Assembly: GCA_965216875.1 (NCBI GenBank) | Contig: OZ244207.1 | Coordinates: forward strand, 1,408,001-1,472,000 | Origin: Rubripirellula sp. | Lineage (GTDB): Bacteria > Planctomycetota > Planctomycetia > Pirellulales > Pirellulaceae | Direction: 5' to 3' | DNA: 64,000 bases | Part shown: positions 1-64,000 of the stretch, one piece after another | Layout: each line of letters starts with the position of its first letter | Numbering within the stretch: the first letter of the stretch is position 1 | Notes under the pieces: model-generated | The model's database searches: none | Seen by the model: the letters and a program-made list of their open reading frames with translations, nothing else | What the model was told of the DNA's origin: nothing | Made by a program: the position numbers and the translations under genes

Positions 1-2
1 GT

Positions 3-2681
3 GACTTTGGTTGCACCGGCCGGATCCCAGGTATAGTCCGACTCGTACCACCTGTATTCGTCACGGCCACCGTTTTGGTGATCGTCTTGATGCAGGATGT
101 AGAGCGTCGGTGTCCGGGTGATGCCGCCGTCAATCGTGTCAGCGTCGAGGTCGGGATCGAAAATGTCGGTTTCGATGGTACCGACACGGCCCGTGATGTT
201 GCCGTTGGCGTTGCGATCGACGGTGGTTTCATTGCTATACCAGTAAACCCAATCGTCCTGGCGACGTGCCGTGCCTGCGCCGAACCAAGGTTCAAGGTGC
301 GGGACGCCACCATTGTTGAGCCAGTCCCAGTAGGGAACGCCGCCAACCGTGCCCGGGTTTGCGCCGTCGGACCTGGTCACTTCGTATGTCCAATCATCGA
401 CATCGCTGTGTGCGGCCCAGTGGTAGTAGTTGTCTGCCGAACGAGTCCAGAAGCCGTCTGCTTCACCTTCTTCGTCGATGACTTCGGTTGTCCCACCGTT
501 GGAATGGTAAGTGGTGACCTCGTCAAAGATGAATCGGTAGTAGTCCTCCAGGTCTTCGGCCCAAAAATCCTTTTGGGTTTGGTCGTCGATGGTGTAGTTC
601 ACGGTCGAACCTGATCCGGTCATGTCGAGATCACCATCCATCTCGAGACGCCTGAGCAACCAAGCGTCGCCATCTTCGGTGAAGTCACCCGTTCGACCCG
701 TTTCAATTCCTGACGTCGTCAAGGTCTGTGTCGTTTGGTCGTCGTAAGTGCTGCCGACGCGCATTGTCACATCGACGATCACTTCGGGAGCAATGTGGAC
801 GTTCGGATCGGAATGGTCGCGTGTTTCTTCGTAGAAGTAGATGTCACGAATCAAACCGTTGCCGGTATCTCGGTGTTCGTGCCAATCGAGATAGTGGCGT
901 CCCTCGGTCCAGTAGTCACCGTCGACCGTTCCTTGTGTGTCGTTGATGACGGTGGTTGATCCTGAGGCGTAAGTGATTTGCCGATCAAAAGTCTCCGTAA
1001 AGGTCATGTCGGCTTCTTCGTCCCAGTACTCATCGCGCACCGCCGTGTCGTAGGTGTTCGATGTTTGGTCGTCCATCCGGTCGTGGTAGTCGAGGTGACC
1101 GGTATGGTCCATCACGTACGTGCTATCGTCATCGCCCCATTCGTGGCGGGTGCCGATCTTGTCCTCGCCGTTACCGCCTCCATTGGGAACGAGTTCACCG
1201 CTGCCGGTGTAATCGAGCGTGCTCGGATTGGTCGGCGCAACGGTGAGCAGCTCGTCGAGAGTCGAGTACTCGTAAAGGTCAATGAAGGATGACTCCACGC
1301 CCGTGACATCGATGTCCCAAGTCGTTGTGATGATGTTGTCGAAGTAGCCGTGCCAGGAAAGGCTTCCGCTTTCGGTGTAGGTCTTGTTGGTGCTACCGCC
1401 ACCACCTCCACCGCCGCCATAGCCTCCACCATATCCGCCGCCACCACCACCGTACGGGTCGCCGGCTGGCATGGTGATGTCGATCAAGTCATTTTGGGTA
1501 CGCGTTGCCGTGGCGAAGTAGTCGTAGGTGTGGACCTCGGTTTCGAATGGCAGCGTGTGTGGGTCAAAGTTTTCGTCAAACGTGTCGGTGTAACCGTCGG
1601 CGTAGGTGTCTTCAAAACTGTAGTGATCGACGTCCGACCCTGAGCCATCGCTCTCAAACCGGAACGTGTAGTTGCCCGACTGAACGAGGTCACGATCGAT
1701 CAGGCCCGGTTCGGTCAGTGGTGGCGGCGTCGCGGTGGCAAGCGCGGCATCAAAGAGACCGCCCGAATAGGGATCCCAATAAGGATGTTCAGGGCCGTAG
1801 CCGTTGGCGGGATCCGCGGGAACGTAGCCGTAAGGCTCAAACGCAAAGTCCCACTCCGTTGTGATGTTAAATCCGGTCAACACAAGTTCTTCGGAGTAAT
1901 CCCAATCGCTTCCGGTCGTTGTGTAAGTGACCGTCAACGTCCAGGGGAGCGTGTAAGTAATCGTTTTTCCGGTGGCAACGTTATCCACAACGCTGACGGT
2001 CCCGGAGGTGACTGTGGTGCCTGTCGAGCCACTTGGCACGAACTGGTCGGGATAATCGCCCCAACCTTCAATTTGTGGGAAGTGATCTTTGATGTCTTCG
2101 GGATCGAAGAACCATTCCGTCAAATCGTAGTCATCGGCCATTCGGCCATACGACTCAGGAAACGGCACATCAATGGGCTCTGTCGGTTCGTACGTACCGA
2201 TTGGGTCCATGCCGTCGCGCGCATAATGGCCAACGGGAGTCTGATACGCGGGCGATGGCGTGTCGGGCCACTGTGAGCTCGATCCCCACCCCCACGAATA
2301 ATAGGCGCCGGCTTGCGGGCCGTAATCAAGGTCCAGTGTGTCCAAGTCGGGAATCCGAGCGGTGTAATCCCAACCTTCAGGAAGTTGGTCCGTATCGGGT
2401 GTCAGCTCGTTTCCGCGGTTGTCTTCGATTTCGCGAAAATGCTTCGCGTAATCACTGTTGTTGAAGAAGTCGCGGTCATATTGCACATGCTCGTGCAACT
2501 CATAACCGCGTTCCAAATCGATGTGGTTGACTTCCGATCCGACCGGATTGTAGGGAATGCCTTCGGCACTCAATACTCGGCGGTTTTCCAGGACTTGAAC
2601 CGTCAGGTTCCTGCGCCGTTTCCTGCGATGCAAAGCGGAGAGCTTTGAAGAATGACGGCTACCACGATCACTTCCACGCAT
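3..2681 (-). CDS. Large exported acidic protein with planctomycete extracellular (LEPRxLL-type) N-terminal motif; partial, runs off the window start
   Basis: Not in the ORF track. Manual translation from ATG at 2681 gives MRGSDRGSRHSSKLSALHRRKRRRNLTVQVLENRRVLSAEG..., with no stop seen down to position 3 (~893 aa). Rich in D/T/G/Y/W, with a Gly tract GGGGGGYGGGYGGGGGGGGS at ~1395-1452. Confidence 0.88.
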   Translation of the reverse strand, partial: MRGSDRGSRHSSKLSALHRRKRRRNLTVQVLENRRVLSAEGIPYNPVGSEVNHIDLERGYELHEHVQYDRDFFNNSDYAKHFREIEDNRGNELTPDTDQLPEGWDYTARIPDLDTLDLDYGPQAGAYYSWGWGSSSQWPDTPSPAYQTPVGHYARDGMDPIGTYEPTEPIDVPFPESYGRMADDYDLTEWFFDPEDIKDHFPQIEGWGDYPDQFVPSGSTGTTVTSGTVSVVDNVATGKTITYTLPWTLTVTYTTTGSDWDYSEELVLTGFNITTEWDFAFEPYGYVPADPANGYGPEHPYWDPYSGGLFDAALATATPPPLTEPGLIDRDLVQSGNYTFRFESDGSGSDVDHYSFEDTYADGYTDTFDENFDPHTLPFETEVHTYDYFATATRTQNDLIDITMPAGDPYGGGGGGYGGGYGGGGGGGGSTNKTYTESGSLSWHGYFDNIITTTWDIDVTGVESSFIDLYEYSTLDELLTVAPTNPSTLDYTGSGELVPNGGGNGEDKIGTRHEWGDDDSTYVMDHTGHLDYHDRMDDQTSNTYDTAVRDEYWDEEADMTFTETFDRQITYASGSTTVINDTQGTVDGDYWTEGRHYLDWHEHRDTGNGLIRDIYFYEETRDHSDPNVHIAPEVIVDVTMRVGSTYDDQTTQTLTTSGIETGRTGDFTEDGDAWLLRRLEMDGDLDMTGSGSTVNYTIDDQTQKDFWAEDLEDYYRFIFDEVTTYHSNGGTTEVIDEEGEADGFWTRSADNYYHWAAHSDVDDWTYEVTRSDGANPGTVGGVPYWDWLNNGGVPHLEPWFGAGTARRQDDWVYWYSNETTVDRNANGNITGRVGTIETDIFDPDLDADTIDGGITRTPTLYILHQDDHQNGGRDEYRWYESDYTWDPAGATKV

Positions 2682-2873
2682 GACAAATGCCCCTTGTCAT
2701 TGGAGAGAACAGATGGAGAGGAGAAGTTGGTTTGATGCAACGGACGTCGCAAGTCGGACAACCAACTCCGATTAGCTTGGGTGAGTTATTGCGTACCTAG
2801 CAGGGTGCGTCAAGAAAATTGTTTTGTGATTTGCAAATCCAATAGGTTTGCATTCGGACGCCGCGAAGCCCTG

Positions 2874-4073
2874 TTATGCAATTTCGAGCATGGACATCAT
2901 GTCTGATATAGCGCGTTGTTTGCTTTCGCCAAGGAAGCTGAGATACCGCTTCGAGAAATTGGCAGCCGTTTTACGTGCCGCATCGCTAAGTGCACGCTGA
3001 ACAGCGTCTTCAACTCGGTCCATCGTTTGCGGGAAAATGGAAAGAGCCAGTCGGTGTTGATGCATACAGTGAGCGTGCACACGTTGCTCGAGAAATAAAG
3101 GGAAACCAATCACTGGGATACCCAGCGACAACATTCGAATACTCATGCCATGATTGCTATTGGTCAAAGCAAACGAGCATTCTCTTGCTGCCATAGACAG
3201 ATCGACTGAACCCTTTTGAAGTAATACTCTTGGGCCAAGTTCATGAACCCAATGCGAGGGGATGCCGTCCGCAACCAGGGCAACGTTGCATTGCATTGCA
3301 GCAAGCCGCGCGAGCACCTGCCTAAGTGCCGGAAAGGGTTTCAGGTAGGCGATCACTTTGGGACCTGGCTGCTCTGGCCAGACCGGGGCCAGACCACCAC
3401 CCGTTTCAATGGTTCCCAAGTAGTTTGGTGTCGCACGAAGGAGCTGGTTGCGCGCAACTGCATAAGGATCGAGCTCAGGGACCGTTGCCAACAGGGTCTT
3501 ACCAGACTCTCCGATGGCTTCGGCAAAGCTCGTTAGCTCATTGACACCCCAGTGGCGAATGGAGGCGTTGATCATCGCAAGCACCTCCGCTTCTTTCGAC
3601 GGACTGGACGACGAGTCTGACGGCGCGTGATGGGCTAGCTGCGTAAGCGGCGTGGTTTCGGGTGGACATTCGAAGCCGGTTCCGATTCGCAGCCGACGAA
3701 GTCCCAGGGTCTTCGCGGCAATTGATGCGGCGAGTCCATAGTCGCTCACCACCGCATCGATCGACTCTTGCTGCAGTATGTGGCGATAGGCGGCGACGAG
3801 TCCATGGACACGCCCCGGTGTGTCGTAGCCAAGATTCCAAGCAAGTTCGGCAATGGTAGGTGGGGATTGGATGACGGCCGCAACGGTCGCTGTCAGAGTT
3901 GGCGATTGATAAATCGCGTCCGCCTGATCGCCAAAGATCGAGTGAACATTCGAAAGGTCGCGCGATGCGACGACAACGCGGTGTCCTTTCTTGCGCAGGT
4001 GTTCGGCCAGCGGGCGAAAACGCAGGAGATGGGAGACACCGGCGCCCCATTCCCACGCAAAAAGAACGTTCAT
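2874..4073 (-). CDS. GT-B fold glycosyltransferase (GT1/GT28-like)
   Basis: N-terminal VLFAWEWGAGVSHLLR...GHRVVVA motif and C-terminal TNSNHG...GIPVIGFPLFLEQ sugar-nucleotide-binding segment. ATG at 4073 preferred over the track start at 4130. Confidence 0.8.
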   Translation of the reverse strand: MNVLFAWEWGAGVSHLLRFRPLAEHLRKKGHRVVVASRDLSNVHSIFGDQADAIYQSPTLTATVAAVIQSPPTIAELAWNLGYDTPGRVHGLVAAYRHILQQESIDAVVSDYGLAASIAAKTLGLRRLRIGTGFECPPETTPLTQLAHHAPSDSSSSPSKEAEVLAMINASIRHWGVNELTSFAEAIGESGKTLLATVPELDPYAVARNQLLRATPNYLGTIETGGGLAPVWPEQPGPKVIAYLKPFPALRQVLARLAAMQCNVALVADGIPSHWVHELGPRVLLQKGSVDLSMAARECSFALTNSNHGMSIRMLSLGIPVIGFPLFLEQRVHAHCMHQHRLALSIFPQTMDRVEDAVQRALSDAARKTAANFSKRYLSFLGESKQRAISDMMSMLEIA

Positions 4074-4190
4074 CGAGCGGTTTGCCCCAAAGCTTGTTGC
4101 CAGAACCTGGTTGGATGCCACGCCAATCATCAGTGTCGGCGCGTTTCAAAACGCAACAGCACAATCCACGCACACGCGGGTGCTCAACTG

Positions 4191-4616
4191 TTATGCGCTA
4201 TTTCGAACACCCAATCGATAGGGTTCCGAGTCGCGTCGGTGGATTTCCACCAAGTAGCCCTCTTCGAGCAGGCCCGCGAGAAGCGCTTGGGCAATTTCGC
4301 CTTCCATCGCATGTTGCTTGACTTCCGCGACACGAATTGCCGGCTGTCCATTCTGATCGCGAATGCCGTGAACGAGCAGTCCGCAACTGTCCGGCCGCAT
4401 CACTTCACCGCCCGGCCGCTTTCCCCAGCCATCGGAAAGGTACATGCATTCAAAGCGACGGCAGACGTCGGGACGTGCCTCGTATTGGCCACAGCCATAT
4501 TCGGCCAAGTGCACACAGTTCTCGTACTGGGACTTTCCCAGCTCGTCGATTGCCATGACGAGACAACACGCGGTGCAGCTGCCACATTGATTGAAGATTG
4601 GCAATGAACGGTTCAT
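4191..4616 (-). CDS. CxxCxxCC cysteine-cluster protein (YkgJ/FliB-like)
   Basis: CGSCTACC...CVHL...GCGQYEARPDVCRRFEC pattern. Confidence 0.75.
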   Translation of the reverse strand: MNRSLPIFNQCGSCTACCLVMAIDELGKSQYENCVHLAEYGCGQYEARPDVCRRFECMYLSDGWGKRPGGEVMRPDSCGLLVHGIRDQNGQPAIRVAEVKQHAMEGEIAQALLAGLLEEGYLVEIHRRDSEPYRLGVRNSA

Positions 4617-4707
4617 GTTGAAGTGCCCACTTCCGCATTACTGTTGATAGGAGACGCGGCATTGTGACAATCATTGCCTCTTGGCGACAGTGCAATGTTC
4701 TTGCGTG

Positions 4708-7700
4708 TTATTTGAGCGACATCAAGTACATCAAAAGTTCGATGCGTTCGCGGTCGCTCAGCTGCTTCAGCAATTCCTCGGGCATGAACGAATTTTTCGA
4801 GACCATCACTCGATCAATCTCCTCTTTTGCGATCGTTTCGGTCGCCGTCGCAGTACGGATGGTCATGGCGCTTTCATTTTCGCTCAGGATGACGCCTGTG
4901 ACGACGAGGCCATCAAACGTCAAAATGTTACGAGCCTGGAAGTCTTTTCCAATCACGGCATTCGGATCGATGATGTTCTCGACGATGTACTCGATGCCCT
5001 TTGCGCCGCTGCCTTCGAGCTTCGGCCCGATTCGATTTGCAGCTTCGGTCGGTGCGTGGCAATTGGCGCACAGCTTTTTGAAGTGTGCGGCACCTGCGTT
5101 GCGGTTGTAGGCCCATAGCGGAGCAGACTGGTACTTCCCAACCAACTCCGCGATCGCCGCTTTGGCTTGCGCATTGGTTTGGCCGATTTCACCCCACTGC
5201 GTGGCGAGCCTCGCATCAACATCGTCATCACCGAGGCTGGCCATCTGTCGCGCATAGTATCCAGTGAGTTTGCTCTCATCGGCAGCGTCATCAGCGAGTG
5301 CGTCGAGCAGTTGAAGCGACCATAACGCGCGACTGCAAAGCGTTTCCATGGCCGCGTCGCTCGCTGGTTGTGAAAAGTTCGGAAGCCTATCCACGATGGC
5401 GCTCCCAATCTCGTCAGCTTGGTAGTTCTTGAGTTGTCGAATGGCTTGAACTTGCAAGTTGGGATCGTCGATAAGCGGCAGCAAGGCGGCGACATTTGCT
5501 TGGTCACGGTCATTGGCCAGTACCGAGAGGGCGTGTTGTTTCTGCTTGATCGTTGATTCACGGTTTCCGAGTACGGCTCGCATCCGGTCCATCAACCGCG
5601 CGTCGCCGAACGAAGCCCCAATCGTTTCAGCGGCAGCACGGGTGGTGGCATCGGCGTAGAGGCTTGCGGCGATGGTTGACCAGTTTTCGGGTGGCTGAAT
5701 GCCACGTTGGTTGGCAACGGCATCGGCGAGCAGCTGAGCCAACTGGTTGCGTTTTGTTCCCTTTGCTGCGTCGATCCGTGCGACAAGTCGCTGGCGGCCG
5801 CGATCGGAAACCTGGGCGGCGTACCAAAGGAGGTTGTGTCGAAGCGAAGGTATTGGTGTCTTCTCGGAGAGTCTTAGCCCCCGTTCGAGGTCCGATTCGA
5901 GCAACTGTGCGAGCGAGTGCCAGAGCAACTTGGGAAGATTGCGGTCCTCTTCGATCGTGGGTGAAGCCGCCAAGGTCTCCGTCACCATCCAGGCCGACTC
6001 TTGAGGGAGGTGCGGGATCGCGGATGCCAAACAGGTTTGAACAAAGAGCGATTTTTCGTCCCGTGCGATCTGAGTGATCAAGCGGTTTGCATTTAGCGAT
6101 GGCTCGTCGTTGGAAAGGAGTTGTACTAACCAACCTCGAACATATTCACTCGAGTCGGACGCGAGTCTTGATGCCAAGTTGTCGCCCATTGCGCCGATCG
6201 CGTGCAGCGTCCACATTGCACGAAGTCGTCGAGTTTCATCGTCATGTTCGATGGCCAGTTTGGAAAGTTGGTCAATGACTTCGTGAAGGTCGGCGCCCGT
6301 GCTCGCGCGCTCGGCCAACACCAATCGAGCGGTTCGGACATGCCAATCGTTTGTGTGCAGATGGGCGTCGACAAGCTCCTGGGTCGATGCGTTCCAATAA
6401 TCGACGGTCGATGGCGAGTATCCATCATATTGGATTCGATAAAGACGCCCGTTTCCTCGTTGCCACTGTTCGGTGTGTGGGCTGTGGCAATGCCGTGTGT
6501 CGTACCAGTCGCTTACGTAGACCGCGCCGTCGGGGCCATATTGAAGGTCCACGCCGATGTAGCTCGGATCACTGCAGTAAAAGACGTCGACGCCTGAATG
6601 AACAGTGTTGTAGCCGCCGCCGGCACGCACGTTGACTTGATGGTTGATGCGGTGGCCGTGCAGGTTGTGGGTGAAGAGATGGTCGCGCAGCGAACTGGGC
6701 CAGTTGTCGCCGAGGTAAATCATCGTGCCAACATGTGAGTGGCCGCCATAAAGGGCGCGCGAGCCGCGTTTGCCTGCTCCGCCTTCGCCATGGCCGTACC
6801 GCGCCGAAGCGAGCAAGTAGTTTTTCATCGATGCGATGCCAGCGATTGGCCGCGACGAAATGAAGCGAGCGTAGTTGCTGTTGGTCTGGTTCCAATAATG
6901 ACCGCCACGCAAGACGTGTGTTGTTGGTCCCCCACCAAAGTGGCTCCGACAATGTGTCATGAAGCATTGGCCTCGATCGTCAAAGTCCAAGCCCCATTGG
7001 TTGCTGCCGCCGTGTGCGAAAACTTCAAAGACATGTTTGGTTGGATGGTAACGCCAAACACCGGCTGCGAATTCAGTGCGATTCGAGTCAACCGCCCCCG
7101 GTTTGCCGACATTGGATCGATTGAAGACGCCTTGGTTGCCATAGAGCCATCCGTCCGGGCCCCAGATGAAACTGTTCAACGTTTCGTGCGTGTCGGCATA
7201 GCCGAACCCATCAAGCAGGACCACAGGGTCGGAATCGGGAACGTCATCGCGATTGCGGTCGGGGATGAACAGTAAGTCGGGTGCCGCACCGACCCAAACG
7301 CCGCCGTGGCCGACCTGCAATCCGCTGACAAGGTTAAGGCCTTCGGCGAAGACTTTGCGCGACTCAAAGGATCCATCGCCATCCTTGTCGGCAAAGATCA
7401 GGATGCGATCGATCCCCTCGCCAACAGGTCGTTTGGTGGGATAGCAGTGACCTTCGACAACCCAAAGACGCCCCTTTGGATCAAAACAGAAAGCCATCGG
7501 TTGAAAAACGTCCGGTTCGGCTGCGATGGTGTCTACCGAAAAACCCTCGGGCAGGTGCATTCGTCGTAGCGTTTCCGAGGCCGCGGATTCGTCGGCGACC
7601 GCTTTGTTCTCTTTGAGGGTATGCAGCAGCGGATGGTGAGTCGGATCGTCCGCTTCGGCGCCAGGGAAACGCGGCCGCGTCTTGTGAACGCGAAAGTCAT

Positions 7701-8955
7701 CAAAATTCAGGTGCCCCCAACCTCCTGACGATTCGTCAACGAGCCGCACAAACACCTCTTTGCCTACATGATCGCTCAGGTCGACGATGACCCGGCGCAT
7801 TTGTTCGCGGCGGTCGCCAACCGCCGTGCCGATCACCTTCTCTGCGCCCGACGCGTCAACCGTTAAGACATCGACGCGGGTCGATGGTTGATTCCCTCCC
7901 GCGATCAAAAAGCTTGCGAAGGGATGCTGCAACTTGAATTTGGCGGAAGTCAGTGTGCCCTGCGCCTGGTCGCTCTTTGAAATTTCATAGCCACCGATGA
8001 AGAATCGGCCTTGCTTGCCGCTCTCTTGGCCACGCCAGCGGCTCGCGATCGTATCACTCTCTACCGGCTGGCCTTGAAAGGCCTTGCCCGTTGGCGTCCA
8101 GCCCGAGAGGTCACCCTTTTCGAACCCAAAGTTGATTTCGTTGCCCTGGCTGTCTTGCGGGAAAACGCCGATCGCTGAAGTGGTTTGCTCGGGCTCCTGC
8201 TCCTCGCGGAATGAAAGCTGTTTCAGTCGAGTGTCATCGGCACCGAGGGGTTCAATCGTGATGTTGCGAAAGGCGACACGCGTTTCGGGGCCACTGTGCA
8301 GCTGAAAGGCGAGCGCCCCTTCCGCGTCGGCTTGTCCCGTTTGCCGGTCGTCAAGTTCAGCGAAGAGTGTGCCATTAACAAAGACAGAAACTCGCGAGCC
8401 GACGGCGACGATCCGATAGTCGTTCCATTCGTTTTCGCGAAAGATTGCCGCGAAGGCTTGGGGCTTTGCGTAAGCTTCCGCTGAGCGTTTGCCCGCGGCG
8501 TCGATCTTGACTCGGCTACCGCGCTCGACCAGGAGGGCTCGTCCATGTTCGTCATAGATTCGCCCAAGCCAAACGGCACCCATGTCGAGGTCGGCTTGGT
8601 AACCGGAAACATGGCGCGGGTTGTCGGCTTGGCAACGAAACTGAATGCCTGAGTTTGCCGCTGCGGCACCTTCAAGCTTGCACTGAAGTCGCAAGTCAAA
8701 GTCGCGCAGCGTCTCGCCGCGCCAGATCATCCAACTGTTGTGGTCGAGCCGCTCGCCCTTGGGAATTTCACCAACGATCGAGCCCTCTTCGACACGCCAA
8801 AGATCCGCTTCGTATTCCCAGCCCTCAAGTGATTTCCCATCGAACGGTTCGGTCGCGTGGGCGTGTTGCGTGACCGCCTGAGCATCTGAGATGCCAACAA
8901 AACAGTAAGCCAGAACGACAAAGACGAAGGAACGGCACACGATAGCGGCTCGCAA
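4708..8955 (-). CDS. PVC-type heme-binding membrane dehydrogenase-like protein with N-terminal DUF1080 domain, beta-propeller, HEAT-like repeats and C-terminal cytochrome c
   Basis: Signal peptide; NSGIQFR/GYQAD/WNDYRI (DUF1080); LPEGFSVDTIAAEP...FDPKGRLWVVE; WGPDGWLYG; CANCH...IGPKL...NIIDPNAVI...SFMPE. Confidence 0.88.
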   Translation of the reverse strand: MRAAIVCRSFVFVVLAYCFVGISDAQAVTQHAHATEPFDGKSLEGWEYEADLWRVEEGSIVGEIPKGERLDHNSWMIWRGETLRDFDLRLQCKLEGAAAANSGIQFRCQADNPRHVSGYQADLDMGAVWLGRIYDEHGRALLVERGSRVKIDAAGKRSAEAYAKPQAFAAIFRENEWNDYRIVAVGSRVSVFVNGTLFAELDDRQTGQADAEGALAFQLHSGPETRVAFRNITIEPLGADDTRLKQLSFREEQEPEQTTSAIGVFPQDSQGNEINFGFEKGDLSGWTPTGKAFQGQPVESDTIASRWRGQESGKQGRFFIGGYEISKSDQAQGTLTSAKFKLQHPFASFLIAGGNQPSTRVDVLTVDASGAEKVIGTAVGDRREQMRRVIVDLSDHVGKEVFVRLVDESSGGWGHLNFDDFRVHKTRPRFPGAEADDPTHHPLLHTLKENKAVADESAASETLRRMHLPEGFSVDTIAAEPDVFQPMAFCFDPKGRLWVVEGHCYPTKRPVGEGIDRILIFADKDGDGSFESRKVFAEGLNLVSGLQVGHGGVWVGAAPDLLFIPDRNRDDVPDSDPVVLLDGFGYADTHETLNSFIWGPDGWLYGNQGVFNRSNVGKPGAVDSNRTEFAAGVWRYHPTKHVFEVFAHGGSNQWGLDFDDRGQCFMTHCRSHFGGGPTTHVLRGGHYWNQTNSNYARFISSRPIAGIASMKNYLLASARYGHGEGGAGKRGSRALYGGHSHVGTMIYLGDNWPSSLRDHLFTHNLHGHRINHQVNVRAGGGYNTVHSGVDVFYCSDPSYIGVDLQYGPDGAVYVSDWYDTRHCHSPHTEQWQRGNGRLYRIQYDGYSPSTVDYWNASTQELVDAHLHTNDWHVRTARLVLAERASTGADLHEVIDQLSKLAIEHDDETRRLRAMWTLHAIGAMGDNLASRLASDSSEYVRGWLVQLLSNDEPSLNANRLITQIARDEKSLFVQTCLASAIPHLPQESAWMVTETLAASPTIEEDRNLPKLLWHSLAQLLESDLERGLRLSEKTPIPSLRHNLLWYAAQVSDRGRQRLVARIDAAKGTKRNQLAQLLADAVANQRGIQPPENWSTIAASLYADATTRAAAETIGASFGDARLMDRMRAVLGNRESTIKQKQHALSVLANDRDQANVAALLPLIDDPNLQVQAIRQLKNYQADEIGSAIVDRLPNFSQPASDAAMETLCSRALWSLQLLDALADDAADESKLTGYYARQMASLGDDDVDARLATQWGEIGQTNAQAKAAIAELVGKYQSAPLWAYNRNAGAAHFKKLCANCHAPTEAANRIGPKLEGSGAKGIEYIVENIIDPNAVIGKDFQARNILTFDGLVVTGVILSENESAMTIRTATATETIAKEEIDRVMVSKNSFMPEELLKQLSDRERIELLMYLMSLK

Positions 8956-9090
8956 GTGGGATAGATCGATGGGTGAAGTAGACCAAGGCGGGAGCTACCA
9001 TTCTGACGTCCAATCCCAACCAAACCCATGATATTCTGCGCCATCCCCTTGAGATATTTTCCCTCTCCTTCGGTCGCATCTGGGATAGTG

Positions 9091-9133
9091 GGCAAGAAAG
9101 TGAGGCAAAAAAATGGAGGGCAAAAAGATGGGG
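9091..9133 (+). repeat. Short tandem GGCA-A-rich array (left arm flanking the GxxExxY gene)
   Basis: GGCAAGAAAGTGA / GGCAAAAAAATGGAG / GGCAAAAAGATGGGG. Confidence 0.7.
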
Positions 9134-9240
9134 AAGTGAAGCACCAGGCAAAGCAAACGTGTCGTTTGAGGGCAAGTGCAGGCGGCCGCGTTGTTCTCCG
9201 TTCGCCATTGTGTTTTTGAACTGCGCAAGTGGGGTATGAA

Positions 9241-10038
9241 ATGCCAGTTGAAACTAGCGTTCCAGTACGAGAATTCTCCCAACTCGAGTTTGGTTCAGTG
9301 GCTTACGAGGTGGTGGCGCATGCGTTCGACGTACACCGCCGTTACGGGAGCATGTTCGATGAAGCTGTCTACAGGAAAGGACTTTTGCATTTGCTTGATG
9401 GACGCGCGATTGGCGAGGTTAGGGTCGAGCTGTCACACCGAGACTTTAGGAAGGACTACTTCTTGGATCTGTTGGTAGATTCGGGTTGCCCTTTCGAATT
9501 GAAGGTCGCAGAGCGCATTCATGCAACACACCGCAAGCAACTGATTCAGTACTTGATGCTCACAGATCTGCGCCACGGGAAGCTGATCAATTTTGGAGCG
9601 GGTCGAGTGGAACATGAGTTTGTCAACTGCCACATGACCCTTGAAGATCGTAGGCGGTTCACCGTTGAAAGAGATTCTCATCTCTGCTCCCCGTCTACTC
9701 CATTCGATTCGTTTCAACAATCCTTGCTTGAGCTACTGCGGGATTGGGGAACAGGTTTGGAGCGTTGTCTGTATTTGGAAGCAATGACCTTCTTCCTAGG
9801 AGGAAGAGATTCTGTGCGTCATAAGGTTGCGACGCTTTGGCATGATAAGACGATTGGTGAACAAACGGCAAACTTGCTGGCCCCTGGTGTTGCATTCGAA
9901 ATCAGCTGTTTGCAGAAGGGAGTTGACTGCTACGAAAAGGGGTTGCGTCAGTTCCTGTCGAGTACGACCCTTGACCAAATCCTTTGGGCGAACGTTGTAC
10001 CTGGGAACGTGCGCTTTCGGCTTTTGCATCCCCATTGA
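9241..10038 (+). CDS. GxxExxY protein with two tandem domains (PD-(D/E)xK nuclease-like)
   Basis: VHRRYGSMFDEAVY...DLLVD...ELKV...HRKQLIQYL...GKLINFG, then a degenerate second copy (WGTGLERCLY...EISCL). ATG at 9241. Confidence 0.85.
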   Translation: MPVETSVPVREFSQLEFGSVAYEVVAHAFDVHRRYGSMFDEAVYRKGLLHLLDGRAIGEVRVELSHRDFRKDYFLDLLVDSGCPFELKVAERIHATHRKQLIQYLMLTDLRHGKLINFGAGRVEHEFVNCHMTLEDRRRFTVERDSHLCSPSTPFDSFQQSLLELLRDWGTGLERCLYLEAMTFFLGGRDSVRHKVATLWHDKTIGEQTANLLAPGVAFEISCLQKGVDCYEKGLRQFLSSTTLDQILWANVVPGNVRFRLLHPH

Positions 10039-10067
10039 TTACCATTCGCTATGTTCAGCATCGTGGA

Positions 10068-10096
10068 TTTCTTTTTCTGCCAATCATTTTTCTGCC
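10068..10096 (-). repeat. Inverted copy of the GGCA-A-rich array (right arm flanking the GxxExxY gene)
   Basis: The minus strand reads GGCAGAAAAATGATT GGCAGAAAAAGAAA, matching the left-arm unit and its 15-nt period. Confidence 0.7.
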
Positions 10097-10242
10097 TTTT
10101 CTTTCTTTTGCTTCCCTCAAAACGCGTGCATAGGCCTACGGGCCGCGTGATCGCCATGTGAATCTGGGAGCAGAATGAAACGAGCGTCCTAAAAGTCGGC
10201 TCAAGACAGGCAATAAGCAGTCCAATCAAGACATGGGAGCTT

Positions 10243-10824
10243 TCACTTGCGATCGATGATTGCTTTGATCATGCCGTGGTTCTCCATGCATTCGACCACG
10301 GCTGGTGGCACATCGGCTTTCCAAGCGTCGACACCGCGACGAATCTTGTCGCGAATGGATGACGCGGTCAGCGACTTATCGAAATCTTCGAGCAGGACCT
10401 CTACGGTGTATCCAAGTTCACGAAGCAGATTCACTTTCTTTTCATTCCACGGTTCGCGGACCGTGGTCAGGATCGGGATCTCGGTCGGAAGAAACTCGCC
10501 AAGGAGTTGTGGACGCTCGATCGGAAAGGGGGAAACGGAGACTCGCTGCAAATCAACGCCGTCCCCCTGGAACGCTGCCCGAACCATCATGGCACGTTGG
10601 TAGAACGAAAGCGGGTTGTTCTCGGGCCGTGTCCGATGGTCTGAGGTGGGACTTTGAGTGCTGGTTGGCTCTATTGTCAGTGGAGCGACGCCCGTGATTC
10701 CGACAATCAAGTGATCGCATCGAGCCAGCGCGCTGCGAAGGTAGTCCAAGTGTTCGTGGTGAAAGACTTGGAATCGACCATGTGCTGATGCGATCGCGTG
10801 TGGTTTCGTCATCCTTGAATTCAC
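10243..10824 (-). CDS. HIGH-superfamily cytidylyl/adenylyltransferase (NMN adenylyltransferase-like)
   Basis: HGRFQVFHHEH (GRFQxxHxGH variant), LIVGIT, NPLSFYQR, TASSIR. Alternative ATG at 10812. Confidence 0.8.
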   Translation of the reverse strand: MNSRMTKPHAIASAHGRFQVFHHEHLDYLRSALARCDHLIVGITGVAPLTIEPTSTQSPTSDHRTRPENNPLSFYQRAMMVRAAFQGDGVDLQRVSVSPFPIERPQLLGEFLPTEIPILTTVREPWNEKKVNLLRELGYTVEVLLEDFDKSLTASSIRDKIRRGVDAWKADVPPAVVECMENHGMIKAIIDRK

Positions 10825-10844
10825 CGTTATTGATCGAGCACCGA

Positions 10845-11279
10845 TTACGCGCCAGCTCCAGCAGCCCCGCCGCCAGCTCCACCATCAGCCCCGCCGCCGC
10901 CACCATCACCCGGTGGTCCCGGATGCACGCGGTCGCGCGAACCGAGCAGGTAGCCGGCGATTGTACCAAGCAGTCCGATCACGGGCGTGATCTGCTCTTG
11001 GCTGTACCCTGTGACGACCAGAAAGATCGCAGAGACGACAATCAGTGGAACGCAGAATGCCCGCAACACACCGCGCGGGTCACAGTCTTTGTAGATCAGG
11101 TAGGCCATGATCCCGATGATGGCTAGGCCGAAAAGTAAGATCGAAAGGCTCAACCAAATCACTAACCCGCTCGTCCAGCCGCTGGCCGGTGGTGTCGTGG
11201 CTGCGGCATCGATCGATTGCTGGACGGCTTGGGCAGAAGCGTCGAGTTGCGCTTGCATTTCTCGGAGGTCGTCGTTCAC
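10845..11279 (-). CDS. Small three-TM membrane protein with Gly-rich tail, hypothetical
   Basis: The GTG start overlaps the upstream stop (GTGA at 11279-11276). Three hydrophobic segments ending ...GYSQEQITPVIGLLGTIAGYLLG. Confidence 0.7.
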   Translation of the reverse strand: MNDDLREMQAQLDASAQAVQQSIDAAATTPPASGWTSGLVIWLSLSILLFGLAIIGIMAYLIYKDCDPRGVLRAFCVPLIVVSAIFLVVTGYSQEQITPVIGLLGTIAGYLLGSRDRVHPGPPGDGGGGGADGGAGGGAAGAGA

Positions 11280-11848
11280 TTTTTCGTACCATTTTCGAGC
11301 TGTTTTTCGAGCGCTTTGATGTATGCGTTCTGCATCACGATGTGTTTCTGGAGTTGCGTGACGAGTTTGCGAAGTTGTTGGACTTCGCCAGTCCCGCCGC
11401 CAATGACACCTGGCGTCACAGCGGGGCCGTGTTCGGGCACGACGCCCTGCAAGCCAGGCGAGATCCCGCCCATTCCGTAGTTTGGCGGGATCCAAATGTG
11501 GTACTGCGGTTGGTCGATGCCGTACAAACCTTTGCCATAGGAGGCTTTCGGTTGGACCACCTTTTGTTCCGTTCGAAAGGTACCATCGCTTGGTCCGGTC
11601 AGGATGATCGAATCCCAACCGTTTTTGTCAGCCCATTTTTCAATCAGCTGCAAGCGATCCGCGTTCGGGAGCAGCTGGTTGGTGTCCTCATCGCCAGCTT
11701 CCGCGATGACAACGGCGGGCTTCTGATTTCCCCGCGTTGAATGGTCGTCCTGCTGCGGTAACTCCGCAGCGAAGGACGCCACGACGAAGACAACAAGGTT
11801 GATGTTCGCAAAGAGAGATGCGCGCATGCACAGAGAAAAGGGTTTCAT
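11276..11848 (-). CDS. Hypothetical exported protein with C-terminal coiled coil
   Basis: Hydrophobic N-terminus; C-terminal heptads EVQQLRKLVTQLQKHIVMQNAYIKALEKQLE; coupled to the downstream gene. Confidence 0.65.
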   Translation of the reverse strand: MKPFSLCMRASLFANINLVVFVVASFAAELPQQDDHSTRGNQKPAVVIAEAGDEDTNQLLPNADRLQLIEKWADKNGWDSIILTGPSDGTFRTEQKVVQPKASYGKGLYGIDQPQYHIWIPPNYGMGGISPGLQGVVPEHGPAVTPGVIGGGTGEVQQLRKLVTQLQKHIVMQNAYIKALEKQLENGTKK

Positions 11849-12071
11849 TCTTCAAGCCTCCGACGAAAGTGCACCCAATCTGGCCGAATGAACGATGCGT
11901 GTGGACCCTATTCTAAGTCGGCTGCGCAAAGAAGCTTAGCAGCGATTTTTTGAAGAACGCGATTTCTTGAAGGATTCCCAACAGGGGCATGAGCAGATGT
12001 CCAGCTCCACCTGATGTCGTTGGGCAGCAAGGGTCTTGTGGCAGAAGAGCTTCGACATCGAGCTGGCGAAG

Positions 12072-12863
12072 CTAGTCAGCCTGCTTGTGAAGTCCGGGTG
12101 GGCCTTCGAGCAGTTGTTCGAGATTGGTAGCCAGGTCGACAAGCGATTCCCAATTTGTCGCGACGATGTCTTGCGCGTGGGCAAGGTCATTGCGAAGTCG
12201 CTGCATCTTCTTGGCGGCAATCATCACTTGTCGCTGCGTATCGATACGAGTGTTCGCGCGCAGCGTCGGTTCTTTGGCAACGATTTGAGCTTTGTCGCCG
12301 AACTGTAAGCAATCGACCAATCCGAGGTCTTGGTTTCGCCTCGCCCGCTCGGCCAACAATGATTCCGCTTTTTCGAGTCGAGCGGCCGATAGGTGCTGGC
12401 GCCAATCGATTTGCGATTCTTCGATCATGCGGGTCATACGCATCTCAACCAGCGTGACCATACCAAATAGCCACATGCGAACGGCCGGTTTCTGTAGATC
12501 GCTGCGCGTGACAATGCCGCCGATCGCGCCAAAGACCGACACGAAAAGACGCGGTGACTCGTTCAGGCCCAGCACAACGTCAGCGAGTGGCGCGGTGTCA
12601 AAGATCACCTGTTCGTCAACGAATGGAAGGCGGTGATCTTCGCAAACGCCCGAGTTGAGATCATCGCGTTGGACGTAGCCAACGACCCGACCGCCACTGG
12701 TGACGCCAACAACGTCGAGGTGCCTCTCGGCCATGAAGTCGCGGACTTCGATGGCGTCGACAGAGCCCTCAATCGAAAGCAGAGCTTCGGTGATGTCGTG
12801 GGCAGAAAAGTTCTGCTGGAAAATCCGCTGCAAACTCTGCAGCGTTGATTGGGTTGATGGCAT
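12072..12863 (-). CDS. CBS-pair protein fused to a Swt1-like HEPN domain
   Basis: CBS-like segments (DVVGV...VVGYVQRDDL; GGIVTRSDL), then a helical domain with LVEMRM, LQFGDK and the Rx4H motif RNDLAH. Confidence 0.75.
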   Translation of the reverse strand: MPSTQSTLQSLQRIFQQNFSAHDITEALLSIEGSVDAIEVRDFMAERHLDVVGVTSGGRVVGYVQRDDLNSGVCEDHRLPFVDEQVIFDTAPLADVVLGLNESPRLFVSVFGAIGGIVTRSDLQKPAVRMWLFGMVTLVEMRMTRMIEESQIDWRQHLSAARLEKAESLLAERARRNQDLGLVDCLQFGDKAQIVAKEPTLRANTRIDTQRQVMIAAKKMQRLRNDLAHAQDIVATNWESLVDLATNLEQLLEGPPGLHKQAD

Positions 12864-12927
12864 CGGTTGCTTTTACTCGGCTGATCTGATTGCGAGTTGC
12901 CTGATTTCCTTGCGAGTTGCCTGGGGT

Positions 12928-14595
12928 CTATTGCGAGTCTGCTTCAGCTGCGACGCGACGGCTTAGCTCGTTCTTGCGAGCTTCTTCGAACTCATCGCCT
13001 GCATTCCAGCTTGGCATTTCGTTTCCGTTTGCAACCATCAGCCCAACGTTGAACAGGAGTTGGAAGTCTTCGACCGCGCCCGAGAGATCCCAATCTTCAC
13101 GGTACTCGTCGCTGGGTTGGTGATAAATGTTCTGTACCCAATCGTTGAGTTTCGCTTTGCCATAGCCTTCGGGTTTGCCAATCACATCGACGCCACTGTG
13201 CAGGTAGACGCCGGGCACGCCGACTTTGGCGAGACTGAATTGATCGCTGCGGTAGTAGTAGCCGCGATCCGGGAAATGATCAGGGGTGACGATTCGTTTT
13301 TGCGATTTCGCAACTTTCGCGACAAGGTTGTCGAGGTTCGACTTGCCGTGGCCGATCACGTTCACGTCACGGGTGCGGCCGATGATATTGGCGCCGTCCA
13401 TGTTGATGACGGCTGCCATGTAACCAGGCAACAAGGGTGGGTGTTGTGCAAAGTACTTGGATCCGAGCAATCCTTGTTCTTCAGCGCCGACGGCTGCAAA
13501 CAAGATCGATCGCCGCGGACCTTCGGGCAGATTGGCAAAGGCTTTGACCATCGCGAGCAAGCCAGCGGTTCCGGCAGCATTGTCGACCGCTCCGTTGTAG
13601 ATGTTGTCACCACGTTCATCGCGTTGGGCCGAGAGGCCAAGATGGTCATGGTGTGCCATGAAGACAACGACCTCATCTTTGAGAGCGGGGTCGGAACCTT
13701 CGAGATAGGCGAGCACGTTGGCCGTGTCTTTTTCGCGGACTCTTGCGGTCAGGTTGAGTGAGAGTGTTGTTCCGAGCGAAACCGGAACAAAGTCGCGGCT
13801 CTCCGCGGCGGCGCGAAGTTGATCGAGATCGCGACTACCAAGTGAAACGAGCCGCTTGGCACCCTCTTCGGTCGTCCAGGACTTGAGCGCCATCTTCGGG
13901 CCTGTGCCGCCGCGAAGCTCAAACTCTTCGCCACTCCAAGACGTCTGCACGACCTGCCACGGATAGCCGGCCGAGGGAGTCGTGTGAATGATGATCGCGC
14001 CAACGGCGCCTTGCCGCGCAGCCGATTCGTATTTGTAGTCCCATCTTCCGTAGTAGAGCCGACGATTGCCTTCGAAGAGATCATGATCGCCTGAGGGATC
14101 ATTGTTCATGATCAACAGCACCTTCCCGGCGAGGTCGACATCCTTGAAATCGTCCCAGTCATATTCTGGAGCTTGGATGCCGTAGCCGACAAAGACAACT
14201 TCGGCATCACGTATCGCGACACGCTCGGTCGCGTGCCCACAGGTCGCAACAAAGTCGTCCAGCGGACGCAGACGCAGCGATTGCTCGCCATTGATGAATT
14301 CGACGTACTCGGGTTGGCGAGTATGAACGCCAACCAGCGGGACCGGTTGTAGCCAATCACCATTGGGTGCCGCGGGCGTCAGACCCATGGATTGGAAATA
14401 CGTCGACAAATAGAGCTGCGTTTGTTGATCGCCGCGTGAACCGGGACCGCGACCTTCAAGGAGATCGTCGGCGAGGTAGCGGATATGGCCTCGAAGCGTT
14501 GCTTGATCGATGCGTTCTTGTTGGCTCCACGCATTCTTTGCGGCAACCAAAGCAACCAGACATGTTGCGAGGACGAGGTGAAAACGAACGTACAT
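12928..14595 (-). CDS. M28 family metallopeptidase with PA domain
   Basis: LEGRGPGS, AHHDHLG, NGAVDNAAG, AEEQGLLGS, RSDQFS, YHQPSD; signal peptide. Confidence 0.92.
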   Translation of the reverse strand: MYVRFHLVLATCLVALVAAKNAWSQQERIDQATLRGHIRYLADDLLEGRGPGSRGDQQTQLYLSTYFQSMGLTPAAPNGDWLQPVPLVGVHTRQPEYVEFINGEQSLRLRPLDDFVATCGHATERVAIRDAEVVFVGYGIQAPEYDWDDFKDVDLAGKVLLIMNNDPSGDHDLFEGNRRLYYGRWDYKYESAARQGAVGAIIIHTTPSAGYPWQVVQTSWSGEEFELRGGTGPKMALKSWTTEEGAKRLVSLGSRDLDQLRAAAESRDFVPVSLGTTLSLNLTARVREKDTANVLAYLEGSDPALKDEVVVFMAHHDHLGLSAQRDERGDNIYNGAVDNAAGTAGLLAMVKAFANLPEGPRRSILFAAVGAEEQGLLGSKYFAQHPPLLPGYMAAVINMDGANIIGRTRDVNVIGHGKSNLDNLVAKVAKSQKRIVTPDHFPDRGYYYRSDQFSLAKVGVPGVYLHSGVDVIGKPEGYGKAKLNDWVQNIYHQPSDEYREDWDLSGAVEDFQLLFNVGLMVANGNEMPSWNAGDEFEEARKNELSRRVAAEADSQ

Positions 14596-14895
14596 TGGAT
14601 GGGAACTCTTCCGGTTGGATGCGTCTAGACTTTGGTTCGCTTGCGATGGCGGTTGACTGATGGTGGTTGACTACCGGGGCATAGTTTACAGCCGATTCGC
14701 TCTCGCCGCGTTGGCCTTCACGGTCCGTACAGCGTTGCTCCGCAATCGGTGGCTTGTTTCGCAGAGCGATCGGATTTTAGCGAAACGTGTTCGTCCTACT
14801 TGCGTTCACCGTTGATTCCAGTGAAACTCAGATGGAACAGCAGTTCTGTTTTCCTGCCTATATTCCTTTCCTACCTCCTACAAACAGGCAATGTG

Positions 14896-15078
14896 ATGTC
14901 GCGCGTGGTCTACTCGTTCTTGTTTGCGTTTTGCGTTTCTCTCTTTTCTTTCTCAACCGTCGGCTGTGGTGCCAAAAACGAAGTGATCGTTGACACTCGG
15001 CCCGAAGCTGAATTGCAGAAAGAGGAAGAGGAATACGAAAAGATGATGTCCGAATCTGGGGATGACGTATCGCAGTAG
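14896..15078 (+). CDS. Small planctomycete lipoprotein
   Basis: MSRVVYSFLFAFCVSLFSFSTVGC lipobox-like signal and an acidic tail. ATG at 14896. Confidence 0.7.
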   Translation: MSRVVYSFLFAFCVSLFSFSTVGCGAKNEVIVDTRPEAELQKEEEEYEKMMSESGDDVSQ

Positions 15079-15120
15079 TCTGCCATCACAGTTGGTTTCG
15101 AAAGCGCACGGCGTTTCACG

Positions 15121-16890
15121 ATGGCTCGACGCAAGGTTCAGTCGCACACTACCCGTCAAACGCCCACAACCAGCGCAGTTGATGCTGCGGATGGGGCGGC
15201 GAAAAGTCGTCTTACCTTTCCGAATCTGTTAGCGAGCATTTGCGTGCTCGCTTTTTTTCTGCGATTCCTGCACGTTTTGCAGACGATTGAAGTTCCCACT
15301 GTCGTTGCATTGCTTGGAGACGCCCGGGGGTACTTTGACTGGGCAGAGAAGATCAGCGAGGGCGATTGGTATGGGACCGACACCTTCTATCAGGCCCCAC
15401 TTTACCCCTACTTTCTAGCCGTTCTGATGACGATCTTCGGACCCAGTGTCACGTTGATCCGGTTCGTTCAGATGGCACTTGGTGTTGCGGGTGTCGCGCT
15501 GATCGGCCTTACCGGTCGCAAACTCTTTTCCGATCGCGTTGGGTTGGTTTCCGCGTTCATGCTGGCCACCTATCCGCCCGCCATCTTTTACGATGGGATC
15601 ATCCAGAAAGCGGCTCTGGCCACTTTCTTGCTGTGTCTACTGACCACGGCATGCGCCTATCTGCAGAGTGAGAAGCTTCGGCGGTATGCACTGTTAACCG
15701 GTGTGTCGCTTGGACTCCTCGTACTCGCGCGCGAGAACGCCTTGCTTTGGACACCCGTCATCCCGCTCTGGATCCTGCTGGGGATTCATGACAGCTTGCG
15801 AAAGCGATTGGCGCTGGTCGGATGCTACTTCGGTGGTGTTGCTTTGATTTTGATGCCCGTCGCTGCGCGAAATGCCTCCCTGGGAGGGGAATGGTCGCCG
15901 ACGACATTCCAGGCTGGCCCCAATTTCTACATCGGCAACAACCTACTGGCCAACGGGATCTACGTGCCTTTGGTTCCTGGTCGCGGAACGCCAATGTACG
16001 AGCGAGCCGACGCCGAACGACTGGCTGAGCATGCCGTCGGCCATGAGCTGTCGGCTCGCGAAGTCTCCAAGTATTGGATGTCGCGAGCTTGGGAAGAAAT
16101 TGGCCAGTCACCGGGACGCTGGGTACAGCTCATGGTTGCGAAGACTTTCATGGTCTTTAATCGCTATGAAGTACCTGACGTCGAGAATTTGTACATCTTT
16201 CGGGAAAGTTCCGTTCCCCTGATGCTGAGTCGCGTTTGGCATTTTGGCACGCTTTGCCCATTGGCAATCTGGGGCGTGATGGCAACTTGGGGCGACAGGC
16301 GGCGGTTGTGGTTGTTCTATGTACTGTTGCTAACGATGATCGCCGCGGTGGTTCTGTTTTTCATTTTGGGGCGTTATCGCAATCCGGTAGCGATTCTGTT
16401 GATTCCGTTTGCTGCCGCAGGTTTGGTCGATCTGATCGGACGGGTAAGAGAACGAACCGGACGGTCGTTGTGGATCGCAGGCACGGTTCTGTTGCTGGCA
16501 GCAATCCTTTGCAACATTCGTGTTCACGAAGAACAGTCCCTTCAAGCAAGCTGCTACATGAACACAGGGATTGCGGCGTGTAAGGCAGGCAACCTTCCCG
16601 CTGGAATCCAACTCTTGGAAAAGGCAGTCGCCGAATTCCCCGAAATGGCCGAAGGCTATGTCAATCTTGGGCGAGCGCGCATGTTGAATCAACAACCGGC
16701 GCGCGCTATGAGAAATTTTCAGATCGCCTTGGCTCTCGATCCAAGACTCATGGGTGTGCGCTCTCAGCTTGCAGAGGCGCTTGAGTATTTGGGTGATCAG
16801 CAACAAGCGATCTTGATGTACGAGCAAGAGCTCGAAATCAATCCATCGGATAGACGCGCCTTGAATGCGCTAAGCCGAATGCGCTCGTGA
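15121..16890 (+). CDS. Multi-TM GT-C type (PMT_2/GT39-like) glycosyltransferase with C-terminal TPRs
   Basis: DARGYFDWA, FYQAPLYPYFLA, many TM helices, NFYIGNN, RYR, TPR repeats. Confidence 0.8.
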   Translation: MARRKVQSHTTRQTPTTSAVDAADGAAKSRLTFPNLLASICVLAFFLRFLHVLQTIEVPTVVALLGDARGYFDWAEKISEGDWYGTDTFYQAPLYPYFLAVLMTIFGPSVTLIRFVQMALGVAGVALIGLTGRKLFSDRVGLVSAFMLATYPPAIFYDGIIQKAALATFLLCLLTTACAYLQSEKLRRYALLTGVSLGLLVLARENALLWTPVIPLWILLGIHDSLRKRLALVGCYFGGVALILMPVAARNASLGGEWSPTTFQAGPNFYIGNNLLANGIYVPLVPGRGTPMYERADAERLAEHAVGHELSAREVSKYWMSRAWEEIGQSPGRWVQLMVAKTFMVFNRYEVPDVENLYIFRESSVPLMLSRVWHFGTLCPLAIWGVMATWGDRRRLWLFYVLLLTMIAAVVLFFILGRYRNPVAILLIPFAAAGLVDLIGRVRERTGRSLWIAGTVLLLAAILCNIRVHEEQSLQASCYMNTGIAACKAGNLPAGIQLLEKAVAEFPEMAEGYVNLGRARMLNQQPARAMRNFQIALALDPRLMGVRSQLAEALEYLGDQQQAILMYEQELEINPSDRRALNALSRMRS

Positions 16891-17292
16891 TAAAAATCAC
16901 AAAGTGCATTTCGGTTTGGGTTGTTCTGCGCAAGATGATCAAGATGTGCGGTCTTCTCTGACACACAATGACACACGCCGAAACCTTTAGTGCTTTTTCG
17001 TTTGCAAAAGCCCATTCATCAGGGGGATCGGTATGCACGTCAACAAGGTTAGTAGTGGTGTTAGAACTGCATGCAAACTCGCCGACCACGTTGGAGCAAA
17101 AGTTACATTTGGCTGCACTATTTTTCGTGCATTCATTTTGAGACGTTGTCGCATAATCAACGCGAGTTTTTCTCATTCAAAAAAAGGTTGTTTGTTTGGG
17201 ATTCTGGCTTCGCATTGTGGGGCACGTAATGGGTAAGCTAGGAGCGAGCGCTATTTTTTATGCACTGTCTTTTCCTTGTTCAGGAGTCTTAA

Positions 17293-18555
17293 ATGCAAAG
17301 AGTACGTGCCTCGCGATTAGGTTTCACCTTAGTGGAACTGTTAGTCGTCATTGCCATCATTGGTGTTCTTGTTGGCCTCTTGTTGCCGGCTGTTCAAGCA
17401 GCCCGCGAAGCAGCACGCCGAATGTCGTGCAGTAACAATTTCAAACAGATCGGTCTTGGGATCCACAACTACCACAGCGCGTTCAAGCAGCTACCGACCA
17501 ACGGTACGGGGACTGCGCGAACGACTGGTACTGCCAATCCATCGAACGACTGTAACCGACTGTTCTTGAGCTACTTGGTTGCCTCGCTCCCGTATGTCGA
17601 ACAACAGGCACTATGGGAGGAGATTTCACAGCCGAGCCAGAATGTGACACCAGGTCAAACCATCAACGCGACGGGTGGGACTTGGTTCGCAATGGGACCG
17701 TGCCCGTGGAACACTCGGTACGTTCCTTGGGTGACTCAGGTTCCGACCTTCCGTTGTCCTAGTGATCCGGGTAAAGCGCTAGCGCCCGGGCAACTAGCGC
17801 GGACCAACTATGCCTGTAACCTCGGCGATGCTGTTGACCGAAGTCACAACGGTGGCCGCAATGATTATGGGTTCTTTGGAAACCGAAGCGACGCGGATGA
17901 AAACTGGGCAGTCGAACGTGCTCGTGCCGCGCAGCGTGGTTTCTTCTGGAATCGAAACGAAATGAAGTTCCGTGACATTCTGGACGGACTTTCCAACACG
18001 ATTGCCTGTGGCGAAGTTTGCACTTCGGGCGGCAAGCGTGAGGTCAAAGCGGACTTTGTTCGAAACATCACCGCGATGCGGGTCACGAACGACACGTTTT
18101 TGGTTCCTGCTCGGTGCAAAACCGGACCTCATATTGATCCAGAGCGTCCCGGTTTCTACGCACTCACGGCAACGGTTAGTTCATCGCTATCGCAGGCCAA
18201 GCATAGCCGCTGGGCCGATTCGCGAGCGTATTACACTGCGATTCACACCATCCTGCCACCTAACAATCCGAGTTGCGTGGACAACGACAGCGACGGTAAC
18301 CGATCGGGTGTGATTTCAACGGTTGGTAGTCGCCATCCCGGTGGAGCGCACGTGCTGATGGGCGATGGTTCTGTGATCTTCCTTTCTGACAGTATCGAAG
18401 CTGGAGATCCTGAACTGCCAACAGTCTGTGTGCAAAGAGCTGCAACGATCTTCCCAATCTCAGGCATGCCTGGAAGCGAAAGCAACTACGGCTTGTGGGG
18501 TGCATTGGGTACGCGTGATGCAAACGAAACGATCGAGGAAGAGCTGAACCAATAA
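17293..18555 (+). CDS. DUF1559 prepilin-type N-terminal cleavage/methylation protein
   Basis: GFTLVELLVVIAIIGVLVGLLLPAVQAAREAARRMSCSNNFKQIGL; CPSD; DGLSNT; HPGGAHVLMGDG (H-X9-DG). Confidence 0.95.
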   Translation: MQRVRASRLGFTLVELLVVIAIIGVLVGLLLPAVQAAREAARRMSCSNNFKQIGLGIHNYHSAFKQLPTNGTGTARTTGTANPSNDCNRLFLSYLVASLPYVEQQALWEEISQPSQNVTPGQTINATGGTWFAMGPCPWNTRYVPWVTQVPTFRCPSDPGKALAPGQLARTNYACNLGDAVDRSHNGGRNDYGFFGNRSDADENWAVERARAAQRGFFWNRNEMKFRDILDGLSNTIACGEVCTSGGKREVKADFVRNITAMRVTNDTFLVPARCKTGPHIDPERPGFYALTATVSSSLSQAKHSRWADSRAYYTAIHTILPPNNPSCVDNDSDGNRSGVISTVGSRHPGGAHVLMGDGSVIFLSDSIEAGDPELPTVCVQRAATIFPISGMPGSESNYGLWGALGTRDANETIEEELNQ

Positions 18556-18581
18556 GGTCCAGCAAACCATTGATCCACGTC

Positions 18582-18615
18582 GACTCGCCCGCATTTCGCG
18601 GGCGAGTCTTTTTTT
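18582..18615 (+). terminator. Rho-independent terminator
   Basis: GACTCGCCCGC-atttc-GCGGGCGAGTC followed by T7, just after the DUF1559 stop. Confidence 0.85.
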
Positions 18616-18700
18616 GCGCGGTGCACTGATTGCCTGCATCGTTGCGGCCAAGGGTATGGCCCAGTTGGCAACCGCATTTGAGCGTCGTGCGACCGGTTTG

Positions 18701-20128
18701 CTACTTTGCCAGGTGCGCTTCGGTCGCTTGCTTGTCGACGCGAATCAGATGATCGCGAAGCGGAGGGAAAACATCCCCGTCGACACTTTCCAGACGCAAC
18801 GTTTCGGTTGGCCGCCGGGGCATGTGACAGTCAATGCAGTTCTCGGCAAAGTTGATTCCTTCTTGCGGGAAGAAACCACAATCACTTTCACTCTGGTGGC
18901 AGTTCATGCATCGACTGGAAAACAGCTTTTGACTTCCGCGTTCATTGTGGTGCGGGTCGTGGCAATCGGTGCAGGTCATTTTCGATTGCTGAAAGCAGAC
19001 GCTTTGTGCCAGCCGATTGAGTTGGTTGCTGGTGTGAACGCTGTTCTTGACGTCCTGCTTGGTGTTGGGCGGAAGGTAGTGCTCGTCCAGTTGATCGCCA
19101 GGACGGAATTGCAAAGCCTCGCCCTTGAGCGACCTTGAACCGGTGTGACACTGGCCGCAGATTTCCATCTGCAGTTGCCGATCGAGGTCGGTTAAATTGG
19201 AGATCCCGACGGCGTCCTGCGCATCGTCGTGTTCAAGGTGATAGTCAACATGGTTTTGTGCAGGGCCGTGACAGCGTTCGCAGGTCACTCCGAGAATCAA
19301 CGAGCCTGGCGTGTAGCGGTTTTTTCTTCCGCGGAAATCGAAATACGTAGCGTGGCAGTCCATGCAACGCTGCGGAATCGGTCTTGCGTACGCGGCGTCG
19401 CCATCGATGTATCCGGGACTGTTGATCCACTGATCTCCATCGGTGATGTGCGTGACGTTGTGTTGGTAGAGGCCGTCTTTGTGCCAGTACAGATAGGTTT
19501 GTGCCATTTTGGAAGATCCCATGATGATCTCCATCGGCACGTCGAAACTCCAATCGAAAAAGTGAGCCCTCTGAAGGAACTGATTCCCTTTGCGAATCAT
19601 CTCGAAACTGACGTTGGGATCGGAAGTCAGGAACGTGTTGGTGCCGGGCTCGAAGTTGCCGTCGATCGTCGTTTCGTTGACCGGACGACTGGTTTTGAAA
19701 TGAGCTGTCGCCAGGAACGATTCGTAGAGATCGCTATGGCATTGCTGACATGTCTCTGGTCCCACAAACCCAGGGTTTTCGTTTTTCGGGGTCGTGTCGG
19801 TGCTCTTGCGCGGCAACGAACCGGGGCGGAAAGGGATTTCAACACCGCCGCCGCCTTCGTGTTTTCCAACGAACCAGATGTTCTCGTCAGGAATCGGCGC
19901 GACGACCATGTCGCTTGGCGGCGCGGTGGGTCCGGTCGTCTTCGGTTCGTCTTTTTTCTGAGGCTGACGCTGCGCTTTGAGCAGACCTTGAAGCTGTTTG
20001 TCTTGCATTGGCCCACGACGCGCATCAAAGACAATCCAAAGGACGATCGCACCGACCGACAGCAACGCGAGCCAACGTTTAAGATTCAAGACGCTTTCTC
20101 TCCAGAAGCTTGAAGCATTCAACAGCAC
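18701..20128 (-). CDS. Membrane-anchored multiheme c-type cytochrome (7 CxxCH)
   Basis: CQQCH, CMDCH, CERCH, CGQCH, CTDCH, CMNCH, CIDCH; N-terminal TM segment. Start uncertain. Confidence 0.88.
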   Translation of the reverse strand: MLLNASSFWRESVLNLKRWLALLSVGAIVLWIVFDARRGPMQDKQLQGLLKAQRQPQKKDEPKTTGPTAPPSDMVVAPIPDENIWFVGKHEGGGGVEIPFRPGSLPRKSTDTTPKNENPGFVGPETCQQCHSDLYESFLATAHFKTSRPVNETTIDGNFEPGTNTFLTSDPNVSFEMIRKGNQFLQRAHFFDWSFDVPMEIIMGSSKMAQTYLYWHKDGLYQHNVTHITDGDQWINSPGYIDGDAAYARPIPQRCMDCHATYFDFRGRKNRYTPGSLILGVTCERCHGPAQNHVDYHLEHDDAQDAVGISNLTDLDRQLQMEICGQCHTGSRSLKGEALQFRPGDQLDEHYLPPNTKQDVKNSVHTSNQLNRLAQSVCFQQSKMTCTDCHDPHHNERGSQKLFSSRCMNCHQSESDCGFFPQEGINFAENCIDCHMPRRPTETLRLESVDGDVFPPLRDHLIRVDKQATEAHLAK

Positions 20129-20210
20129 TCAAATTGGACCAGGGGTTCTTCGACCAAGCAAGCGAAAGTCACAAAAGACGTCGCCATCGCAATGGACCGA
20201 ATCGTCAACG

Positions 20211-23200
20211 CTAGCGTTTTCCGTAAACCTTTTGGTTGTTGCGATCACCGCCGCTCATCAGGTAGGCCAGCAAATCGCGAAGCTCTTCGGCATTGAGTCC
20301 GTCGATCAAGCCCTTGGGCATTTGAGAAAGCGATGAAGGACGAATCAACTCGACGTCCTCTTCGTCCAGTGTGATCGGGTCGGACTTGAGGTCACTGGGG
20401 TAGATCACGACTTGGCCCTCCGACTCGGAAACGAGCCCGGTGTAGGTACTGCCGCTGGCCGTCAGGACCGATTTCGATTGGTATTGGTCCGAGATGACTT
20501 TGCTGGGTTCGATGATGTGTTCGATCACATAGCTGACATCGAACTTGCGCGGGATCGTTGTCAGGTCAGGGCCGATGTTTCCGCCTAGTCCGGCGAAACG
20601 GTGGCATTTGCCACAGCTGGTCGCAAAGTACAGGCTGCGGCCATTCTCGAAATCCGCTTTTCGGAATTGGCTGGCCGCTTGGGAACGAGCTTCGGCAAGC
20701 GTCCAAGTTCGACCAGGTCCTTGGATCGGTTTGATCTCGAAATCGGGCACGGGATCATATTGTTCGCCGGTCAAGTCTTGCAACGCGACGCGTTCGGCAT
20801 CGCTGCAATTGCCGAGTGCTTCGTCGCGAATGTTGCGCATGAAGCCAGGGAAGCTCGCGCCGCCCGATTTCTTTGCGGCTTCGTTGAGGAAGGCGAAATA
20901 CTCGCGCCGCTGCTCAAGCGTCCAACCATCGCGCACGGTGCGAAGCATGAGCGCGTATCCGATTTCCCGACTCGGTGGATGATTGTCGAGGACCTTCTGT
21001 ACCGTGCCTCCGTAGCCAGCGTTTCGCGATGCGAGTTCCGACCAGTCCGGTGGTTGCGGGGCCTTGCGATTGCGAATCAATTCCATTGTCTTGGCAACGA
21101 CATTGGGTGACTCAAGATAGACGAGCAATCGCACAAGCTCGGTGTTCACGTCATCGTCTTGATGAGGCAGCATTGCATCCAGCGAAGCAAGTAGCTTTGC
21201 ACTCTGCGAATCTACGGGGCGTCCCATGCGAGTGAATGCCAACGCATAGGCGCGTAGCAGCCCAAGAAGCTGAGCGTTGTCGAGCGAGTCGGCATCAATC
21301 TGCATCAGACCGTCTATGATCGCTGCTTGCCGATGTTTGCCGCCCACGCGTGCGAGTGCAATCGAGGCAGTGATCTTGGCTTGTGGGTCAGTCTCGGTGA
21401 CCGCGCGTCCAGCCCATAGTTGTGAGGGCTGGGATTCGAGGACGACGCGCGCGGCGGCTCGCAAGAATCGGTCGTCGCTTGAAAGTGAAGGCCACGCCAA
21501 TTCGATGGCTTTCGCAGCCTCTTTGGGCTCAAGGGGCTTTCCATGATGGGCTTCGAGCTGTTTGCGAAGCGCACGCGCCGCTTGGACGTCGTTGGGAAGC
21601 GAAGCTGTGACTGTTTCCGTTGGTGCATCGCCTTCGTAGCGAATGCGATAGAGCGCCGATTGTGTGCCGCGCCCGCCGACGGTGAAGTAGAGATGGCCGT
21701 CGCTACCCACCGCCGCGTCGGTCACTGGGAGCGGTGATCCCGTCACAAATGGTTCGCTCGATGCGGTGTAACCAGCTCCTTTGGCTTCGAGGTGAATCGC
21801 GTAGATCGTGCCAAAGGTCCAATCGAGTGCAAAGATTGCCTCTTGGTACTTGGCGGGGAACGCCGCGCCGATTCCCGCGACGACGCCGGTTGGTGATCCG
21901 GGGCCAATTTCGACCACTGGCGGTAAGCTGTCTTCGTAATAGGTCGGCCACTTGCCGGTTCCGCTGCGCCAACCGTAGTCCGCGCCGCTGACCACTTGGC
22001 AGATCCGTGTTGGTCGGTACCAAGGCGCACCCAAGTCCCATTCCATGTCGGCGTCGTAGGTAAACATGTCGCCGTGACGATTCAGTGCGACATCGTATTG
22101 GTTGCGAAAACCGATGCTGACGAGTTCTTGTTTCATCGTTTGGGGATCAAGCCGTGTGACCCAACCGCCGGGTGCGAGGCGTCCGCGTGCATGTCCGTTA
22201 GCATCCCACATGCGCGGCAGCAACAGGTCTTCATTCCATGTCGTGACGCGTTGTCGCTGCACATCGGCCAGTGGTGCATGGTTGCCGCCAACCATGTTAA
22301 TCGCCTCACCATCTTCGCTTAGGATCAAAGCGTGATTGCCATGTTCGCCGCCGCCAGTTTGGCTGGGCAGCTGTTCGACCTCATCCAGTGTTCCATCACC
22401 GCTGGAGTCTTTGACGCGGTAGAGGTGCCCACCATTTCGGTGAACCCAGAGAGCGTCGAATGCCCAAAGGAGGCCTTGCGCACCACTTAGCTTGCGTGGC
22501 GAGCCGGGCTGGTTGACGTCGATGCGAGCCACATCGGCTTGAGGACCGTCGTCAGTCTCCGAAACGGCAATCCAGTACAGTCCTTTGTCGCCTTGGTCAC
22601 TTGCGACCAACTTTCCGTTGGGACCTCGTGAGAGTGCGACCCATGATCCCTGCTGGTCGCGGGGAACGGTGTAAACGTGATCGACAACAAACCCGCTTGG
22701 CACGTTGATGTCGGCAACATCTATGACACTGCCACTTGAACGTCGTCCGCCGGTACCCGGTACGCCCCAGGGTTGCACACCGAGTTTGCCGAGAGACCTG
22801 AGTTTGCCCTGCCACGCGCTGGAATCGAACGCGACTTGGTTCCATTTTGCCGATGGTTTTTCATCCGACATCTTCCACGACGCGTCAGAAACAACGGTCG
22901 TTTTTTTGCCGTTTTCGTGTTCGACAATCAGCTTGAATACGAACGCAGCGACGCCTCCTTCGTTGCTTGCCTGGACCGCGATGACGTTGTTGCCAACAAC
23001 CAAGTGTTTTTTGATGTCGGTAACGATCGGACGCGACCACTCGGTTTCGTGACCGACTTCTTTGCCATTGATCCAGAGCGTCATCCGGTTATCACAGCTT
23101 GTGTACATCTTTGCCGATTTGATCGGGCTTGCGATGTCAAGCTCTTTGCGCAAGTAGATACGTTGGTTGTTGAATGTACGGTCGGCACTCCAGATCCAAT

Positions 23201-23321
23201 CGGGTTTGGGTTGTTGTGTGAACGGCCGTGTGCCTTGAGCGATCGCGAATTGGCACGTCGATGCGAAGGTGACGAAGAGACCGAGTGAGATTCCGGCAAG
23301 TGCGCGCTGAATTGAGTGCAT
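20211..23321 (-). CDS. PVC-type heme-binding protein (N-terminal carbohydrate-binding-like domain, beta-propeller, cytochrome c)
   Basis: WIW...CDNRMTLWINGK; GGEHGNH; GFRNQYD; YDADMEWD; CGKCH...GPDLT...SQMPKGL. ATG at 23321. Confidence 0.88.
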   Translation of the reverse strand: MHSIQRALAGISLGLFVTFASTCQFAIAQGTRPFTQQPKPDWIWSADRTFNNQRIYLRKELDIASPIKSAKMYTSCDNRMTLWINGKEVGHETEWSRPIVTDIKKHLVVGNNVIAVQASNEGGVAAFVFKLIVEHENGKKTTVVSDASWKMSDEKPSAKWNQVAFDSSAWQGKLRSLGKLGVQPWGVPGTGGRRSSGSVIDVADINVPSGFVVDHVYTVPRDQQGSWVALSRGPNGKLVASDQGDKGLYWIAVSETDDGPQADVARIDVNQPGSPRKLSGAQGLLWAFDALWVHRNGGHLYRVKDSSGDGTLDEVEQLPSQTGGGEHGNHALILSEDGEAINMVGGNHAPLADVQRQRVTTWNEDLLLPRMWDANGHARGRLAPGGWVTRLDPQTMKQELVSIGFRNQYDVALNRHGDMFTYDADMEWDLGAPWYRPTRICQVVSGADYGWRSGTGKWPTYYEDSLPPVVEIGPGSPTGVVAGIGAAFPAKYQEAIFALDWTFGTIYAIHLEAKGAGYTASSEPFVTGSPLPVTDAAVGSDGHLYFTVGGRGTQSALYRIRYEGDAPTETVTASLPNDVQAARALRKQLEAHHGKPLEPKEAAKAIELAWPSLSSDDRFLRAAARVVLESQPSQLWAGRAVTETDPQAKITASIALARVGGKHRQAAIIDGLMQIDADSLDNAQLLGLLRAYALAFTRMGRPVDSQSAKLLASLDAMLPHQDDDVNTELVRLLVYLESPNVVAKTMELIRNRKAPQPPDWSELASRNAGYGGTVQKVLDNHPPSREIGYALMLRTVRDGWTLEQRREYFAFLNEAAKKSGGASFPGFMRNIRDEALGNCSDAERVALQDLTGEQYDPVPDFEIKPIQGPGRTWTLAEARSQAASQFRKADFENGRSLYFATSCGKCHRFAGLGGNIGPDLTTIPRKFDVSYVIEHIIEPSKVISDQYQSKSVLTASGSTYTGLVSESEGQVVIYPSDLKSDPITLDEEDVELIRPSSLSQMPKGLIDGLNAEELRDLLAYLMSGGDRNNQKVYGKR

Positions 23322-23515
23322 TCCAGTGCGAGTCCTGTGAGGGAAGGTGGGGAGTGGTGGGGGATTCGGTCGCGCTGGCCTTGGTTTGCAATTCAGCAAT
23401 CAGTGCTGCGAACGATCAAAGCGAACCGACCGACGAGCCTTTGGTGGGCAATGCATAGGATAGTCGATGGCCAACCGTCGAAGGATCATTCGAGTGGGTC
23501 AATTCGCAGCAGCCC

Positions 23516-23550
23516 AAAAAGAATGCCCCGCGAAAAACTCGCGGGGCATC
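23516..23550 (-). terminator. Rho-independent terminator of the vWA gene
   Basis: ATGCCCCGCGA-aaaac-TCGCGGGGCAT stem, followed by a T-run on the minus strand. Confidence 0.75.
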
Positions 23551-23598
23551 GAAGTTGACTGAGAGGTGCACGCCGATTGGTGCAGTAAAGCTGGGCGA

Positions 23599-25686
23599 CT
23601 AGAGCTTTGGCACGGGTCGCGATGGAGCTTTCTTCAACATCCGCTTTTGGTCGTCACGTGGAGGACGTGGGTTGTTGTTATTGTTGTTGCCCGGACGATT
23701 CGGACGCGGTGGTGACAGGTCCGTGAATTCCTCTCGCCATTTCCATCCGATTGGCACCTTCAGTTCGTTGCTGGCCAGCAGTGCCCAAGGCGTGCCATCG
23801 TGTTCGCTGACCACCGACTTGAGCAATTCACGAGCAGTGTCGGCTTCGCGAGCCCACTTACTGCCGACGGAAATCTCATCGCTCGGTTCGAGCACCCACG
23901 TGTTGTTCTTTTCTTTCTCGAACGGCATGCCGCGTTTGGCTTTGGCCAACATGGCGTTGTAGGTTTCGGTTCGGACCTTTTGAGCCAACACGCGGCCCAT
24001 TGCCAAGTCGTACCCGGCTTTCCACCGCAAACTTGATTCCTGTTCGCGGAACTTCAATCCTGGGTCGAGCGTTTGAGCCATGCGAACCAACATCGGCTCG
24101 AGCTTGGCCGCTTGTTGTTGTGCTCGGGTCAGGTCGCCAGCCAGTTGGGCTTCTTCACGCTTGACGAATTTTAGTTGCGGTCGAGCAACGCCCTGTGCCG
24201 GACGCATTTGCGCGGCAGCTACCAACGATTGGCGAAGCGGACTCGCTTTGACTTTGTTGACGTAATCGGTTTGCGAAAGGTAGTCGGGGCGATACCGCGA
24301 CATCTTCAACGGGTCGAAGAAGTACTCGAGGTTAGCCGAGTAGGCTTCGACTTCGCCACGACGTACGCGGCGGTTCACGTTTCGGTTGGGGTGAACGGTG
24401 AAGTAGATGCCACCGGTTTCGTAGCACAGACGCGTCAGAGCGTACGGTCCGAAACCGCTGTCGATCACAGGTTCCTGCTGGAAATTGCCTGTGAAGCCAA
24501 CTTGAACGCGTTCAGGCAGGAACGTCTCGGGGCCTTGGTCGACTTGCGCCCATCGAGGTGTTTGGTCGTACTTTGGATCGGGATCAACGTATTTGACCAA
24601 CGTGTTTTGGCGACCGAAGGGAGCAGGAACGCCAATGACGTAGACGGGAATGCCCCATTTTCGGCAGCCTTGAATCGACGTCTCAAGCAATTGAGCGTCG
24701 TCGCCTTTTTCGTCAGTCACGACCACAAACAACACGTTGCGTTGTGGCCCGTTGCCGCCACGACTGCGACGCATCGATTTGAATTGTTCCGTGGCCGAAG
24801 CGATTGCGGTGAAGACGCGTTCTTCGCCCGTCGAGTCGACTTCGATGTTGTCGACGACCGACTTGATCTCGGCCAAGTCGTCGGTCGGTTCCTCGGTGTA
24901 CAGAGTCACGTTGCCACCGAAGCCAACCACGGAGGTCAGCAGCGGTGCGTCGTTCTTGTGTTGCTTGAAGACCTCGGCGCCACTTCGTTGGGCGATACCT
25001 AGTTCTTCGTAGATGCGATCGAAGCGATCACGAATCTCTTGTCGTTGACGATGAAGCGAGCCACTTTGATCGAACAACCAAACGACCAGTGTTGGACGCT
25101 CTTCCATCGCTTGCAAGATTTCGAACGTGATTCGATCGACGGCTCCCGAGGCGCCCGCTGTTCCTTGGCCGACGTTTCCTTTCTGGTTGGTCAGCTTGTC
25201 CAGTGGTGCGACGGCTTCGACAAAGACCTTGTTGACCATGATCTGGCCAAGGTCGGTAACTTCCATTTCAAGCGGGTTGGGAATCTCGGCGACTTCCATG
25301 AAAGTCTCGGCCGAGGCTTCTGCCATTTCCGTGTCGGCCATGCTGTTGGCACCGACTTCAGTTTGCGGGACTTCGCTGTAAGTGACTTGGTCGATCAATT
25401 CGACTTTGTCTTGGACGTATTCCGGCGGTGGCGAAACGAGCACGACCGCTTCGTCGTCGTTTCGGGATGTGAGTGGCACGAGGGCAAGCGCCAGGATGAT
25501 CGTCAGATGGACAAGCATGCTGCCGATCAAAGCCGTGGTTTCGCTGTTCTCAAGCAGCGACTCATCCTCGAGTTCTTCTTCGCTCCAAGCGTCGACCTCG
25601 GTGCTAGCATCAGAGACCGGCGGGTCATTGACGACCGCGGCACTGAGCGTTTCTTCGATTGAGGGAGGAGTGATTAGAGTGGACAT
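23599..25686 (-). CDS. Membrane-anchored von Willebrand factor A domain protein
   Basis: TM SMLVHLTIILALAL; MIDAS-like VWLFDQSGSL; VVTDE; ETGG. Confidence 0.85.
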   Translation of the reverse strand: MSTLITPPSIEETLSAAVVNDPPVSDASTEVDAWSEEELEDESLLENSETTALIGSMLVHLTIILALALVPLTSRNDDEAVVLVSPPPEYVQDKVELIDQVTYSEVPQTEVGANSMADTEMAEASAETFMEVAEIPNPLEMEVTDLGQIMVNKVFVEAVAPLDKLTNQKGNVGQGTAGASGAVDRITFEILQAMEERPTLVVWLFDQSGSLHRQRQEIRDRFDRIYEELGIAQRSGAEVFKQHKNDAPLLTSVVGFGGNVTLYTEEPTDDLAEIKSVVDNIEVDSTGEERVFTAIASATEQFKSMRRSRGGNGPQRNVLFVVVTDEKGDDAQLLETSIQGCRKWGIPVYVIGVPAPFGRQNTLVKYVDPDPKYDQTPRWAQVDQGPETFLPERVQVGFTGNFQQEPVIDSGFGPYALTRLCYETGGIYFTVHPNRNVNRRVRRGEVEAYSANLEYFFDPLKMSRYRPDYLSQTDYVNKVKASPLRQSLVAAAQMRPAQGVARPQLKFVKREEAQLAGDLTRAQQQAAKLEPMLVRMAQTLDPGLKFREQESSLRWKAGYDLAMGRVLAQKVRTETYNAMLAKAKRGMPFEKEKNNTWVLEPSDEISVGSKWAREADTARELLKSVVSEHDGTPWALLASNELKVPIGWKWREEFTDLSPPRPNRPGNNNNNNPRPPRDDQKRMLKKAPSRPVPKL

Positions 25687-26061
25687 CCAGCGCCATTCCG
25701 TAAAAAGTAGATCAACCAAGTGGCCATTCTTGGCCACCTGACGCGGAAAAGACCCATATAGACAGTTTCGCCCAACACCCGCAAACTTTCAACGTGAAAG
25801 GCCTGTCTTGAGATCGAATCTCGCTCCTTTTGAACGTCGGTCATAACGGTTCGTACCCCTGTATTCCTAGCAAAACGCTGGCAAATCAGGGGTTTTTATT
25901 GAATATCGGCGGCCAATCGGTTTGTCCTAGGAGTGTTTTAGGCGGAAAAGTCGTCTTTTCAGCCCTTTCGATGCGTTTGACCCGTTCTAAGGATGGTCTA
26001 AGGCGACGGGATGAGACAGTACTGTTGGGGGGATTGCCCCGCTTTTTGACGGAACGATGGC

Positions 26062-26745
26062 GTGACTGAGAGTGAGCGACTGATTGCGATTGGCGACATC
26101 CATGGGTGCCGGCCTGCGCTGGAAGCGGTTTTGGAGGCGATATCGCCTCGAGCTAGCGATATCGTCGTCACACTCGGCGACTACATTGACCGCGGAGCCG
26201 ATTCGCGGGGGGTTATCGATTGCTTGATCGACCTGAAGCGGCGGACCCGAATGGTTGGGCTCTTGGGCAATCACGAAGAGATGATGCTGCAGGTCCTCAG
26301 AGGCGAGCAGCCGCATCACAGCTGGCTTCGCTACGGTGGCCTCGAGACGTTAGAAAGCTACGACTTTGACGGCGATCTCGACTTTTTGCCGCCCGATCAC
26401 GTTGAGTTTTTTGACAACCTAGGCGACTACTTCACCTTCGGTGATTTCTTTTTCACGCACGCTGCCTACGACCCCGTCATCCCGCTCGAGCATCAACCGC
26501 CTGATATGTTGCGCTGGTACTCGCTTACCGACGGTTTGCCGGCCCCGCATCAAAGTGGCAAAACCGCGGTCGTCGGGCATACCGCCAATCGGGATGGCGA
26601 GATTCTTGATATCGGGCATCTCAAATGCATCGACACCTTCTGCTACGGCGGCGGTTGGTTGACCGCGATCGAACTCAACTCGGGGCAGGTTTGGCAAGCT
26701 TCGCAAGAAGGGCAAATTCGCCAGCCCGGATTGCCTCCAGCCTGA
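26062..26745 (+). CDS. Metallophosphoesterase, Ser/Thr protein phosphatase (PphA-like)
   Basis: GDIHG, GDYIDRG, GNHE, HA, GHT, IDT motifs. Confidence 0.92.
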   Translation: MTESERLIAIGDIHGCRPALEAVLEAISPRASDIVVTLGDYIDRGADSRGVIDCLIDLKRRTRMVGLLGNHEEMMLQVLRGEQPHHSWLRYGGLETLESYDFDGDLDFLPPDHVEFFDNLGDYFTFGDFFFTHAAYDPVIPLEHQPPDMLRWYSLTDGLPAPHQSGKTAVVGHTANRDGEILDIGHLKCIDTFCYGGGWLTAIELNSGQVWQASQEGQIRQPGLPPA

Positions 26746-27008
26746 TCTTCGCCACGGGGGCTGAGGTTGCCGAGAATCTGTGTGCCGCGATCGCGTAAGC
26801 GGCCGGGCATTTGTTTTCTATCCCCAAAGTCGAAGGCCCAAGGCCCAAAGGCCGGGGACTCTCCAAAACGCCCGAATAATCGGCACAACCGTCAAAGCTT
26901 GCCAAATTTGTTCAACCGGAATAACCGGTATGACCGAAAACTGAGATCAGGCTTCCATTGCGCTACTTTGCAATCGATTCCAAAATCTCACTTTGTCGGA
27001 ACCCAACG

Positions 27009-28880
27009 ATGCCGTCGCTGCGCAACCTTTCGAAATCACACCGTCACGCTGTCGCTACGCTCGCCCGAGCGTGGGTGCGATCAAAAACCGACACCCATCG
27101 AGTTTCACCGTCTGACGACGGGCGCTACGGAAAGACCAGACTGCGGTTGCTGACCTTGGCTGCCGGACTTGCCGCCAGTACGGCGTTTGCAGTCGCCCCA
27201 GCCTCGGCACAAGTTCGCACCAAAAAACCTGATCGCGGAACCTATCAATCGCCGCGCATCGAAAATCCAATGCGTCGTGAGGCGACCGCACAACCGGAGC
27301 AAAGAGAGGCCGCAGAGGATGCGCCAAAGCTTGCCGAGTTTTTGCGAGCGTCGGATCTACAGGAAAGCTCGACAAGTCGATCGGGTGTCAGGCAAGCCGC
27401 AGCGGTCGTCAAGAAGCCCAAACGCGCGCTCGTGGATGTCCCATTGACCTACGCGCCGAGCGATTCGAGTGACAAGAAAGCGGAAAGAACAACTCGTCGA
27501 ACCGCTGGAAAGCGTTCTTCAAAACTGCGCCAGGTAGCGCACCAGGACGTTCGTTTGATTTCGCCCGAGCAGTCGAAGATTGTCGATAGCGGAACGCTCG
27601 CCGCACCGATTCGCGACGAACCCATTCGAAGTGCACCGATTCAACATGAAGCTGTCGGCAGTGCGGTGACCTACGAGCCCTCGGGAGTGATTCTCGATGG
27701 AGGCTGTGATTCCTGTCTCGATTGTGACTCATGTGATTCCATGGGTTGCGATTCGATGGGCTGCTGCCAAAGTTCGTGGTGGCGTCGTTGGTCCAACGGC
27801 TCGCTTTCGATGAACCAAGATCAATGGTTCGGCAGTGTCGAGCTATTGTTGATGTGGCGAAAAGGTGATCACCTGCCACCGTTGGTGACCACCGGTCCCG
27901 ATACCGATCCCGATACTGCGGGCGAGCTTGGCCAGCCAGGTACGACGATTCTTGTTGGACCGGGCAATGCGGTTTTGAAGGACATGACTGCGGGCGGCCG
28001 ATTCACTGTGGGAACTTTCCTTGATCGGCACCAATGTCGCAGTTTGGTGTTGCGAGGCTGGTTTGCTGGCGAAGAGAAGTTTGGCTTTTCGGCCAACGAC
28101 ACCACCGTTCCAGTGATCGCACGACCCTTCTTGAATGTCAGCGACAACCAAGCGGCCGCTCAAGACACGCAACTCGTCGCGTTTCCCAATCGTGCATCGG
28201 GTTCGATCCGTGTGAACGCAACGAGCAATGTTTACGGTGGGGATCTTTCGGTCCGGCAATTCGCCTACTGCCGCTATGGGGCAACGATCGATGTCCTTTA
28301 CGGTTACCAGCACATGCGGCTCAAAGAAAACCTGTTGATCGAAGCACCGGGCACGACTTCGCTCGACGCAGGGTTCGCACCGGTCGGTTCGGTCATCGCA
28401 GTGACCGATTCGTTTCGCACCGAAAGCGAATTTCACGGAGCCCAAATCGGCATGGCATCTCGCTATCGCGAAGGATGTTGGTCGTTCAACAGTTTGCTCA
28501 AACTTGGTTTCGGTTCACTGCGTCGACAGGCGACGTTGTCGGGTTTGACCGTCACCAGCAATGGCGGCAACACCGCGGTCGACAATCAAGGTTTGCTGGT
28601 TCGCAACACAAACAGCGGCGTGACCAAAGACGACACCTTCGGCTGGATTCCCGAGCTTGACTTGTCACTCAGTTGGCAAAAATACCCATGCTTTGACCTG
28701 ACCTTTGGTTATCACATCATCGCGATGACCGATGCACTGCAGGCGTCGGGTGCGATCGACCCTAACTTGGCTGTCAACCTTTCGACTCCGCCGACCGGCC
28801 AACAGCGGCCTGCAGCCAACTTGCGGTACCGCACGTACTACGTCCAAGGCCTGCACTTCGGTTTGTCGTACATCTACTAG
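27009..28880 (+). CDS. BBP7/DUF1551-type outer-membrane beta-barrel protein
   Basis: Low-complexity N-terminus, CDSC-rich linker, ELLLMW...PPLVTT, ARPF, F(R)TESEFHGAQIG, C-terminal GLHFGLSYIY. Confidence 0.8.
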   Translation: MPSLRNLSKSHRHAVATLARAWVRSKTDTHRVSPSDDGRYGKTRLRLLTLAAGLAASTAFAVAPASAQVRTKKPDRGTYQSPRIENPMRREATAQPEQREAAEDAPKLAEFLRASDLQESSTSRSGVRQAAAVVKKPKRALVDVPLTYAPSDSSDKKAERTTRRTAGKRSSKLRQVAHQDVRLISPEQSKIVDSGTLAAPIRDEPIRSAPIQHEAVGSAVTYEPSGVILDGGCDSCLDCDSCDSMGCDSMGCCQSSWWRRWSNGSLSMNQDQWFGSVELLLMWRKGDHLPPLVTTGPDTDPDTAGELGQPGTTILVGPGNAVLKDMTAGGRFTVGTFLDRHQCRSLVLRGWFAGEEKFGFSANDTTVPVIARPFLNVSDNQAAAQDTQLVAFPNRASGSIRVNATSNVYGGDLSVRQFAYCRYGATIDVLYGYQHMRLKENLLIEAPGTTSLDAGFAPVGSVIAVTDSFRTESEFHGAQIGMASRYREGCWSFNSLLKLGFGSLRRQATLSGLTVTSNGGNTAVDNQGLLVRNTNSGVTKDDTFGWIPELDLSLSWQKYPCFDLTFGYHIIAMTDALQASGAIDPNLAVNLSTPPTGQQRPAANLRYRTYYVQGLHFGLSYIY

Positions 28881-28889
28881 CGCAATCTT

Positions 28890-29046
28890 GTAGTGGACGA
28901 GGCAACGAGTCCCCCGCGACCTGTTTATCGACGTAGCCAGGCTATTTCGACGTAGCCAGGGGGCGACGTAATCAGGGGGCGACGTATTCAGGGGGCGACG
29001 TGGTCAGGGGGCGACGTGGTCAGGGACTCGTGGCCTCGTCCACTAC
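28890..29046. repeat. GTAG-type REP doublet (REPIN-like) enclosing a 16-nt tandem array
   Basis: GTAGTGGACGAGGCAACGAGTCCC (28890-28913) and its inverted copy (29023-29046, 1 mismatch in 24). Six CGACGTRnnCAGG(GGG) units lie between them. Confidence 0.85.
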
Positions 29047-29448
29047 GAAGAATGCCGCTGACCGAACCCGCTTGCACTGTTTGTGTCCCATCAGAACGAA
29101 CCATTCCTTCGTCCTGGTGGAATCAACAGTGCGTTTTTTCGTTAGCAACCTTCTCTTTGGCACCTTCGCATCGGGTCGCTTCTGCGACAATCGAGCCGCG
29201 ATATCTTTCGGCGCCTGAAGCTAGCGGCAAGACACTCGGCGGCACGATTCCTTTTGTGCTGCGACCTTCGTGACTCATTTGTTCGAGTCGCCTTCTTCGT
29301 CTTTTCGCACGCTCATTCTGTGCGCTTTCTTCGGACCAATGTTGGTCACTGACGAACCCGAGTGACCGTTCTTCTAGATCCACACCTGCGGAACGAGCAG
29401 GGCAGTGCGCACCTGTGTGCGCGCTACGAACAATTGTTTTGAACGAAT

Positions 29449-31479
29449 ATGACCAACCTACAACAACTCCGGAACATTGGCGTCTCGGCACATATCGATG
29501 CTGGCAAGACAACCCTTACCGAACGAATGCTCTACTTCAGCGGCCGCATCCATAAGGCGGGTGAAGTTCACGACGGGAACGCAACGATGGATAGCGGCGC
29601 AATCGAGCGTCGACGTGGCATCACAATTTCGTCAGCTGCGACGCAAATCCCTTGGGACGATCACACAATCAACATCATCGACACGCCTGGCCACGTCGAC
29701 TTTACCGTCGAAGTGGAACGTTCGTTGCGCGTGCTCGATGGAGCGGTGTTGGTGCTGTGCGCCGTTGGTGGTGTGCAGAGTCAAACGCGCACCGTCGATC
29801 GACAAATGCGCCGGCATGGTGTTCCACGCATCGCGTTGATCAACAAGATGGATCGCGCCGGCGCCGACCCGGGCCGCGTTTTCGAGCAACTGCACGAGCG
29901 GTTGGGCGCCAATCCTGTTGCGATACAACTTCCGATTGGAAGGGAAGGTTCGTTCTGTGGCGTTGTCGATTTGGTCGAGATGGACGCAGTCTTTTTCGAG
30001 GGTGTCGACGGCAAAGCGGTTCGGCGAGCTGAGATTCCAGCGGAACTCTTGGACGCAGCGGAGACCGCTCGCCAGCAGATGCTTGAATCACTCGCGATGT
30101 TGGACGACTGCATCATGAAGCGTGTGCTTGAACATGAAACGCCAACCAACGAGGACGTCTACCGGGTGCTCAGTAACGCCACGATTGAGCGGCAGATCAC
30201 TCCGGTGCTTTACGCAAGTGCGTTCAAGAACATTGGCGTTCAAGCACTGCTTGATGCCGTTTGTCGATACTTGCCGCGCCCAACGAATCGAGTGATCGAG
30301 ATCGCGGATCAGGCCAGTGATCAGCAATCGGAACTTGACCCTGACTCACTTGTTGCGATGGCGTTCAAGACGACGATCGAATCGTTTGGTCAGTTGACCT
30401 ACCTGAGGCTATATCAGGGCAGGCTGTCCAAGGGAGCGACCGTTTGGTTGGCACATTCGCAGCGTAAGGTGCGGGTCGGGCGTTTGGTTCGCATGTTTGC
30501 AGATCGCCGTGAAGAGGTGGGGTCAGCGTCGGCGGGCGAGATTGTTGGGATCGTTGGATTGGATTGTCCTTCGGGCGAAACGATCACTTCCGATCCGACG
30601 ACGCTACGGCTTGAAGGGATCGTTGCCGCCGAGCCTGTGGTTCAGCGTTCCATTGTTCCTGTGGATCGCGGCGATTCAATCCGCTTGGCGAAACAGCTCG
30701 ACCGTTTTCGGCGAGATGATCCGACCTTTCGTGTGATGTCAGACCCTGAATCGGGAGAGACGCTGATCGCTGGTATGGGACAACTGCACTTAGAAGTCTA
30801 CGTCGAACGATTGCAAACTGAGTTTGGAATCAAATGCGAGACGGGGCCGCCAAGGGTTGCCTACCGGATGCGTCCGACACGCCCGGTTGAGTTTGATCAT
30901 CGACTGAAAAAGCAGTCGGGCGGATCGGGCGAGTACGCGCACTTGGTTGGAATGCTTGAACCAACGGTACAGGAAGAGGCTGATTTTGAGTTCGAAAGCC
31001 AAATCACGGGCGGTCGAATTTCGTCACGCTTCGTCCACGCCGCTTGTGACGGCTTCAAGCTGGCGTTCGAAAAAGGTCCTCGCGATGGCTATCCCGTCAC
31101 CGGAGTTCGTATCAAGCTTTGTGACGGCGGCGAACATGAAAAGGACTCTTCGGAGTTGGCGTTTCGAAAGTGTGCCGACGAAGCCGTGCGCGATGTGATT
31201 CTCCCCATGGCAAACCTCGAAGTCCTTGAGCCGGTGATGCTGGTCCGCATCGATGTGCCGGTGGACTACCAAGGTGCGGTGACGGGCCAATTGCTGCAGC
31301 TGCGTGGGACCGTTTCAACGACCGAAACGTCGGCGACGCACTGCGAAATCACTGCCGAAGTCCCGCTGGCCAACATGTTTGACTTTTCAAGTCAGCTGCG
31401 ATCGTTGACCAAGGGCGAGGGAGACTTTTCGATGCAGCCACATGTTTATCGGCCTTGTCCGCGAGAGCATGTGCGCTAG
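29449..31479 (+). CDS. fusA: Elongation factor G (divergent paralog)
   Basis: AHIDAGKTT, RGITI, DTPGHVDF, NKMD, GMGQLHLE, KKQSGG, DSSELAF, LEPVM. Not in an rpsL-rpsG-tuf context. Confidence 0.9.
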   Translation: MTNLQQLRNIGVSAHIDAGKTTLTERMLYFSGRIHKAGEVHDGNATMDSGAIERRRGITISSAATQIPWDDHTINIIDTPGHVDFTVEVERSLRVLDGAVLVLCAVGGVQSQTRTVDRQMRRHGVPRIALINKMDRAGADPGRVFEQLHERLGANPVAIQLPIGREGSFCGVVDLVEMDAVFFEGVDGKAVRRAEIPAELLDAAETARQQMLESLAMLDDCIMKRVLEHETPTNEDVYRVLSNATIERQITPVLYASAFKNIGVQALLDAVCRYLPRPTNRVIEIADQASDQQSELDPDSLVAMAFKTTIESFGQLTYLRLYQGRLSKGATVWLAHSQRKVRVGRLVRMFADRREEVGSASAGEIVGIVGLDCPSGETITSDPTTLRLEGIVAAEPVVQRSIVPVDRGDSIRLAKQLDRFRRDDPTFRVMSDPESGETLIAGMGQLHLEVYVERLQTEFGIKCETGPPRVAYRMRPTRPVEFDHRLKKQSGGSGEYAHLVGMLEPTVQEEADFEFESQITGGRISSRFVHAACDGFKLAFEKGPRDGYPVTGVRIKLCDGGEHEKDSSELAFRKCADEAVRDVILPMANLEVLEPVMLVRIDVPVDYQGAVTGQLLQLRGTVSTTETSATHCEITAEVPLANMFDFSSQLRSLTKGEGDFSMQPHVYRPCPREHVR

Positions 31480-31617
31480 CGGACGTCATCGCCATTTGAC
31501 CTTGCTTCGGCTCACGTGGTCGGAGCAAGGTTTTTTCATTCACATTTGCACGGCGTCGGCGCGTTGGAGCCGCTCTGATATTCTCGATGCGCACTTCTCT
31601 CTGTTCTGCGAAATCCA

Positions 31618-32898
31618 ATGGCTGACGAAACTTCAATCGAATCACTCGACCGACGGCATTTGCTGCATCCCTATTCATCGTTGACCGCGGGCGATCAGGT
31701 TCATGTGGTCGAACATGCGGAAGGCGTGCGTTTGCATTTGAGCAACGGCCGCGTGATCGTTGATGGGATGTCCTCGTGGTGGGCGGCAATTCATGGCTAC
31801 AACCATCCTCGACTGCGTCAGGCTGCACTGGACCAATTAAATGATTTTTCGCACGTCATGTTTGGTGGCCTGACGCATCAGCCTGCCGCGCGTCTCGGGC
31901 AACAATTGCTCGAAGTTGCCGACCCATCACTGGAAGTGATTTTCTATTGCGATTCCGGTTCGGTCAGTGTCGAAGTTGCGGTGAAGATGGCACTGCAATA
32001 TTGGACATCACAGGGACGTCCGCAGAAGGACACGATCGCGACTGTCAACGGCGGCTACCATGGCGACACGATGGGAGTGATCGCCCTGTGTGATCCCGGC
32101 AATGGGATGCACAAAGCGTTCAATTTTCGACCGTTTCCAACGCTCTTTTGCGGCCTTCCGCCAGCGGAATCGGTAAGCGTTCAAGATGCCATCGATCGAC
32201 TCGAAGCTGCACTGAAGCGTTCCGCGGATTCGATCGCAGCCTTTGTCATTGAGCCCATCGTTCAAAATGCGGGCGGTCTGCATTTCTACAGCCCCGCGTA
32301 TTTGAAAGCAGCCCGGCAGTTGTGCGACGAGTACGAGGTGTTGTTGATTACCGATGAGATCGCAACCGGTTTTGGACGTACCGGCAAAATGTTCGCCTGT
32401 GAACACGCCGGCGTCGCGCCCGATATTCAATGCGTTGGCAAAGCGCTCAGCGGCGGCATGGTCTCGTTGGCGGCGACGATGACCACACGCAAGATTGCGG
32501 AAGGGATTTCGGGAACGGACAACAGACCGTTTATGCACGGCCCCACTTACATGGGCAATCCGCTCGCCTGTGCGATCGCTGCCGAGAACATCGCGTTGCT
32601 GCGGTCGTATAACTGGCACGCGACCATTCAGGATTTGCAAAGTTGGCTCCGCATCGGACTGGAACCATGCCGCGCTTTGTCGCAGGTCGCGGATGTGCGT
32701 GTCCTTGGTGCAATCGGTGTCGTACAAACAGTGGATCCAGTGGACACGGCGGTTTTGCAATCTCGTTTTGTGGATGCAGGCGTTTGGGTGCGACCGTTTC
32801 GTGATTTGATCTACATCACTCCGCCGTACATTTCGACTCAGGCCGACATCGAATTGTTGACCGCGGCGATCGGTGACGTTGTGGCCAACGATCTTTGA
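31618..32898 (+). CDS. bioA: Adenosylmethionine-8-amino-7-oxononanoate aminotransferase
   Basis: HPYSS, DGMSSWWAAIHGYNHP, HVMFGGLTH, SGSVSVEVAVKMA, GYHGDT, DEIATGFGRTG, GKALSGG, FMHGPTYMGNPLACA. Confidence 0.95.
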   Translation: MADETSIESLDRRHLLHPYSSLTAGDQVHVVEHAEGVRLHLSNGRVIVDGMSSWWAAIHGYNHPRLRQAALDQLNDFSHVMFGGLTHQPAARLGQQLLEVADPSLEVIFYCDSGSVSVEVAVKMALQYWTSQGRPQKDTIATVNGGYHGDTMGVIALCDPGNGMHKAFNFRPFPTLFCGLPPAESVSVQDAIDRLEAALKRSADSIAAFVIEPIVQNAGGLHFYSPAYLKAARQLCDEYEVLLITDEIATGFGRTGKMFACEHAGVAPDIQCVGKALSGGMVSLAATMTTRKIAEGISGTDNRPFMHGPTYMGNPLACAIAAENIALLRSYNWHATIQDLQSWLRIGLEPCRALSQVADVRVLGAIGVVQTVDPVDTAVLQSRFVDAGVWVRPFRDLIYITPPYISTQADIELLTAAIGDVVANDL

Positions 32899-32933
32899 TC
32901 GTCAGACGGAGACGCTTTTGGGGGAAGCGAACC

Positions 32934-34259
32934 ATGGACCAGCCAGCGTACAAACTTCCCAGTGGCCCCAAGGGGAAATGGCGGACAACGCTCAAGTTGA
33001 TTCGCAGCCCACGTGATGCGTTCGCCGAGTGGACCGACAAGTATGGCGACCCGTTTTACTTTCATGCCTTGAACGGGCCGGTCGTCGTCACGGGCCGCGC
33101 CGAGTTGATTCGTGAGATCTTTGCTCACGACCCAATGGAATTTGACGCCTTTGCACAGGAGGCCCTGCGGCCGATGCTCGGTGCGGGGTCGATGTTGATG
33201 CTCTCGGGCGAAACGCATCGACGCGAACGCAAATTGATCATGCCAATGTTCCACGGCGATCGGATGCGCGCCTACGCCGAGATCATTCGTGATGCGACGA
33301 GGCAATGTTTGGCGTACCAGCCGAGCGGGCAAACGTTCGAGATGCTCGACGTGACCACTCAGATTTCGCTGCGAGTGATCGTCCAAGCGATCTTCGGCGG
33401 AGAAAACCGAGCGACGGTTGAGCGGTTGCTTGACCTGGCGAGAAACGTTGTGCGTTACAGTGCGCCGATTCTCTTCTTTTCTCCAAAGCTCCACCGCAGC
33501 TTTTTGGGAATCAGCCCTTGGGACAAGTTCGTCCGGGCTCAGTCAAACTTGAGAGACGCGATCGAAGAAGAGATCGCACGTCGCAAAGCGGATCCGGCTG
33601 ATCGCGAGGACATCCTGACCCTCCTGCTCGACGCTCGCTATGAAGATGGAACGGGGATCGATCCCGAGCATGCCTTTGACGAACTTGGGACCTTTCTGTT
33701 TGCGGGGCACGAGACGTCGGCCCTGGCGATGGCATGGGCCGTTTATCACCTACTGCGAAACCCGGACAAGCTTGAAGCACTCTGTCAGGAGCTTGATGCG
33801 GCGGGGGATGTTTCAGCAGAGGAGATGGCAAAGTTGCCGTACTTGAAGGCGGTGGTTCAAGAGACGCTGCGGTTGCATCCCATTGTGACCGAAGTGTTGC
33901 GGCTCCTGAAATCGCCGATGAAGCTTGGTGAATACTATTTGCCGGCCGGTGTCGCGGTTGCTCCGGCTGCCGTCATGGCACACTACAACGAAGACAATTT
34001 TGAATCGGCCGAAACCTTCCGCCCCGAGCGTTTCCTTGGCCAGTCCTACACGCCCGCCCAGTACATGCCATTTGGTGGCGGGCATCGCAGATGCGCCGGG
34101 GCAGCGTTCGCTTCTTATGAGATTGCGATTGCACTCGGGACCATGTTCCAAGACTACAGGTTTGAGTTAAGGGAGCCCAAGCCCGTTGTGCCCAAACGAG
34201 GCAACATCACGATGGGCCCCTCGACGGGAATTCGCGTCAGTGGTGTGCGACGCGACTAG
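32934..34259 (+). CDS. Cytochrome P450
   Basis: I-helix AGHETSA, ExLR (ETLRLHP), PERF, heme motif FGGGHRRCAG. ATG at 32934 follows GGGGAAG. Confidence 0.95.
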   Translation: MDQPAYKLPSGPKGKWRTTLKLIRSPRDAFAEWTDKYGDPFYFHALNGPVVVTGRAELIREIFAHDPMEFDAFAQEALRPMLGAGSMLMLSGETHRRERKLIMPMFHGDRMRAYAEIIRDATRQCLAYQPSGQTFEMLDVTTQISLRVIVQAIFGGENRATVERLLDLARNVVRYSAPILFFSPKLHRSFLGISPWDKFVRAQSNLRDAIEEEIARRKADPADREDILTLLLDARYEDGTGIDPEHAFDELGTFLFAGHETSALAMAWAVYHLLRNPDKLEALCQELDAAGDVSAEEMAKLPYLKAVVQETLRLHPIVTEVLRLLKSPMKLGEYYLPAGVAVAPAAVMAHYNEDNFESAETFRPERFLGQSYTPAQYMPFGGGHRRCAGAAFASYEIAIALGTMFQDYRFELREPKPVVPKRGNITMGPSTGIRVSGVRRD

Positions 34260-34372
34260 TTCTCGACGCCAAGCAAGTTGAAAAGTTTTTTTAGACTTCT
34301 CCCGACCCAACCACCGGCCTGGGGCGTATTGCCTCCTACATCTTATCTTTTCTTTTAGACGATGGCGGTTTA

Positions 34373-34582
34373 GTGATGGCTAAACGGGTCCTTGTTCTTT
34401 CATCTGTTTCGATTGGCGTCGTTGTACTCTTCTTCATCGTCGCCGCCTTTGTGGAACGTCGTTCCGATCGTGTCGAGCCGAATCGTCGGCCGACGCCTTC
34501 TCAACTCGTCGAATACACCCGCTCACTGAACGACCTGGAGGGCTCGCCGCGATCCGGCGAACTCAACAGACCGGCAGGCTAA
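34373..34582 (+). CDS. Small single-TM hypothetical protein preceding a DUF1559 gene
   Basis: Hydrophobic N-terminal segment; position typical of DUF1559 partner genes. Confidence 0.5.
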   Translation: MMAKRVLVLSSVSIGVVVLFFIVAAFVERRSDRVEPNRRPTPSQLVEYTRSLNDLEGSPRSGELNRPAG

Positions 34583-34673
34583 TTCAGGGTAACAAGTGGG
34601 GGGATCGTCGGCTCGCGCGCCATTCGGAACGCTGCGAGCTGATGATCGGTTGCTACCAGCAGGGAGAAGTTGG

Positions 34674-35912
34674 ATGAATCGTGGTCTTCGAAAATATGGT
34701 TTGGCTTGGGTCGAAGCCGTGTTTGTGGTTGGCATTGTGGGAATCGGATTGGCATTCCTACTTCCCGGGTTACAAGCGGGGCGCGAAGCGGCTCGGCGGA
34801 GGGCGTGCAGCAATAACTTCAAGAACATCGGACTCGCGATCCATGACTATCATTCGACGCACAAGATGATGCCAATGCATGGCACGGGGCCAGCGAACGA
34901 ATTGAATGATGATTGTTGTGGAAGTGCCATTCGTCCTGGGCACGGGATGATTGCGGTTGCATCAGCACGACACCAGTTGAGTTTCCTAGTTGGGATACTG
35001 CCGTTTGCAAACCAACAGGAACTTTGGAACAAGATCTCGATTGGACACACCGACAAGCGAGGCGCGCGTTGGCCGGCGTTTGGGCCAGCACCCTACACTG
35101 CGATTTACGACCCCTGGAATTCTGAAATCCCACTGTACCGTTGCCCAAGCGACCCCGGCGAAGGTTGGCCAGCCCTTGGACGCACGAACTACGCTGCTTG
35201 TGTTGGCGACAGTGCGTTTCGAACGGACGATGAAAGCTGGTCCTACTTCAAAGGATCGTCCTGGAGGTATGGCGGCAGCAACGCGTTTCGTGCTCGGCAA
35301 GTCAAAGCGTCGGTGCGTGGTGCATTCGTGCCACGACGGGTGATGAAGTTCCGGGATGTGTTGGACGGTCTTGCCAATACGATAATGGCCGGCGAAATCG
35401 CGACGGACCTCGGTGATCGTGACTTCCGAACGGTTGGCTCTCAAGGCAATGGACGCAATAACGTCTTGGAGAATCCAAAGTTCTGCGCCGACTCCGAACA
35501 GATCGACGAAGAGAAGCCAACGTTTTGGGCAAGTGGAGAGAACGATCGCGCGCCGAACTTGACCGTCGACGCGACCTCACGTGGTGCACGGTGGGCCGAC
35601 TTTCGCCCGCTCTACACGCAGGTCAACACCATCCTGCCGCCAAACGCTGAAGTTTGTTTGCAAGGTTCGCATCGGCAAGATGGGATTGTGCCGCCAAGTA
35701 GTCGACACCCAGGCGGTGCGCATATCCTGATGGGTGACGGGGCCGTGATTTTCATTACCGACTCGATCGAAGCGGGGGATCAACGGGCTCCGGTCGTCTA
35801 CTATCGCAACAGCCAGAATCTTTGTTGCGTCGGCGAGGTGAGTCCGTATGGACTTTGGGGGGCACTCGGAACGCGGGCGTCAAAAGAGGTGCTTGAAGAA
35901 GAGCTTTACTGA
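34674..35912 (+). CDS. DUF1559 protein with degenerate prepilin N-terminus
   Basis: GLAWVEAVFVVGIVGI...REAARRRACSNNFKNIGL; CPSDPG; DGLANT; HPGGAHILMGDG; YGLWGALGTR shared with 17293..18555. Confidence 0.9.
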   Translation: MNRGLRKYGLAWVEAVFVVGIVGIGLAFLLPGLQAGREAARRRACSNNFKNIGLAIHDYHSTHKMMPMHGTGPANELNDDCCGSAIRPGHGMIAVASARHQLSFLVGILPFANQQELWNKISIGHTDKRGARWPAFGPAPYTAIYDPWNSEIPLYRCPSDPGEGWPALGRTNYAACVGDSAFRTDDESWSYFKGSSWRYGGSNAFRARQVKASVRGAFVPRRVMKFRDVLDGLANTIMAGEIATDLGDRDFRTVGSQGNGRNNVLENPKFCADSEQIDEEKPTFWASGENDRAPNLTVDATSRGARWADFRPLYTQVNTILPPNAEVCLQGSHRQDGIVPPSSRHPGGAHILMGDGAVIFITDSIEAGDQRAPVVYYRNSQNLCCVGEVSPYGLWGALGTRASKEVLEEELY

Positions 35913-36127
35913 CGACACTCTCCCGCTCACGGTCGTGAGCAACGTAAGGTGGCATTGGTCGCATCATTCTAGGAGCGGTCAGGGGGAAACATTGAAGCGT
36001 TAGCTTAGGTGAGTGATGTGACGGAGTCCTGGATACTCGCGTCGTCAGGCCCTTCGGCAGCGGGCGAGTAACCAAGCTATAATCGCCGCTCCTACCGCTC
36101 CTTTCCTACCCCCTACGGACAACAAGC

Positions 36128-37693
36128 ATGCGCCGAGCCACCACGGGACGCTTTTTCGGTTTCTCAATCCTTCTTTTGAGTCTTCTCTGCGCCAATGCCA
36201 GCGCCGCAGACGCGCCAAACATGATCTTTATCCTCGCTGATGATCAGGGGTTTGGGGATGTGTCGGCTTTGAACCCAGAGTCGAAGATTCCGACGCCCAA
36301 CATTGATCGCATCGCCAAGGAGGGAATGATCTTTGAGGACGGGCATTCGTCATCAGCGGTGTGCACACCGACGCGTTACAGCGTTTTGACAGGACGCTAT
36401 CATTGGCGCACCCATTTGCAAAAAGGTGTCTTGGGGGGCTTTTCCAAGCCGTTGATTTCGCAGGGACGCATGACGATCGCGTCGATGCTGAAAGACAAGG
36501 GCTACCGCACAGGATGCATCGGCAAATGGCATTTGGGTTGGAACTGGCCTCTCAAGGATGGTGGCACAGCCGACGACAAGGGCAACTTTTCGGGCGGTTT
36601 CAAGAAGGGTTGGGACGTCGACTACACCGGCGAGATTGTTGATGGGCCCAACGACGTCGGCTTTGACTACTTTTTTGGGATCAGTGCATCGCTCGATATG
36701 CCACCCTATGTCTTCGTTCGCAACCGCGTGCCTACCGAACCTGCAACGGTCGAGAAAGCATTTCATCGCAAAGGCCCTGCTGGCAAGAACTTCGAAGCCG
36801 TCGATGTCCTGCCAACCATCACCGAAGAAGCGGTGAAGTTCATCAATCAGTCGGCCAACAAAGAAAAGCCCTTCTATCTTTACTTTCCCTTGAACGCGCC
36901 GCATACGCCCATTGTTCCTGCAGGTGAGTGGCAAGGAAAAAGCGGAATCAACAAGTACGCAGACTTCACGATGCAAGTCGATTGGACGGTCGGTCAAGTC
37001 CTGAGGGCTCTCGACGAAAACCGAATTGCTGACAACACCATCGTCTTGTTCACGACGGATAACGGTTGTTCACCACAAGCGAAGATTCCCGAGCTTGAAG
37101 CGGCCGGGCACGACCACAACTACATCTATCGCGGACACAAGGCGGACATCTACGAAGGCGGCCATCGGGTTCCGTTCGTGTTGCGTTGGCCGAACGGAGT
37201 TGCCGCAGGTTCACGGACCAAGCAAATGGTTGGCCAGTGGGACTTTGTGGCCACGGCGGCTGAGATTGTCGGTGCGGAGATTCCTGAGGATGCCGCCGAA
37301 GACAGCGTGTCGTTCTTGCCCGTGATGAAGGGATCGACCGAGCCGATCCGAAACTCAATTGTGTCGCAGTCGATTGGTGGACAATTTGCGATTCGCGATG
37401 GCAATTGGAAGCTTTGCCTTTGCCCGGGATCGGGTGGCTGGAGCGCGCCACGGCCCGGCCGAGTCGATATGAGCAAGAACCCACCGATGCAGTTGTTTGA
37501 CCTCGAAGCCGATCCCGGTGAGACAATCAATTTGGCACCCGATCAGCCCGAACGCGTCGAGAAGATGTCCGCAATGCTTCGCTCGGTGATCGATCGCGGT
37601 CGCTCGACCGATGGACCTGGACTTAAGAACGACGTGGACATCGTGATGGTCAAGCCGATCCCTAAGCCAAGGGTAAGAAACAACAAGAAGTAG
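36128..37693 (+). CDS. Arylsulfatase (Cys-type)
   Basis: PNMIFILADDQG, CTPTRYSVLTG, GKWHLG, TDNG, YEGGHRVP. Confidence 0.95.
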   Translation: MRRATTGRFFGFSILLLSLLCANASAADAPNMIFILADDQGFGDVSALNPESKIPTPNIDRIAKEGMIFEDGHSSSAVCTPTRYSVLTGRYHWRTHLQKGVLGGFSKPLISQGRMTIASMLKDKGYRTGCIGKWHLGWNWPLKDGGTADDKGNFSGGFKKGWDVDYTGEIVDGPNDVGFDYFFGISASLDMPPYVFVRNRVPTEPATVEKAFHRKGPAGKNFEAVDVLPTITEEAVKFINQSANKEKPFYLYFPLNAPHTPIVPAGEWQGKSGINKYADFTMQVDWTVGQVLRALDENRIADNTIVLFTTDNGCSPQAKIPELEAAGHDHNYIYRGHKADIYEGGHRVPFVLRWPNGVAAGSRTKQMVGQWDFVATAAEIVGAEIPEDAAEDSVSFLPVMKGSTEPIRNSIVSQSIGGQFAIRDGNWKLCLCPGSGGWSAPRPGRVDMSKNPPMQLFDLEADPGETINLAPDQPERVEKMSAMLRSVIDRGRSTDGPGLKNDVDIVMVKPIPKPRVRNNKK

Positions 37694-37781
37694 GCAGCCG
37701 AGTGTTCAACCGACCCGTTGGCGTTGTAAGTTGTGCGTCCTGAAGACACTCAACTTGACCCTTCTGCCCAGCGGCAACGTG

Positions 37782-38963
37782 ATGAATCACCCTGCTTCGA
37801 CTCTTGCCTCACGCGTTGATTCTCTCGAACCCGAGGGGGCGTACCGAGTGCTTGCCAAGGCGCAGGAGCTCGAGCGGCAAGGCAAGAGCATCATCCATTT
37901 GGAAATCGGCGAGCCCGATTTCCAGACCGACCCTGCCATTTGCGACGCCGGCATTGCCGCGATATCGGGCGGGCAAACACGTTACAACCCGACGGCTGGG
38001 ATCCCATCGTTGCGGCAGGCGATCGCTGATGACTTGCGCGATCGTCGAGGCGTCAACGTTTCGGTCGAGAACGTTGTGGTCGGGCCGGGCGCTAAACCAC
38101 ACCTGTTTTTTCCAACTCTCGCGATCGTTTCGCCTGGCAATGAGGTTCTGTATCCCGATCCTGGGTTTCCAACCTATGAGGCGATGATTCGAGTCGCCGG
38201 TGGCACGCCGGTTCCGGTCCCGCTGAGTGAAGAGGCTGGGTTTTCGTTCGATCTGCAAGAGCTAGAACGGCTCGTTTCGCCACGCACTCGGATGATCATT
38301 ATCAACTCGCCAAGCAACCCAACCGGCGGCGTGATGCCGATCGAGGACCTCGAGCGTGTTGCTGAGTTAGCCAAGCGGAATGATTGCTGGGTGTTGTCGG
38401 ACGAAATCTATCAGCGGATGTGCTACGACGATGCGGTCGCGCCTAGCATCGCTGCGATTGACGGAATGCTCGAGCGAACCATCTTGGTCGATGGGTTTTC
38501 CAAGACCTACGCGATGACGGGATGGCGGCTTGGATATGGCGTGATGCCGACGGTTTTGGCCGAGAAAGTGAGTCTGTTGCTCGTGCACGCGATTGGTTGC
38601 ACAGCCCACTTCACCCAGATCGCGGGCGAAGCGGCATTGGTTGCCTCACAAAGCCACGTCGATGCGACATTTGCCGAGTACAAGTCGCGGCGTGACGTGC
38701 TGGTCGCCGGTCTGAACTCGATCGACGGTGTCGAATGTCAGACGCCAGTTGGGGCGTTCTACGTGTTTCCAAACGTCAAGGCATTTGGGATCACCAGCGA
38801 TGAACTTGCAGAACGGATTCTGCAAGAAGCGGGAGTCGCATTGTTGCCTGGCACCGCGTTTGGAAGTGGCGGTGAAGGCTATCTGCGTCTTTGCTATGCC
38901 AATTCGTTGGCCAACATCGAATCCGCGATTGAAAGATTGCGTGTCTTCTTTAAGCAGCTCTAG
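37782..38963 (+). CDS. PLP-dependent class I/II aminotransferase (aspartate aminotransferase-like)
   Basis: IGEPDF, NSPSNPTG, SDEIY, GFSKTYAMTGWRLG, GYLRL. Confidence 0.93.
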   Translation: MNHPASTLASRVDSLEPEGAYRVLAKAQELERQGKSIIHLEIGEPDFQTDPAICDAGIAAISGGQTRYNPTAGIPSLRQAIADDLRDRRGVNVSVENVVVGPGAKPHLFFPTLAIVSPGNEVLYPDPGFPTYEAMIRVAGGTPVPVPLSEEAGFSFDLQELERLVSPRTRMIIINSPSNPTGGVMPIEDLERVAELAKRNDCWVLSDEIYQRMCYDDAVAPSIAAIDGMLERTILVDGFSKTYAMTGWRLGYGVMPTVLAEKVSLLLVHAIGCTAHFTQIAGEAALVASQSHVDATFAEYKSRRDVLVAGLNSIDGVECQTPVGAFYVFPNVKAFGITSDELAERILQEAGVALLPGTAFGSGGEGYLRLCYANSLANIESAIERLRVFFKQL

Positions 38964-38999
38964 TGGCAGCAGGAAACGCGGGCGGAGTCGACGTTAGAC

Positions 39000-41195
39000 T
39001 TACTTGGCACGAACGTAGATCTGTAACTTCTTTGTGGTGTAGTTCTTCGCGTTGCCGGAAAACGTCCAGTCGCGGTTGCTTCCCGAACTGTTACCGATTC
39101 CGATGTCTGCGTTGCCTTCGGCGGACCAGTGGTTGATCGCAAGAACCGTTTCTTTGGCACCATGATTGTGAATCTGCATGCATCCGTACCCGTCGACTGG
39201 ATCGGAGGGCTGGTCGCCGAAATCGTAAGCGCCCGAGGAAGCGCCAGGGATCTTGGCACCGTTTTGTTGGCCGTAATTGTTGGGCCAAAACTCAATGTTG
39301 CCAGTTGAAATCGAGTTGCCTTCGGTCACAGCCGCAGTGTTGCTTAGCACATCAAGGTTATTGACCTTGGTCCGAAAGTGAGCCTGACTGGCGGCAACGG
39401 GGATTCCGATCTTCTTGATGTCGTCGGTAAACGCATCCATCGAAACGAAGACTCGCTGATCACCTCGATCCGCCGATTCAAGGTGCAGTAGATACCCGAC
39501 CCGATCAAAACGGTCGACGTTGGCGCTCTTGTTGACGTCGTACTTGATCTTGCTGCCGAGATTGGCCAAGTCAAGTTCATAGACGAGTTGATAGTCACGG
39601 TCGACATCGATCAGGCTTAGGAAGTCGGGTTCGTTGCCACCGCGACAGGCTCCAACGGGTAGGCCCGTGCCGCCGGTCAAGTTCGGCTCAGCTAGTTTGT
39701 GCCAAGCGAAGCGAAAACCACTCGGCTCGGTCGCTTGGTCCGAATGCAAGACAACGCTGTCGCCGTCGATTTTGGCCTCGGCTTTGACAAAACCTCGCGA
39801 ACCCTTGCCAATCACTTCAAAGTGAGTTGGTGGTTTGCCATCGCGGGTCTTTAGTCCGCCTGCGGTTTTGGCAAAGGTGACGCGCAATTGGTTACCACTT
39901 GGTTCAACCGATTTGACCGTGGGGTATTCGGCGACCACGTCGTCGCGTCCGTAGTCCCGTTTGAGTGCCCAAAGGGCAAGGCGGTTACCGACGTCTTGTT
40001 TGTTTGGCGGGTGAATATCGTTAAGCGTTGCGATGTCGTTGATCACGACCATCGCCGTGTTGGGAACCTGTTCGACGGCTGCTTGTGCTTCCCAGAAACG
40101 CGCCAGGACAGTGGGGTCTTCGTTGCCGTATTGGTACGGCGCGATTTGTACGTAGTAGAAAGGAAAGTCACCCTGTCCCCAGAGCTTGCGCCATCCGCCG
40201 ATCAGGGCTTTCTTCTTTTCGAAGTAGAGCATTCCTTCGCCATGGTTGGACTCGCCTTGGTACCAAATGGCACCTCGGATCGGGAAGCCAACGATTGCGT
40301 GCAGCATGCCGTTGTACAACATCGTCGGGTCTTGATGGCTTTTGTAGGGCTGCATGGAACTTGGGAACGTCGGGCTTGCTGCGACGGTCGTTGAGTTCTC
40401 TAACGAGGTTCGTGCCTTTTCCAACCACGCCGACGTCGCGTTGATGTGGTCGCCGAGGCTTTTGCGATAAGCGTCTGTACCAGGCGTTCGCCCCAAGATC
40501 GAAGAGTGGATGCTTGAAAGCGCTTCGACCGATTGGAAGCCAATCGGTGGCGTCCACGGTTCAACTCGCGTCCCGCCCCAAGATGCGTTCACGAGTCCGA
40601 TGGGAACGCCCAGGTCTTTTTGCAACCGCCGAGCCATGAAGTATCCGACGGCCGTGAAGTTGGCGACGGTGTCGGGCGAGCAAACTTGCCACTCCGCTTC
40701 AAACTCGTTCAGTGGAACGGTCGACGGACGCCGTGGAACTTTGATGTGGCGGATCAGTGGTTGGTCACCATCGGCGATTTCTGCTTTGGCGTTGCTGCTG
40801 CTGCGAACCGACCATTCCATGTTCGATTGTCCCGAACACAGCCAAACTTCACCGATCAGGACATCGTTGATTTTGACGGTGCTGTTACCGGCGATGACAA
40901 GCTCGTGAGACTTGTCACTCGCATCCAATGCGGGTAGCTCGACGCGCCATTTTCCGTCCTCGTCAGTGGTCGTTGTGGCCGAAGCTTGTCCAAGCGTGAC
41001 CTGGACATGTTCCTGTGCGTCGGCCCAACCCCAGATGACAATGGGCTTCTTCTGTTGAAGCACCATGTGGTCGCCAAAAACGGACGCAACACGGACGTCG
41101 GCGTGAGCGACGGAGGTGATGCCGAATGTAGCCAGGAGAGTCAGCAGAAGGTGGACGGCGCTACGCTTGCGCAGTGTTAGACAGAGACGAGCCAT
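39000..41195 (-). CDS. Sialate O-acetylesterase (SASA) family protein with extra C-terminal domain
   Basis: [40 protein letters not shown]. Confidence 0.92.
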
Positions 41196-41515
41196 GTTGG
41201 GGCGCTCCGGTAAGCAAGAGAGAAAGGGAGTTGCAGGCGGGTGTATCTAGGGGAAGGAGGATTATTCTAGCTACCCATTCGCCGCGTTGGTGCGCTCGCG
41301 GAGTTGGCGATCAATAAGAAGCCAATCTAAAGACAATGAATCTAAAATGGTTTTGGCGAAGAGGACCGTGACCGTAGATAAGATTTTATGTCTGTGTCGA
41401 AAGCCATAGCGAATCCTTTTGACTTCCGATTCCGAATCGCCCTAAGGGCGTATGCGCATCGCCAGCGCTGATGACCTTGGTTTGGTCTTTTTACTAGTCA
41501 GGGGGTCCAAGCTTC

Positions 41516-41544
41516 TTGACAGGGGGAAGTAGCGGCGCTATTCT
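41516..41544 (+). promoter_or_regulatory. Sigma70-type promoter
   Basis: TTGACA (41516-41521), 17-nt spacer, TATTCT (41539-41544). Confidence 0.75.
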
Positions 41545-41550
41545 AGTTAC

Positions 41551-41656
41551 ATGCTGACACGGAAGAGATTCCTGTGATCAGTACTGCAAATCACATGCGG
41601 GCAAAATGGAATGTGATCGGCAAATTGGGCACGCATAATAACGCGTGCCTTTTTTT
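41551..41656 (+). ncRNA. Candidate small RNA (~105 nt), family not recognised
   Basis: Lies between the promoter above and an intrinsic terminator. Two internal hairpins, one capped by a GAGA (GNRA) tetraloop. No long ORF. Confidence 0.6.
41628..41656 (+). terminator. Rho-independent terminator of the candidate sRNA
   Basis: GGCACGC-ataataac-GCGTGCC followed by T7. Confidence 0.8.
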
Positions 41657-42556
41657 ATGATGCCGACTGTTCCTGATGAATCTAATCGACTCATCAATAA
41701 ACAAAATTGCCACGCCATCGGGACGAGAATTCCATTGGGGCACTATGGAGTCCGACTCATCCTTGATGGCGTGGCTTTTTTTGTTTTATCTCTCTGCCAT
41801 TCACACTCACCAAATGTTGGTTAGTCGTTTCGGCTCGTTCTTGCCACAGTCGTTGTCCTCTTTCTTTTCATGAAAGCTGGCAAGCCTGTTCTTCGAAGAA
41901 CTCACTCAACCTTAAGTGGACAACTAAGCTGCCGGTGCGCCACGACTTTCGCGTCAGTGGTTTTGTGGAGGGTGAACCCTGTTCACCACGCGTCACCACA
42001 GCGGAAAACACGAGGTTTTCTGTCGCGTCACAATGTGATGATAGCGACTAAAAAGATCGGATTCAATCCTTAGGTCATTTAGGAAAATCTCGCTGGTTTG
42101 CTGGTGGGGGTCGGCCAGTGCCACCCGTTTCAGCTATTTCGTTTTGGTACTAGCTAGTGGTAGGGGGCTCTGCTTTCCGCTGTTGGCGCAATGAGGCGAA
42201 CGCTCCTCAATCTGGGGAGCCGTTTGGGAGCGCGGCGCAAGAGTCGTCTGACCCTCAGAAAAAACTTTGTCGCGGACTCGCTCACCAAAGTGTCCAGCCC
42301 GATGCACCGATGGGAGCCAGCCCCGTTCGGCTTGCCCGATCCGTCTTGGCAATCTGAAGAAGCGGGCACGAGTCCTGGCAGCTCGCATCTGAAAAGGGGC
42401 CATCAACGAATCGAACGCTCCGGACTGGGATGCGCACCTTCGCAATTTGCCAGTCATTTTCCCGGCATCGCGTCGCCTCCTCAGATTTGCCCTCGTCACG
42501 TAAGCTGTGGTTCGATCGAGGCGGGTCGGTGCACAAAATAAGAGGAAAGTAGTTCG

Positions 42557-44008
42557 ATGGCACACACAATCGTGATTTTCGGTGCGTCTGGTGACCTGAC
42601 CAGCCGGAAGTTGATCCCCGCCCTTTACCGTCTTTTCATCAAGGGACGGCTTCCCGAGGGATCCCGGATTGTGGGTGTCTCACGAAGCGCTTACGAGCAT
42701 CAGCAATGGCGTGATTCGCTTCGCGAAACCACCGCGAAGTTCAGCGGCGATGCGTTTGACAACGCTTCGTGGGACCGATTCAGCGAAAACATCTACTACC
42801 AACCGGGTGACATTAAAGCGCCCGAGGACTTCAAGAAGCTGGCTGAATTCCTTGAGGGAATTGAGACCGAAGCGAGCGCTGGGCGCGTTTACTATCTCTC
42901 GACCATGCCTCAGCTGTACGAGGAGGCGATCAAGCAGCTTGGTGCAGCGGGGCTCGCTGATGACTGCAACGGATATCGCCGGGTCATCATCGAAAAACCA
43001 TTCGGCACGGACCTGAAAACGGCCCAAGCGTTGAATCAGTCGATTCACACGGTATTCCGCGAAGATCAGATCTACCGTATCGACCACTATTTGGGCAAAG
43101 AAACGGTTCAGAACATCTTTGCATTGCGGTTTGCCAACAGCATTTTTGAGCCGATTTGGAACCGCAACTTCGTCGATCACGTCCAGATCACGGTTGCCGA
43201 AGAAGTCGAAATCGGCCGCCGTGCAGGCTATTACGATACGTCGGGAATCCTGCGAGATATGTTCCAAAACCACATCTTGCAATTGATGATGATTACCGCG
43301 ATGGAGCCGCCCGCCCGGTACGACGCATCGTTGGTTCGGGACGAGAAGGTGAAGGTGCTGCACAGCATTCGCCAGATGACCGGCGGCGATTTCGCCTCGG
43401 ACACCGTTCGCGGCCAATACGCAGGCTACCTTGAAGAGGAAGGGGTGCCGGAGGGAAGCGAGACCGCGACGTTCGCAATCTTGAAGTTGTATTGTGACAA
43501 CTGGCGTTGGCAGGGTGTTCCGTTCTACCTGCGAAGCGGCAAGGGGATGTCTTGTCGGACGACGCAAATCGTCATTCAGTTCAAGCAGGTTCCGCATCTC
43601 TTGTTTGCCGACCGCGCTCAGGAACCGCTCGGCAATCGGCTGGTGATTCAGGTTCAGCCCGCCGAAGGCATTCAAATGCACTTCGAAACCAAGGTGCCCG
43701 ATTCAGGAATGGACACGCGAACGAGTACGCTCGACTTTTCGTTCCAAACCTCATCGGGCGAATCGATGCCGGATGCCTACCAACGTCTGCTGCTCGATTC
43801 GATGCAAGGTGACGCGAGCTTGTTCGCCCGTAGCGACGAAGTCGAATTGGCCTGGGGAATCATTGACCCGATCATCGCCGCCTGGCGAAGCCCAGCCGCT
43901 CCGTCGTTGTTTCAATACCAATCGGGCTTGTGGGGACCGACTGAGGCAACGGATTGGATGCGTCAGCAAGGTCGTGAATGGTTCGACGTCTGCCCAGTGA
44001 TTCGTTAG
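42557..44008 (+). CDS. zwf: Glucose-6-phosphate 1-dehydrogenase
   Basis: IFGASGDL, EKPFG, RIDHYLGKE, RDMFQNH, RWQGVPFYLRSGK. Confidence 0.97.
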   Translation: MAHTIVIFGASGDLTSRKLIPALYRLFIKGRLPEGSRIVGVSRSAYEHQQWRDSLRETTAKFSGDAFDNASWDRFSENIYYQPGDIKAPEDFKKLAEFLEGIETEASAGRVYYLSTMPQLYEEAIKQLGAAGLADDCNGYRRVIIEKPFGTDLKTAQALNQSIHTVFREDQIYRIDHYLGKETVQNIFALRFANSIFEPIWNRNFVDHVQITVAEEVEIGRRAGYYDTSGILRDMFQNHILQLMMITAMEPPARYDASLVRDEKVKVLHSIRQMTGGDFASDTVRGQYAGYLEEEGVPEGSETATFAILKLYCDNWRWQGVPFYLRSGKGMSCRTTQIVIQFKQVPHLLFADRAQEPLGNRLVIQVQPAEGIQMHFETKVPDSGMDTRTSTLDFSFQTSSGESMPDAYQRLLLDSMQGDASLFARSDEVELAWGIIDPIIAAWRSPAAPSLFQYQSGLWGPTEATDWMRQQGREWFDVCPVIR

Positions 44009-44105
44009 GGCGTCGTGATTTCTTGTTCGGTGTGTGCACGCATCGCCGCGAAATTGGTGCGTGCAAGCACACACCCTACGCACGCACCGATGGAATCCGC
44101 TTGCT

Positions 44106-45557
44106 TCAGAAATCTCGGAACGGCCCTCTCGGGTCAGCGTTCTCCATCTCGGCGAGCCAATCGTCGTAGCGAGATTTGACCATCTTCAGCACTTCGGGGC
44201 GTTCCTTTGACAAGTCATTGGTTTCGCCGATGTCATTGTCGAGGTCAAACAGGCCGCCCGACTCGCCCATGGAAACCCATTTCCAGTTTCGCACGCGTGC
44301 GCCGAGTTGATCTTTGCGTTTCCAGAACATCTCGTCGCGCGGTGACTCGGTTTTTCCACGCAGCGTCGACCACCAATCGTAGCCATCAAGCACGACGTCG
44401 GCACGTGTCAGCGAACCGGTTGCAGCGGCAAAGCTGGGGAAGAGTTCGAGGCTCGAAAGGAATGCGTCGTTGACCGCGCCGGCAGGAATTTGACCGGCTG
44501 GCCAACGAATGATGCAGGGCACGCGGACGCCGCCCTCCCAGGTTTGTCCTTTGCGTCCGTGCAACGGCGTGTTGTCTGCTCCGCCGCTGCCGCCGTTATC
44601 AGAAAAGAAAACAACGATCGTGTTTTCCAGTTCGCCTTTCTTCTCAAGTGCATCAAGCATCTTGCCAATCGCCGCATCCATGCACGTCACAGCCGCGCGG
44701 TAATCACGTTTCTTAGCTTGCGAAGTGACGACCTTTGCGTTCTCGGCGTACCTAAACTTGTTCACTGTTCGGTATTCAGGGGATACGTCTGGGTACATCT
44801 TTTTGAATTCGTCAGGAGCCTGGACGGTGGATCGTATCTCTGGTTCCAGAGCCGACGAACCGTGCGGCGCATTGAAGGGAACGTACAAAAAGAATGGCGA
44901 AGTCCCGGCGTGGTTTTCGATGAACTTCAACGCCTCACGCTGAAACAAGTAAGTGCAATACGTTCCTTTGTCGGCTTCCGTTTGATTGAAGCCTCGATAC
45001 ATGCTCGGCACGCCGTAACGCTCATGCGTGTAGTAGTCGATGCCGGTATTGACGAAACCGTAAAACTCATCGAAGCCACGTGAGGTTGGCAAAAAACGTC
45101 TCAGCGTCCCCAGGTCCCACTTGCCGAAGATTCCACTGACGTATCCTTCGCGTTTGAGCATGCGTGGGAGGATCACTTCGCGTAAGTCCATTCCGCCGAT
45201 ACGCTCGAACGATACCTGGTATTCAGCGTGCGAGTACTTGTGGCCATAGTCGGGCGCTTCGTTCCGGATCATGTCATAGATCCCGTTTCGCTGCGGGTAG
45301 CGCCCGGTAAGGAGTGATGCCCGTGATGGCGTGCATGCAGGCCATGCGACGTAAAAGTTGGTCAGTCGCGTTCCCTCATTGGCGAGGCGATCGAGTGCCG
45401 GGGTGATGATTCCATTGCCAAGCACGCCAAGGTCGTTGTAGCCCTGGTCATCGGAAACAATCAACAAGATGTTCGGCTTGTCGGCAGCGAGGGACGCTTG
45501 GCTGAAGCATGCCGAAGCAATGATCGTGAAAGCAAAGATCAGTCGAGGTAGGTTCAT
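44106..45557 (-). CDS. Sulfatase (Cys-type)
   Basis: PNILLIVSDDQGY, CTPSRASLLTG, GKWDLG, SDNGG, WEGGVRVP. ATG at 45557. Confidence 0.93.
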   Translation of the reverse strand: MNLPRLIFAFTIIASACFSQASLAADKPNILLIVSDDQGYNDLGVLGNGIITPALDRLANEGTRLTNFYVAWPACTPSRASLLTGRYPQRNGIYDMIRNEAPDYGHKYSHAEYQVSFERIGGMDLREVILPRMLKREGYVSGIFGKWDLGTLRRFLPTSRGFDEFYGFVNTGIDYYTHERYGVPSMYRGFNQTEADKGTYCTYLFQREALKFIENHAGTSPFFLYVPFNAPHGSSALEPEIRSTVQAPDEFKKMYPDVSPEYRTVNKFRYAENAKVVTSQAKKRDYRAAVTCMDAAIGKMLDALEKKGELENTIVVFFSDNGGSGGADNTPLHGRKGQTWEGGVRVPCIIRWPAGQIPAGAVNDAFLSSLELFPSFAAATGSLTRADVVLDGYDWWSTLRGKTESPRDEMFWKRKDQLGARVRNWKWVSMGESGGLFDLDNDIGETNDLSKERPEVLKMVKSRYDDWLAEMENADPRGPFRDF

Positions 45558-45710
45558 GTCAGTCGTTGCTGTGGTGAGGGAGTTGCCGTAGCTACCTTCG
45601 CCAGGAGGTGGTTCCATCGGTGGGCCGTTTTTCAAGATTTCCACGCTCTGGCGGGCGTAGTTACAGGCCCGACGCTAGCGCGTTCGGCTCATGGATTGAT
45701 TCAAGCGTGG

Positions 45711-46619
45711 CTACGGGGCCCAGCCCTTCGTTTTTGTCTTTCGCCGATAGATTTTGTCGCCGGCGGCGACGTAAAGGTATGACAAACCTTCGCCCGCAAA
45801 AGCGACGCTGACGATCGGCTGGTCGCTCGGCTTTGCGATCACGCCGCCCATACGCCCGGTCGGATCAAACATTTGAATCCCAACGGCTGTGGTGACGTAG
45901 TACCGTCCGACTGCGTCTGTCGTCATTCCATCACCCTTGCTTGGCGCATCCGGGGCGGGAGTCCTTAGCGTGATGTAGGGCTGACGGAAACTCAGTGCCC
46001 CTGATGATTCGATGCGCCACACCCAGGTGTGCTTGCCGCCATGGTCGGAGACAGCGAGTGTTCCAAAGTCGGGCGTCAGCGCGATGCCGTTTGGCCGAAT
46101 CGGTCCCTGGTATTCTCCGCTTTCTGATTTCTCTGATAGGGAGGCAACCGAAACCGTTCCCGTTGGCGAGACACGTACGACGCGCTTTTTGGGCGTTTCG
46201 GTGAAATAGATGTCGCCGCTGGGGGCCGCAACCAGATCATTGGGGCGAAAGCCTTCAGCGAGTGTGGTCGCTGTGCCTGATTCCAATTCGATCGACAGGA
46301 TGCGACCAAAATCACCGCCTTGGCAGGCGTAGAGCTTTCCGTTGCTTCCCAAATGCAGCCCACTGATTCGGGGAACGTCAACGACAACATCTGCGATTTT
46401 TCCAGCGGGTGTTATTCGGTGGATCGTTGTGCCACCGAGGACATCGGCAAAGTAGAGGTTTCCTGCTTTGTCGACCGCCAGGCCATCGGTAAAGCGATGT
46501 CCTTCTGAGACAACTTGCCAATTCTCGCCATCGACAAGGACTTGGCTAAGGGGCATGTCTTGGGCGAAGGAAGCGTGGGCGATCAACCCGATCAGGAACA
46601 CGAACGCAAAACGGTTCAC
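45711..46619 (-). CDS. SMP-30/gluconolactonase/LRE family protein
   Basis: FTDG, PNDL, PNGIAL, DGMTTD beta-propeller motifs. The GTG start overlaps the upstream TGA. Confidence 0.88.
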
Positions 46620-47506
46620 TTGGCAGCTCCTTTTTTCACGCCGGGGTAATCCCGCCAAAGCCATCGCAACATGTCGGGCAAGAGCGCTCCGCCATGTTGG
46701 CCATTGTGCCCGCCATCGCCCATTTCAAAACGATAGTCATAGTTTGCGAATTTGAGCGCGGCAGCCATCTGGCGGTTGGCCAGCGGCCAACTTCCATGCA
46801 GATTGTCGAGGTCGTTTTCACCATCCTGCAGGAAGACGCGAATCGGTTTCTTCTCGGTCTTGCGAATCAATGCTGGATAGACGTGCCCGCCGCGAATATT
46901 CGTGAAGCTGCCGACATAGCTGATCACCTTTCGAAACGCATCGGGCCGTTCCCATGCGACGGTAAAAGCGCAGATCCCACCCGAGCTGATCCCACAAATG
47001 GCTCGGCCTTGAACGTCGTCGGTCAGGTTGTAGTCCTTGCCGACGGCGGGCAAGATTTCATCGATCAGAAAGCGGGCATATTGGTCGCTGAGTGTGTCGT
47101 ATTCGAAGCTTCGGTTCTTGCGAGGCTTGCCACCCTCTTTCGCTGGTGGAACGACGCCGGGACTGATAAAGATCCCAATGGTGACTGGCATCTCACCACG
47201 ATGGATCAAGTTGTCAAAAACGATCGGCACGCGGCTGTGACCCTTTTCGCTCACGTACCACTGGCCATCCTGAAACACCATCACGCAGGCCGGTTTTTCG
47301 GGATCGTATTGGGCCGGAACGTAAACCCAGTAGTCACGCTCTGTCCCGGGGTAGACCTTGCTCTCGGTCCAGCGGTGTTGGGTGACTTTCCCCTGTGGGA
47401 CGCCGTCTTGGCGTTTTGAGTCGGCGGTCAAGGGATAGTCTGCGACAGCAGACAGATTCAAGAACAATGCGACGACCACACTTGCCGTCACGTGCAAACA
47501 CTTCAT
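46616..47506 (-). CDS. Alpha/beta-hydrolase esterase (enterochelin esterase-like)
   Basis: [14 protein letters not shown], nucleophile [18 protein letters not shown]. Confidence 0.88.
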
Positions 47507-47610
47507 CTTTTTACCTCGCTGTTGGTGGCAGCGAAGCACTATAGCTCAATCAGACGCGCGGTGTGGTCGCGGGGCACGTTGTCGTGGCCTACGTTGTCGG
47601 GGGGCACGGT

Positions 47611-48912
47611 TCACAAGAACAAACTCTCCAGTCGCTCACCCGGTTCAACTTCGAGGGGGAAGCGTTCCGAAAACTCGTGTGTTTCAATTCCGGCAAACCG
47701 GCGCAGCGCGTCGTGGATGTGTTCGGGGCGAACACGAATGCCGCTCTCGCTGTCGGTTTCGAGTGTATCGGGCTTGATTGGCACCAGGAACTGTCCCTGG
47801 TCGGTGGCGCCGACGACGCGATCGCCAACAATTCCGCTTCCCAGGAACATGATGGACCCAACAGACCAGTGGTCTTTGCCGTTTCCTTTGTTGTAGTAGG
47901 GAGTTCGCCCCATTTCGCTCTGAATGACAACGACGAGTTTGTCGCGGAGATGCAGTTCTTCTGCTCGTCGCAGCAGATAGTCGACGCCAGCGAGAAACTC
48001 GGGAATCAACTTCATTTGGTCGCGATCGTTGTTGGCGTGACTATCGAATTGGCCGATAGTGAAGTTCGCCGAAACACAGACTCCCGCTTTGAAAGATGCG
48101 AGCGCAATGTCGGCTTGCCGTCCAAGACGCGTCTTGACGGGCTTGGGGGGAACAAACTCGGTGACGCGTTCCAAAGCTTTGGAATTGGCTTGAGCTGCAT
48201 AGAGCATGCTTTGTGAACGTTCGACACGTGGCAATCGCAAAGAGTCGACACGTGCTTGCATCTGGTCTGCGAGCGCCCGTTCAATGCGATCGTTGACGAA
48301 GTCGTCGTGATAGTTCCAGTCCGAGCGTCCTTCGACGCCGTCGGCGTTTGCGAGTCGGTTGAGAGAGTTCAGGTAAGGTACCCGTGACATCGGGACCAAG
48401 TTGCCAGTAGCGGAGTAGTTGCCAAAGGTGAGAAACGACAGCGGGACTCCACCGCCCTGGCAAGCTGCGACAAGTGCGGCAAACGTAGGGTAGGCGAGAC
48501 TATCGAGTTTGCCGGTCGCCATGTACCTGGAACAAGGCGAATGATTGTTTACCGAATAGTCGAGTCCGTTGAGCACGAGAAGGTCGTTGCCGTACCTTTC
48601 GAAAAACGACTCATTGGAAAGGCCATCGGCGAGATGCTTCTGCGTTGGCGCAAACGTGTGGTTCCCATGTGTTTGAATGTCAGCCTCGCGATAGAGCCGG
48701 TTGATCTCTTCGTTTCCTTTGGGATCCATGAGGTACGTGGTGTCCCAACCACCTGATGCATTGAAGACCGCATAGTAAGGCCCCTCGTAGCTGGGTAACT
48801 CTTGCGCCTTCTTGGCTGGATCCACGGCGCGCAAAAGGGTCTGCGCCGAAATCGGAATGGAGAAACCGAGCCCGGAAGCGGCGCAGGTTGCTAGGAAATC
48901 GCGTCGTCGCAT
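47611..48912 (-). CDS. DUF1501 family Tat-exported protein
   Basis: MRRRDFL Tat signal, GGWD, FDSH, SEMGRTP, GKDHW. Confidence 0.88.
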   Translation of the reverse strand: MRRRDFLATCAASGLGFSIPISAQTLLRAVDPAKKAQELPSYEGPYYAVFNASGGWDTTYLMDPKGNEEINRLYREADIQTHGNHTFAPTQKHLADGLSNESFFERYGNDLLVLNGLDYSVNNHSPCSRYMATGKLDSLAYPTFAALVAACQGGGVPLSFLTFGNYSATGNLVPMSRVPYLNSLNRLANADGVEGRSDWNYHDDFVNDRIERALADQMQARVDSLRLPRVERSQSMLYAAQANSKALERVTEFVPPKPVKTRLGRQADIALASFKAGVCVSANFTIGQFDSHANNDRDQMKLIPEFLAGVDYLLRRAEELHLRDKLVVVIQSEMGRTPYYNKGNGKDHWSVGSIMFLGSGIVGDRVVGATDQGQFLVPIKPDTLETDSESGIRVRPEHIHDALRRFAGIETHEFSERFPLEVEPGERLESLFL

Positions 48913-48922
48913 TCCCACGGTC

Positions 48923-51319
48923 CTATTCGTATAAGAATGAATGTTGCCGCAACAAATAGGTCACGACCGCTCGCCACGCGCGAAGGGTGTAGTGCGGGTC
49001 GGGATCAGGTGGCGAGGTATCCTTTTCCGTTTGGCACGAGTAGTGTTCACGAGGGCTGATTCCCTCGCGCGACTTCGCATCCTCAACGATCCCGACAAAA
49101 AGTGTGAACGTTCGCTCAACTTCGGGTGCATCCAAGCTCGCTTCCGTCCCAAGCACCAAGTGGTGTAGGTGCACTATCGCTTGGCGGATGGCTTGGTCCG
49201 CTTGGGGGCTGGCACCAGGGACGACGTCGGGCTCAATTTCGGGAAACAATCGCCGCTGCTGGGGTGGAAGCGAAAAGTCATGAGCGACGTGGCGACAAGA
49301 GATTTCGTTCGCCAAGATGCGTTGGATGGCTCCCATAGCGCCGCTCGGATCGAGGTTGCGCTCGGTGACTTCTTTCGAATCGATGCCACCGTAAAGAATG
49401 TTCAACTTTGCTTCGCGATCGGTCAGCCGATTCCAAGATTTGCCGTTCCTCGATCCGAAGATGGCGTGGATTTTGCGTTCGAGTTGCTCGGGAGACAGTA
49501 GCCGGACCACACCCAAGTCATCAAGTTCGGCGATCCGCTGGGCGTCGATTGACCCAGTTGAGATCCCGTCAACGCGGTACAGTTTGGATAGAGCAAGCTC
49601 TTCAAATGCGATTCGCAAATTGAATTGACCTTCGATCAATTTGCTCGCCACTCGCTCCATTTCGTCGCGTTGCACTTGGTACGCACGCCGCTTGGCGTCA
49701 AAGAGCGGGTCATCGATATCATCCGGAGGCAATGGCGGGCGTCGACCAGTCAGCGTGTACCAAACATGCGACACCATGGCAGTTGCAAATCTCGGATCGG
49801 CCGCGGTTCGTTCGCCAAGCCATTGCACGCTGCGCCATCGCTCTGCTTCGGGAAGTCGTTCGTCTTTCCAGCCAGCGGCAAAGATGTCTTTGTACCAACC
49901 CTCTTTGCGCGGGCCAAAAATGCCCTGCCCATCAACCATGTAGTAGTCCTGATAAAGGCCGGCGATGGGGTCGATGACTTTGTGGCAGACCACACAATCG
50001 GATGCCTGCATGGTCGGCACTTCATATTGAGCGGTGACGGCGGCCGCGTCATTGACTCGTGGCGCCAATTCCATAACGTCGATCCCCAAGAAGTGCAGGA
50101 AAACCATTCGCACTCGTAGGCGATTGCGATTGGTTTCGGTGGTTGGGTAGCGTTTGAGGTATTGAAAGGAGGTCAACAACCCCGAGTGTGGGTAGTCGCC
50201 CGTTTTTGACTCCTGTTGACGACCGCTTCGATCGACCAAGGCGGGAAGGGTGACCGGGATAAACTCGAACGGATCGTCCGGGTCTTTGAATTGGTCCTTC
50301 AATTCCTCGAACATTCCGTAGCCGCGAGCTGTGTAGGGAGACAGCATGGTGTAGTTCGCGGTGACCAGTTCAGTGATGGGTCGCTGGTTGCGAACAAGAT
50401 ACGAAACCAGTTCGGTTGGTTCGCGGCGCATCGCTTCGCGATAGTCGTTGACCCGCTTGTAATGTTCTTTCATCAATGGGTGCGAGTATTTGAGACGTTC
50501 GTCTCCCTTCCGCCCCTTATTGGGATCGAGCTCCTGGTACCAAAGCCGTGACTTGAAATGCTCATAGGAAAGTGCACCTTCGGCGACGCCGTCGTAACCA
50601 CGTGTCAGCAAGATGTCGTTGAAAGACTCGCTTAGTCGCTCATAAAACGCATCCTCATCCATCACACCGCGAAGCACCTCGCGAACGGCATCAAGTCCAC
50701 GTTGAGTCACCGCGTCTTGTTCTTCAGGTGTGGGCAGGCGGCCAGCAAGAGAAAGGGTCAATCGTCGAAGCAGCCGCTTCGGTGGCGACATCTCAACGCC
50801 ATCAAAGAAATCGGATGTGTCGATCGGGTCGTTTCGTTCGTCGATTTGCGTCCGCTGGTCGAGTCGCGATCGAAACCGTTTCAGAACTTTCCAGCCGGTC
50901 GATTGGGGCTCGAGGACTTGGCCACCGCCATGGTCGACATCGCCAAGGACTTTTTGTAGCAGCAGCGACGCTCCGTCGTTTTCTTTGAGCGCAACACGCG
51001 CGAACTGTGCGCGATTGTGGCGGTGCGATTCGTCTCGCGACCTCCAGTCCTCGGAAGGGTCGCGGAGGACAAACCCCGACTCGGCTGCATCACCACCAGC
51101 CTGATGACAATTCAGACAGACGCGGTTTCCAACTTTGACCCACACTTCATCCTTGAAAAAGCGATCGACGGCCAAACAAACACGTCCCGTCAGTTGGCCT
51201 TGTGCGCGCTCAGTTGAAACTTGCTTGGTCGACACTTCGCTGCCCGGATCGGTCTGCTGGGCAACCACAGTTACCGGCAACGACAGGACGAGAACGATCA
51301 GAAGGTGGGGGCGGTTCAT
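48923..51319 (-). CDS. DUF1592/DUF1588-like protein with c-type heme motifs (partner of DUF1501)
   Basis: CLNCH, LRRLTLSLAGRLPT, HSGLLT...RYPTT..NRNRLR, CVVCHKVIDP; adjacent to DUF1501. Confidence 0.75.
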   Translation of the reverse strand: MNRPHLLIVLVLSLPVTVVAQQTDPGSEVSTKQVSTERAQGQLTGRVCLAVDRFFKDEVWVKVGNRVCLNCHQAGGDAAESGFVLRDPSEDWRSRDESHRHNRAQFARVALKENDGASLLLQKVLGDVDHGGGQVLEPQSTGWKVLKRFRSRLDQRTQIDERNDPIDTSDFFDGVEMSPPKRLLRRLTLSLAGRLPTPEEQDAVTQRGLDAVREVLRGVMDEDAFYERLSESFNDILLTRGYDGVAEGALSYEHFKSRLWYQELDPNKGRKGDERLKYSHPLMKEHYKRVNDYREAMRREPTELVSYLVRNQRPITELVTANYTMLSPYTARGYGMFEELKDQFKDPDDPFEFIPVTLPALVDRSGRQQESKTGDYPHSGLLTSFQYLKRYPTTETNRNRLRVRMVFLHFLGIDVMELAPRVNDAAAVTAQYEVPTMQASDCVVCHKVIDPIAGLYQDYYMVDGQGIFGPRKEGWYKDIFAAGWKDERLPEAERWRSVQWLGERTAADPRFATAMVSHVWYTLTGRRPPLPPDDIDDPLFDAKRRAYQVQRDEMERVASKLIEGQFNLRIAFEELALSKLYRVDGISTGSIDAQRIAELDDLGVVRLLSPEQLERKIHAIFGSRNGKSWNRLTDREAKLNILYGGIDSKEVTERNLDPSGAMGAIQRILANEISCRHVAHDFSLPPQQRRLFPEIEPDVVPGASPQADQAIRQAIVHLHHLVLGTEASLDAPEVERTFTLFVGIVEDAKSREGISPREHYSCQTEKDTSPPDPDPHYTLRAWRAVVTYLLRQHSFLYE

Positions 51320-51353
51320 GGCAAGGGGCACGCGAACGCGTTTGGGCACTCAT

Positions 51354-51404
51354 GCATCATGGCGAGTGTGGCATCGCGGCGGGGGTGGCATCATGGTGGG
51401 TGTG
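51354..51404. repeat. Three imperfect 17-nt tandem repeats
   Basis: GCATCATGGCGAGTGTG / GCATCGCGGCGGGGGTG / GCATCATGGTGGGTGTG. Confidence 0.7.
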
Positions 51405-51650
51405 GCGACAGGGAAGTATGTCACCTTAACGCCATAGCATAACGCTCCCGAACGAGTCGCATTGAATCAAAGTTCGGTTTTGTGATCTCAGCGCCGAAAC
51501 CGACTGCGAAACAGATCGATCAAAGAATCAAAACCATCGAGGGCAGCTGCGATCTGTTAAGATGCCACACCGTTTGAGGCCGTCTTCGTCCACGCCTGCA
51601 TTGGTTTTTCCACGTCCTCAACGAAGAAACGACAACCATTGAGACCGAAA

Positions 51651-53090
51651 ATGTTAAAGCTCCCACCACAGCGATCACTTGCGCCTTTGTTGTTTTTTGC
51701 ATCTGCCATCCTTTCAACATTTGCGGAAAACCGAACACTCTTCGCCGAGCAAACGCGCACACCCAACATCATTTACATCATGACCGATGATCTCGGTTAC
51801 GGTGACCTCGGTTGCTATGGGCAAGAGATTGTTCAGACCCCAAACATCGACCAAATGGCTGCCGAGGGGATGCGTTTTACGGACCATTACGCAGGGCACA
51901 CTGTCTGCCGTCCTTCGCGGCTTGTGCTCTGGACCGGTATGCACGTGGGCCACACTGGCTTGACTGGCAATCGAGCCTTTAGCATTTCCGGTACTGAAGC
52001 GACCGTGGCACGCCAATTGAAGGAAGCGGGTTACGCCACCGGTGGCGTCGGAAAGTGGGCGCTTGGCAACGTTGATGTTCCTTCAGAAATCAATAACCCA
52101 GGGCATCCAAACAACAACGGTTTTGACTACTGGTTTGGATACATGAACCAGGGCACTGCACACAATTTCTACCCGCCGTTCCTTTGGGAAAACAAAACGC
52201 AGGTCCCGTTGCCCGGCAACGTGCTGAGTACGGATCCGAAAGCGCGCGGCCGGGTGTCGAAGAGTAAGGTCACTTATTCACATGACATGATGACCGATGC
52301 GGCCTTTCGGTTCATTCGTGAAAACAAAGACAATCGCTTCTTGCTTCATATCCATTGGACGATCCCTCACGCCAACAACGAAGGCGGGCGTGTCGAGGGC
52401 GACGGTATGGAGATTCCCGACTACGGCGACTACGGAGCGAAAGAGTGGCCTAACCCCGAAAAGGGATTTGCGGCGATGGTGTCGCGGATGGACGGTGACG
52501 TTGGCAGACTCTTTCAGCTGCTCAAAGACCTTGAAATCGACAACGACACCATTGTGTTCTTTACCTCGGACAATGGTCCTCACAAAGAAGGGGGCCACGA
52601 TCACGAGTTTTTCGATTCCAACGGAAAACTCAACGGATACAAACGTTCGATGCATGACGGAGGCATTCGCGTACCAATGATCGTGCGTTGGCCAGGCAAG
52701 ATCGCTTCGGACACAACGTCGGATCATCCTTCGGCGTTTTGGGATTTCCTGGCTACCGCGTGTGACCTCGCCAAGGTGGACGCGCCCAAGAGCGATGGGA
52801 TTTCGTATTTGCCAACGCTAGTGGGCAATGCGGACGCTCAAGACAAGCACGAGTACCTTTATTGGGCGAGCCAAGAAGGTGCAACGAGCGTTGGAGTCCG
52901 CTACGGCGATTGGAAGCTGGTTCAGTACCGCGGAAAAAAGAAACGCGGTCAGCCAGCGCCCGAAAACTCGAACGACTGGCGTCTTTACGACCTTCGCGAA
53001 GACATTGGCGAGGCGAATGATGTTGCGGCAAAGCATCCCGAGATCGTGAAATTGATCAAAGGTTTACTTCGCCGCGACGGGTTGCTGTAG
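51651..53090 (+). CDS. Arylsulfatase (Cys-type)
   Basis: PNIIYIMTDDLGYGD, CRPSR, GKWALG, SDNGP, GGIRVP. Confidence 0.94.
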   Translation: MLKLPPQRSLAPLLFFASAILSTFAENRTLFAEQTRTPNIIYIMTDDLGYGDLGCYGQEIVQTPNIDQMAAEGMRFTDHYAGHTVCRPSRLVLWTGMHVGHTGLTGNRAFSISGTEATVARQLKEAGYATGGVGKWALGNVDVPSEINNPGHPNNNGFDYWFGYMNQGTAHNFYPPFLWENKTQVPLPGNVLSTDPKARGRVSKSKVTYSHDMMTDAAFRFIRENKDNRFLLHIHWTIPHANNEGGRVEGDGMEIPDYGDYGAKEWPNPEKGFAAMVSRMDGDVGRLFQLLKDLEIDNDTIVFFTSDNGPHKEGGHDHEFFDSNGKLNGYKRSMHDGGIRVPMIVRWPGKIASDTTSDHPSAFWDFLATACDLAKVDAPKSDGISYLPTLVGNADAQDKHEYLYWASQEGATSVGVRYGDWKLVQYRGKKKRGQPAPENSNDWRLYDLREDIGEANDVAAKHPEIVKLIKGLLRRDGLL

Positions 53091-53106
53091 AAGTCTTTCC
53101 CTACGC

Positions 53107-54735
53107 CTAGAAATCGATCCGTTCCATGCCTGCGATCGTTAGTAGGCGATGGAAAAGGTTCGCCCCCATGTCGACGGGATAGTCGACGACCGCGCCGTCG
53201 GCTTTGAGAACCTTGAATTGGCCATCGTCGTCGACGTGCAGTCCTTTGAACGGATTGTCGTGGTCGACTTCCCAATCGGCCGGCTTGGTCCAAGGTACAG
53301 CCGATTCTGCGTCCGTTGCGACGACCATCACCGAATTGGAGAGCCCGTCCAAGATGTCGCGAAAGCGTGTGGGGTCATGCACATCGTTGAACATCAATCC
53401 TTCGCCCGTTGGCACTTGATAGACCGTTTTGCCGCCTTCCGTTTTGATGCGAGGGTGACGGTAGACCGCAGGCATGCGATCGAGCAATTTGATGTTGTGG
53501 TCGCTGTCCCAAGGTTCGTCCAACCGAAACTCTTCGTACAACGCTTGCTCTTCGACGAACGGCAACACTTTGACGCGCCAACTTAACAAGGGTGTTCCAT
53601 CATCGCTTTTGATTCCTTGGCGCGGCATGGCTCGATAGGCCGAATGATGATTGTGCATCGCAAGGCCCAGCATCCGCAGGTTGTTTGTAACCCGTGACCT
53701 TGGCATCGCAAGCTCCGCTCGCTGGACCACCGGTGCCATCAAACCCATCACCATGAACGAGTCGTAAGACATAAGGTCGTTTAGCGAATAGTTGATGGTC
53801 AAGCGGCGTCCTTCTCGCTTTGGCGTCAGCTGCGTGACCATGCGGTCAGCCATGCGGTTTACATATTTCTTCATCGCCTGGGGGACGGCACCCTCCTGCA
53901 TGTCGAGCTGCATCTCCATCGGTGCGACCGCCATCATCCGGCCCATGGTCAGTCCATCTCGGAGGATTTCTTCGAGAGTGTTTGCCGACACCTCGTCCTT
54001 AGCGAGCAGGACGAGATTGATTCCTGTGTCGAGATCGTTGACGTCCAACCGTACCAAGATCGCATCGAGGTGATCGGGGATCGAAGTGAATGGCATGAAG
54101 GGAGGCGGAATCTGAGGCCCGATCGATTGCAACAATCCGTTGACGATTGGCCGCACAGGTTCCACAGCGATCAGGATCGCCAGCTGGCCGTTATGGGTGA
54201 CCACCTTGGCATACTTTTGCAACGCGGCATCGTTCCCCCCGTCCGCCGAACGCAAGACGCTGTCGATGTATTTGGACGAAGCCAAAACGAGCGTGTCGTC
54301 GGCAAGTTGATGAGCGACCACACCCGGATCAGCAAATTGGATGCAAGCGTGACCATCGATATCGACTTTCTTCATTTCGCCGCCGAACAGGGCGGGATTG
54401 AATTTCTCGATATCGACCTTTTCCGTGAATTTGACGACGAGTCCGAACAACGCGTCGCTTGGCCCAGGCGTGCCAACCACAATTCGCGCCGACTCAACTT
54501 TCGAAACAGGGACGCCGACGGTCTCGATACACCACGCATCCACGATCTCGCGAGGCATGTATTCGAGGTTTGGGCTTTCGAGGACTTCGATTGGATTCAA
54601 AACCGCGGTGGCGAATCCATCGATCGGAATGTATTGGCTGCCTAACTTACGTTGCTCTTGCCCGTGCAACGAAAGGGGCGAAACCGCGAAAACGCAGATC
54701 AAACCAATAACAGCTCGCAAATGAACTCGAATCAT
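53107..54735 (-). CDS. Exported protein with C-terminal DUF1559 domain
   Basis: NNLRMLGLAMHNHHS, LLSWRVKVLPFVE, DEPWDS, DGLSNS, PWTKP, ADG. Confidence 0.85.
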   Translation of the reverse strand: MIRVHLRAVIGLICVFAVSPLSLHGQEQRKLGSQYIPIDGFATAVLNPIEVLESPNLEYMPREIVDAWCIETVGVPVSKVESARIVVGTPGPSDALFGLVVKFTEKVDIEKFNPALFGGEMKKVDIDGHACIQFADPGVVAHQLADDTLVLASSKYIDSVLRSADGGNDAALQKYAKVVTHNGQLAILIAVEPVRPIVNGLLQSIGPQIPPPFMPFTSIPDHLDAILVRLDVNDLDTGINLVLLAKDEVSANTLEEILRDGLTMGRMMAVAPMEMQLDMQEGAVPQAMKKYVNRMADRMVTQLTPKREGRRLTINYSLNDLMSYDSFMVMGLMAPVVQRAELAMPRSRVTNNLRMLGLAMHNHHSAYRAMPRQGIKSDDGTPLLSWRVKVLPFVEEQALYEEFRLDEPWDSDHNIKLLDRMPAVYRHPRIKTEGGKTVYQVPTGEGLMFNDVHDPTRFRDILDGLSNSVMVVATDAESAVPWTKPADWEVDHDNPFKGLHVDDDGQFKVLKADGAVVDYPVDMGANLFHRLLTIAGMERIDF

Positions 54736-54921
54736 GACAACGTCAGCCTTTGCCCAGGGTTGGAATTTGAGTCGTAGCGTCTGATTCTAGCACAGGTCGA
54801 CACCTCGGTGAGTGCTGGTCGCCTCCGTCGCGAGTAAACGTTTGTCGCCTTTCGCGCCGCGGAAAGTCGCTTAGCCCAACGTTGTGGGGGAGGCACCATC
54901 AACGTCCGAAGGCGACCAACG

Positions 54922-54961
54922 AAAAAGGCCACAGGCCGACGGTGACGTCGGGCCTGTGGCC
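54922..54961 (-). terminator. Rho-independent terminator of the oxidoreductase gene
   Basis: GGCCACAGGCC...GGCCTGTGGCC stem with an A5 run on the plus strand (T-run on minus). Confidence 0.65.
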
Positions 54962-55013
54962 ATCGTTGATCATGGTTTCCAAGGAGGTCGAACTCTTGGA
55001 AGGAATTGGCGAA

Positions 55014-56357
55014 CTAGACTTCGCGGCTCTTGCGGCTCATCAAGGCGTTTGCTTCATCGTCGTCGATGAACTGTTCGGCCTTTGGATCCCATTTCAACTC
55101 GCGGCCCAACATCACAGCGATGTTGCACATGTGACACGAGGTCATTGTGCGATGGTGGGACCAGACATCTGAGATCGGTTTGCTGCGATCTTCGATGCAC
55201 TCAAAGAAGTTTCGCATGTGACCGCGAGGCTGTTTGCCTTTGCAGAGTTTGACGATGGCTTCGTTGATTTCCTTTTTGTCTTCTTCGGTCAAGTCATTGA
55301 CCGGGCGACCTTCGAGTTTGCCGCGGTTGACAAAAATGCGTCCCTTTTCGCCTTCGAAAAGAATGCCGTTTCCAAAGTCGACATTGTCGCCTTCGCGTTT
55401 GTAGTGATTGTTGACGCTCAGAACCGAGCCGTTTTCGAACGTCAAATCAATGTGGAACTGCGTCAACGTGTTGTAGCCGTTGGGCAACGAAGCTTCGCCA
55501 TCAAGGAAAGCGTTCCAGTTGAAATCGCTTGGTACGATGCCGGGGAACTTGCCTTCGCCTTTGGCTTTGATCGGTCCGGTTTCGCCGGGAGCAAGAGCCC
55601 ACTGAGCGATATCGATGTGGTGAGCACCCCAATCGGTCATCTTGCCGCCTGAGTATTCGAAATACCAACGGAACATGCGACGACGTTCTTCGCAGTACTT
55701 CGCTTCAGGAGCCGGCCCGACCCACATGTTCCAATCGATGTCTTCTGGAGCTTCGGTTGATTCGAAAGGTCCGCCGCCAGGTGCGCCGCCGATGGCGACG
55801 TAAGCATTGACGTTCTTTCCGAGTCGGCCGCTTTGCACAATCGCGATCGCGGTCAGGAACTTGTCAACGGTGCTTCGTTGTTGCGTGCCAACCTGGAAGA
55901 CCTTGCCGGTTTCTTCGACAACCTTGCGAATCTGCTTGCCTTCTTCGATGGTCAGCGTCAACGGCTTTTCGCAGTAGACGTCACAGCCGGCGCGAAGTGC
56001 AGCGATTGCGATCGGCACGTGCCAGTGGTCCGGAGTACCGATGGTGACAACATCGAGATTCTCTTTCTCGAGCATTTCACGGTAGTCGGTGTATTCGTTC
56101 AGCTTGCCGCCGAAGTGCTTTTCGCTGAATTCTTTGGTGTGCAATTTATCGACGTCGCAAACGGCAACCATGTTGGCGAAATTCGATGCTTCGCGTGCAA
56201 TCGCGCCGCCGCGGTTGTATCGCCCACGGCTACCGCCGACTCCGATGGAACCGAGGCGTAGTTTTTTCGAATCTTCTTGCGCGAGTGCGGGGGCGCAGGC
56301 TACGGCAGCCGATCCAGCTGCGGTCGTTTTCAAGAATCCACGACGTGAGGATTTCAT
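55014..56357 (-). CDS. Gfo/Idh/MocA family oxidoreductase, Tat-exported
   Basis: MKSSRRGFLK, IGVGG, TPDHWH, YCEKP, QVGTQQRS, DWGAHHID. Confidence 0.93.
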   Translation of the reverse strand: MKSSRRGFLKTTAAGSAAVACAPALAQEDSKKLRLGSIGVGGSRGRYNRGGAIAREASNFANMVAVCDVDKLHTKEFSEKHFGGKLNEYTDYREMLEKENLDVVTIGTPDHWHVPIAIAALRAGCDVYCEKPLTLTIEEGKQIRKVVEETGKVFQVGTQQRSTVDKFLTAIAIVQSGRLGKNVNAYVAIGGAPGGGPFESTEAPEDIDWNMWVGPAPEAKYCEERRRMFRWYFEYSGGKMTDWGAHHIDIAQWALAPGETGPIKAKGEGKFPGIVPSDFNWNAFLDGEASLPNGYNTLTQFHIDLTFENGSVLSVNNHYKREGDNVDFGNGILFEGEKGRIFVNRGKLEGRPVNDLTEEDKKEINEAIVKLCKGKQPRGHMRNFFECIEDRSKPISDVWSHHRTMTSCHMCNIAVMLGRELKWDPKAEQFIDDDEANALMSRKSREV

Positions 56358-56527
56358 CGACAAGTCCCTTTGAAAGGCGAGTGGGAGGGGGAGGTGTAAG
56401 GTTGCCACATGATACATAGGACTCACCGCGACGTGTCGCGCGGTGTTCCACAATCCGGTCACATCCTGGCGGGCGGTGGTTAATTATCCGGGTTGTTGGT
56501 TCAGAATCGTATTGGCGTTCCAACAAA

Positions 56528-56643
56528 CACCCTCCCGCTTGCGGGAGGGTCGGACGCTAAAGTCCGGGGAGGGATTGATCGTTACAAAACCGACCCTCAC
56601 CGGGCCTTTGAGCCCGACTCTCCCAAGGACCCAAGGGAGAGTG
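56528..56643. repeat. Inverted pair of palindromic REP-like units
   Basis: Left arm CACCCTCCC-gcttgc-GGGAGGGTCGGAC-gctaaa-GTCCGGGGAGGG. The right arm reverse-complemented reads CACTCTCCC-ttgggtcctt-GGGAGAGTCGGGC-tcaaag-GCCCGGTGAGGG. Confidence 0.8.
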
Positions 56644-56663
56644 TCAACGCAAAACTCAGCTAT

Positions 56664-58106
56664 CTAGAATCCGCCGGGGCTGCTGAATTCGGCGTAGTCG
56701 TCGAATTCGCTGTGGCGTTCGGCGGCGCGGTCGCTGAACCGTGTGAAGTCGGCTTCCCAAGTCAGTTCGACATCGCCCACGGGACCGTTACGCTGTTTGG
56801 CGATGATGATCTCGGCTTGCCCTGCATACTGAGCTCGATCTTCGCCGCGATGGTAATACTCTTCGCGGTGCACAAACATCACCACGTCAGCATCTTGCTC
56901 GATCGCACCCGACTCACGCAGGTGACTCAACTTTGGTTTGTGGTCTTTGCTGTCTTCAGCCTGGCGATTGAGCTGTGAAAGGCAAAGCAACGGGACTTCC
57001 AATTCACGCGCTACCCCTTTCAAGCGACGCGCGATCTTTGCCACTTGTTCCTGACGCGGATCACGCGAGTTGTCCGGTTCGATCAATTGCAGGTAGTCGA
57101 TCACAATCATCCCAAGCGCATCTTCGCGCCGTTTGATCCGACGCGCGGCCGCTGCGATTTCACTGACCGTGCGGCTCGGCGAATCATCGACGAACAGTGG
57201 TGCTTGGCTGATTTCGTTGGCTTTGTTGACCAACCGCATGCGGTCATCGCCCGAGATCGTTCCATTGCGAAGCCGGTGACCGTTGACGCGAGCAAGAGAA
57301 CAGAGCATACGGTCGGCGAGCTCGATGCCGGACATTTCCAAGCTGACAAACAAAACGGGCGCGCGTTGTTCGATCGAAACGTGCTCGGCAATGTTCATCG
57401 CGAGCGCGGTTTTGCCCATCGATGGCCGAGCGGCCAGAATGATCAGTTCGCCGTTATGCAAACCACCGGTCATTTCATCAAAACGCGATAGTCCTGTCTC
57501 GGCACCGCCGTCGACATATTCGTCGCGCAGTCGAGCTTCCATTCGGTCCATCGCTTGATGCAGCACATCGCTGATCGAATGGACGCTTTGGCCACCGCGC
57601 CCATCCATGATGGCGAAGACCTTTTGTTCCGCTTGAGCGCAGAGTTCTTTGGCGGTTGAGTGTTGATCGTAAGCATCACGCAGGATGTCGGTGCTCGATT
57701 CGATCAGCTTCCGATAGACCGCCTTCTCCATCACGATGCTGGAATAGAAGACGGCGTGCGCCGCATTGGGGACCGCACCGGACAAACGTGCAAGGTAGGG
57801 CGCGCCCCCAATCTTTTCGTAGTCGCCAGCCGTTCGCAGACGCGCGACCAACAAGGTCACGTCGATCTTTTCGCCCGTATCATGCATCTCCCGCAATTGA
57901 TGATAGATCTTGCGGTTGGCATCGTCGTAAAAATCATCAGCCTTGAGCGATGCGATTTCGTCACAGACCTCGGGCATCAACAAGATACTTCCGATCACGC
58001 CCATTTCGGCTTCGAGGTCAAACGGCGGCTGGCGCTGAAGGACTTCGGTGATGCTGGCTTCGCGTTTCTTCTTGCCGCGAAAGTTTGAATTGTCTTCAGA
58101 GATCAA
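56664..58106 (-). CDS. dnaB: Replicative DNA helicase
   Basis: PPFDLEAE, AARPSMGKT, SLEM, IDYLQL, LSQLNR, LRESGAIEQDAD, AKQRNGP. Confidence 0.97.
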   Translation of the reverse strand: MISEDNSNFRGKKKREASITEVLQRQPPFDLEAEMGVIGSILLMPEVCDEIASLKADDFYDDANRKIYHQLREMHDTGEKIDVTLLVARLRTAGDYEKIGGAPYLARLSGAVPNAAHAVFYSSIVMEKAVYRKLIESSTDILRDAYDQHSTAKELCAQAEQKVFAIMDGRGGQSVHSISDVLHQAMDRMEARLRDEYVDGGAETGLSRFDEMTGGLHNGELIILAARPSMGKTALAMNIAEHVSIEQRAPVLFVSLEMSGIELADRMLCSLARVNGHRLRNGTISGDDRMRLVNKANEISQAPLFVDDSPSRTVSEIAAAARRIKRREDALGMIVIDYLQLIEPDNSRDPRQEQVAKIARRLKGVARELEVPLLCLSQLNRQAEDSKDHKPKLSHLRESGAIEQDADVVMFVHREEYYHRGEDRAQYAGQAEIIIAKQRNGPVGDVELTWEADFTRFSDRAAERHSEFDDYAEFSSPGGF

Positions 58107-58250
58107 GGCTGGATTCCGGTCCGTGGAATGGAAACGTCAAGTTTGAGTTTACAGCGCGAAGGCGGTTTGGGCAGCCGCCTTTTCGAGTCAGACAGGGAAG
58201 GAGGGCTGCTTTGGATTCCGCGCGTCTGAGCGTTGGCTTTCGCGGGGAAA

Positions 58251-59987
58251 TCAACCACTTCGTAGCAGCGATTCGACCCGGTCGATCGCCTGTTGGACGG
58301 TCATGGCCGTTCCGGCTCGACCAATCGGTTTGCCGTTATCACGCCACTTTTCGACGTTTTTTCCGGCTGCGATCGCCGTGCTGTGTGAACGCCCCCCAAA
58401 GTGCCCGGCAATCTCACTGTAGGCCGCGGAAGTCAGTTGTCGCGACAGGTACATTGCGAGCATGCGTGGTTCCGAAACCGCTCGAGTTTGAGCCGCGCCC
58501 CGAAGCGAATCGTCGGGCAAATTGAACGCGCGACAGACGGCTGATTCGATCGTGCGGAGTGTCGCGACCGGCTGAGCTGCGCGGAGGAGGTCGCCACAAT
58601 ATTGGTGGATTTCGTCGATCGACGGCATCCGTGCAAACATGCGCTGCAATGTACCGATCATGTTGGCAACACCTTGCAGCACGCGGCCGTCACCAGCCAG
58701 CAGCGGAACCAGGTACTCGACGACACTCTCGGGCACTTCCAATGGGCAACGGCCCGCAAAGGTCCGGGCCAAAAGCTCATGTCGGGTCGCGGGGTCGAGT
58801 GGTTCGAGCGGGCAGAGTAATCCGCCCGAAAGTCGACCGGCGAGTTCGCGATTGAGACCTGGGATTTCGGTTGGCGACTGGTTGCCGCTAAAGATCATCG
58901 GGCATCCACTCTCGAGCAACGTCTCGACCGTGTAGAGCATCTCGCGAAGCGTGGCGCTTTTTGATCCGAGGAATTGAACGTCGTCAACCAGTAACGCGTC
59001 GACTTCGCGATAGCGACGGCGGAAAGATGCGATGCCGCTGTTACCGACCGAAGTAATGAAATCGTTCGTGAATTGCTCTGCCGACATTTGGATGACACGC
59101 CGCATGCGATGACGACGTCGAAACTGTTCAGCGATCGCGGTCAACAAATGCGTTTTGCCAGATCCCGTCGGACCGGAGACGAATAACGGGCTCGCGGTCG
59201 TGGGCACTTGAATGGTCATCACCATGGCGGTGTGCGCCAAACGATTGCAGCTTCCTTGAATGAAGGCTGCCGCGTTCATTTCGGATCGACGTTGGTTCGA
59301 ATCCGCTTCGCCGCCCTTTGCCTGAGCCTCATTTGCGTCAAGTTCTGGCAGATCAGGCTGGACCAAGCTTTCGGTTTGCGCTGACTTGACGGGACGATCG
59401 ACTCGCCGTGTCGTGACCTTTGCCGGACGCGATCCGGTCGCGCCTTGAACCAATTGACCGATGCTGGTCGTTTTGTTGCGCCCGCCTCGTCCACGCGTTG
59501 TCTTGGTCGGTCGACGTTTGGAGCCAGTTGTGGCGGTCGCAGCCGCGCTCGAGTTGGTCTTGTCGGTTGGGGTTGCCGTGACGTCCGCAGTTGCCGTGAC
59601 ATCTGGGGTTTTTGGGGCGTCCGCGTCGAAAGGCAACGCCTTCTGAACGGGCACGGTCTCGTCCAGCTGGATCACCAGCTCGGTTTTGGGACCTGCAACT
59701 TGCACCGCAGCGGCACGCAACTCGCGAACAAAGTTCTTGCGAAGCCGTTCGATTGCAAACGGACTTTGAACCATGACAAGAACCTTGCCACCACTGGCAT
59801 CCGAAGCGGTCTGCGACGAAGGCGACGCCGATGCCTGGAAAGCAAAGGTGACTCCGCGCGTAAACCACATCCGATACCGGTCTGCACCGATGCGTTGTTC
59901 AACTGCTTCCTTGAAGGTTTCGACAACGTCCTTGTCGTCGATGCAGCCTTGCGGTGCAGACATACTGGTAGCGCAATCCTCCGTCAT
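58251..59987 (-). CDS. dnaA: Chromosomal replication initiator DnaA-like protein (divergent paralog)
   Basis: Domain I (YRMWF), long linker, PLFVSGPTGSGKTHL, LLVDDVQFL, domain IV PRMLAMYLSRQLT...IAGHFGGRSHST. ATG at 59987 preferred. Confidence 0.88.
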   Translation of the reverse strand: MTEDCATSMSAPQGCIDDKDVVETFKEAVEQRIGADRYRMWFTRGVTFAFQASASPSSQTASDASGGKVLVMVQSPFAIERLRKNFVRELRAAAVQVAGPKTELVIQLDETVPVQKALPFDADAPKTPDVTATADVTATPTDKTNSSAAATATTGSKRRPTKTTRGRGGRNKTTSIGQLVQGATGSRPAKVTTRRVDRPVKSAQTESLVQPDLPELDANEAQAKGGEADSNQRRSEMNAAAFIQGSCNRLAHTAMVMTIQVPTTASPLFVSGPTGSGKTHLLTAIAEQFRRRHRMRRVIQMSAEQFTNDFITSVGNSGIASFRRRYREVDALLVDDVQFLGSKSATLREMLYTVETLLESGCPMIFSGNQSPTEIPGLNRELAGRLSGGLLCPLEPLDPATRHELLARTFAGRCPLEVPESVVEYLVPLLAGDGRVLQGVANMIGTLQRMFARMPSIDEIHQYCGDLLRAAQPVATLRTIESAVCRAFNLPDDSLRGAAQTRAVSEPRMLAMYLSRQLTSAAYSEIAGHFGGRSHSTAIAAGKNVEKWRDNGKPIGRAGTAMTVQQAIDRVESLLRSG

Positions 59988-60731
59988 GGATGTTTCGCGA
60001 TGCAACCAAGACAACGATCCAGCGAGCCCCATTGGCAATGGCCGAGTCGTTGTACTCCTTCGTGCGTGTGATGGGTCAGGCCGCCGAAGCGTTGGCAATG
60101 AAATCTGGTCGCCAACCTAGCTCCGCTGGGCGGCAACGTGGCCTCCCAACACGCGTTTTCTCGCCTCCGATGAATAGGTTTCCTTTCAGCGAGGGAAGAG
60201 ATTCTAGGGTTGCTAGCATTCAAGTCAAACACCCTCTCCTCGCTCCCTGACAAGATTCCAGTTCGGCCTACGCACAGGTGTTAAAAGCGACGCGATTGGC
60301 GCTCTTTTGGACCTGGGCCACCGACGTCCAAGCGGGCATCGGCGAGATGGGAAGACTGTACCATGCGGTGGAAAACCTGTCGGCAACAGAAAGCTCATCG
60401 AAACTTCATTTCGAGCTAATTGCCGTAAGCGATGAGGTCACAACGGGTTAGGAAAGATGTGTCGGCGCGGTTGGCGTTTTCAGGGCCGTTGGAGGCAAAG
60501 TCCCTTTTGCGGCCCCCCGATTAGAACAACTTCGATGAGCCTCTGTCTGTGAGCAATGAGCCGTTGGCCGTGAGGCCTCGGGCCCTTGGTACTCACGCAG
60601 GTTGCTCGAAGGCCCGGCCGCTGCCGCGATCACGGCTCACTTGTGTGGACTCGCGTAGGCCGGATCAAGGAGCGTTAGCGACGCTGATCCGGCAGACTCT
60701 TGGTTTGCGTTCAACCATCCGGGCACTCGCT

Positions 60732-61715
60732 TCATGCTGCTTGGCCGACCCGTTTGACCCAGACCGACTCGGAGAGCACGGGGGCGAAGCCGAGTTGGTG
60801 GTAGATGCGGCGCGCCCAGTGATTTGCCTGATCCACTGCCATGATCATTTGCTCGGCGCCCAACTCACCGGCACGTTGCATTGCCAATCGAACCAACTCG
60901 CGGCCGATCCCATGCCCGCGCGCCTCGGGCAGCACGCCCATGTAGACGAGCTCAATCACCGACGAAGCCGACTCGCGACGATGTTGTGCCAGGATCAAGA
61001 CACCGGCCAGGCGATCGTTGGTAGTGTCTCGGATTCGAAACCACAGCTCGGGCGCAAAAGAACCTGACGCGCGATATCCACAAAGTGTCTGTTCTGTCCG
61101 GCGGTATTTCGCGAGATCGGGACAATCCGCCGTCTCGCGATAGGTTTGTTCAACGATCTCGACCAACGCCTTCCACTGAGACGTGTCGTCGAGCTCGATC
61201 GGTTCCAGAACGACCTGTGACGTGGACGCGGGTTCGGTGTTCTCGGCAAGCGAGCCACTCAGGTATTCGAGTTGTGCGATGTGTTCAAAACCGCACGCTC
61301 GATACCAACTGGATGAGGCTTCGATTGAATCGGGGTTCGGGTCGGAGGCCCATTGTAGGAATTCGACACCTTGGTTGGCGAGTTCTCTGTCTAGAAAATC
61401 GTTGAGCACACGTTGTGCGTTGGAAAGGAGTGGGGCATCGAGTGACGCGACGCTGCCGATATGCACAACGGTCGCCGCCGACGCCGCTTCTTCGTTGCCT
61501 GGTGTTGGCGACGTCCTGATCACTACGGCTGCGGCAACGGGCTTTTGCTGTTCGTCCACCACGGTGGCTACGAAGACAAGGCCTGGGTCGGCGGAGATCG
61601 CGAGGCGGATCTGATCGACTGCAATCTGCCCACGGGCGATTGAGAGGTCGGAAAGCAGCAGAGGCAAGAGGGCCTGCAGGTTCGACAAGGGCGTGGCATG
61701 AACACTAAATGGCAT
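60732..61715 (-). CDS. GNAT family N-acetyltransferase
   Basis: ELVYMGVLPEARGHGIG...AVDQANHWARRIYHQLGF. Confidence 0.88.
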   Translation of the reverse strand: MPFSVHATPLSNLQALLPLLLSDLSIARGQIAVDQIRLAISADPGLVFVATVVDEQQKPVAAAVVIRTSPTPGNEEAASAATVVHIGSVASLDAPLLSNAQRVLNDFLDRELANQGVEFLQWASDPNPDSIEASSSWYRACGFEHIAQLEYLSGSLAENTEPASTSQVVLEPIELDDTSQWKALVEIVEQTYRETADCPDLAKYRRTEQTLCGYRASGSFAPELWFRIRDTTNDRLAGVLILAQHRRESASSVIELVYMGVLPEARGHGIGRELVRLAMQRAGELGAEQMIMAVDQANHWARRIYHQLGFAPVLSESVWVKRVGQAA

Positions 61716-61990
61716 TAGCGGGACACTCTCCCTCGCTGTCCAAGGTGTCTTGCCCGAGCGGGCGACCAACAAAAGTGATCGCGCGTCGGCTCGACATCAA
61801 ATGGAACGTGATTTCGACATATCTGGTGTATTCCACCACGTGTAAATGACCAACTGTGGAGCGCTTGCGACGCGATGCCGCCGCTTTTCTAACGTGGCAC
61901 TTCGTTCTTATGATAAGGGCACTATGATAAGGGTTGGTACCGCATCAACGGACAGCCCTTTTTGAGCCCTTCCCATTACGGACAACTAAA

Positions 61991-63376
61991 ATGTCTCGCC
62001 GATTCGTCACGAGCGTGCTCGCTGCAACCGCCGCATTCTGCATTGCTGGAGAGGTGCACCGACAAGCGGATGCACAGGGACTGTTGCGTCGCATTCGAAG
62101 CCGAATCGAGTCGCGGATCGTGGCACCTCCGGCCGGGCCACTGAGTCAGCAAGCTGGGGCACCTAATCAAGCGGCGCCAAATCCAAACGCTCGGCCAACA
62201 CCTGCCGGTGCACGTGTTTCTCCAATTGGCGGCTCGCCAAACGGTGCGCCCGAGCAAACGGGCTCGCAGACGACCAGCCGCTATGGTGGCTCCATCTTGG
62301 CTCCCAATGCTCCCAAAGGCGGCCGCCCTTCGCTTGGCGTGCTTGTCCACGAAGCGGCCACCCCCGGCCCCAATGCTCAGCCTGGATTGGAGGTTGCCGA
62401 ATTCCAGAACCAATCGCAAGCAGATGAGGCCGGTTTGAAAAAGGGCGACATCATCGTTGCCATCGATGGGCGTCCGACTCCGACAACGAGTGCCGTCTCA
62501 ACAATTTTGATTGGCAAACGCTTCGGGCAAACCGTTAATGCGCAGGTTGTGCGTGACGCGCGGCCAATCGTCGTTCGCGTCCCACTGGTCGGTTCACAAA
62601 CGGTGGCCGCAAATGAAGTCGCGGGCAGCCAGATTGCGGGCAGCCAGATCGCTGGAGTGCCGCCGGCGGTTCGGCAGTCGGGACAGAGCATCCTGCTCAA
62701 ACCAGATGTCAAGCAGAGCGATTCTGACGACGCCACGGCGAGCAACGTTCGCGTTGACAATCAAGTCGTAAGCGATTTTGGCCTGGAAGTGGAAGACGCT
62801 GAATCGGCGCGGGGTGCGATTGTCAAGACGGTTCAACAAAAGAGTGCGGCGCAGTCCGCGGGACTCAAGCCGGGCGACCGTGTGGTTTCGATCGATGGAA
62901 CACTCATCGACGGTGCCGATGCGGTCGCCGATGTACTTGCCAAGAAGAAAGACGAAGACGCCTTTACCCTGCGTTTGGTCCGTGGCGGAAAACTGATCAA
63001 CGCGGACGCAAGCTTCGCAGCCAAGACGGGCGCAGCCACATCGAAGGCAAAGGAGGCCGCCGAGGCCTTGCCGTCACTCGAAGGCATTGGGTCAGCCCTC
63101 GGTGGACTCTTCGGTAGCAACGACGGAGCAAAGAAGAACGAAGAGAAGTCGAAAGTTCGCCAGGTCGATTTTGAAGAGGCAGCAGAGAAGCCGGCTCAAG
63201 ACGATGCCGGTTCGAAACTTGAAAACGACCCGCCCTCGCTGGAATCGCTCGAACCGCCGTCTGCCGAGCCGGTTGATCGCGATCTTGATGAATCGAGCGA
63301 ATCGGAAATTCTTCGCAGGAAGATTCGAGAGCTCGAAGATCGCCTCAAACAAATCCAAGAAGACAACCAGAAATAG
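61991..63376 (+). CDS. Exported protein with two PDZ domains
   Basis: Signal peptide; AGLKKGDIIVAIDG and AGLKPGDRVVSIDG; C-terminal coiled coil. Confidence 0.85.
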   Translation: MSRRFVTSVLAATAAFCIAGEVHRQADAQGLLRRIRSRIESRIVAPPAGPLSQQAGAPNQAAPNPNARPTPAGARVSPIGGSPNGAPEQTGSQTTSRYGGSILAPNAPKGGRPSLGVLVHEAATPGPNAQPGLEVAEFQNQSQADEAGLKKGDIIVAIDGRPTPTTSAVSTILIGKRFGQTVNAQVVRDARPIVVRVPLVGSQTVAANEVAGSQIAGSQIAGVPPAVRQSGQSILLKPDVKQSDSDDATASNVRVDNQVVSDFGLEVEDAESARGAIVKTVQQKSAAQSAGLKPGDRVVSIDGTLIDGADAVADVLAKKKDEDAFTLRLVRGGKLINADASFAAKTGAATSKAKEAAEALPSLEGIGSALGGLFGSNDGAKKNEEKSKVRQVDFEEAAEKPAQDDAGSKLENDPPSLESLEPPSAEPVDRDLDESSESEILRRKIRELEDRLKQIQEDNQK

Positions 63377-63421
63377 CGGGGATCGCGAAGTCTCTTGTCG
63401 ACGTGATACAACATTGGTGAC

Positions 63422-64000
63422 ATGAAAAGATACGTTGCCTGTTCATCTCTGCCTGTTTCCGTCGAAGAAGCGTTCCAATATCACGAGCGTCCAGGGGCGC
63501 TCGTTCGATTGATCCCACCATGGGAATCGGCCACGGTTGAGTCGAGTGACGGTTCGCTTGAAGTCGGTAGTCGCGTTGTGGTATCGACGCGAATTTTCGG
63601 CATCCCCTTTCGCTGGCGCGCCGAACACACTCTGTATGAGCCGCCGAATTGTTTTGCAGACAAGCAGGTTTCCGGGCCCTTCAAGTCTTGGAATCATGTT
63701 CACCGGTTTGAAGCATCAGGCCAGTACACGTTGTTGCGAGATTCGATCGAGTATGAGCTTCCATTGGGTTTGCCCGGCCGAGTGCTGGGGGACGGCAAGG
63801 CACTCAAAACGATAGAGGCAATGTTTGCTTTTCGGCATCGCGTGACGCGCGATGACCTTACCCTTGCCGCGGATCATCCCTCGGAGCCATTGAAGATTGC
63901 CGTTAGCGGCAGCACCGGACTTGTAGGCAGTCAGTTCTGTTCGCTCATGACCTTGCTCGGCCACGAGATCTTTCCGATTGTGCGTTCGAAGTCAACGGAT
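63422..64000 (+). CDS. TIGR01777-type NAD-dependent oxidoreductase with N-terminal SRPBCC domain; partial, runs off the window end
   Basis: Not in the ORF track. Manual translation gives MKRYVACSSLPVSVEEAFQYHERPGALVRLIPPWE...FADKQVSGPFKSWNHVHRF...FAFRH...KIAVSGSTGLVGS. Confidence 0.9.
   Translation, partial: MKRYVACSSLPVSVEEAFQYHERPGALVRLIPPWESATVESSDGSLEVGSRVVVSTRIFGIPFRWRAEHTLYEPPNCFADKQVSGPFKSWNHVHRFEASGQYTLLRDSIEYELPLGLPGRVLGDGKALKTIEAMFAFRHRVTRDDLTLAADHPSEPLKIAVSGSTGLVGSQFCSLMTLLGHEIFPIVRSKSTD

Follow-up and report, generated by a model that had tools for sequence, protein, structure and literature searches.

A predicted species-specific small RNA in the variable slot of a probably phage-derived cassette in Rubripirellula

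The gap upstream of zwf in a Rubripirellula genome raises the question of whether it holds a small-RNA gene of its own and, if so, what kind of RNA this would be. In the window, by which we mean the whole 64,000-nt stretch of DNA that was analysed, the gap lies between the divergent gene of an SASA-family esterase (PF03629; 39000-41195, minus strand) and zwf, which encodes glucose-6-phosphate dehydrogenase (42557-44008, plus strand). An earlier note had described here a promoter, two hairpins, a terminator, a GCAAA triple and an 8-codon open reading frame, and the coordinates of all of these proved correct. The promoter, termed P+, is of the sigma70 type (41516-41544, plus strand), with TTGACA at 41516-41521, a 17-nt spacer and TATTCT at 41539-41544 preceded by CGC, and its predicted start is near 41551. 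The terminator, T1 (41627-41656, plus strand), pairs GGGCACGC with GCGTGCC in a stem at 41627-41650 and is followed by seven T residues up to 41656; together they delimit a predicted 106-nt small RNA, RNA1 (41551-41656, plus strand). Exact TTGACA-N17-TAnnnT sites number only 10 in the 8.26-Mb genome, and a terminator lies 35-300 nt downstream of 3 of 47 promoter-like sites genome-wide, among which the window site scores highest, compared with 333 of 20,000 random positions. We consider it highly probable that this is a true promoter-terminator transcription unit.

The fold of RNA1 lends further support to this unit. The 106-nt RNA has a predicted energy of -40.8 kcal/mol (z -4.99), which none of 200 shuffles equalled, and with the terminator removed it still reached z -3.4 (1 of 500 shuffles) and -3.9 (1 of 300 shuffles), values below -3 being attained by 2% of 150 random genome windows. 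This signal in the body is carried by hairpin 1 (41552-41583, plus strand), which has a GAGA tetraloop (z -4.2, 0 of 500 shuffles), and not by hairpin 2 (41590-41617, plus strand), whose 7-bp stem and loop with GCAAA and AUGGA appear in the predicted fold at the position first proposed, but which is not significant by itself (z -0.9, 83 of 500 shuffles). The 5' arm of T1 is paired at a probability of 0.91-1.0 and gains no alternative partner once the 3' arm is blocked, and no competing antiterminator fold, a feature of riboswitches and leader-peptide attenuators, was found at T1 in the predicted ensemble. As the earlier note had supposed, the unit matches no Rfam 15 family: in a search at a permissive threshold, none reached its gathering score across 40800-42400, where the five matches obtained (E 2.8-9.7) were far below cut-off, and eight related loci searched likewise gave three weak matches, none at cut-off. 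None of the 100 tRNA and tmRNA calls made by ARAGORN in the genome falls on RNA1.

To place the unit in context, we compared the window's own genome (G000; 99% complete) with a congeneric relative (G002). Four loci in these two species of one genus share a cassette of which the unit is one part. The window and locus L004 of G002 form one orthologous pair, both beside the same esterase gene (66% identical), which serves as the synteny anchor, and L002 and L005 form a second pair, each flanked by the same genes. The order is the same at all four: P+, a folded slot, a second hairpin with its U-run (termed the G-loop hairpin), and, 79-255 nt further on, a convergent promoter, P-. The unit is therefore not self-contained as had been claimed, since the cassette also includes the second hairpin-terminator and the convergent promoter, and the suggested link to zwf does not hold, since zwf adjoins the cassette in this genome alone and is not its neighbour in either congeneric genome. 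In the third congeneric genome (84% complete), zwf has another neighbour, and neither the cassette nor the G-loop hairpin gave a match.

The two promoters are well preserved among the cassettes. At P+, CTTGACA and CGCT are kept at all four loci, the -10 element of L002 being a weaker match. In the window, P- reads TTGAAT-N17-TATCAT (42038-42066, minus strand; predicted start near 42031), and the consensus TTGAWT-N17-TATCnT is present at all four loci; six such sites occur in G000, two of which are its two cassettes. Near P-, a TCACCAC direct repeat with a 10-bp period (41983-41999, plus strand) is a candidate site for the arm-like protein described below, and pairs of TCAYYAC 10 bp apart were found near P- at all four loci, a count made without a null model. 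A type I toxin-antitoxin pair would have a conserved short hydrophobic frame opposite the small RNA. Judged by eye, a minus-strand frame that crosses the G-loop hairpin starts with MPQW(I/N)SRPDG at all four loci but ends after 13-50 codons and is non-hydrophobic, and a hydrophobic frame on the plus strand is stopped in L004. Between T1 and the G-loop hairpin, a small TGATGA/TCATCA hairpin (41663-41700) folds better on the minus strand (z -4.3).

In contrast with this fixed frame, the RNA body differs from locus to locus. L004 keeps the promoter, the T1 stem, the G-loop hairpin and P-, but its body shows no significant similarity to that of RNA1 (local p 0.09, global p 0.33), and the slots of L002 and L005 are likewise unrelated (local p 0.34), one having T1 and the other lacking it. 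Of 61 relatives searched with the DNA of 41480-41800, two matched, solely through the hairpin at 41709-41785, and the 106-nt body itself had no match in any of them. Thus, where the earlier note had looked to homologs for a covarying structure in the body, the structure is not conserved, and only the promoter, the terminator and the downstream hairpin are kept. T1 is present in the slot at three of the four cassettes, giving predicted RNAs of 106, 120 and 44 nt, and is missing from L002; its stem stands behind the same promoter type at two loci of G002 and in a provirus locus, L045. In 301 family genomes, the combination of promoter and T1 turned up at three sites, in two of the genomes, and the controls gave none. 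The distance from P+ to the U-run ranges from 233 to 268 nt across the four cassettes, and the slot bodies were more stable than shuffles (z < -2.8) in four of five cases, the L004 body folding weakly (z -1.9, 17 of 300 shuffles). The cassette has a narrow range, and because its carriers are two species only (2 of the 301 family genomes), swapping of the slot is inseparable from fast drift. We conclude that the unit likely makes a small RNA, most plausibly a species-specific one, which occupies the first and variable slot of a cassette of probable phage origin.

The G-loop hairpin (41709-41785, plus strand), absent from the earlier note, combines a second terminator with what appears to be an RNA motif with the apical loop YGGGGCAHY. 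The region 41660-41800 folds with z -5.2, and six copies were found, three in each genome (in the window and at G000:C1 4419541-4419631 and 3192989-3193075; in G002 at C3:1248948, C5:1870864 and C5:475687), of which two, one per genome, were placed outside such cassettes by a model search. Four copies end in a U-run, and the other two have an A-run before the hairpin and another hairpin with a U-run after it. In an alignment of the six, 93.9% of cells pair, 6 of 22 pairs are compensatory with both sides changed, and the loop GGGGCA is invariant; the structure was drawn from these same six sequences, and most of the compensations come from two divergent copies, implying few independent events. 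The plus strand is strongly preferred (96 bits versus 36 on the minus strand), and the window and L004 copies are 92% identical compared to 66% for the neighbouring protein. Outside the genus, the hairpin was not found in the 148 other genomes searched. Among 150 genomes, model R2 matched four, the two outside the genus lacking the loop, and the matches of model R1 outside the genus were, among those listed, generic terminators. Scans with the loop pattern returned 11 metagenome stretches, all chance matches without the hairpin, and two chance matches among viruses, where the G-loop pattern gave one match without the structure. The G-loop hairpin is a better-supported new element than RNA1, and these alignments and searches suggest that it is a covarying RNA motif not previously described.

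In L002, L004 and L005, P- is followed by two genes, one for a membrane protein with an integrase-arm-like domain (arm-like protein; 183-242 aa, with a sheet-helix domain at the N-terminus and, by prediction, a membrane helix) and one for a small Cys protein (111-132 aa, two conserved Cys and a hydrophobic N-terminus). Such pairs occupy L004:1765-2611, L002:369-1290, L005:389-1316 and G000:C1 2679386-2680220; no remnant of the pair was found in the window across 41800-42556. Over its first 53 residues, the arm-like protein can be aligned to the N-terminal end of a tyrosine integrase (probability 90.9%, E 1e-6). Neither cassette protein is named by Pfam or PHROGs, and the search for longer proteins, the Atlas search and the PDB fold search returned nothing significant for them. 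Integrase arm sites are short direct repeats, and by analogy we would guess that the arm-like domain binds the TCACCAC repeats. The layout of the gene pair recalls that of membrane-anchored regulator pairs. The arm-like protein family is present in 7 of the 301 family genomes, with the G-loop hairpin absent in the distant ones, and scans for the proteins confirmed 0 of 133 metagenome stretches and 0 of 90 viral ones. In two genomes of another genus, genes distantly related to that of the arm-like protein are preceded by a conserved promoter and a long hairpin RNA (L020:935-1065; L021, reverse, about 935-1065).

A third gene pair in G000 lies within a prophage at tRNA-His that has integrase, tape measure, capsid and portal genes. 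A promoter-RNA-terminator unit of 130 nt, directed away from the integrase, precedes this pair by about 400 nt. The provirus locus L045 holds a related unit with a T1 stem (L045:462-628), which points away from its integrase as well; both this unit and that of the prophage (L023; G000:C1 2678828-2678995) are also directed away from a small upstream gene and have no Rfam match. The first hairpin is conserved between these two prophage RNAs (p < 0.002), indicating that units of such build can be selected RNAs. However, when a model was made from the pair, it recognised the terminator of RNA1 alone (8 bits, E 1.3) and missed the body, which limits the likeness of RNA1 to build and terminator. Model R3 matched, among 150 genomes, only G000 and one genome with the L045 element. 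In viral scans, the terminator pattern gave eight matches, one of them informative (L045), and the first-hairpin pattern gave two, the L045 contig and one chance match in coding sequence. A DNA search of 301 genomes with the prophage RNA yielded 22 short matches (E 0.001-0.05), with a promoter-like site in 0 of 14 inspected. No phage genes were found near the window cassette, and the case for a common phage origin is one of architecture, T1 stem and gene pair only. On these grounds, the cassette is probably derived from a prophage-type element.

Evidence bearing on expression comes from a single study (run X6), which was found through its holding this stretch and which we guessed to be RNA; none of the sequencing runs with this stretch is on record as RNA. 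X6 contains a 488-nt contig identical to the window over 41533-42020, with the strand not given, that bridges both T1 and the G-loop terminator. As a control, 19 kb around the tmRNA gene were examined, where one contig lay within tmRNA at a depth of 2539 with adapter at its end, and the rest of the region held three scattered contigs at depths of 2.6-4.5. This pattern indicates that X6 behaves as RNA from this strain and that the cassette region is likely transcribed, and the idea that the contig is a restriction fragment was dropped after this control. Runs X13, X14 and X16 contained no tmRNA contig of this strain. Relative to the predicted starts, the contig opens 18 nt ahead of that of P+ and ends 11 nt short of that of P-, positions that come from one study and were given no weight, as were the parts of 41000-42700 that X6 leaves uncovered. 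RNA across T1 is read-through, a counter-transcript or both, and is compatible with or without a 106-nt species; the 106-nt RNA, the read-through RNA and the counter-transcript are all model predictions.

The explanation we favor, a plausible one that we hold tentatively, is that RNA1 is a species-specific small RNA whose unit throttles read-through and which an antisense transcript counters. Polymerase would start at P+, and most transcripts would end at T1 after 106 nt, with read-through past T1 producing an RNA of about 233 nt that ends at the G-loop hairpin; with most transcripts stopping and the rest reading through, T1 would throttle the conserved RNA to a fixed degree. From P-, a counter-transcript of roughly 500 nt would arise that is complementary to both RNAs and sets their level by pairing with them. 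The arm-like protein, supplied in trans here from two paralogues, may tune P- through the TCACCAC repeats. RNA1 itself would act by base-pairing without Hfq, for which no PF17209 match was found in G000, and its body would be species-specific cargo, neither a conserved sponge nor a peptide message. A bolder form of this explanation, in which a domesticated phage cassette is an Hfq-free RNA switch with a fixed frame and exchangeable small-RNA cargo, a GGGGCA-loop RNA as output, the convergent promoter as off-switch, and a membrane-anchored arm-domain protein with a secreted Cys partner relaying an envelope signal to P-, strikes us as improbable.

A less likely alternative, although the strongest of those considered, is that RNA1 is an independent trans-acting small RNA or anti-sRNA, in which a fixed promoter and terminator enclose a variable 5' domain whose pairing partner is a host mRNA or another small RNA, the G-loop hairpin being a separate gene. 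Its own strong promoter and terminator, its stable 5' hairpin and the first hairpin shared by the prophage RNAs are consistent with this, as is the combination of a conserved 3' end with a variable 5' part at the window, L004, L005 and L045, a combination also described for the E. coli anti-sRNAs (PMC4104026). However, a perfect-match scan found no match of at least 15 nt elsewhere in the genome and thus no target, the predicted fold leaves little single-stranded seed, and the slot of L002 lacks a terminator. The anti-sRNAs in question, AgvB (EcOnc01) and AsxR (EcOnc02), derive from E. coli O157 prophages, where convergent small-RNA pairs occupy moron sites, and, being short with a variable 5' and a conserved 3' part, they are the nearest described system to RNA1 (PMC4104026). 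According to that source, they measure 51-60 nt with 14-18 variable nt, whereas about 76 nt vary in the RNA1 cassette, and they are Hfq ligands with shown targets, whereas the RNA1 host has no Hfq match and the opposing transcript is only predicted. Unlike AgvB and AsxR as described there, the RNA1 cassette includes a conserved second hairpin and the gene of the arm-like membrane protein, and the window copy, with its convergent promoter, lies outside a prophage, although a similar unit is in one. The resemblance is therefore at most one of layout.

It is also conceivable, and we think unlikely, that the locus is a relic, namely a promoter-terminator frame orphaned after loss of the gene pair, from which an RNA is made with an inert body. 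The loss of the gene pair without remnant and the lack of conservation in the body are as this would predict, and a second strain (run X5), which has the whole region, differs at one position within 41516-41785, in the T1 loop, which is not a significant deviation (P 0.10). On the other hand, the fold of hairpin 1 exceeds chance, no damage is seen in either promoter, in T1, in the G-loop hairpin or in the repeats, and the G-loop hairpin shows 92% identity where the neighbouring protein shows 66%.

Even less likely is the suggestion that RNA1 is a protein sponge, most plausibly for CsrA through ACGGA (41559-41563) and AUGGA (41606-41610), or for a GCAAA-binding protein. In its favor, G000 has seven CsrA matches over the cut-off, the two ANGGA motifs are about 47 nt apart, and an AAUGGAAUG stretch is found again ahead of one of the G-loop hairpins of G002. 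However, hairpin 1 sequesters the first GGA (unpaired probability at most 0.04), the second is only partly open, and the other bodies hold 0-3 GGA. The three GCAAA copies (41586, 41601 and 41620) are in the linker and loop positions assigned to them, but the predicted ensemble leaves just one of them, at 41601, entirely unpaired. Had the motif been named beforehand, its recurrence would have p 0.004; some 5-mer recurs three times in 21% of 20,000 shuffles, giving a post-hoc p of 0.21, and this, together with 0 copies in all four other leader bodies, speaks against the GCAAA sponge that had been proposed. CsrB and RsmY/Z, sponges for CsrA/RsmA, consist of a promoter, several hairpins and a terminator, and RNA1 is like them in this build and in the CsrA genes of its host, but has only two GGA, neither in an apical loop, which are not conserved, and no Rfam match. 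As neither GCAAA nor the peptide MLTRKRFL is kept, both the sponge and the micropeptide readings are weak. The latter, by which RNA1 is a leaderless message for MLTRKRFL (41551-41577, plus strand) or a leader peptide controlling T1, is the least likely of all and the frame probably incidental, for although its ATG is at the predicted +1 and the syntenic L004 RNA has MATRQK, sharing M-x-T-R (noticed post hoc), the MATRQK frame begins about 35 nt into its RNA, no such frame exists in L002, L005, L023 or L045, none is at +1 at the three other cassette loci, and the frame lies inside a stable hairpin with no alternative fold tying it to T1.

Among other known RNAs, lambda pR'-tR' combines a strong promoter and a short terminated RNA with read-through downstream, a build like that predicted for RNA1. 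The c4 antisense RNA of phages is in Rfam (RF01695) and gave no match to RNA1. The planctomycete motif Rhodopirellula-1, which like c4 appears in PMC2864571, has no Rfam number in the table there and was therefore compared by eye; RNA1 lacks its arms AAC.A..GAU..GAAC and UUAUC..CGUU as given in the supplement rows. Later motif collections were covered through Rfam. The prophage RNAs STnc6030 and OOP of BTP1 and IsrJ of Gifsy-1 (PMC7067206) have, like RNA1, their own promoters, an accessory position and an antisense partner, which for RNA1 is predicted, but neither strand of the RNA1 unit overlaps a phage gene, the window copy is outside a prophage, and a link in sequence was compared through Rfam only. 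Literature searches, mostly of open-access papers, returned nothing on this unit or on mapped small RNAs of Planctomycetota. Small RNAs of this phylum are barely described, and Hfq has no match in this genome. The locus is a small and convenient system for study, with two strong facing promoters, a terminated RNA whose body changes from one species to the other and an undescribed hairpin that appears to covary. If the reading of a swappable slot is true, it would show phage-derived frames seeding new small RNAs.

A few further RNA elements of G000 were noted along the way. A kissing interaction between the G-loop and a UUGCCCC loop present in two further short units was considered post hoc and rejected, as GC-rich controls paired equally well; neither unit turned up in G001 or G002. 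Two homologous promoter-terminator RNAs of about 60 nt, each with two hairpins and C-rich loops, are located at G000:C1 2696612 and 5603109 (both minus strand), one of them lying ahead of the portal gene of the tRNA-His prophage. An RNA pair at G000:C1, about 476080-476110 and 476420-476445, contains TGGGGCAC and ATGGGCA, which resemble the G-loop and the T1 5' arm, perhaps by chance. ARAGORN also identified two large tRNA arrays at G000:C1 591000-608012 and 628016-632638, with about 20 and 31 genes, respectively.
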